Under the pieces are notes generated by a model. It saw only the letters and a list, made by a program, of their open reading frames with translations, was not told the origin of the DNA and searched no databases. From Welwitschia mirabilis (Eukaryota), in the NCBI GenBank assembly GCA_051453625.1, contig JBOZIK010000001.1, forward strand, positions 151,937 through 190,708: a stretch of DNA of 38,772 nucleotides, in the 5' to 3' direction. Position numbers and translations under genes: made by a program. Below are positions 1-38,772 of this stretch, piece after piece (position 1 is the first letter of the stretch; every line of letters starts with the position of its first letter).

Positions 1-1339
1 AGTTTTTAGCAAGTTAAGGCACATGTCTAACATCCTAAAGAAACAGTTTTCTGTCGTCACTTCCTTTCAGCATTATAGAACCAGTTCCTTTGATCTCACA
101 ATGTCGATCATCCCCCAAATATACATACTTCTCTGAAACTTTGTTACATAAATAAAACATCGAAACATCTGGGCAGACATGAAAAGAAGCATCAGAATCC
201 AAAATCCAAACATCAGAGCAAGAGTATTGAGAAACATTTGTGCATTTGCAATCANNNNNNNNNNNNNNNNNNNNNNNNNNNNNNNNNNNNNNNNNNNNNN
301 NNNNNNNNNNNNNNNNNNNNNNNNNNNNNNNNNNNNNNNNNNNNNNNNNNNNNNCCCTAGATACACATACTTCTTTGAAACTTTGTTATATAAAGAAAAC
401 ATCAAAACATCTGGGCAGACATGAAAAGAAGCATCAGAATCCAAAATCCAAACATTAGAGCAAGAGTATTGAGAAACATTTGTGCATTTGCAATCAATAC
501 AACATCAATATCTCCTTCTGTGTTTAACCCTTGTCCTACATTCTGGCTTTGTTGGTTACCTCCTTTCTGGCGTTGTTTTTTAGGCTGAAGTAGTCCTTCC
601 GTAGATGATCTTTCTAGCAGTGCCAACATCCAATGCTTCTTTTGACAAATTTTCCTTTGCTCTTGCTTTGTCAATGTTCTCCTTCTTTGGTCTAAGAATG
701 TCCTCTACGAATAGCAAGGGATTCTTTAATAGACTCAACAACCCTAGTCTTGTATGCATCTAGAAGCTTTAAAATTATAGTATTCAGGCGGAACATAGTA
801 TCTAGGGCAGTCATCAGTGTAGTGCGAACAGTCTCCCAAGAATCAGGCAAGGAACTGACAACCACAATTACCCTTAAGTGTTCTTCAAACATTACTTTCA
901 AGTCGTCCAACTGTGTGAATAGGCCGTTCATCTCATCTAGGTGTGCTTGCAATAATACACCTTATTTCAACTTCATCTTGAAGACCTTGTTAACAGTATA
1001 AAATTGATTCATGCTAATAGGCTAATCATAACTCTACATCAAAATCTACTACAATTCAGTTGTTGTAGAGATCTTGTTGTGGGATTTAAAAATCCCATTG
1101 CGAAGGCATGGCCGTATCAATGAAAGTGCCCTTCTTTCAAGTTTCTTCCACTCTTCATCATGGCACTTCTTCAACTATTCTGCGTCAAAAAGTCTAGATG
1201 CTACCTTTGCATCTACTTCTGTCTTTAGGACAACGTCACATTCCTTCTGGTAAACAATGACTTCCCTCAAAATCTTCCATATGCCCTAGTTCTCAGCTCC
1301 AAGTAATCGGTCGCTAGTCTGCGAACGCTCCCTCCTCAT
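1..1339 (-). pseudogene. Degenerate copia gag-protease
   Basis: ATG at 1339 gives MRRERSQTSDRLLGAEN*GIWKIL (gag N-terminal G.NY..WK-like). ORF 692-952 reads HLDEMNGLFTQLDDL...VVSSLPDSWE (UBN2/gag). Protease reads WILDSDASFHVCPD...VYLGDDRHCEIKGTGSI...DVRHVP*LAKN. Stops and frameshifts are present. Confidence 0.88.
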
Positions 1340-1640
1340 TTAACTGTATGGCTGTACAAACAGATGCCAAATGCATTGTACGAACACCCAAAAAATTTCG
1401 AGCGCGTGTCACGCTGCTATGCTCTCCAACCTTTGCTCTGCTACCTTCACTTCACTCCATAGTCTTTCTCCACTACATTCATGGTGATTCGCTTGCTCCG
1501 CTTGCTCGCACCATTCACTCCGCTTTGATAGTCCACTCTGCTGGCTTACTCCGCTCCACTCTGGTTGCTTCACACTGCTTCGCTCACAAGGTTTACAGAC
1601 ACAAAGCTTATTGCCAAAGCGTGTAAGCTCCAAAACTATT

Positions 1641-1652
1641 GCTTTGATACCA
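1641..1652 (-). promoter_or_regulatory. Primer-binding site, tRNA-iMet type
   Basis: Reverse complement is TGGTATCAAAGC, one mismatch from TGGTATCAGAGC, 2 nt after the LTR terminal CA. Confidence 0.9.
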
Positions 1653-1654
1653 AG

Positions 1655-2007
1655 TGTTACAAAAATACACAACAACAAAGCTAGTAAACAATGTAGAAAG
1701 AGAACACAGAGACACAAAGATTTACATGGAAAACACCAATGAAGGGAAAAACCATGGGAAAGTAGTGCAGAGCTCTATTATCTTCTTAAAAAGTACAAGT
1801 CAAGAACAAGCTTTAAGCCAAGAACATACTTCAAGCCAAGAACAGGCTTTAGGCAAGAATGCCTCACAGAACTCTATCGACTCTTTGTCTTACAAACAAA
1901 CAACCCTCACACCACCATTAAATAGGACAAGGGTTACAACCAATCATGGTTACAAGCCAAGAGGCTAGAGAAAGTACCATTCCTCTCTTGACACATGCCC
2001 CATCTCT
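1655..2007 (-). repeat. 5' LTR of the copia element (outer end uncertain or in the gap)
   Basis: Begins TGTTACA next to the PBS. TATA-like CCTATTTAATGG on the minus strand at ~1915-1926. Contains internal 18-bp tandem repeats. Confidence 0.75.
1801..1860. repeat. 18-bp tandem repeat, ~3.3 copies, inside the LTR
   Basis: caagaacaagctttaagc / caagaacatacttcaagc / caagaacaggctttaggc / aagaat. Confidence 0.85.
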
Positions 2008-2299
2008 NNNNNNNNNNNNNNNNNNNNNNNNNNNNNNNNNNNNNNNNNNNNNNNNNNNNNNNNNNNNNNNNNNNNNNNNNNNNNNNNNNNNNNNNNNNNN
2101 NNNNNNNNNNNNNNNNNNNNNNNNNNNNNNNNNNNNNNNNNNNNNNNNNNNNNNNNNNNNNNNNNNNNNNNNNNNNNNNNNNNNNNNNNNNNNNNNNNNN
2201 NNNNNNNNNNNNNNNNNNNNNNNNNNNNNNNNNNNNNNNNNNNNNNNNNNNNNNNNNNNNNNNTTTTTTATGTTTTATTTTTTGGTTTCGGCTAATTTG

Positions 2300-2565
2300 A
2301 GCGGTCATATAGTCACTAAAAGGTTTTTCATGAAGTCCATTGATTATTCAAGCTAAGATAGGAAGCCATTTAATGGTAACTACCATGAAACTACTTCTTT
2401 TAATATTGAAGAAGGAATGGAGAAATTGTTCCAAATAATCTTCTTATAAATCATTTTTCATGCAATCCAAACTCTTTTTAAAATAAAAGATTCTTAAATC
2501 TTGACATCTATTGGAGACATAAACTAGTTAACTGAAGGGGCACCTTTCAAGCTCTCCCTCCCTAC
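2300..2565 (-). pseudogene. Probable post-RT continuation of the L1-type LINE ORF2 interrupted by the PLE
   Basis: Minus-strand translation ...ESFI/KRVWIA*KMIYKKIIW resembles the S.IF..IW.AW segment that follows the GGLG motif in plant LINEs. Same orientation as the LINE at 5340-8030. Confidence 0.45.
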
Positions 2566-2719
2566 AGATGACATCAACACTAATATACCGAAAGATGCTT
2601 CTCACAGGTAGAATGGACCTTGCTTTACAGTCTGACCTTTTGCTAGCAATGTCAACATTAAGATAACAAATATTCAACGCTTGCATGGGATAGGTGTTGC
2701 ATTCAAATCGAAAACAAGA

Positions 2720-3050
2720 TAAGTGATCTATTCTTGACACTAAAGGATAGGATTGTAAGAATGGAGAGATGTGGAATCTATAAGATCAAATGCATCTGCG
2801 TTATGTATTACATTGGTGAAACTAAAGGATCTTTCAAAATCAAGATGAAAGAACATAAGGCAAACAAAAGACATCAGTGAACACAAAAGTTACCTTTAAT
2901 AGAACACATGAACATTGTTAGTAATTGGAGTGGATATTTAAAGATATGATGATCATTGTCATTTGTGAAAATGATTATGAAAGGAAGCCTAGGAAACATT
3001 AGAGATTAAAATGCATAGAAACAATATTAATGGAGATAAATGGTATTTTG
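2720..3050 (+). pseudogene. GIY-YIG endonuclease domain remnant (copy 1)
   Basis: RCGIYKIKCICVMYYIGETKGSFKIKMKEHK...IEHM...ENDYERK..LEIKMHRNNINGDK. GIY at 2773-2781, YIG at 2809-2817. Confidence 0.92.
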
Positions 3051-3143
3051 ATAAGCACTAAGGTCTCTTTCCTTTCCAAATTCTACACATGACCAAGTAT
3101 TTATAATTTCTTTCCCTTATTTTCTATTTTCTTGTTCTCCTGA

Positions 3144-3180
3144 CCTTCATGGTCAAGGCTTCAATCCTCAAAACGTTGGT
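3144..3180 (+). ncRNA. Degenerate minimal hammerhead ribozyme motif (PLE type), copy 1
   Basis: cttcatggtCAAGGCTtcaATCCTCaaaacgtt. Together with copy 2 it gives the consensus CTGAnGA-CGAGGCTnnnAGCCTC-GAAACGTT. Confidence 0.5.
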
Positions 3181-3269
3181 TATTGTATTACAAACTATTA
3201 GCGTAAGAATGCAGTTTATTGCAAGTAACAATGACGTGAATGGTCAACAGGACCACCACAGTTTAGTGT

Positions 3270-3510
3270 ACACTTACACCAAGCTCAAGATCAAAAGAAA
3301 AGAATAATTTCGGCTATTAAATTTCTTAAGGGGTGCAGAGATGAAGACCTGAAACCAAGGTTTGGAATTGTGAAACCAAAGAGCTCTACACCTCACATGA
3401 AAAATCTCTTCTTGGATTTCAGCAAAGAGATTGTGAAAATTGAGTTGAGATTCAAAAGAACCTTTCTCAATGACATCATGGTATTCTGAATAACATACAT
3501 AAGAAGGTGG
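3270..3510 (+). pseudogene. PLE ORF N-terminal domain remnant
   Basis: HLHQAQDQKKRIISAIKFLKGCRDEDLKPRFGIVKPK...FSKEIVKIELRFKRTFLNDI. The FL..C.....P.F motif is typical of Penelope N-termini and directly follows pseudo-LTR 1. Confidence 0.75.
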
Positions 3511-4058
3511 CGAAAGAACATGGAAGAGTAAAGAGATGACTTGTCTGCGCCGAGGAAGAGTAAGAACTAAGAAGCCATGTAGCAAGAAGGATGTAAACGT
3601 GCCGTGAAGGAGGCCACAGTGCTTGCAGCGAGGATATCTCGGTTAGCGCAGAGGAGCAAGACGCATTATGGGACAGTAACGGTCACCACCTTTGAGCACC
3701 AGGCAACGGTTGTAGCATAGCGCCGAGCCATGAAAGGACCGAGGAATGCTTGTGGGCGCAGATCAGTATTACTTTTGGATCGACTGAGAAGGGAAATGTT
3801 GGGAGCAGCGCGGAAATCCCACGACCGAAGAGCGCAGAAAGCCTGCAACCCAACGCAGAAAGCAATGGCGGATCGGTCCGCGTCCAACAGCCAACGCCTG
3901 TGGAGAGTGTTAACGCTTTCGCAAAGGATGCGTACATCTCCAACAATAGATCAGAGACTGTCAACATTCTGGAGAGATCTGTTTGAAACGCTAGGAAGGA
4001 TCTGTGGTTTGGCCGATGATGCGATGATAAAAAGGATGAACAATGAAAGAACAAAATG
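3510..4058. other. GC/CpG-rich insert of unknown origin within the PLE ORF
   Basis: Abrupt rise in GC and CpG content (e.g. gcggatcggtccgcgtcc). No PLE motifs; RT motifs upstream of the QG/SPLSP motif are absent here. Confidence 0.6.
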
Positions 4059-4059
4059 G

Positions 4060-5185
4060 TGGTAAGCATTTTAAAAGGCAAAGTTGATGAAGAGACTAAG
4101 GCTGATAAAATCCTGCCTTGAAGTTACTCTTTTCAAGTTATAAGGACACCGTTTTTGAACAAGTAAAAGGTGTTATAATGCTTCACCTCTCTCTCCATTG
4201 GTGGCTGATGTGTTCATGAGGAAAAACCTCTCAATGCCTAGAGGCTACAACCCTTGTGGTGGAAGAGATATGTAGACGATATCTTATGTTTAGTGGAAGA
4301 GTATGAGAAAGCACTCAAAGACTTTCTTAAATATCTTAACTCTAGACATAATGGCATCAAGTTCATGATGAAGGTGGAAAAAGAGGACATCATAACATTC
4401 TTAGATTTAGTCATTCAAAAGAGTAGAAACTCCAAAGAAGAATTTTTTCATAGGATTTTATAAAAAAGGCACCCACACAAATAGGGATGTTGATAGCTCC
4501 TTGAATATCCATCACTTATAAAAGATTAGCACCATTTCAACATTAGTAAATACAACATACGTATATTGTGATGATGAATAGTTTTAGTAGGAAATAAGCC
4601 ACATCCATGAGATCCTTCTTCACAATGGCCATAGTAAAAGAGAAATTAAACAAGTATGGAGAAGGGTGATATACAAAGTAATTGGTAGAGGCCTAAGACA
4701 TCAATGCTAGAATAACCAGAAATTCTTTTAACATGTAGAATGAAGCTCACTTTATAATCCTACCTTTTGCCGACAAGCTTAACATTAAGATAGGAAATAT
4801 TCTACACTTCTACAAGATAGGTTTTATGTTCAAATCCACAAAGAGGATCAGTGACCTAATCCTCACACCAAAGAATAAGATTGATAGAATGAAGAGATGT
4901 GGGGTCTCCAAGATTACATGCACGTGTGGCTTTGTTACATTAGAGAAATTCAAAGATGTTTCAAAATTAAGATGAAAAAACAAAAGGTAGTTGGATGGCA
5001 TTAGTGAACAAAACATTTGCCTCTAGCAAATGATGTGAACATTGCGAGTAATCACTGGTGCATGTTTAAATATGCCAAGATCATTGGCATTTTGAAAAAT
5101 GATTATGAAAGGAAGATTTAACAAGCATTGGAGATTAAAGTGCATAGAAATAATATCGATAGAGATAATGACATTTTGATAATGC
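4060..5185 (+). pseudogene. PLE reverse transcriptase (C-terminal part), thumb, linker and GIY-YIG copy 2
   Basis: LIKSCLEVTLFK/YKDTVFEQVKGVIM/SPLSPLVADVFM; ORF 4254-4463 contains RYVDD; IILPFADKLNIKIGNIL...RCGVSKITCTCG; ALEIKVHRNNIDRDN. Many stops and frameshifts. Confidence 0.92.
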
Positions 5186-5336
5186 TAGCGATGTCATGCT
5201 TTCTAAACTCAGTAAATGATTTAGCATTTATAATCACTTTCCCTTATTTTCTCTAATCTAATTCTTTACACCCTTAGGACGAAGTTGTAAGCCTCGAAAT
5301 GTTGATTGCTATATTACAAACTATTAGTATAAGAAC
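4697..5336 (+). repeat. PLE pseudo-LTR copy 2 (3' end of the element)
   Basis: Direct repeat of 2570-3208. Confidence 0.88.
5272..5305 (+). ncRNA. Degenerate minimal hammerhead ribozyme motif (PLE type), copy 2
   Basis: CTTAGGA cgaagttgtaagcctc GAAAtgttg. One mismatch from the CUGANGA core, intact GAAA, decayed stem II, located in the PLE 3' UTR. Confidence 0.6.
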
Positions 5337-5339
5337 AAT

Positions 5340-8030
5340 CTTTAATTGTTCAAAAACTAAGTTATGCCATCATCTCACGGAGTGTAAAAAATTAGTGAAC
5401 TACTTACCACACAGGGAGATACTTTGTAAAAATGAGTAAAAAAGGTCTAAAGCTCCTTTTTTTAAAGGTAAGCAACAAATCCTCTAGGCAACTTTATGAA
5501 ATCCTTTCCTTTCATTGTTACTTGTTCATGAAAATTGATAGAGTAACTTTTTAATTCACTTGTATCTTGAAATAGTGGGAACTAACAAGAGGAATAATAG
5601 ATATGAGTAGCAACTAAATACTTTTACACACTACATAGTTTTCAACCCTGGTGAGATATTTAATGTTTCATTTCTTTACTCTGGAAGTAAGTTTATTAAC
5701 AGTAAAGTCAACCCTTGAAAAGAAAATGAATTTCTAAGAAGTTTAATCACCTCATCTTTTTTAACAAATTTTCATGGTTTATAGAGAAGCCAAAAATAAT
5801 TTTTGAAAATAGTAAATGGTGAATACTTTTCCCAATTGAACTTTGGATTAAATAGAGAACAATAAAGATCAATACTGGATAGTAGCTTATTAATTACATC
5901 TTGAGAATTCTTAATAAAAAAGAATGGTTCATCTATAAAGTGTTTGTTGACAAGTTGTTTTGGATTTTTGCTAATACAAATACCATGAATACAATTGTCT
6001 TGCTCATCCTTTCCAATAGCATGATATAAAAAGTCTATTGTAATAATAAAAAGATAAGGAACTAAAGACAATCCTTGCCTTATAGGTCTTTCAATAGGAA
6101 GGTGAAACTAATACCTCCTACATTGGAAGTACAAGCGTTTACATCCTTGAACAAATAAGTTGACATGTGAATGAAAACCTTTTCAAATGTTTGCTTTTTC
6201 ATGTGAGTTAAGATAAAGTTCCATTCATTTGTATGATAAGCTTTTACATAATCAAGTTTAAGTGAGGTAATATCTTGATTAGTATACTTTGTCCATGCTA
6301 ATTTCTTCCCAAGACGATACAACATTATTAGGAATATATTTACATTTTACAAAATCACTTTGTTTGATACAAATAATATTAAGCAAGAGAGTCTTCAACT
6401 TGTTACTTAAATATTTAGCTAAAATTTTATAAGAAATATTAAGTAAAGTTATTGGTTTCCAATTGGAAATAGAATGTAAATCACCTTGATTTTAGAAAAA
6501 GACATATGACATCCTGATTACCTTGTAACCTAAGTTGCCTTTGTGTAAGGCTTTTTAAAGTGCCCTAAAATAGTCCTTTCTAATAATATCTCAATGATTT
6601 TTATAAAATTTTATAGTGAGCCATCCATTCCTAGAGCCATAGCATTAACTATGTCAAAGAAAGCTGCTTTTAACTCATCCTCAATAACAAGTTTCTCTAA
6701 ATTTTGATGAGGGACCTTTAAAACTTTTGGGAAGTGAACTTAGCATTCTAGTCATAGAGATACTAATGAAAACCATCTCATTTGATGGCCTTAGTATAAT
6801 GCTTAGCTAAACAACTAAGAATGGCTTAAGAACCCGATTGTGAACCATTATCAACTTCAAGTTTGTCTAATTGAAGAGAAGTAGAATATGTCGTAAGGAA
6901 TCTAGAAAATTCTTTATAATTAGCATCTTAAATGTTAAGCCAAAATATGCTCCTAATATCATCACTTTAGTAAAATAGATTTTTCAAGAATCTAGATAAT
7001 TCTTTATTTTTAAGAACTATTTATGGAAATGATGACTAAAGGGATTGTGTTCATTAACACTAATAATATATGATGTTAAATGTTTAAAATACATTCCTTA
7101 CTTTATTAGCCATTTGTTTACCAACATGTCTAAAATGTTGTGAGATATGACACGTAGCATGAATCCACCATGTAATCTATCTATTATTGCCACTTGAATT
7201 AGGCTTTTCATTTCATAAGATGTGAAAAATAGTTTTCTTGATTTGAAATTATATGGATTTTCATATAATCTGAAGAGAGAAGAATGATTTTGCTTGGCTA
7301 AATGCTTGAAACCAATTTGCAAAAATAATGGCATAATGATCCAATAATTTGTAATCATTCTAGAATTTAACAATAACATTCTAATTCCAAAAAGAAAGAG
7401 AATAAAAATAAAATCCATTAGCGCATTTAAGAATATATCATGTCCTAATTAAAAGTTTGACCAAGTATAAAGGATCCTTAAGGAGAAGAGCAACATTGCT
7501 AAAGGCCATTAATAAGATAAAAAATTTCTTCAAGAGAAGACAAAGAAATCTATATGTAAAAAGACTCTTCTATCTTATCAAATAAATTCTTTATCATATT
7601 AAAGTCTTTACTAAGGATCCAAGAAACATTTAGAAGAAAAAAGGGTGAATCTAACCATAAAATAGCTCTTTTAGAAATTTTTTTTGGAGCATGAATAGAT
7701 CATATTACAAAACCTATATGAGGGTAAAAAAGAAGCACTCAGTTACATCTATTTCAAGAATAAAGATCAATTTACACTACTTTAGAGTGCCAACATGAAT
7801 GAATGATGGTAAAAGAACCACTTGTGCTAGTAAAATGTCTAATGGTAAATGTAACCCTATTTTTAACAAATAACTTCCCAACAAACGTCATTTCTTTTTC
7901 AGAGATTTTGAATTCTTGTAATATTATAAAATTAGGAAACAAAGGATGTTGCTAAATGAAATCCATAGCTCTTCTTCTTTAAAGGTTATGAATAAGATTT
8001 CTGACATTCGAAGATTATATAATCATGAAT
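5340..8030 (-). mobile_element. L1-clade LINE ORF2 remnant (AP endonuclease + RT)
   Basis: Minus strand: SSNVRNL (~8015; SWNVRGL-like), ILQEFK, NWKPITLLNISYKILAK (~6415-6465), LKLDYVKAYH (6080-6325 ORF), SLVPYLFII (5772-6071 ORF), HKVA*RICCLPLKKGAL (~5450-5500). Confidence 0.9.
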
Positions 8031-8499
8031 ACATGAGACATGAGGCGTTCACCCTCTTAGATAAATCAATAACTAGGTTGCAGTCAAGGTGCATGTAATT
8101 CTTATAGTTTTCTCCCAAAATCTAAAAGTAATTAGAGGTTTGAATGCTATCCTTTGGGGTTTCTATAATAAAAGAAGTGCTTTCATGACAAGACTTGGTT
8201 TTCTTTGAAGGTTCATCATGACTAGATCGTTTATATGATTCCATAATTTTAAAGTCTACCATGCTAGATTACTTTTTGCTTTTTAGAGTAGCATTTGAAA
8301 TAGAAGCATGTGCATTTTGTGCAATAGATATTTATTTTCATTTGATTGCATATTATAATTATTTTAGTTGGTATTGTATGCTTTTTATAATGAGATAAAA
8401 TATTTTGATAAAAAATGAATCCTATGATAGAAGTATTTTGAAACTCATTTTACGAAGTTCATCAATAAACTTCTTTCATGTAAGAGGGGATAATAGTTA

Positions 8500-10650
8500 A
8501 ATAAATGACCTTATTTGTGGTAATAATTGAAAGAATTTTTTAGATTAAAGTAAACAACTTGTTACTGACAGACATTGAGATTAAGGGATAAAACTTTCTT
8601 TCTATTATTAAAATCTATATCAATGAAATAACTTATCTGAGTTTTAAGTGAGGAAGAAAGATTTTGAATATTAATAACTGATCAAAGGAGATTAACAATC
8701 TCAGGCTAGAATTTCTCAAAAATGAGGGGTAAATCTAACAAGTCCACAAAATAAGATACATAATAGTATTCTAGAGCATTAGCATAAAAATTTGGTTTTA
8801 CCCTTTACACATATTTTTAAGGAATTTCAAATATGTTGGAATTTATTTAATAACATCTAATAGTGGAATGTTAGTTTTAATTTCCTTAAATATTTTCAAG
8901 TATTTCTGTTTAAGTTTCTTCATTCTCATAGGTGTTAAACATCTTAGAGATGGGGCTTTCTTAAGTCCTTCACATTATTTTTTTCATGTTATCTTTATCA
9001 TTCTTCTTAGGGTCAAAAGTAGATTGAGGTATGGAGGTGGATACAGAAGGTTCTTCTTTTGGGGGTTGAAACATTCTATTGATTTATATTCCACTTTTAA
9101 GTAAAACTGAGTTTGATCCTTTTTACATCTTATTTTTAATTAATTATGATAACTCCTTTTAGATTAGTCATAGGTGGAGCTAGAAGATTATACTTCTTTC
9201 TAAACATTGAAAATTTTATGATAACCCCTTTTAGATTAATCATAAGTTAAGCTAGAAGATTATGATAACTCATTATTCTAAACATTGAAAATTTTATGCC
9301 ATTCGATAGTTAGTCTTAACATCTTTATTACTAACTATTTGGATTTCAATGAACTATCTTAAAACATTTTCTAATGGCTTACTTTAATATTTGCTAGAAT
9401 TCTATAAAGTCGATGCCTCAATTTTGTTGAGTTTTCCAACAAAAACTAAGGTAATTTCTCAGTTTTATGTTGTGTATATAACCATAGGAAAATGAATATA
9501 GTTGTTAGTCAGTAAAACTTCTTCTATATTGTAAACTATTCACTTATTCAACTGCTAAATCTTACGAGATAAACATAGGATATTCATTTGTTTCATGTTC
9601 ATTAGAGGTATAAATTATACATGTATAACCCTCACTATATTTATGCTATTTAATTGTTTCAAGTTATTCTAGTTTTTTGGCTATGATAGTAATTTTTCTA
9701 CTCATATTAGACTAGTCATCTTGTTTGTAGATTTGTCTTTCTATAGCTATGTTGAATGGTTGGGATTGCTAAGATATATCTTCAAATCTAGATAATATTT
9801 TCTAATTTTTATAACTTTCAATAATGTATTCTAATGTAAGACAAGNNNNNNNNNNNNNNNNNNNNNNNNNNNNNNNNNNNNNNNNNNNNNNNNNNNNNNN
9901 NNNNNNNNNNNNNNNNNNNNNNNNNNNNNNNNNNNNNNNNNNNNNTTACATCTTATTTTTATTTAATTGTAATAACTCATTTTAGATTAGACATAAGTTA
10001 AGCTAGAAAATTTTCTTTCTTTCTAAACATTGAAAATTTTATGATAACTCCTTTTAATTATGATAGCTCCTTTTAGATTAGTCATAGGTTGAGCTAGAAG
10101 ATTATGATAACTCCTTTTAATTATGATAACTTCTTATTCTAAACATTGAAAATTTTATGCCATTCAAGATTTAGTCTCAACATGTTTATTACTACCTATT
10201 TGGATTTCAATGAACTATCTTAAAACATTGTTTAGTGGCTTACTTTAATATTTTCTAGAATTCTATAAAGTCAATGCTCAATTTTGTTGATTTTTTCAAT
10301 AAAACCTAAGGTAATTTCTCANNNNNNNNNNCTCTCTCTATGTGTGTGTGTATATATATATCCATAAAAAAAAGAACATAGTTGTTAGTCAGTAAAACTT
10401 CTTCTATATCGTAAACTATGCACTTATTCAACTATTAAATCTTGGGAGATAGAAATAGGATATTCATCTGTTTCATGTTCATTAGAGGTACAAATGATAC
10501 ATGTATACCCCTTACTAGATTTATGCTATTTAATTGTTGCTAATTATTCTAGGTTTCTAGCTATAATATCAATTTATCTACTCATATTACATTCATCTTC
10601 TTGTTTGTAGATTCATGTTTCTATAACTATGTTGAATGGGTGGGATTGCT
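8500..10650 (-). mobile_element. Athila-like Ty3/gypsy gag-to-protease remnant (part duplicated across a gap)
   Basis: Minus strand: IPLLDVIK*IPTYLKFLKNMCKG (~8800-8870) and CIICTSNEHETDEYP (~10455-10500), both resembling Athila gag/linker motifs. Confidence 0.7.
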
Positions 10651-10725
10651 TAGACATATCTTCAAATCTAGATAACATTTTCTAATTTTTATAACTTTTA
10701 ATAATGTATTCTAATGTAAGACAAG
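9122..10725. repeat. Tandem duplication (9122-9845 vs 9946-10725) flanking a 100-N gap, with internal sub-repeats
   Basis: Both copies start ttacatcttattttt and end ctaatgtaagacaag. Internal repeats of tatgataactccttttagattagtcatag. Confidence 0.9.
10332..10360. repeat. Compound microsatellite (CT)n(TG)n(TA)n
   Basis: ctctctcta tgtgtgtgtg tatatatata next to a short N gap. Confidence 0.8.
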
Positions 10726-12448
10726 CTTCTTCATGTCTTTAGATGTACAATTTTCTTCATCTATCATTTTAATCAATTGTGTACTTTGCATTGTTAAACC
10801 TTCATAGAAAACACTCATTATTTTCTATTCTATAAAACCATATTTAGGGAATTTCATCCATAGATCTACAAAGTGTTTAAATTATTTGTAGAAAAGCTCA
10901 TTATCATGTTATTATAAATCCAGAACCTTATGTCAACTTATTAGTTTTATGTGCTCAAAACATTTCTTCAAAAGTTTACAATTAAGATCGCTTCATAATC
11001 TAATTATCAAAGGTTTTAAGAAATGTAGCAAGAGTATACTTTTTATTTCAAAGAAAGGAGAAATAATTTCATACTTTTTACAATTAAGATCTCTTCCTAA
11101 TCTAATTAGCAAAGGTTTTAAGAGATCGTGTTTTCTTTGAGGATCTTTTTGCTTTCTCTAAAAAGATCTTGATAAGCTTCAATCAGACTTTCATACTCTT
11201 CCTTGTCATCTTCCACATTTTTTTTCAATAGATGTTGGTTCATCCTCTTTAAAATTAGAGAACCAATATTCTTCTTCATCACTATCTTTTTTATGTGTAG
11301 TTTTTGAAACATTTCTCAAATTTAACTTATGAGGGTTAGATAAATCTAATTCAAAATTATCATTTACCTTTATGATGAGGGCCATGTTAGGAGAGGTAAA
11401 GATCATAAGAGATAACCTCTTACAATCATGAGAGTCTTTCTTTTTAGACTAATCACTATCCTAAATATCCATGTTACATTTTTCTCTAGGGTTCATTAAT
11501 TCTTTCTTTTTCTTGTTGTTTGGACACTTAGCTATCATGTGTTCAAGCTCTTTATGAGCATAACATTGAATCCCTTTCTCTATAGAGTTGCCCTTGGATT
11601 TTGAGAAGAATGTACTATCTTCTCTTTTGTTTCTCCATTTCTTATTTATCAACATGTTCTTAAATTTTCTAATAGACAATGCTAATTATTCATCCATATC
11701 AGAATCAAAATCAGAGGACCTAAATCTAGGAGAGTCATCTTTGTTAGTATGTTTATAAGAAGAAACCTGTTTAGCATTGAGAGCCATACCTTTGCCCTAT
11801 ATGCCTTTGTGAAATGCCTTAATTCAAATGTCAAAATGTCACTTACCAATTCTTCAAGCTTGATGTTTTCAATGTCCTTTATGCCTTCAATTAATAGGAC
11901 TTTGTTTTCATAAGCTTTTGGTAGAGACATCAAGATCTTCTTAGTGATTTACCTAGATTTGAGAGGTTCTCTAAGGCCCTAAAGACCATTGATAATGTCG
12001 ATCAATTTACTATTGAATTTGGTAAATTTTTCATCATCTTGCATTCGAATTTCCTCAAATTGTGTTATGAGAGTTTGCTTCTTAGTCTTCTTAAGCTAAT
12101 TAGTGCATTCATATAATACCTGCAAGTAATCCCATATATCTTTAGCAATAGAAAACTTTCTTACTTTTTTGTAATCCTCTACATTGAGACCATAATCAAT
12201 AGCAATCATTGTCTTCTTATTGAACTAGCTTGACCTTTCTCTTTGTCATTCCAGGTGCTCCTTGGTTTAACAACAAACGTAGTGACTCCATTATTTATTT
12301 AATGCTCCATAGGAGGGGATATGCCTTCTTCCATCATAGTCCAATAGTTAAAGCTCATAGCTTCAATGAATACTTGCATCCTTATCTTCTAAAATTCATA
12401 ATTTGCACCGATGACGTAATAAGGATAGTTGATTGATTAACCTTCCAT
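10655..12448 (-). pseudogene. Degenerate Sirevirus-like gag
   Basis: ATG at 12448; ORF fragments 11682-11933, 11461-11679, 11206-11406 and 11118-11312; many stops. Confidence 0.85.
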
Positions 12449-12499
12449 GATGTTTACTTTGTTAAGCAATGAAATACTAGCAAAAGTACATATTCTAAA

Positions 12500-12511
12500 G
12501 CTCTAGTACCA
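12500..12511 (-). promoter_or_regulatory. Degenerate tRNA-iMet primer-binding site
   Basis: Reverse complement TGGTACTAGAGC vs TGGTATCAGAGC, 2 nt from the LTR terminus. Confidence 0.75.
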
Positions 12512-12513
12512 AT

Positions 12514-13622
12514 TGTTAGGATTGGCTACCCTAGAGGGAAGAGGAAAATAGGATAGCTTAAGTAACATTTTGTAATTCTATAACTTATCAATTTGTTTGT
12601 ACAATTTACATTGCATATATATTATCCAACTTCTAAATTTAATTCAAAAACGACAATAATTTAAACAATTAACTAAAGATATAATGACTTAAGCTCATGA
12701 TTTTAACTTAAATAAATAAAGCAATAAGCACAAGAAGATAGAAAACAAGCCTATTTTCCTTTATTTTCAATTCAGCCTTCAACTTCACATTAATGGGATT
12801 TTACGGTTGTCCTCCATTAATACAACAAGACTTTTTAGTAAACCTTAGCCTCAAGTCCAAGTTAAATCCTTGGATTGATGTTAAAATTAAGTAAAAAGAT
12901 GTATGAGAAGGATAGTAATACAATTTAGTAAGAATGATAACAATTCAAATACAATGTAGATGTGATAAAAGATGTGAATCTATACAACAACTTAATTATT
13001 TATATAAGAACGTTTATAGCTATTGTGGGGTGTACATATCACATATATGTTATTAGCAAACTTGAGAATAACTAGTTGACTTACCTAGATAAAGCTTTAA
13101 TGGTTGCCAATAGTCTATAACAGCTATTTTTCCATTATCCGTTCGATTGATAATCAAGCCCTTCAAGTGGTAGTCAACCCCTTATCTTATGTTGTCCTTC
13201 TAAGATAGGATCATAGTCGCATAGTCGATCCTAAGTATAGAGCTAATTGACTGCAAGCATCATGTTTGCATGTAGTTCATAGATGATCGACCCCTTCATA
13301 TGACTAGTTGATCAAGGTGGTTAACTCCCTTAACATAAGAGGTTGACCTGTTGCTGTCTTGGTTAATTTCTTAGAAGCATCATGTAGTTGACTCCCTGGG
13401 GAATGTCAGTCAACCGCTTGATCATTTTTTGCCAAATCGATTATTCTTTAAATTCTGATTTTCTAGTTGTTTAGTTTGACTTCATGAATATTTGCTTATG
13501 ATTCAATGCAAGCTCTATATTAGCTTCAATGAAATATCTTTTTAGCCTATAAACAACTTCATTTTATTAGTTCATAAGATAGTATTTAATGTGTCACTAA
13601 TAGATAACTATGAGGCGCAACA
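12514..13622 (-). repeat. 5' LTR of the Sirevirus-like element (~1.1 kb; outer end tentative)
   Basis: Starts TGTTAGG next to the PBS; candidate end ...gcgcAACA at 13622; internal cluster of decayed GTCGAC-like palindromes. Confidence 0.65.
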
Positions 13623-13749
13623 TCATTTACTTATTAGATTAAACCAATTACACTACACACTAGGCTATTTTTAAGTTTATTAAAGATTTGACTTAAAAGA
13701 ATCTATTATATAAACTTTTAATCTATGAATATCATTTTATATATAAATT

Positions 13750-14660
13750 GTGGATAAAGGTCATGAAAAAGAAATATCTCTACAATGAGATGTCTTTTAA
13801 AAATTGCACTTAACTTATCCATGCATCTTCTTTATAGAGTGGATTTGAAAAGATAAAGAATTCATACTTTAGCCACTATAAGGAAGATGTAGGAGAATAT
13901 AAGGTTAGTAAAGCTTATAACATTATTCATCGCCCCAAGCATATTCTTAATAAGGAATGATTAGTAAGTTTTTTTTTTAAACTTCCAAAGCATTAATTTT
14001 TTTAAATCTTGCTTCATAAACTTGCCACTAAGAATTACTTAAGAAGCAATGGAGTTAATGTATCATAAGAATGACTCTTTTATGGAAATAATGAGGATGA
14101 CTTACACTTGTTTCTTAGTTGCAAGTACTCTAATGAAATATTGATCTAAATCAACTCGCTAGTAGGAAAGAGAAGGGAGGTGATTCAATTAAGGAGATAC
14201 ATGAAAAATGAAAGGTGTAGAACAATGATAGAAATAAATAAATAAACTAGAAGATGCTATTAATAGTGATATGGTTTGCGCTATGACGGGATGGAATAAT
14301 AAATGTTTCAAAACCAAAAGAGATAGAATTTTATCTCCATGGGACTGCATTCTCTAGAAGTGGAGGCACATTCTTTAAGTGAGAATGGAAATAGCTTGAA
14401 ATTTAGTCTACAAGTGAAATGAAGTGTAGTGAACCGATTAGCATGGATTTTATAGCCATTTTAGAGTTTAGCAAGAGTTTTAAAAAAGGAACACTTTTAT
14501 TATGTCTTATTTATTTATTGTTTAATCTTTAACGTTTGTAACATAATGTAGTCCTTTTATTCTAACTTATGTAAACTTATCTAGGACCTTCCATCTCTTG
14601 GAAGGCATTCAAATCTATCTGTTCTTGTCAACTTTGTAACCCTTTAATGAAAAAAGGGTT
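13750..14660 (+). mobile_element. L1-type LINE 3' fragment (zf-RVT domain + 3' UTR)
   Basis: GEYKVSKAYNII...PKH...HKLATKNYLRSNGVNV...NEDDLHLFLSCKYSNEI. Short A-run ttaatgaaaaaa at ~14645-14656. Confidence 0.8.
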
Positions 14661-15549
14661 TTTAAGTTTAATTTAAAAATTTTATTATATAAATAATTTT
14701 ACCTGGATAAATATAAAATTTAATCTAAGTGATTTAACTTAAATGTTGAAGGAAGAAAATTTTCATTTTAAAAAGATTTTTGAATTTTCCAGTATCTAAT
14801 TCACTACTAGATAATTTTCTTTGATTTCCCTTCTCTTTATTTATTTTTAAAAATCATACTTTTTCTTTTAAATATCATGATCCTTAATATTATTAACTAA
14901 TCCTTCAAATTTTAATAGTTCTAAGTCAAAATTAATATAAAACCTTGTCTTTTAACATATTTCTTACATGCTAGGAGGGCGTAATGCCACATAGCAAAGT
15001 CTTGTTTAGTGTGGGCATTGGATAAATATCTTGTTTAACCCTATAGGCTAGCTAAACATCATTGGATATATTTTAGAGATGTTCTTAGAATGGTTTCAAG
15101 GAAGCATTTGGTTTTTCCTTTTCTTTTCTTTTCTTTTTACCTTGTTCGTCCTTTACCAAGTTTTTAACTTAGGAGACTCAAATGTTTTGAAAATATTTAT
15201 TACTTGTAAAGGATTTTCACCATCTTCGAATGTATCCTTTAGACTTCTAGAGTGTTTAAGTGGATTTTTGAGTCTTGGACTCAAGATTTCCAATATTTCC
15301 TAAGATTTATATGTTGTTTTTGAGGGACCTATCTAAATATTTGAACATTTTTATTCATAAATTTTTTATGTAAATTTTTGCTTTTAAATTTAGGTTTTTT
15401 AACCTCTTAGTAGAAATCATACTCTTTATTATCTTTTTTTTCCCTTTAAACTTCTTTTAAGATCATTTTTAATGAAATTGAAATTAAAATTAAGGATCTA
15501 TAAACAAAACAAGTATATATGACACCATCTAAATATGTCATCTATAAAG

Positions 15550-16620
15550 TTACCCAAAGTTCTGGGTAAGTAAAACTTGAAACAATTCAACCAAATATGG
15601 GTTTTAATATCCTTGTTATTTCATATGTTATATGTTGAAGCACATTAAAATAAGATTTGATATTCATCTTCAATAAGACTTTTGTCACAAAGTCAACACA
15701 TTTGCTCTTCTAGATTGATTTAAAACCATCTTCTTGTTTTAGTCATGAAATAACTACATTCCATTCTTACCCTACTAATTTCAACCTACAAATGAAAGAG
15801 AATAATAGTAGTTAGAGAATCTACCTTTGCAGAAATGCCATATCCAATGTTGTTTAAATAAAGTTCCTTCTTTCCTTTTGTGTTTTCTAAAATTATTAAA
15901 AGTGCCTTTCTTTTATAAATATTTAAAATTATTTAAGGTAACAATGAATTTTTTTACCTTAAATATTCATTTTGAAGTCAAATGTTTCCCTAACAAAACC
16001 AAACTTTGCTTGAAGCACATAAAACACTCTTTAAAAAATTTATCAATAGCGGAATTCAAGTTATTATGGATATAACCTATAAAATGACAAATAGCTTCTC
16101 CTTTTGATGGCATTTATTTAGCTTTAAAATCATAATGCAATATTGCGTTACATGTTTTACCTTAAAATTATTTTAAAAATAACTATTTTAATCTTTCTTT
16201 ATTATATTTTAATGTATATTTTCTAATTTAGGGACCAAAACACATAACCATATAGAACTATTAGTTGAGTCTTAACACAAAAAAGGTTGTTTATAAATAT
16301 CCCCATACAAAATTGCCTTTTTTCACATTTTATGTTTTAAGAAAAATAAGGTTTTCAGATCTCTAATAATTTTTTGGATGATGCACTTATTCCATCTCTA
16401 ATTTTTAGATCATTTCAAATTCAAGTATTTATGGGATGAAGTAATTTCAACCTATGCATCATCTATTTGAAAAGCAAAATTGGTATTATGATGGCACAAA
16501 TCATAACTTCAACCTTTTTTAACTTTAGTGTTCATTCTAGACTAGTGGCAAAAATATCCAAAATATAGCATATGTTGTAAACATTTCTTTAATTAAGAAA
16601 TCAATGCAACATCATATTTT
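15550..16620 (-). mobile_element. RTE/RTEX-like LINE, RT C-terminal remnant
   Basis: Minus strand: FQIDDA*VEITSSHKYLNL...RWNKCI (YKYLG motif), IVLYGYVFW (LYG.EVW motif), TKTRRWF..LEEQMC*LCDKSLIEDEYQILF*CASTY (ETGRW...C..C....EDE.H....C..Y motif). Confidence 0.7.
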
Positions 16621-17152
16621 TCCTATTTCAAATTCCAATAATCTTATAATGTTTTTCAAATAAATGTTGTTTCTTCTTAATTTTAATTTAACTTTTATAC
16701 AGTTTAAACACTTTAAGTTTACACTATTAAATTTTGACTTTGAAGAAAATTTTGATGAAGGGAATATTTGTTTTTCTTTAAAATATTTCCTTTCAGAATT
16801 GGAGTTAACTTAATAAAGGGAGTAAAGTCTTATAAGTAGTAAATGTAGAGAATAAGATAAATTTAGCTAAAGAGGGTAAATCATCCTTCAAGATGATAAA
16901 GACAAGTTTATGAGAAGAAGGAAGAGAAGGATTTATCTTGATGACATTACTTTAATGGATCTATATTATAATCAAGAATATGAGAGATCTGAAGGGGATG
17001 TTAATCTCCTTTTTCCTTATATTTAGTTCATATCACTTTTTTGAGTAACATACAATTACATATCTTGGTTTTTTTAACTCTTTTCTATTAAAATATGATA
17101 ATTGATAATAGTTCATAGCATTTATCAAAGAAATTTCATGGTGGTAGTCCAC

Positions 17153-18101
17153 TAATGGGTGCTTATGTGATGAATTAATTGTAGAACATGTTACAAAATA
17201 ATATTAGATAATATAAAATAATAATGAAAAAATGCAAAAACTATGCTACTGTTAACCTAAAATGAGCTTACACTATTAAATGAAAATAATCAAAGGCTTA
17301 CTAAAGAACTAGTTAAGATTCAACAATTTTGTTCAAAATGCATTATCACGATAGGCTCATGATAAAGTTACTTGAACTAGTTAAGGTAGTTTATTACTGC
17401 TAAATTACTATGTACATATATTATACTAGGGGGAATGAAAAAAGTAGTAAAACCTGATAGAGGTTAAATGAGATGCTAGATAATACTTATTTCTAAGTAT
17501 TATTAATTATCCTGGTTTATGATCACCTACACAAACAAGAGGAAATAGAAATAATAGTACTTTTTTAAGTAATAGGACATGCACACAATGATATTCAAAT
17601 ATTCTTTTCAGCTTTATATTGAAAAACTAATTGTTACATAAAGATGCGCTAAGGCTTGTGTTCTCCTTTGCAGGTAACATTTTGAAGTATGAAAAATGCT
17701 GCTGCACCCTTTGTAGGATAGCTGGAGCCCCCTTTCTTAACCTTCTTACTTAGCCTATTCCTAGAACGTTTTGCCAAAAAGATCCCCATCAAATATATCC
17801 TTGTTTAATTTTCTGTTTCCATTCTTTTCTCCTTAGGAATAGGTATATGGTTGAGGATGTCACTGCTTTTTTGCCATCTGCCATCTTAACCTTCTATCTC
17901 ATCTTCATGCTACATGACATCCCATACTTGAAACATAATAATAAAATATACATACTATCCTACTAACATACTAGCTAACTAACCTGTTGATTAGTACATA
18001 TACTGATTAAAAAAAACATTTATTATTATTTAAATGACATAATTAAGATAATGAAAACACTTCCTTAATAAGTAAGATTTACATCAAAATTATCCTCATT
18101 A
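17153..18101 (-). repeat. Gypsy LTR 1 (3' LTR of unit 1)
   Basis: TAATG...CATTA termini (decayed TGATG...CATCA); homologous throughout to 30639-31565; adjacent to a PPT. Confidence 0.9.
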
Positions 18102-18118
18102 GTGCCCCCAAGCTTAAG
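18102..18118 (-). promoter_or_regulatory. Polypurine-tract region (Athila-type TAAGCTTGGGGG)
   Basis: Reverse complement CTTAAGCTTGGGGGCAC immediately precedes LTR 1. Confidence 0.8.
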
Positions 18119-18299
18119 GGTTTTGTTAATTCCTTAATAAACAAATATATACAAAAGAGAGAAATAGAGAAACTCATCATTTTCCTCTTCACTTTTTGAA
18201 AACAAAAGGATGCTTCTCATAGGATTCCAATCCCTTTCTTTTTTTAGCTAATTAGATAAACTATTTTTTCTTTTCTAAGGTAACTACTTTAGATTTTAA

Positions 18300-21200
18300 T
18301 TCTAATTTGTTGACCAATTAGGTGGATTGTTTTTCCTTTTCCAAAGTAGACAAATTTTTCTTTCTTCCTACTAAAGAACAAGATCATTTAAATATATGGT
18401 ATTTATCTTTATCTACTCTAAACCTACCTTTCTACCCTAACCTCTACCTTGTGGAGGAGCTTTTAGATATTTTGTTCTTCTCTCTTCCTTTTAGGAGCTA
18501 TAGGACATTTTCTTAGGAGCATTAGGTCATACATTCTAGTTCTAGAGTTGTTTCAACTTGCAGTTCCAGTTTTGAAGTTGTCCCAAGGGGAAGTATATAT
18601 ATTTTAAAAGAATCCATATTTTTTAATTTTAGAAAAATATCCATGGAAGTGCCTCTTAGCATAGTCATTTTCTATATAGTTTGATCTTTAAAAGAATATA
18701 ATTGCTAAAAATACTAAGAGAACATGACTGAAACTTTAACATCAGATTTATACTCTTCTAATATCCTACAAGATTTTAGTTATATTGTTATTCAAAAAAT
18801 TCTTAAATTCTATCATATCTTTGAATAATCTCAATCCTTCATTCTTTAATNNNNNNNNNNNNNNNNNNNNNNNNNNNNNNNNNNNNNNNNNNNNNNNNNN
18901 NNNNNNNNNNNNNNNNNNNNNNNNNNNNNNNNNNNNNNNNNNNNNNNNNNCTCTTCTCATTTTGAAAACAAAAGGATGCTTCTCAGTAGATTTTGATTCA
19001 CTTCTTTTCTTGGTCGATTGAACAAATTGTTTTTCATGTTTTAAGGCAACTAATTTTTTTTTTTTTTTAATTTTTCTTAAAGAGCAGGATCATTTAAATC
19101 TATGGTCTCTACTTTTGTCTGCTATAGAGCTGTCTTTCTGCCCTAGCCTCTATCTCATGGAGGAGATTTTGGCTATTTTGGTTTTCCTCTTTTTCTTTTA
19201 GGAGCTAAAGGAACTTTTGCTTTGGGACTTCGAGGTGCATGTTCTAGTTCTAAAGTTGCCCTAACTTGTAGTCCTAGTCTTGAAGTTCATCCAAGGGGAA
19301 CTATATACATTTCAAAATAATCTTTATTCTTTAATTTTAAAAAAATATTCGTGAAAGTGCCTCTTAGTGTAGTCATGTTTTGTAGAATCTAGTCTTTAAA
19401 GAAATATAATTATTGAAAATCCTGAGAGGACATGATAAAAACTTTGACATTAGATTTACNNNNNNNNNNNNNNNNNNNNNNNNNNNNNNNNNNNNNNNNN
19501 NNNNNNNNNNNNNNNNNNNNNNNNNNNNNNNNNNNNNNNNNNNNNNNNNNNNNNNNNNNTTTTCATGTTCTAAGGCAGTTAATTTTTTTTTTTTATTTCC
19601 TCTTAAAGAGTAGGATCATTTAAATCTATGGTCTCTACTTCTGTCTGCTCTATAGCTGTCTTTCTGCCCTAGCCTCTACCTCATGGAGGAGATTTTGGCT
19701 ATTTTGGTTTTCCTCTTTTTCTTTTAGAAGCTAAAGGAACTTTTGCTTGGGGACTTTGGGGTGCATGTTCTAGCTCTAAAGTTGCCCTAAATTGTAGTCC
19801 TAGTCTTGAAGTTCATCCAAGGGGAACTATATATATTTCAAAAGAATATTTATTCTTTAATTTCAAAAAAATATTCGTGAAAGTGCCTCTTAGTGTAGTC
19901 ATGTTTTGTAGAATCTAATCTTTAAAGAAATATAATTATTAAAATTCCTGAGAGGACATGATAAAAACTTTGACATTAGATTCATACTCTTTTAGTATCC
20001 TATAAAATTTGGTTACAGTGTTATTCAAAAAATTCTTGAATTCTCTTGTAGAAGCTTCATCTCCTTTTTAAATAATCTCAATCCTCAATAACTTAATATC
20101 TCTTTTACAATTGTCAAAAATATGGCTCAGCTTTGATCATGCCCCATAAGTTTTCTGAAAATACTTTTCAAATGTTCATCGAATCTATTAATGAAGTCAT
20201 ATAACTTTTAGCAGTAGTAGTTAAGGCTACATAGCACAACTAATTCTTCATGCTTGAACCCAATTCATTTACGTAAGTTCACTTTCATAAGACGAAGATC
20301 ATGAAGTAATCTTATAATTTTGTTTTTCAAATTTTGGATAATAAGTTGGATAGACTTAGGGCTTATTATCATATTATGCTTCTTTAACTTAGCATGAGAT
20401 TATTTCAGAGCATTAATAATACTTAACTTTATTCTATCCTTCATCTCACTAGTCAGAGTNNNNNNNNNNNNNNNNNNNNNNNNNNNNNNNNNNNNNNNNN
20501 NNNNNNNNNNNNNNNNNNNNNNNNNNNNNNNNNNNNNNNNNNNNNNNNNNNNNNNNNNNGGCTTATTATCATATTATGCTTCTTTAACTTAGCATGAGAT
20601 TATTTCAAAGCATTAATAATACTTAACTTTATTCTATCCTTCATCTCACCGGTCAGAGTTAAAGAAGTTAAGAGAGTGCCCTGGATTGAACTTGTTGCTT
20701 TTATGTTTTCCTTCTTTATTTTTGATGATAATTTTTTAATTAAGAAATCATGTGGAGATTGATTAGAAGGGCTTACCTCTCACATTCGATTCTTGATAGC
20801 CTTATTTTTTCCCCATTATCTAATCTATGACTCTCTTAGTTACTCCTAAAAAGGACTGATAGTATCCAAAAGAATTATGAGCTTCAAGCCATTTATGTCT
20901 ATATTCTTAGACATATACATGAATCTTCATGAATTTTTTATTCATCCCCTACAGGTCTATGTAGATTTTATCTGAATATTCCCTATTCAGTGGTATATGC
21001 CCTTCATTATGCATGAATGTAATGAATTTCTGTTGGTGCTCTATGTATTGAGCATCATACTTCTNNNNNNNNNNNNNNNNNNNNNNNNNNNNNNNNNNNN
21101 NNNNNNNNNNNNNNNNNNNNNNNNNNNNNNNNNNNNNNNNNNNNNNNNNNNNNNNNNNNNNNNNTTTCTTCCCCATTATCTAATCTATGACTCTCTTAGT

Positions 21201-23150
21201 TACTTCTAAAAAGGACTGATAGTATCCAAAAGAATTATGGGCTTCAAGCCATTTATGTCTATATTCTTAGACATATACATGAATCTTCATGAATTTTTTA
21301 TTCATCCCCTGTACGTCTATGTAGATTTTATCTAAATATTCCCTATTCAGTGGTATATGCCCTTCATTGTGCATGAATGTAATGAATTTCTATTGGTGCT
21401 CTATGTATTGAGCATCATACTTCTTGCTTGAAGCCAAATTCTGCAATAAAGATACTAACATGTCTAACCTTTTCCTTAGAAGATTTTCTAATTCTCCCCT
21501 ATCTTTGGAAACAATCTCTAGCTCAGTAACGCATTAGTAATCTCTTTATAATTTCGTGCTAATATCTTTAAAATATTTAGAGAGCTAAATATTTTTTTCC
21601 TTATTGGTGATCTTGTAATGTAGCTTTTTGCTGTTTTCTTTTGCTTCATCTAACCTCTATTTCAAAACTTTTTATTTTGAATTTTTAAACCACCAAGTTG
21701 ATTTTGCAATGCTAAAAATTCATCCTTTCTATCTAAAAAAGTTTGAATTTCATCTTTAACTGAGTTCAAAGTACTATAGGGAATTTCCATCTTGTTTTTC
21801 TTTAGTGCATTGAAGAATTGATCAAACTAAAGCANNNNNNNNNNNNNNNNNNNNNNNNNNNNNNNNNNNNNNNNNNNNNNNNNNNNNNNNNNNNNNNNNN
21901 NNNNNNNNNNNNNNNNNNNNNNNNNNNNNNNNNNTTCTGCAATAAAGATACTAACATGTCTCACCTTTTCCTTAGAAGATTTTCTAATTCTCCCCTGTCT
22001 TTGGCAACAATCTCCAGCTCAACAATGCATTAGTAATCTCTTTGTAATTTCTTGCTAATATCTTTAAAAGATTTAGAGAGCTAAATATTTTCTTCCTTAT
22101 TGGTGATCTTGCAATGTAGCTTTTTGTTGTTTTCTTTTTCTTCATCTAACCTCTATTTTAAAACTTTTTATTTTGAATTTTTAAATCACCAACTTGATTC
22201 TGCAATGCTAAAACTTCATCCTTTCTACCTAAAAAATTTTGAATTTCATCTTTAACTAAGTTTAAAGCACTATAGGGAATTTCCATCTTATTTTTCTTTA
22301 GTGCATTGGAGAATTGATCAAACTAAAGCAAATGAGAAGATACAAGTTCTTTGAATGTAAATTGGGTTGGGTCTTAGGGTATGCTTGAGGAGGAAAATAA
22401 TGAAGGTAAACTTTAAGGGATAGAAGAGGATTCCCCTAGGCCCAGATGAGTGATCCTTTGTCCTAGAGTTCTTAGAAGACTTAATTCCTTAACTCCAAAT
22501 AGACTCTAAATAGTTGCTTCGACATTAGACTTATTAGGTTAGAATAAGACTTTATTTTTCCTTAATATTCAAGCTATTAAAAAGGGAAATCCTTGCCTTA
22601 CTATTTTTGAATCTCTGATTCTAACTTTATTCAATTTTATAATATGCCTTACTAATCCCAAAAATATTCTTGCTATAATATTCACATTAGTATGATTTAT
22701 CTTATCCTTCACTACTGCTATCATTTATAGGCCGGGTAATGTGATCCCTTTTTATTTGTGAAGGATAAAAAATTCTAGATCTATAACCTTATTCACTGGT
22801 ATGCTTTCCTGTATTTCCATCCTTCTCAACAAATGCATGCTTAGATTCATGTCTTTCTTTTTTTTGGTATCATTAATGGATTTTCCACTGGGTGGAAATG
22901 CAACATTTCTCTAATATCTTCTTGAGTAATTACTATTTTCTAATTTTTCATGGTTATTTTTAGTATATTTTTAGCATAATTTATTCTTAAATTCTTATAA
23001 AATTCATATATATATTCTAAGAAAAATAGGTCATTTAGAGTGAATCATTCATACCACCTCAACTCAATAATCCTCTATCTGAATTCTGTCAAGCAAGGAT
23101 TCGAAAGAACTTATGCAAAATTTAATGAAGAAATAGCCTTGCATTCTATC
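18300..23150 (-). pseudogene. Degenerate extra 3' ORF(s) of the gypsy element (env-like/Transposase_32-like N-terminus + coiled-coil-like region); span inflated by gap duplications
   Basis: Minus strand ~23060-22860: FLEYIYEF/YKNL...VITQEDIREMLH/PPSG; ~22700 INHTNVNIIARIFLG; then K/E-rich helical sequence (NLVKDEIQNFLGRKDEVLALQNQVGDLK). Homologue at 31700-33620. Confidence 0.6.
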
Positions 23151-23345
23151 AAAATTTTGCCATTGTAGGAGTTAGGTATGAAAAAATGTGCATAGAAGAG
23201 GAATTTTTATAATAAACAACCTTTAGAAAATAGCTAACTAAGTAAATATTTTCTTTTTAAGAATATAAGATGTCATTTTCACAAATTTAAAAATATTGCA
23301 GTCATTGAATTAATTCCACTCTCCCCTCACATGAAATTTGGTATG

Positions 23346-26300
23346 CTCCTCATGTTTTTCCTCATTTTGTTTATTTAACATCAAACTAACTTCCTATGTT
23401 AGAATTANNNNNNNNNNNNNNNNNNNNNNNNNNNNNNNNNNNNNNNNNNNNNNNNNNNNNNNNNNNNNNNNNNNNNNNNNNNNNNNNNNNNNNNNNNNNN
23501 NNNNNNNNNNNNNNNNNNNNNNNNNNNNNNNNNNNNNNNNNNNNNNNNNNNNNNNNNNNNAATTACTGCATGAGTATCCCCTTGAGTTTTCATCACCAAT
23601 GAATCTACCAATAAATAAAACCTGGAGTTTAATGGGTATATCCTTTAGAAGTCTTTTTGGTATTACTACTGACCATCTGCTAAGTACACTTCTCCTAGAT
23701 AAGGTATTAGTTTTGGTTTTTCCAATTCTTCATACATGTTATAGGCTATAACATTAACACTTACTTTAAGATTCATTAGTGCTTATACTTTGAGTTTTTC
23801 ATTAATTTTTATATCCATCATAGGTGTTCTAGAATCACTATACTTTTCATGTTGTTTATTTTAAAAACTTACATGGAAGCCCAAGAAACTTGATTTCTCC
23901 TTACCATTTTAATTTTTTTCCTTATTCTTGCTTTCTTGTTTACTATTTTATTTTAAACACATGCTTTTAATTTGTTTCTAGCATCTTTTAATAATTTTAA
24001 AAGAGGCAATGATATTTTTACATCTTCTAATATCATTGTTAAATATTCTATATCCTTTTGAAATTTTGGATGTTCTATTTGTTTATTTCTTATTAGAAAA
24101 GAGAAATAATTGGCTAAGTTATTATTCATTGTTTTTCTTTTAATGTATTTCTCTTCTTTATCTAGGGTATTTCTTGAATTGGTATTTTTTCTCTGTGATT
24201 TATATGTCACTTTCTGTTTTCCAGATCTAGTAGTTACTGCCTTACTTGTTGCTTCTCTAGGATTTGATTAAGGTTAAGCAAAGATTTTTTCTTCTTTTTC
24301 TCTATTTCTAATTTTTCTTTCTGGTTTTTTGAATTTTTATTTTTTAATTTCTATAATAATCATATTGTTCTTGCCTTTTTAAATTTACATACCTTTGTAA
24401 AGGCCTTTCCATTTTACCTTCCCATTTTCTACTTTGGTAAGGATATGGTTTCTTTCTAGTTTAAGGTTGATTTTCAAAATTTAAATCTAATTCATTGAAC
24501 AAATTCTTGTATCTAGGGACATTCTATTTTATCATGGTTATCTTCCTCATAATATTCACATGTCAGTTCTTCTTCCTCCTTGAAGTTTTGCACAGTTAAT
24601 CAATTAAATTTTTCTAACATATTACCAGTTACTTTATTAGCTACCTCTNNNNNNNNNNNNNNNNNNNNNNNNNNNNNNNNNNNNNNNNNNNNNNNNNNNN
24701 NNNNNNNNNNNNNNNNNNNNNNNNNNNNNNNNNNNNNNNNTTCTTATTCTTGACTCATGTTATAAAACTTCCTCATTTTAATGTTTGACTCTGTAGTCCT
24801 CTAAGTAAGGCCCTGACTCATTCCCTCAATGTGATTTCATGATTAGACATTTAGCTAATAGTATGTTATACCTATCTATGAACTCATCAAATATTTCATT
24901 TTGTCTTTGTTTAATGTCTAAGATTTATTTATTTAGATTTCAACCATCCTCAGGGATTGAAATTTAACTAAAAAAGCATTTTTGAGAGTTCCTTATGAAT
25001 TAAAAGCATAATTAGGATTCCTATGATACCATAGTTGAGTGTCTCCTTTTAAGAAAAATGAAAATATCTTAGAAAGTTAGATTTTTGAATTAAGATAATT
25101 AGCTTTACAAAAGGCATCAAATAAGCTTAGATGTAATAGGGATGCTTTTAAATTTTTATCTTTAAAAATATCATTGTAGTATTTATGTTTCTTACTTTAT
25201 CTGGTTACTGTAAGATTGTAGGATTAATAGGACTTAAATCTTCTAGCCAATGGATATCATGATTTAATAATCTTGATTCTCCATCATCTTCTCAATAACA
25301 TCTTTCTACAACTTTATTTTTAGGCCTTTTTACTTAAACTATTGAGAAGACTCTTCTTGTGAGTGAGGTGATGCAAGAAAGGTACACAATCATTGCTCAA
25401 ATTAATTTATCGATTCAGGAAAGATTTATTTCTTTACAATCTTTCTAAAGATGACTTCATACTCCATAAAATATTCTTCTTCTNNNNNNNNNNNNNNNNN
25501 NNNNNNNNNNNNNNNNNNNNNNNNNNNNNNNNNNNNNNNNNNNNNNNNNNNNNNNNNNNNNNNNNNNNNNNNNNNNNNNNNNNTACCATTTGCTTTTGGG
25601 GTACATATTTTGTTTACCTTTTTCTTTTTTTCATTTTTCTATTCTTATTCTTGACTCATGTTATAAAACTTCCTCGTTTTAATGTTTGACTCTATAGTCC
25701 TCTAAGTAAGGCCCTGACTTATTCCCTCAATGTGATTCCATGATTAGGTCATTTAGCCAATAGTATGTTATACCTATCTATGAACTCATCAAATCTTTCA
25801 TTTTGTCTTTGTTTAATATCTAAGATTTATTTATTTAGATTTCAACCATCCTCAGGGGTTGAAATTTAACTAAAAAAGCATTTTTGAGAGTTCCTTATGA
25901 ATTAAAAGCATAATTAGGATTCCTACGATACCATAGTTGAGTGTCTCCTTTTAGGAAAAATGAAAATATCTCAAAAAGTTAGATTTTGAATTAAGATAAT
26001 TAGCTTTACAAAAGGCATCAAACAAGCTTAGATGTAATAGGGATTCTTTTAAATTTTTATCTTTAAAAATATCATTGTAGTATTTATGTTTCTTACTTTA
26101 TCTGGTTACTGTAAGATTGTAGGATTAATAGGATTTAAATCTTCTAGCCAATGGGTATCATGATTTAATAGTCTTGATTCTCCATCATCTTCTCAATGAC
26201 ATCTTGTTACAACTTTATTTTTAGGCCTTTTTACTTAAACTATTTGAGAAAACTCTCCTTGTAAGTGAGGTGATGCAAGAATGGTACACAATCATTGCTC
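23346..26300 (-). pseudogene. Degenerate gypsy gag + aspartic protease, unit 1 (no RT/RNaseH/integrase)
   Basis: LLHLSLFDAFCKANYL...IFSFFLKGDTQLWYHR (retrotransposon gag); ISLPLLKLLK linker; protease homologous to 28208-28495. Confidence 0.8.
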
Positions 26301-26461
26301 AAATTAATTTATCGATTCAAGAAAGATTTATTTCTTTACCACCTTTTTAAAGATAACTTCATCCTCCATAAAATATTCTTCTTCTACTTTTATTTTAACA
26401 TTATTTTTAGTTCACTCATCTAGATCATATTTATGTAGGTCTCTAACATATCTACCTCTAA

Positions 26462-27551
26462 CTTATGTGGTGAACTAATTATAGAAAATATTATAAAATA
26501 ATATTAAATAATATAAAATAATATTATAAATATGTAAAAACTATATTTCTATTAATCTAAAATAAGATTACATCATTAAATAAAAATAATAAAAGGCTTA
26601 CTAACAAACTAATTGAGATTCAACCATTTAGTTCATAATGCATCATCACAATAGTATCATGATGAAGTTACTTGAATTAGCCAAGTTGGTTTATTACTGC
26701 CAAGTTATTATGTACATATATTATACTAGGGCGGAATGAAGAAAGTAGTGAAACATAATATAAATTAAATGAGATGCTAGAAAATACTTATTTCTAAATA
26801 TTATTAATTATTTTGATTTATGTTCAGCTGCACGAATAGGAGTAAATAAAAATAATACAACTTTTTCAAGTAATAGAACATGCACACAATGTTACTCAAA
26901 TATGTTTTTTAGATTTATATTGAAATACCAATTTACACAAAGATGTGCTAAGGCTTGTATTCTCCTTTGAAGGTAATACTTTGGAGTATGAGAAATGCTG
27001 ATATGCCCTTTACAGAATAGCTAGAGCTCCCTTTTTTGATCTTTTTGCTTAGTATATTCCTAGAATGTTTTGTCAAAAAGATCTNNNNNNNNNNNNNNNN
27101 NNNNNNNNNNNNNNNNNNNNNNNNNNNNNNNNNNNNNNNNNNNNNNNNNNNNNNNNNNNNNNNNNNNNNNNNNNNNNNNNNNNNNNNNNNNNNNNNNNNN
27201 NNNNNNNNNNNNNNNNNNNNNNNNNNNNNNNNNNNNNNNNNNNNNNNNNNNNNNNNNNNNNNNNNNNNNNNNNNNNNNNNNNNNNNNNNNNNNNNNNNNN
27301 NNNNNNNNNNNNNNNNNNNNNNNATATATTATACTAGGACGGAATGAAGAAAGTAGTGAAACATAATAGAAATTAAATGAGATGCTAGAAAATACTTATT
27401 TCTAAATATTATTGATTATTTTGATTTATGTTTAGCTGCACAAATAGGAGTAAATAAAAATAATACAACTTTTTCAAGTAATAGAACATGCACATAATAT
27501 TACTCAAATATGTTTTTTAGATTTATATTGAAATACCAAGTTACATAAAGA
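26462..27551 (-). repeat. Gypsy LTR 2 (partial; PBS-side terminus deleted, interrupted by gaps, part duplicated)
   Basis: cttatgtggtgaactaatt... homologous to LTR 1 and LTR 3; no TGATG terminus or PBS at the left edge. Confidence 0.85.
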
Positions 27552-27690
27552 NNNNNNNNNNNNNNNNNNNNNNNNNNNNNNNNNNNNNNNNNNNNNNNNN
27601 NNNNNNNNNNNNNNNNNNNNNNNNNNNNNNNNNNNNNNNNNNNNNNNNNNNNNNNNNNNNNNNNNNNNNNNNNNNNNNNNNNNNNNNNNN

Positions 27691-30400
27691 CTTAAGAAAA
27701 GGCTCCCTTCCTTTTAATCAACATTCTTTTAACCTTTCCTTTCTGAGAATGAGTTAAATACCTATTTATGATTAGAGATCTATTAGGAGCTACGCCAATA
27801 TACTCTATCCCTTCCTTAAGTGGAGACTTTTTTATCTCTTGAACTATCAAATTTTCCTCCTCATATTTTTTCTCATTTTGTTTATTTAATATCAAACTAA
27901 CTTCCTATGTTAGAATTACATTGGTTATTACTTCTATGTTCTGTAGCATTTCTTCAACAACTACTTACATCAAAAAGTTTGATCTCTTAGATTGATTTCT
28001 TTACTCCTCTTCTAGAATAAATAGTAGCGTCTGTAGTAGTCATCTAAGATTTCCCTAGAATTATTGCATGGATATCCCCTTAAGTATACATCATTAATGA
28101 ATCTATCAAGTAAATAAAACCTTGGAGTTTAATTGATATATCCCTTAGAACTCCTTATGACATTACTACTGAGCCATCTACTAAGTACACTTTTTCTTGG
28201 TAAGGTATTAGTTTTGTTTTTCCCAATTCNNNNNNNNNNNNNNNNNNNNNNNNNNNNNNNNNNNNNNNNNNNNNNNNNNNNNNNNNNNNNNNNNNNNNNN
28301 NNNNNNNNNNNNNNNNNNNNNNNNNNNNNCTGACATTACTACCGAGCCATCTATTAAGTACACTTTTTCTTGGTAAGGTATTAGTTTTGTTTTTCCCAAT
28401 TCTTCATAAGTTTCATAGGTTACAACATTGATACTTGATCCAAGATTCATAAGTACTTCTAATTTGAGCTTTCCATTAATTTTTACATCTATCATAGGTG
28501 TTATAGGATCACTATACTTTTCATGTTTTTTATCTTAAAGAACTTGTGTGAAAGCCCAAGAAACTTGATCCTTCCTTACCATTTTGACTTGTTTCTTCTT
28601 TTTGATTTCCTTTTCACTCTTTTTTTTTTAAACACATGCTTTTCATTTGTTTCTAGTACATAGGCACATATTTGAATAATTTTAATAGAGGTAATGATAT
28701 TTTTGTTTCTTCTTATATCCTTATTAAATATTCTATATTCTTTTCAACTTTTGGATGTTTTATTTATCTACTTATCATTGGAAAAGGTAAAGAATCTATT
28801 GATGCATCACCCATTATTTTTCTTTCAATCTCTTTCTCTTTTTTATTTGGGGAATTGCTTGAATTGATATTCTTTTTGTATGATTCATATATCACTTTCT
28901 GTTTTCCAGATCTAGTAGTTACTGCCTTACTTGTTCCTCCTCTAGGATTTGTTTCAGTTTTAGCAAGGATTTTTCCTTCTTTTTTCTCTATTTATAATTT
29001 TTCTCTTTGGTCTTTTAAATATCTATTTTTCCATTTTCTATAATAATTATATTGTTCTTATCTTTTTGAATTTACATACCTTTGTAAAGGTATGATTTCT
29101 TTTTAGTTTGAGATTAATTTTTAAAATTTAAATCTAATCTATTAATATTCAGTCATTGAAAAAAAATTTTGCATTTAAGGACATTCTATTCCATCATGAT
29201 TATCTTCCCCACAATGTTCACATGTTGGTCCTTCTTCCTTAAAGTGTTGTACAANNNNNNNNNNNNNNNNNNNNNNNNNNNNNNNNNNNNNNNNNNNNNN
29301 NNNNNNNNNNNNNNNNNNNNNNNNNNNNNNNNNNNNNNNNNNNNNNNNNNNNNNTATGATTTCTTTTTAGTTTGAGATTAATTTTTAAAATTTATATCTA
29401 ATCTATTAATATCCAGTTATTGAAAAAAATTTTGCATTTAAGGACATTCTATTCCATCATGATTATCTTCCCCATAATGTTCACATGTTAGTCCTTCTTC
29501 CTTAAAGTGTTGTACAGTTAGCCGATCAAATTTTTCTATTATACTATCAGTCATGTTTTTAGCTACGTCTTCCATAAGACTGATATGTTTTGAGCTATAC
29601 ACACTACCATATGCTTCTAGGGTATATACTTTATTTACCTTTTTTCCTCTTTGCTTTGCTATTCCCATCCTTAAATCATTTATAAAACTAATATATGAAT
29701 TCTTCCACTTCTTAAACATTCTTTGTCTTGATGCTTCCTCTATATAACAAGTCTAATTCTTTCAGCATGTGACTTTGTAGTTCTCTAAGTAAGGCCTAAC
29801 TGATTCTTTAGATGTGATTCTATGATTAAGACATTTAGTCGACAACATGTTATACCTATCCATGAACTTATCAAATCTTTCATTATCTCTTTTTTTAATG
29901 TTTAAGGTTTGTCTCCTTAGATCTTTAACCATCCTTATGGATTAAAATTTTGCTAAGAAAGCATTTTTAAGAGTTCTCCATAAACTAAAGCATAATTAAA
30001 ATTTTTATGATATCATAGTTAAGTGTTTCCTTTTAGAAAAAGAAAATATCTTAGAAAGTTACATTATGAGTCAAGATAATTAGCTTTACAAAAGGCATCA
30101 AATAACCTTAGATGTAATAGAGGCTCTTTTGACTTTTTACCTTCAAAATTGGGTATCACTGTAGTATTTATGTTTTTTACTTTCTCTGGTTACTGTAAGG
30201 CTATAGGATTAATAAGAATTAAATTTTATAGCTATTAAGTATCAAGATTTGATAGTTTTAAATCTCTATCATCTTCTTAATAACATCTTGTTACAACTTT
30301 CTTTTCAGGCCTTTTTATCTAAAATGTTTGAAACCACTCTTCTTGTAAATGAGGTGATGTAAGAATGGTATACAATCATGTTCAAATGCATTCATCAATT
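27691..30400 (-). pseudogene. Degenerate gypsy gag + protease + pre-RT linker, unit 2
   Basis: TCEHYGEDNHDGIECP zinc-knuckle-like motif; KYSDPITPMIDVKING...LMNLGSSINVVTYETYEELG..L.P (Athila DLGASIN protease); IINRYLTHSQKGKVKRMLIKRKGAFS pre-RT segment, cut by a gap. Confidence 0.85.
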
Positions 30401-30619
30401 TGGGAAAGATTTATTTCTTTACCACCTTTTCAAGGGTGACTCTATCCTCTATAAAATTTTATTCTTTTTATTTCTATTTTAATGTTATTTCCACTCTAAT
30501 CATCTTGACCATATTTATGTGAGTCTTTAACATACTTGTCTCTTTCATCCCATCATTTTTCCTAGCTATCTTATTGAATCCTATTTTTTTTAATCTCCAC
30601 TAATTGACTTTAGAGCTAT

Positions 30620-30635
30620 CCTCCTTCTAATGCCA
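30620..30635 (-). promoter_or_regulatory. Primer-binding site, tRNA-Asn type (decayed)
   Basis: Reverse complement TGGCATTAGAAGGAGG vs TGGCGCTAGAAGGAGG (complement of the plant tRNA-Asn 3' end as I recall it), 3 nt from the LTR end. Confidence 0.75.
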
Positions 30636-30638
30636 AAA

Positions 30639-31565
30639 TGATGAATGCTTATGTGGTAAATTAATTGCAAAAAATATTATAAAATAATATTGGAAAAATG
30701 TACAAACTATATTACTATTAACCTAAAATAAGCTCAGATCATTAAATAAAAATTTAATAAAGGCTTACTAAAGAAGTAGTTGAGATTCAAACATTTAGTT
30801 CGAAATGCATCATCATGATAGTCTTATTATGAATTTACTTGAACTAGTTAGGTTGGTTTATTACTACTAAGTTACTATGTACATATATTATACTAAGAGG
30901 GAATGAAGAAAGTAGTAGAACATGATAGAAATTAAAAGAGATGTTAGATAATACTTATTTCTTAGTATTATTAATTATCCTAATTTATGTTCAGCTGCAT
31001 AAACAAGAGCAAATAGAAATAGTATTACTTTTTCAAGTAATAGAACATGCAAATCATGATACTCAACTATTCTTTTCAGCTTTATATTGAAATATCAATT
31101 ATTACATATAGATGCACTAGGGCTTGTATTCTCCTTTGTAGGTAACACTTTAAAGAATGGGAAATGCTATTATGCCCTTTGCAAAATAGCTAGAGCTCCC
31201 TTTCATAACCTTCTTGCTTAGTCTATTACTAGAACATTTTGCCAAAAAGATTCACACCTTTGGTGATGATCCTTTTCTATACCCTTCTTTATTTTTCTGT
31301 TCCCATTCTTTACTTCTTAAGAATAGGTATATGGGTGGGGTTATTACTACTTTTTTACCACCTCAGCCTTCTCTTTAATCTTCATGTCATATGGCTTCCT
31401 ATACCTAAAATGAAATAATAAAATATACATACTAACTTCATAACATTCTAACTAAATAACCTATTTATTAGTAAGTATATTAACAAAGAAAAACATCTAT
31501 TATTATTTAAAATTCATAATTAATTCATTAATAAATAAGATTTAGATTAAAATTTATCCTCATCA
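30639..31565 (-). repeat. Gypsy LTR 3, complete (927 bp)
   Basis: Perfect TGATG...CATCA termini; PBS on the left, PPT (gctcccctaagcttaag) on the right. Confidence 0.92.
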
Positions 31566-31582
31566 GCTCCCCTAAGCTTAAG
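31566..31582 (-). promoter_or_regulatory. Polypurine-tract region
   Basis: Reverse complement CTTAAGCTTAGGGGAGC directly precedes LTR 3. Confidence 0.8.
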
Positions 31583-31699
31583 TTTTTGTTAGTCTCTTAA
31601 CAAACAAATATATACAAAGGAGAGAAATAGAGAAACTCATTATTTCTCTCTTCTCTTTTTGAAAACAAAAGGATGCTCCTCACTAGATTCTAATTTCTT

Positions 31700-34380
31700 T
31701 CTTTTCTTGACTGATTAGGTAGATTGTTTTATGTATTCCAAGGTACCTAAAATTTTTCTTTACTCCTCCTGAAGAGCAGGATTATTTAAATCTATGGTCT
31801 TTATTTTTGTTTTATCTAGAGCTATCTTTCTGCCCTGGCTTCTACCTTATGGAGGAGCTTCTATCTGTTTTGGTCCTACTCTCTTTTTTTTGGAACTTGA
31901 AGGTAATTTTGCTTAGAGACTTTGAGGTACATGTTTTGGGTCTGGAGTTATCCTAACTTGAAATCCTAGTTTTGAAGATTGCCCAAGAGAAACTATATAC
32001 ATTTCAAAAGAATCTTTATTCTCTAATTTCAAAAAAATATCCATTCATAACTATTGAAAAATCCTAGATAGTAAAACAAAAACTTTGATATCAAATTCAT
32101 AATTTTCTAATATTCTACAAAATTTGATTGTAGTATCATTCAAACAATTTTTGAATTCTCTTATAGGACCTTTAGCTCCTTTCTAAACAATCTCAATCCT
32201 CAATGACTTAATATCTTTTTTACAATTGTTAAAAATGTAGCTTAGCTTTAGTTCTCCTCTGTCTTTAGTAGTTATCTCTAGTTCAGAAATGCATTTGTAA
32301 GCTTTCTATAATTTTTTATTAACATCTCTGAAAGATTCAAAGAGCTAAATATTTTCTTTCTTGTTAATGATATTGCATTATTTTCTTTTTCTTGATCCAA
32401 CCTCTATCTCAAGAATTCATTTTTAATTTTTAGATTATCAACTTTATTCTATAATGCTAAAAATTCCTTCTTTCTATCTAAATAGTTTTGAATTTTATCT
32501 TTGACTAAGTTCAAAGTACTACATAGGTTATCCATCTTGTCTTCCTCTAGTGCTTTGGAGAATNNNNNNNNNNNNNNNNNNNNNNNNNNNNNNNNNNNNN
32601 NNNNNNNNNNNNNNNNNNNNNNNNNNNNNNNNNNNNNNNNNNNNNNNNNNNNNNNNNNNNNNNATCTCACAACGTAGCTTTTTATTATTTTCTTTTTCTT
32701 GATCTAACCTCTATCTTAAGAATTCATTTTTAATTTTTAGGTTATCAAATTTAATCTATAATGCTAAAACTTCTTTCTTTTTATCTAAATAGTTTTTAAT
32801 TTTATCTTTGACTAAGTTCAAAGTACTACAGAGGTTATCCATCTTGTCTTTCTCTAGTGCTTTGGAGAATTGGCCATACTGAAGTACATGGAAAGGTAGG
32901 AGTTATTTAAATGTAAATTGGATTGGGTCTTGTGGTACACTTAAAGAGAGAAGTAATGCAGGTAGACTTTGAGGGGTAGAAAAGGATTCCCTTGGGTTTT
33001 GCTAAGTGGTCATATGTCTTAGAGTTCTCAGAAGACTTAATTCCTTAACTCCAAATAGACTCTGAATAGTTATTTTGACATAGACTTATTTGGTTGGAAT
33101 GAAACTTTATTTTTACTTAATATTTGGGCTATTAAAAGGGAAAATCCTAGCCATACTATGCTTGAAGCTTTATTTCTAACTTTTATCAATTTTGTAATGT
33201 TCCCCGCTAGTCTTAAAAAATTCCTTCTCTAATATTTGCATTGGCATGATTTATCTTGTTCTTTACTACTACTATCATATATAAGCTAGGTAATGTGAAA
33301 TATTTTTACTTGTAAAGAATAGATACCAAATTACTGTCCATGATTCTTAAAATGATAAGAACTTCTAGTTCTATATCTTTATTCCCTAGTATTCTTCCCT
33401 ATACTGCCATCCTTTCCTGTAGACTTATGCTTAGATTCATGTCTTTCTTTTTGTTGGTATTATTAATGAATTTTCCACTAGGTGGTAGATGCAACATTTC
33501 TTTGATATCTTCTTGAGTAATTACTATTCTCTTATTTTTCATGATTATTTATAGTACATTTTTAACATCATTTATTTTTAACTTCTTGTAAAATTTATAT
33601 ATGAATTCTAAGGAAAGTTNNNNNNNNNNNNNNNNNNNNNNNNNNNNNNNNNNNNNNNNNNNNNNNNNNNNNNNNNNNNNNNNNNNNNNNNNNNNNNNNN
33701 NNNNNNNNNNNNNNNNNNNNNNNNNNNNNNNNNNNNNNNNNNNNNNNNNNNNNNNNNNNNNNNNNNNNNNNNNNNNNNNNNNNNNNNNNNNNNNNNNNNN
33801 NNNNNNNNNNNNNNNNNNNNNNNNNNNNNNNNNNNNNNNNNNNNNNNNNNNNNNNNNNNNNNNNNNNNNNNNNNNNNNNNNNNNNNNNNNNNNNNNNNNN
33901 NNNNNNNNNNNNNNNNNNNNNNNNNNNNNNNNNNNNNNNNNNNNNNNNNNNNNNNNNNNNNNNNNNNNNNNNNNNNNNNNNNNNNNNNNNNNNNNNNNNN
34001 NNNNNNNNNNNNNNNNNNNNNNNNNNNNNNNNNNNNNNNNNNNNNNNNNNNNNNNNNNNNNNNNNNNNNNNNNNNNNNNNNNNNNNNNNNNNNNNNNNNN
34101 NNNNNNNNNNNNNNNNNNNNNNNNNNNNNNNNNNNNNNNNNNNNNNNNNNNNNNNNNNNNNNNNNNNNNNNNNNNNNNNNNAATTTTTACCAGTGTTGGA
34201 GTTAGGTATGAAAACATGTATGTAGTAGAGTAATTTTTGTAACAAACAACCTTTGGAAAATAACTTACTAAGTAAAACTTTTCTTTAGAAATGTAAAGTA
34301 TCATTTTCATAGATTTAAAAGTATTACATTCATTGAATTCATTCCACTCTCCCTCCATGTAAAATTTGGCATGCTCTTGA
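31700..34380 (-). pseudogene. Extra 3' ORF region of gypsy unit 3 (internally deleted relative to unit 1)
   Basis: Homologous to 18951-23345; FSKALEEDKMDNLCSTLNLVKDKIQNYLDRKKEFLAL; EFIYKFYKKLKINDVKNVL. Confidence 0.75.
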
Positions 34381-37300
34381 ATGCTTAAATTAAATAATTA
34401 ATAATACCTAATATTTTTGTTCAAAGAAATTCTACCATTGCTCAAGAACTTGAAAATGAGAAAGAACTTAAGCATGACCCGGTAAAATGCATGGATGAAA
34501 GTAGAAATTGTTGACATTTTTTCCATCTTGAATAGGTAAAAACTACTTAATATTGTATTTAATTCACATGTATGAGAAGTAAATAAGAAATTTCACTTAA
34601 AATAAAATTGATGCAACTAGAATTTTTTGTACTTTGCTGATGCTAGAAAAAATTGAATTACATATTAGTAAGGTGTAAATTAGGAAAATTTGCTAAGTTG
34701 AAACTGATATTGTGGATGCTGACATGGTTGAGACATGTGGAACTGAGATTATAATTAGAGTCATTAAGAATAAGGAGGAATCATTAAGAATGTGTTTAAG
34801 TAAAGTAATAAAGGAATGAAAAGGCATATTTAAGTTGTGGTTGCTCCCCATAATACCGATTTTAATGAAGGTCATCTAGAACTCTTGAATTCTCAATGAG
34901 AACTTTCAAATCCATTATGGAATACGTCAAAATAATTCAAAGATGATCATTAAGAACTCTTGAGTTCTCGATGAAGTCTTTCGAATTTTAATCACTATCA
35001 TTATGAAATTAAGTAATAATGAAAAAGTAAAGTCATATGATAAAGTTATAGCGGAAAGTTGGAGGGTTATTAAGAAGAAGACCTTCCACTTTTAGAAGCA
35101 AGTTTGAAGAGGTGAAGTTGACTTGAAATATTCTCCAAAGCTTTGGCTTTGGGCTAGTATCAGTAAACATCTAGAACTCACATACTGATGGTCTAGCTTA
35201 AAATTGGACTTGAAGTTGTGACTTTAGGTCAATGTCAGTCAACTAGACGATCTTTCTTTTTGGTTATAGAATGAAGAAGTAACAAGATTAGCTTAAAATC
35301 TAACTCAAATTTTTTACTTTAATCTAGCATTATTCAATCACATGATCTTGTTTAATTATAGGTTTTCAAAGCACAAAAAGATAAATGAGTTACCATGAAA
35401 TATAACTTAAAGTTTCAAATTTGAATTGGTGTTAGCCAAAAAATTCAAATTTTCATCATAATAGTTTGATATGAAATCTGACTTAAAGCTTTAAATTTGG
35501 ATTGATGTTAATCAATCAAGTGATCTTGGATTTTAAGGCCTTTTTTATGATGATATTTTATTGGAAGAAAAACATCAATAACTTTCATTTCTTATTATTT
35601 CCTGAAACAAAATAAAATAAAATTTTTTAAAGTTATTAGATATGGCCTAAAAAGTTTTTTTTGATCAAAAATTATTTGTAGGGTTTTTGGTAATTACTTG
35701 ATAATTTAGTCTATAATGATTGGCTTCTTGTATTAGCATGCAACTTAAGAAATCTAAATAGATCATAAATTAATTTAAAGTTCTAACTTAAAATTAAATC
35801 TTGATTAGTTTGGGATTTTTCAATTCTAGACTTGCTTTGAGATTAATGCTGATGCTTGGCATACTCTATGAGAAAAATAGGTATATCACTTTTACCCAAT
35901 CCTTTACTTCAAGATTGAATACATGTACACCAAGTAATTTAATATGAATTAAACTTATCAAGCATGATAGTAACACTTATGCTATAAATCTTATTCTTTA
36001 CATGATATTCATCCATTATTCTTCACCTGAGTTTTACAGTTCCTTCACTTAATTGTCTTTCAATTCTTCTTGTCTATTCTCCATTAGTCCTCATGGTTTG
36101 CACTACTCCTCCTTCTCTTATTGCTGCATCTAGCATTAAGAAGATGAAACATTATTTATTTAACTTGGGTTCCATACAAATAGACATATGCATTAGTAGT
36201 ATAGACCCCCAGTCACCTCAAGTCTCTATTAGATCTAAAAATGCAATGCAAAAGTTTTTGTACTATGATTACAAATCAACTATTGAGGTCTTAGATACCT
36301 TAGATTCCTTCATCACTAAGGTTGTAAAGATCATTTTGGAAGCAGTGTCATTTCCTCAAGATTTGTTCTTATGATCCATTACTCAATGAGTGAATATCTG
36401 AGGGTGAGAACTAAAGAACTTCATTGATAACTCAATTATGGGAATTTGGGTTGTGATGTTTCTTTAGGCTAGCTANNNNNNNNNNNNNNNNNNNNNNNNN
36501 NNNNNNNNNNNNNNNNNNNNNNNNNNNNNNNNNNNNNNNNNNNNNNNNNNNNNNNNNNNNNNNNNNNNNNNNNNNNNNNNNNNNNNNNNNNNNNNNNNNN
36601 NNNNNNNNNNNNNNNNNNNNNNNNNNNNNNNNNNNNNNNNNNNNNNNNNNNNNNNNNNNNNNNNNNNNNNNNNNNNNNNNNNNNNNNNNNNNNNNNNNNN
36701 NNNNNNNNNNNNNNNNNNNNNNNNNNNNNNNNNNNNNNNNNNNNNNNNNNNNNNNNNNNNNNNNNNNNNNNNNNNNNNNNNNNNNNNNNNNNNNNNNNNN
36801 NNNNNNNNNNNNNNNNNNNNNNNNNNNNNNNNNNNNNNNNNNNNNNNNNNNNNNNNNNNNNNNNNNNNNNNNNNNNNNNNNNNNNNNNNNNNNNNNNNNN
36901 NNNNNNNNNNNNNNNNNNNNNNNNNNNNNNNNNNNNNNNNNNNNNNNNNNNNNNNNNNNNNNNNNNNNNNNNNNNNNNNNNNNNNNNNNNNNNNNNNNNN
37001 NNNNNNNNNNNNNNNNNNNNNNNNNNNNNNNNNNNNNNNNNNNNNNNNNNNNNNNNNNNNNNNNNNNNNNNNNNNNNNNNNNNNNNNNNNNNNNNNNNNN
37101 NNNNNNNNNNNNNNNNNNNNNNNNNNNNNNNNNNNNNNNNNNNNNNNNNNNNNNNNNNNNNNNNNNNNNNNNNNNNNNNNNNNNNNNNNNNNNNNNNNNN
37201 NNNNNNNNNNNNNNNNNNNNNNNNNNNNNNNNNNNNNNNNNNNNNNNNNNNNNNNNNNNNNNNNNNNNNNNNNNNNNNNNNNNNNNNNNNNNNNNNNNNN

Positions 37301-37689
37301 NNNNNNNNNNNNNNNNNNNNNNNNNNNNNNNNNNNNNNNNNNNNNNNNNNNNNNNNNNNNNNNNNNNNNNNNNNNNNNNNNNNNNNNNNNNNNNNNNNNN
37401 NNNNNNNNNNNNNNNNNNNNCATAAACCTTATTCTTAGCCTTGTTACATTAAGTTTTAATAAGAAAAATATACAGAAGACAATATGAGATGCTAAACCTT
37501 ATCAAAACTATTGGTGAGCCCACATAGAGGAGATTAATATGATATCTGAATCTTTAGTGACATGCATCTACTACCCCCAGGTAAGAATTCTATAGGATCA
37601 TCTTCTAAGACTAGGCATTCTCATAAGAGGAGCAAGTTTTATGGCCACTTCAAGAATTGAGTTGCTTTAGTTGCTGATTTATTTACTAT

Positions 37690-38713
37690 AGGGGTTCTTT
37701 TAACTTTTTATCTTTAAAAGTATCATTGTAGTATTTATGTTTCTTACTTTATCTAGTTACTATAAGCTTGTAGGATTAATAGGAATTAAATCTTCTAGCC
37801 AATGGGATCATGATTTAACGATCTTGATTCTCCATCATCTTCCTAATGACATCTTATTCCAACTTTATTTTTAGGCCTTTTTACTTGAACTATTTAAGAA
37901 GATTCTTCTTATGAGTGAGGTAATGCAACAATGGTATATAATCATTGCTCAAATTCATTTATCAATTTAGGAAAGATTTATTTCTTTACCACCTTTCTAA
38001 AGATGACTTCATCCTTTATAAAATCTTCTTCTTCTACTTTTATTTTAATATTATCTTAAGTTCACTTATCTAGACCATATTTATTCATGTATCTAACATA
38101 CCTACCTATAACGTAAAATAAAAATATCTTAGAAAGTTAGATTTGAGTTAAGATAATTAGATTTACAAAAGGCATTAAATAAGCTTAGATGTAATAAAGG
38201 ATCTTTTGATTTTTACCTTCAAAGATGAGTATCGTTGTAGTACTTATGTTTTTTACTTTGTCTGGTTACTATAAGGTTATAGGATTAATAGGACTTAAAT
38301 CTTGTAACTAATAAGTATCATGATTTAATGGTTTTGAATCTTTATCATCTTTCCAATAACATCCTATTACAACTTTTTTTTCAGGCATTTTTGTCAAAAA
38401 TGTTTGAAACCACTCTTCTTGTGAATAAAGCAATGCAAGAATGGTATACAATTATGTTCAAATTCATTCATCAATTTGGGGAAGATTTATTTCTTTACTA
38501 TCTTTTCAAGGATGATTCCATCCTATATGAAAACTTCTTCTTTTACTTCTATTTTAATGTTATTTCTACTCTACTCATCTTGACCATAGTTATATGAGCC
38601 TTTAACATAATTGCCTCTTTCATCCCATCATTTTCCTTAGCTATCTTATTGGATCCTATTTTTCTTCATGTCTACTAATGGACTTTAGATCTATCCTCAT
38701 TCTAATGCCAAAA
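37690..38713 (-). mobile_element. Two tandem copies of the gypsy 5' UTR/gag start (37690-38112 and 38113-38713)
   Basis: First copy matches 26040-26462; second matches 30040-30638 and ends in a PBS (38695-38710). Confidence 0.85.
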
Positions 38714-38772
38714 TGATGGGTGCTTATGTGGTAAATTAATTACAAAAAATATTATGAAATAATATTAAATAA
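38714..38772 (-). repeat. Gypsy LTR 4 (edge only; runs off the window)
   Basis: tgccaaaa TGATGggtgcttatgtggtaaattaatt, the same junction as at 30639. Confidence 0.9.

Follow-up and report, generated by a model that had tools for sequence, protein, structure and literature searches.

Two short motifs on the forward strand of the analysed window (the whole stretch of 38,772 nucleotides from Welwitschia mirabilis), at 3146–3181 and 5269–5307, are very probably decayed remnants of a minimal type I hammerhead ribozyme, of the kind found in endonuclease-bearing Penelope-like elements (PLEs), as judged from their sequence and their place in the element. One motif (relic A) lies near the 3′ end of an upstream, partial PLE copy (copy A) and the other (relic B) at the corresponding place of a downstream copy (copy B).

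The host element and its two copies

On sequence grounds, the host element of the relics is a PLE with a C-terminal GIY-YIG endonuclease. A PLE host had been proposed in the initial annotation and is borne out by reverse-transcriptase (RT) and endonuclease remnants that match PLE relatives. The following features were assigned in window coordinates.

2533..3209, + strand: copy A, an upstream, partial and decayed PLE unit (repeats D1–D7, MAFFT, blastn, tblastn)
3146..3181, + strand: putative hammerhead relic A (sequence, column-wise homology to B, covariance model R1)
3235..3486, + strand: probable N-terminal PLE coding remnant of the downstream unit B (HMM)
3540..4100, no strand: GC-rich stretch without detectable PLE homology (composition, tblastn, Pfam)
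4180..4572, + strand: RT remnant of copy B with YVDD palm motif and YLNSRH region (tblastn, protein search)
4739..5247, + strand: GIY-YIG endonuclease remnant of copy B (translations, tblastn)
5269..5307, + strand: putative hammerhead relic B (descriptor, place relative to the RT, covariance model R2)
5304..5335, + strand: 3′ tail of the element beyond the putative former cleavage site (repeat D7)

Copy A comprises the end of the ORF, an endonuclease remnant and the 3′ non-coding end, contains stops and frameshifts and abuts on its 5′ side the assembly N gap at 2008–2263. Positions 2698–2910 matched the ORF C-termini of six relatives by tblastn (best E = 7e-7), and the endonuclease piece of copy A matched 4847–4927 of copy B (tblastn, E = 4e-8), whose endonuclease remnant contains stops and one or more frameshifts. 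The RT remnant of copy B matched the PLE ORFs of 12 relatives (tblastn, best E = 3e-10). P0003, which itself contains RVT_1 (E = 3e-11), was matched by this remnant with E = 3.3e-10 in tblastn and was the sole return of a protein search with a 73-residue piece of it (E = 6.6e-6). In Pfam searches no family scored above the cut-off on the short PLE pieces (RVT_1 reached E = 0.03 on the 73-residue RT piece), and the short endonuclease pieces gave no match to GIY-YIG. L001 had the highest RT identity (46%), yet was rejected as a close relative because it is not close at the DNA level; its contig stops short of the expected hammerhead site.

By blastn, 2570–3209 of copy A and 4697–5335 of copy B are 72.1% identical over 646 columns, and no third copy of this repeat was found elsewhere in the window. 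The direct-repeat families D1–D7 have start-to-start spacings of 2126–2129 nt, and D7 (3163–3209 and 5289–5335, 81% identity) ranks with the most conserved blocks of the A/B comparison. Simple segmental duplication of one dead copy was ruled out because the likeness ends at 3209 and 5335, the PLE 3′ end, and the flanks beyond differ.

Copies A and B are probably PLE pseudo-LTRs, A being the upstream one, and the earlier pseudo-LTR reading is thus probably right: the 3′ end of copy A runs directly into a probable N-terminal PLE remnant, which would make a head-to-tail partial tandem. This remnant begins ∼30–60 nt downstream of relic A and was the top match (E = 0.0022, 14 bits; second best E = 0.2) of an HMM built from the ORFs of five relatives and searched on all six-frame pieces of the window. 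It carries an F-L-x-x-C-x5-L-x-P-x-F motif at ∼3322, 175 nt after the box of relic A as compared with 213 nt after the hammerhead box in relative L020. Direct repeats of no less than 640 nt (72% identity) are present, but GC-rich DNA stands in place of ∼1 kb of unit B, and the assembly gap adjoins copy A on its 5′ side. The stretch at 3540–4100 (47–54% GC versus 29–40% around it) sits where the N-terminal/RT-finger part of unit B is missing; no Pfam family scored above the cut-off within it, and tblastn with 12 PLE ORFs (E ≤ 1) gave no match between 2910 and 4180. One contig of run X3 covers 2900–4396 with 25 differences, so that this structure is borne out by a second source. The locus may be read as a partial tandem in which copy A is followed by a unit B with ∼1 kb of its ORF lost or replaced.

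Two raw-read and two contig runs were searched at 80% likeness, with 69–103 records each and a depth over the PLE of mostly 0–2 reads. The sequencing runs show the locus in organisms A and B at ∼98% identity, and among the differences listed none falls within 5272–5305. A pattern of the conserved 3′ block gave no match in genome contigs and none in viral contigs.

The two motifs and their decay

The motif strings of the initial annotation were located at homologous positions of the two copies by the D1–D7 spacing, the 72.1% blastn identity and a MAFFT alignment, in which they correspond column by column with a single 1-nt gap. The ranges originally given (3144–3180 and 5272–5305) do contain the strings but are 1–2 bases too wide, the actual extents being 3145–3178 and 5272–5304.

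In relic A a degenerate box region (3146–3153), with at most three of the six specified positions matching and a 1-nt indel, is followed by an unpaired c at 3154. The strands of stem II, AAGGCT (3155–3160) and ATCCTC (3164–3169), enclose a loop at 3161–3163 and form four of six pairs. AAAA (3170–3173) stands in place of GAAA, G12 having been lost at a CpG, and is followed by CG (3174–3175) and UU (3176–3177); the former cleavage site would lie at 3177/3178, with the 3′ strand of helix I starting at 3178.

Relic B is better preserved in its box, CTTAGGA (5273–5279), which agrees at five of the six specified positions and has T at G5. The box is followed by an unpaired c at 5280 and by stem II (GAAGTT at 5281–5286, AGCCTC at 5290–5295, loop at 5287–5289) with five of six standard pairs including one G·U; there is an A·C mismatch, and G10.1–C11.1 is intact. 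GAAA is kept at 5296–5299, and TT at 5302–5303 leaves U16.1 and U17 intact; in the palindrome, TG at 5300–5301 represents CpG-to-TpG decay of CG. The putative former cleavage site is at 5303/5304. In helix I (5′ strand 5269–5272, 3′ strand 5304–5307) two of the first four positions are paired (G–C and U–A), where the minimal type I hammerheads of PLEs have about 4–5 bp.

For each transition between A and B, a rule set a priori takes C rather than T and G rather than A. The merged copies have a perfect 6-bp stem II, G12 and the CG palindrome, in agreement with the hammerhead core originally proposed from merging, and application of the rule to the 758-column alignment gave, over both strands, a single site with a perfect 6-bp stem II. 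Helix I gains three contiguous pairs only on merging, with the G of copy A at position 1.2. The evidence base for the merged motif is two copies, which are non-independent. CpG is scarce in copies A and B (7–8 observed versus 20–22 expected), and each of the three CpGs inferred for the motif is missing from exactly one copy; most of the changes that broke the ribozymes resemble C-to-T and G-to-A decay of the methylation type.

Neither copy has the invariant catalytic G5, its place being taken by C in A and by U in B. It had already been remarked that the G of CUGA is seen in neither, and indeed no combination of A/B states restores it: no site had 0 box mismatches and one site had one. As there is a pyrimidine at position 5 in both, G5 had most probably been lost by the time of the last common ancestor of the copies, provided that the alignment near the 1-nt indel is correct. 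The palindrome assigned to stem III is present but shorter than first described: A14 and U17 have core and cleavage-site roles in hammerhead numbering (PMC4209133), so that the functional palindrome would be the 4-nt A15.1-C-G-U16.1 rather than the 6-nt AACGTT.

By sequence and fold prediction both hammerheads are dead, as had been supposed. Beyond the loss of G5 in both copies, the lesions comprise G12 and G10.1 in A and C15.2 and two stem II pairs in B. A hammerhead structure was predicted for neither copy; relic B has a minimum free energy of −4.0 kcal/mol (z = +0.78), and relic A (z = −1.18) adopts a different fold.

In a live element the hammerhead would lie in the pseudo-LTR on the sense strand, directly past the endonuclease-coding region, and a head-to-tail tandem transcript would hold two such motifs. 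Each would consist of a 7-nt CUGANGA box, one unpaired base, a 6-bp stem II (G10.1–C11.1), GAAA, CG and U-U. By analogy with the PLE hammerhead literature, pairing of their A-C-G-U segments would give the two motifs a shared helix III, since the motif has no helix III hairpin, and each motif would cut after U17, here at 3177/3178 and 5303/5304.

Comparator hammerheads and alternative explanations

Comparators were obtained by scanning 80 PLE loci from metagenomes with covariance model R1, which gave 48 matches to minimal type I hammerheads. Their plan is a 7-nt box, one unpaired base, a 5–7 bp stem II closed by G–C, and GAAA followed by a 2- or 4-nt palindrome and then U-H. Aligned, the 48 matches make 43 distinct rows with 87.3% of cells paired (76.7% in helix I), and the covariation score is 0.827 versus 0.237 when shuffled, a value of 0.827 being reached in none of 500 shuffles. 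C3–G8 and U3–A8 occur at 20:20, and G10.1–C11.1 is present in 40 of 43 rows. As far as their aligned sequences tell, the comparator hammerheads are real. A covariance-model match was found at the expected place in 18 of the 32 loci that cover it, and 26 of the 30 downstream sense-strand matches lie 1005–1328 nt past RT query residue 1 (median 1128); the box of copy B lies 1031 nt past this residue. The site shares with the relatives the unpaired base after A9, C2.1–G1.1, G10.1–C11.1 and a 3-nt loop, and GAAA is followed by cgtt-g as in L023, L026 and L046. The unpaired base is C at this locus, whereas it is mostly U and in a few cases A in the relatives.

A relaxed descriptor, which tolerates one mismatch in the box and one in the stem and requires G10.1–C11.1, was derived from the hammerheads of the relatives; its tolerances were chosen with copy B already known. 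It gave a single match in the window, at 5273 (35,276 non-N bases, both strands). Second-order Markov simulations gave 0.015 matches per window (200 simulations), and under two settings 0/100 and 3/100 simulations contained a match. Rfam searches gave no match in the whole window at gathering thresholds and four matches with E ≤ 10 in 2280–5700, no hammerhead being among them. The site was absent from the 32 window-wide matches of R1 with E ≤ 10 (top score 12.5 bits). In 166-nt searches, for which E ranged overall from 0.018 to 0.058, the site scored 8.4–8.5 bits with R1, the match to relic A (8.5 bits, E = 0.053) covering the AAACGUUG part only. R2 scored relic B at 9.9 bits (E = 0.018 in 166 nt; window-wide E = 4.1, rank 12 of 26). 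Neither alignment used the proposed stem II.

These scores bear on the possibility that the AT-rich 3′ end never held a hammerhead and that the likeness arose from favourable merging of diverged copies. Covariance-model values of 8–10 bits are within window noise, looser descriptor rules match 2–31 places in the window, Rfam reports no hammerhead and G5 is missing in both copies. Chance is nevertheless improbable: with the documented G10.1–C11.1 rule the site is the sole match where 0–0.03 would be expected, it lies on the sense strand inside the ∼320-nt interval that holds 26 of the 30 matches of the relatives, and the perfect stem II follows from an a priori rule and not from free choice. 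It is equally doubtful, if not slightly more so, that the block at 5289–5335 and 3163–3209 was kept for some other role, for example as a 3′ RNA recognized by the RT or as the ‘tail’ at which the RT starts. Such a role would leave the box, the unpaired base and the 5′ strand of stem II, all upstream of the block, unexplained, and it is compatible with hammerhead function, so that both could coexist. It does fit the position of D7 among the best conserved A/B blocks and a paralogous contig (runs X1/X3) that skips 5181–5288 and realigns exactly from 5289. Further points in its favour come from PMC11167929, according to which PLE reverse transcription has an internal start close to the 3′ end and PAc insertion in vitro is unaffected in hammerhead mutants.

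That one motif is still active as a non-canonical ribozyme is scarcely credible. The intact GAAA, U16.1 and U17 of copy B are all that speaks for activity, whereas G5 is replaced in both copies, stem II of B contains an A·C mismatch and a G·U pair with no predicted hammerhead fold, stops occur throughout the surrounding ORFs and none of the 13 runs containing the stretch is recorded as RNA.

Known systems and implications

Minimal type I hammerheads (min-HHR) in metazoan PLE pseudo-LTRs were described by Cervera & De la Peña (2014; PMC4209133). Read as decayed PLE hammerheads, the two motifs resemble them in their flanking-repeat location on the sense strand, the long stem II (6 bp), the unpaired base between A9 and G10.1, G10.1–C11.1, the lack of a helix III hairpin, the palindromic 15.2–16.2 (CG) and the short helix I; the same plan is found in the 33–48 comparator hammerheads from relatives. 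They differ in that the core is broken (G5 in both, G12 in A) and helix I has at most 3 bp. Hammerheads in PLE pseudo-LTRs have been known since 2014, and this dead pair would be an ordinary case. By showing where the 3′ end and the boundary between units lie in this PLE family, which is very old and low in copy number, the pair helps in annotating the locus as a partial tandem.

In PAc of Anolis carolinensis (Poseidon-type), PMC11167929 places the hammerhead at the junction of the 3′ end of one unit and the ORF start of the next, and here an N-terminal ORF remnant likewise begins no more than ∼60 nt from relic A. PAc is described there as active in vitro, with a hammerhead overlapping the start codon, whereas here everything is decayed and a start codon cannot be assigned confidently. 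Since a pyrimidine occupies core position 5 in both pseudo-LTRs, the ribozyme may already have been dead in the inserted element or in its master. By its neighbouring repeats, the host could be a plant, and one of giant genome size. The wider proposal, that an animal-type dimeric minimal hammerhead was carried into plants with an endonuclease-bearing PLE and that the ribozyme of the inserted element or master was possibly already catalytically dead, is unlikely. If true, it would be evidence from the genome itself that PLEs can retrotranspose without hammerhead cleavage, as suggested by the PAc work in vitro (PMC11167929). The shared loss of G5 could bear on the need for PLE hammerheads in transposition if family-wide data agree.

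An arthropod origin by horizontal transfer has been ascribed to the endonuclease-bearing PLEs of conifers (Dryad; Lin et al., 2016, as cited in PMC8557442). The present element is similar, by description, in being a PLE with a C-terminal GIY-YIG domain among plant-like repeats. Its family is low-copy at ≥80% likeness in the sequencing runs, and its RT piece is similar to animal PLE clusters in a protein atlas. The supplements of PMC8557442 contain no Dryad, Pinus or Picea entry, and no report of hammerheads in conifer PLEs was found in the literature searched. Animal non-LTR retrozymes carry type I hammerheads related to those of PLE pseudo-LTRs, according to PMC7229834 and bioRxiv 10.64898/2026.07.22.740005; they are described there as short non-coding tandem units, whereas the motifs here flank a coding PLE unit and are 2126–2129 nt apart.

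Upstream of the PLE copies, a plant-like neighbouring repeat was observed, a copia-type gag (Retrotran_gag_2, E = 2e-9) at 695–961.

Host element and arrangement of the two copies

Translations of the window contained a decayed reverse transcriptase (RT) with a YVDD motif and a YLNSRH region (4242-4460) and two decayed GIY-YIG-type endonuclease regions carrying many stops and frameshifts. In a protein homology search a 73-residue RT piece matched a single protein, P0003 (E = 6.6e-6), which has a Pfam RVT_1 domain (E = 3e-11) and aligned with window positions 4242-4433 at 37.5% identity (E = 3.3e-10); the short Penelope-like element (PLE) pieces of the window all stayed below the Pfam cut-off. 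An RT-alignment scan of metagenome contigs yielded 127 confirmed relatives, 80 loci of which formed the comparator set. Twelve long ORFs from these loci matched the window at 4180-4572 (RT) and at 2698-2910 (endonuclease, the C-terminal part of the ORFs), with no match between 2910 and 4180. The sequencing runs carrying the locus come from two organisms, and in sequencing runs the family was low-copy at at least 80% likeness.

The initial annotation had placed one candidate hammerhead site in each of two decayed pseudo-LTR copies, A (upstream) and B. Both strings are present, at 3145-3178 and 5272-5304, the ranges quoted for them having been one to two bases too wide, and their equivalent position in the two copies was borne out by three methods: a repeat search of the window (seven direct-repeat blocks, start-to-start spacing 2126-2129, identity 72-85%), blastn (2570-3209 versus 4697-5335, 72.1% over 646 columns, the sole window match of 2280-5400) and MAFFT, which aligned the strings with one 1-nt gap. 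The similarity ends at 3209/5335 and the DNA 3' of 5335 is unrelated.

Position 3209 is followed by a stop-free piece, 3235-3486. An HMM of the N-terminal ORF regions of five relatives, searched against every six-frame piece of the window, matched this piece best (E = 0.0022, the runner-up having 0.2); the E-value is somewhat optimistic as the segments were picked after the motif had been seen in the window. The N-terminal motif lies 175 nt downstream of box A, and 213 nt downstream of the hammerhead box in the relative L020. Because this match and spacing come right after copy A, copy A is most likely joined head-to-tail to unit B (the downstream unit holding the RT remnant and copy B), i.e. 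a partial tandem, described in passages of PMC8557442 as the defining arrangement of PLE pseudo-LTRs. Unit B is damaged. The segment 3540-4100, located where about 1 kb of its ORF is expected, has 47-54% GC versus 29-40% in the surroundings and matched neither the 12 relatives' ORFs nor Pfam; long open frames occur there on both strands. One contig of X3, a contig run holding the locus, covers 2900-4396 including the GC-rich block with 25 differences, so a misassembly confined to the window does not account for the structure.

Hammerheads of the relatives

The 80 loci (237,649 nt) were scanned with a strict descriptor (a CUGANGA or UUGANAA box, no or one unpaired base, no more than one mismatch in stem II, GAAA), which picked out 36 sites on the same strand as the RT and 13 on the opposite one. 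Exactly one unpaired base was present in 34 distinct sites, 15 of which were used to build covariance model R1. With R1, 48 matches reached E <= 0.1 across the 80 loci, including some that the strict descriptor had missed. In these matches (43 distinct rows), aligned to R1 itself so that the structure is favoured, 87.3% of cells were paired and the covariation score was 0.827 versus 0.237 shuffled (reached in 0 of 500 shuffles) and 0.10-0.16 with slid partners; C3-G8 and U3-A8 stood at 20:20, and G10.1-C11.1 occurred in 40 of the 43 rows. The comparators are the minimal hammerheads of Cervera and De la Pena, which combine a short helix I with a long stem II and have G10.1-C11.1, a single unpaired base following A9 and a palindrome at 15.2-16.2 (PMC4209133).

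The closest RT relatives (L002-L007, L016, L020, L023, L025 and others) mostly carry the U3/A8 core UUGANAA, not CUGANGA; this covariant has been reported for Schistosoma Cercyon elements (Cervera and De la Pena, PMC4209133). Related hammerheads with differing cores were seen at L010:1180-1230 and L046:2296-2346 (-). In that of L010 the box is CTCATGA, with C at position 5, and GAAA is followed by TG in place of CG, so the kind of one-base core decay seen in the window is also found in other PLE families.

Measured from RT query residue 1, 26 of 30 downstream sense-strand covariance-model matches lay at 1005-1328 nt (median 1128) and the other four at 382, 566, 764 and 2594 nt; the copy B box lies at 1031 nt. 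Among the 32 loci long enough to cover the expected place, 18 had a model match there, and of the remaining 14, three (L027, L031 and L067) contained descriptor sites.

The two sites and their decay

Elements of the candidate hammerhead in copy B
5273-5279, box, CTTAGGA
5280, unpaired base, c
5281-5286, stem II 5' strand, GAAGTT
5287-5289, loop, gta
5290-5295, stem II 3' strand, AGCCTC
5296-5299, core, GAAA
5300-5301, positions 15.2-16.2, tg
5302-5303, U16.1 and U17, tt
5304, helix I 3' strand, first base, g

Copy B follows the comparator plan with three defects: T replaces G5, and stem II contains one A.C mismatch and one G.U pair. The GAAA-cg-tt-g string of copy A is also found in L023, L026 and L046.

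Copies A and B differ by 127 transitions and 104 transversions and are depleted in CpG (7-8 observed versus 20-22 expected). They were merged by a fixed rule (C over T, G over A) applied at every transition column of their alignment. The 6-bp stem II proposed from merging was recovered: the merged alignment contained, on either strand, exactly one descriptor site with a perfect 6-bp stem II, the hammerhead candidate. Within the motif, six constrained positions (10.1, 10.3, 10.5, 12, 15.2, 1.2) differ by a transition and all of them resolve towards the hammerhead, and each of the three inferred motif CpGs is gone from exactly one copy; the decay of the motif is consistent with CpG loss. The G of CTGA is, as first read, in neither copy (at position 5, copy A has C and copy B has T), and merging leaves the box unrestored. 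G is unlikely to have undergone a transversion in each copy separately, so the sequence from which A and B diverged probably already carried a pyrimidine here, barring an alignment error at the 1-nt indel.

A relaxed descriptor (no more than one mismatch in the box, a single unpaired base, a 5-8-bp stem II with one mismatch allowed and G-C closure, loop of 3-6, GAAA, then N-N-U-H), its tolerances set with copy B already known, had a single match over both strands of the window, at 5273; second-order Markov simulations gave 0.015 matches per window (n = 200), and under two settings 0/100 and 3/100 simulations had a match. Looser rules gave two window matches (without the G-C rule), ten (short stems and long loops) or 31 (without the U-H rule). 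Even at ten matches, P is ~0.05 for one on the right strand within the ~320-nt expected interval.

Several results stand against a hammerhead. Rfam gave no hammerhead match in the window or in 2280-5700. The site was absent among the 32 window-wide R1 matches at E <= 10 (top 12.5 bits); in 166-nt searches the two sites scored 8.4 and 8.5 bits. R2, a covariance model from all 48 R1 matches, scored the site at 9.9 bits, which put it twelfth among 26 window-wide matches (E = 4.1), or at E = 0.018 when 166 nt were searched, and neither model's alignment used the proposed stem II. RNAfold predicted the hammerhead fold in neither copy (B, MFE -4.0 kcal/mol, z = +0.78; A, z = -1.18 with a different structure), and helix I is weak. 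What is established at the locus is the homology of the sites, the PLE context, and a position and architecture in common with covarying relatives. The reading of the two sites as decayed PLE hammerheads is supported, and they are an ordinary, degenerate case of an already known feature. The expected inactivity of both copies was supported by sequence and fold prediction, with G5 absent from each, no hammerhead fold predicted and nothing functional at the locus.

In a live element the two motifs of a tandem transcript would, judging from the literature, pair via the A-C-G-U palindrome into helix III, and each paired motif would cut after U17. Unit-length RNA processing has been proposed as the role of PLE hammerhead cutting (PMC4209133). 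According to parts of PMC11167929, cleavage in the Anolis element PAc requires the element's protein, and PAc hammerhead mutants retained insertion in vitro; a passage of Craig et al. calls the hammerhead role in endonuclease-bearing PLEs unclear (PMC8557442).

Neighbourhood of the pair

The window, a repeat-rich draft scaffold, contains 19 runs of N, and the pair lies between the first and second of the following remnants.

Mobile-element remnants in the window
695-961, -, copia-type gag (Retrotran_gag_2), E = 2e-9
5775-6107, -, LINE reverse transcriptase (RVT_1), E = 0.0016, below cut-off
11685-11948, -, copia-type gag (Retrotran_gag_2), E = 6e-4

Directly 3' of the end of copy B, ~35 nt (5339-5375) are part of a very abundant repeat, perhaps a MITE end or a satellite unit. 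Its depth in contig runs is 123-161, and 1% samples of raw reads show ~6-11 per strand column (~15-20 for both strands; nearby 0-5); loose ends cluster before 5334-5341 and behind 5373-5375. The segments 35-254 and 355-504, which flank a 100-N gap (255-354), are nearly identical and represent a copia-type remnant whose minus strand encodes a WILDSDASFH-like protease motif; their duplication looks like an assembly artefact across the gap, not biology.
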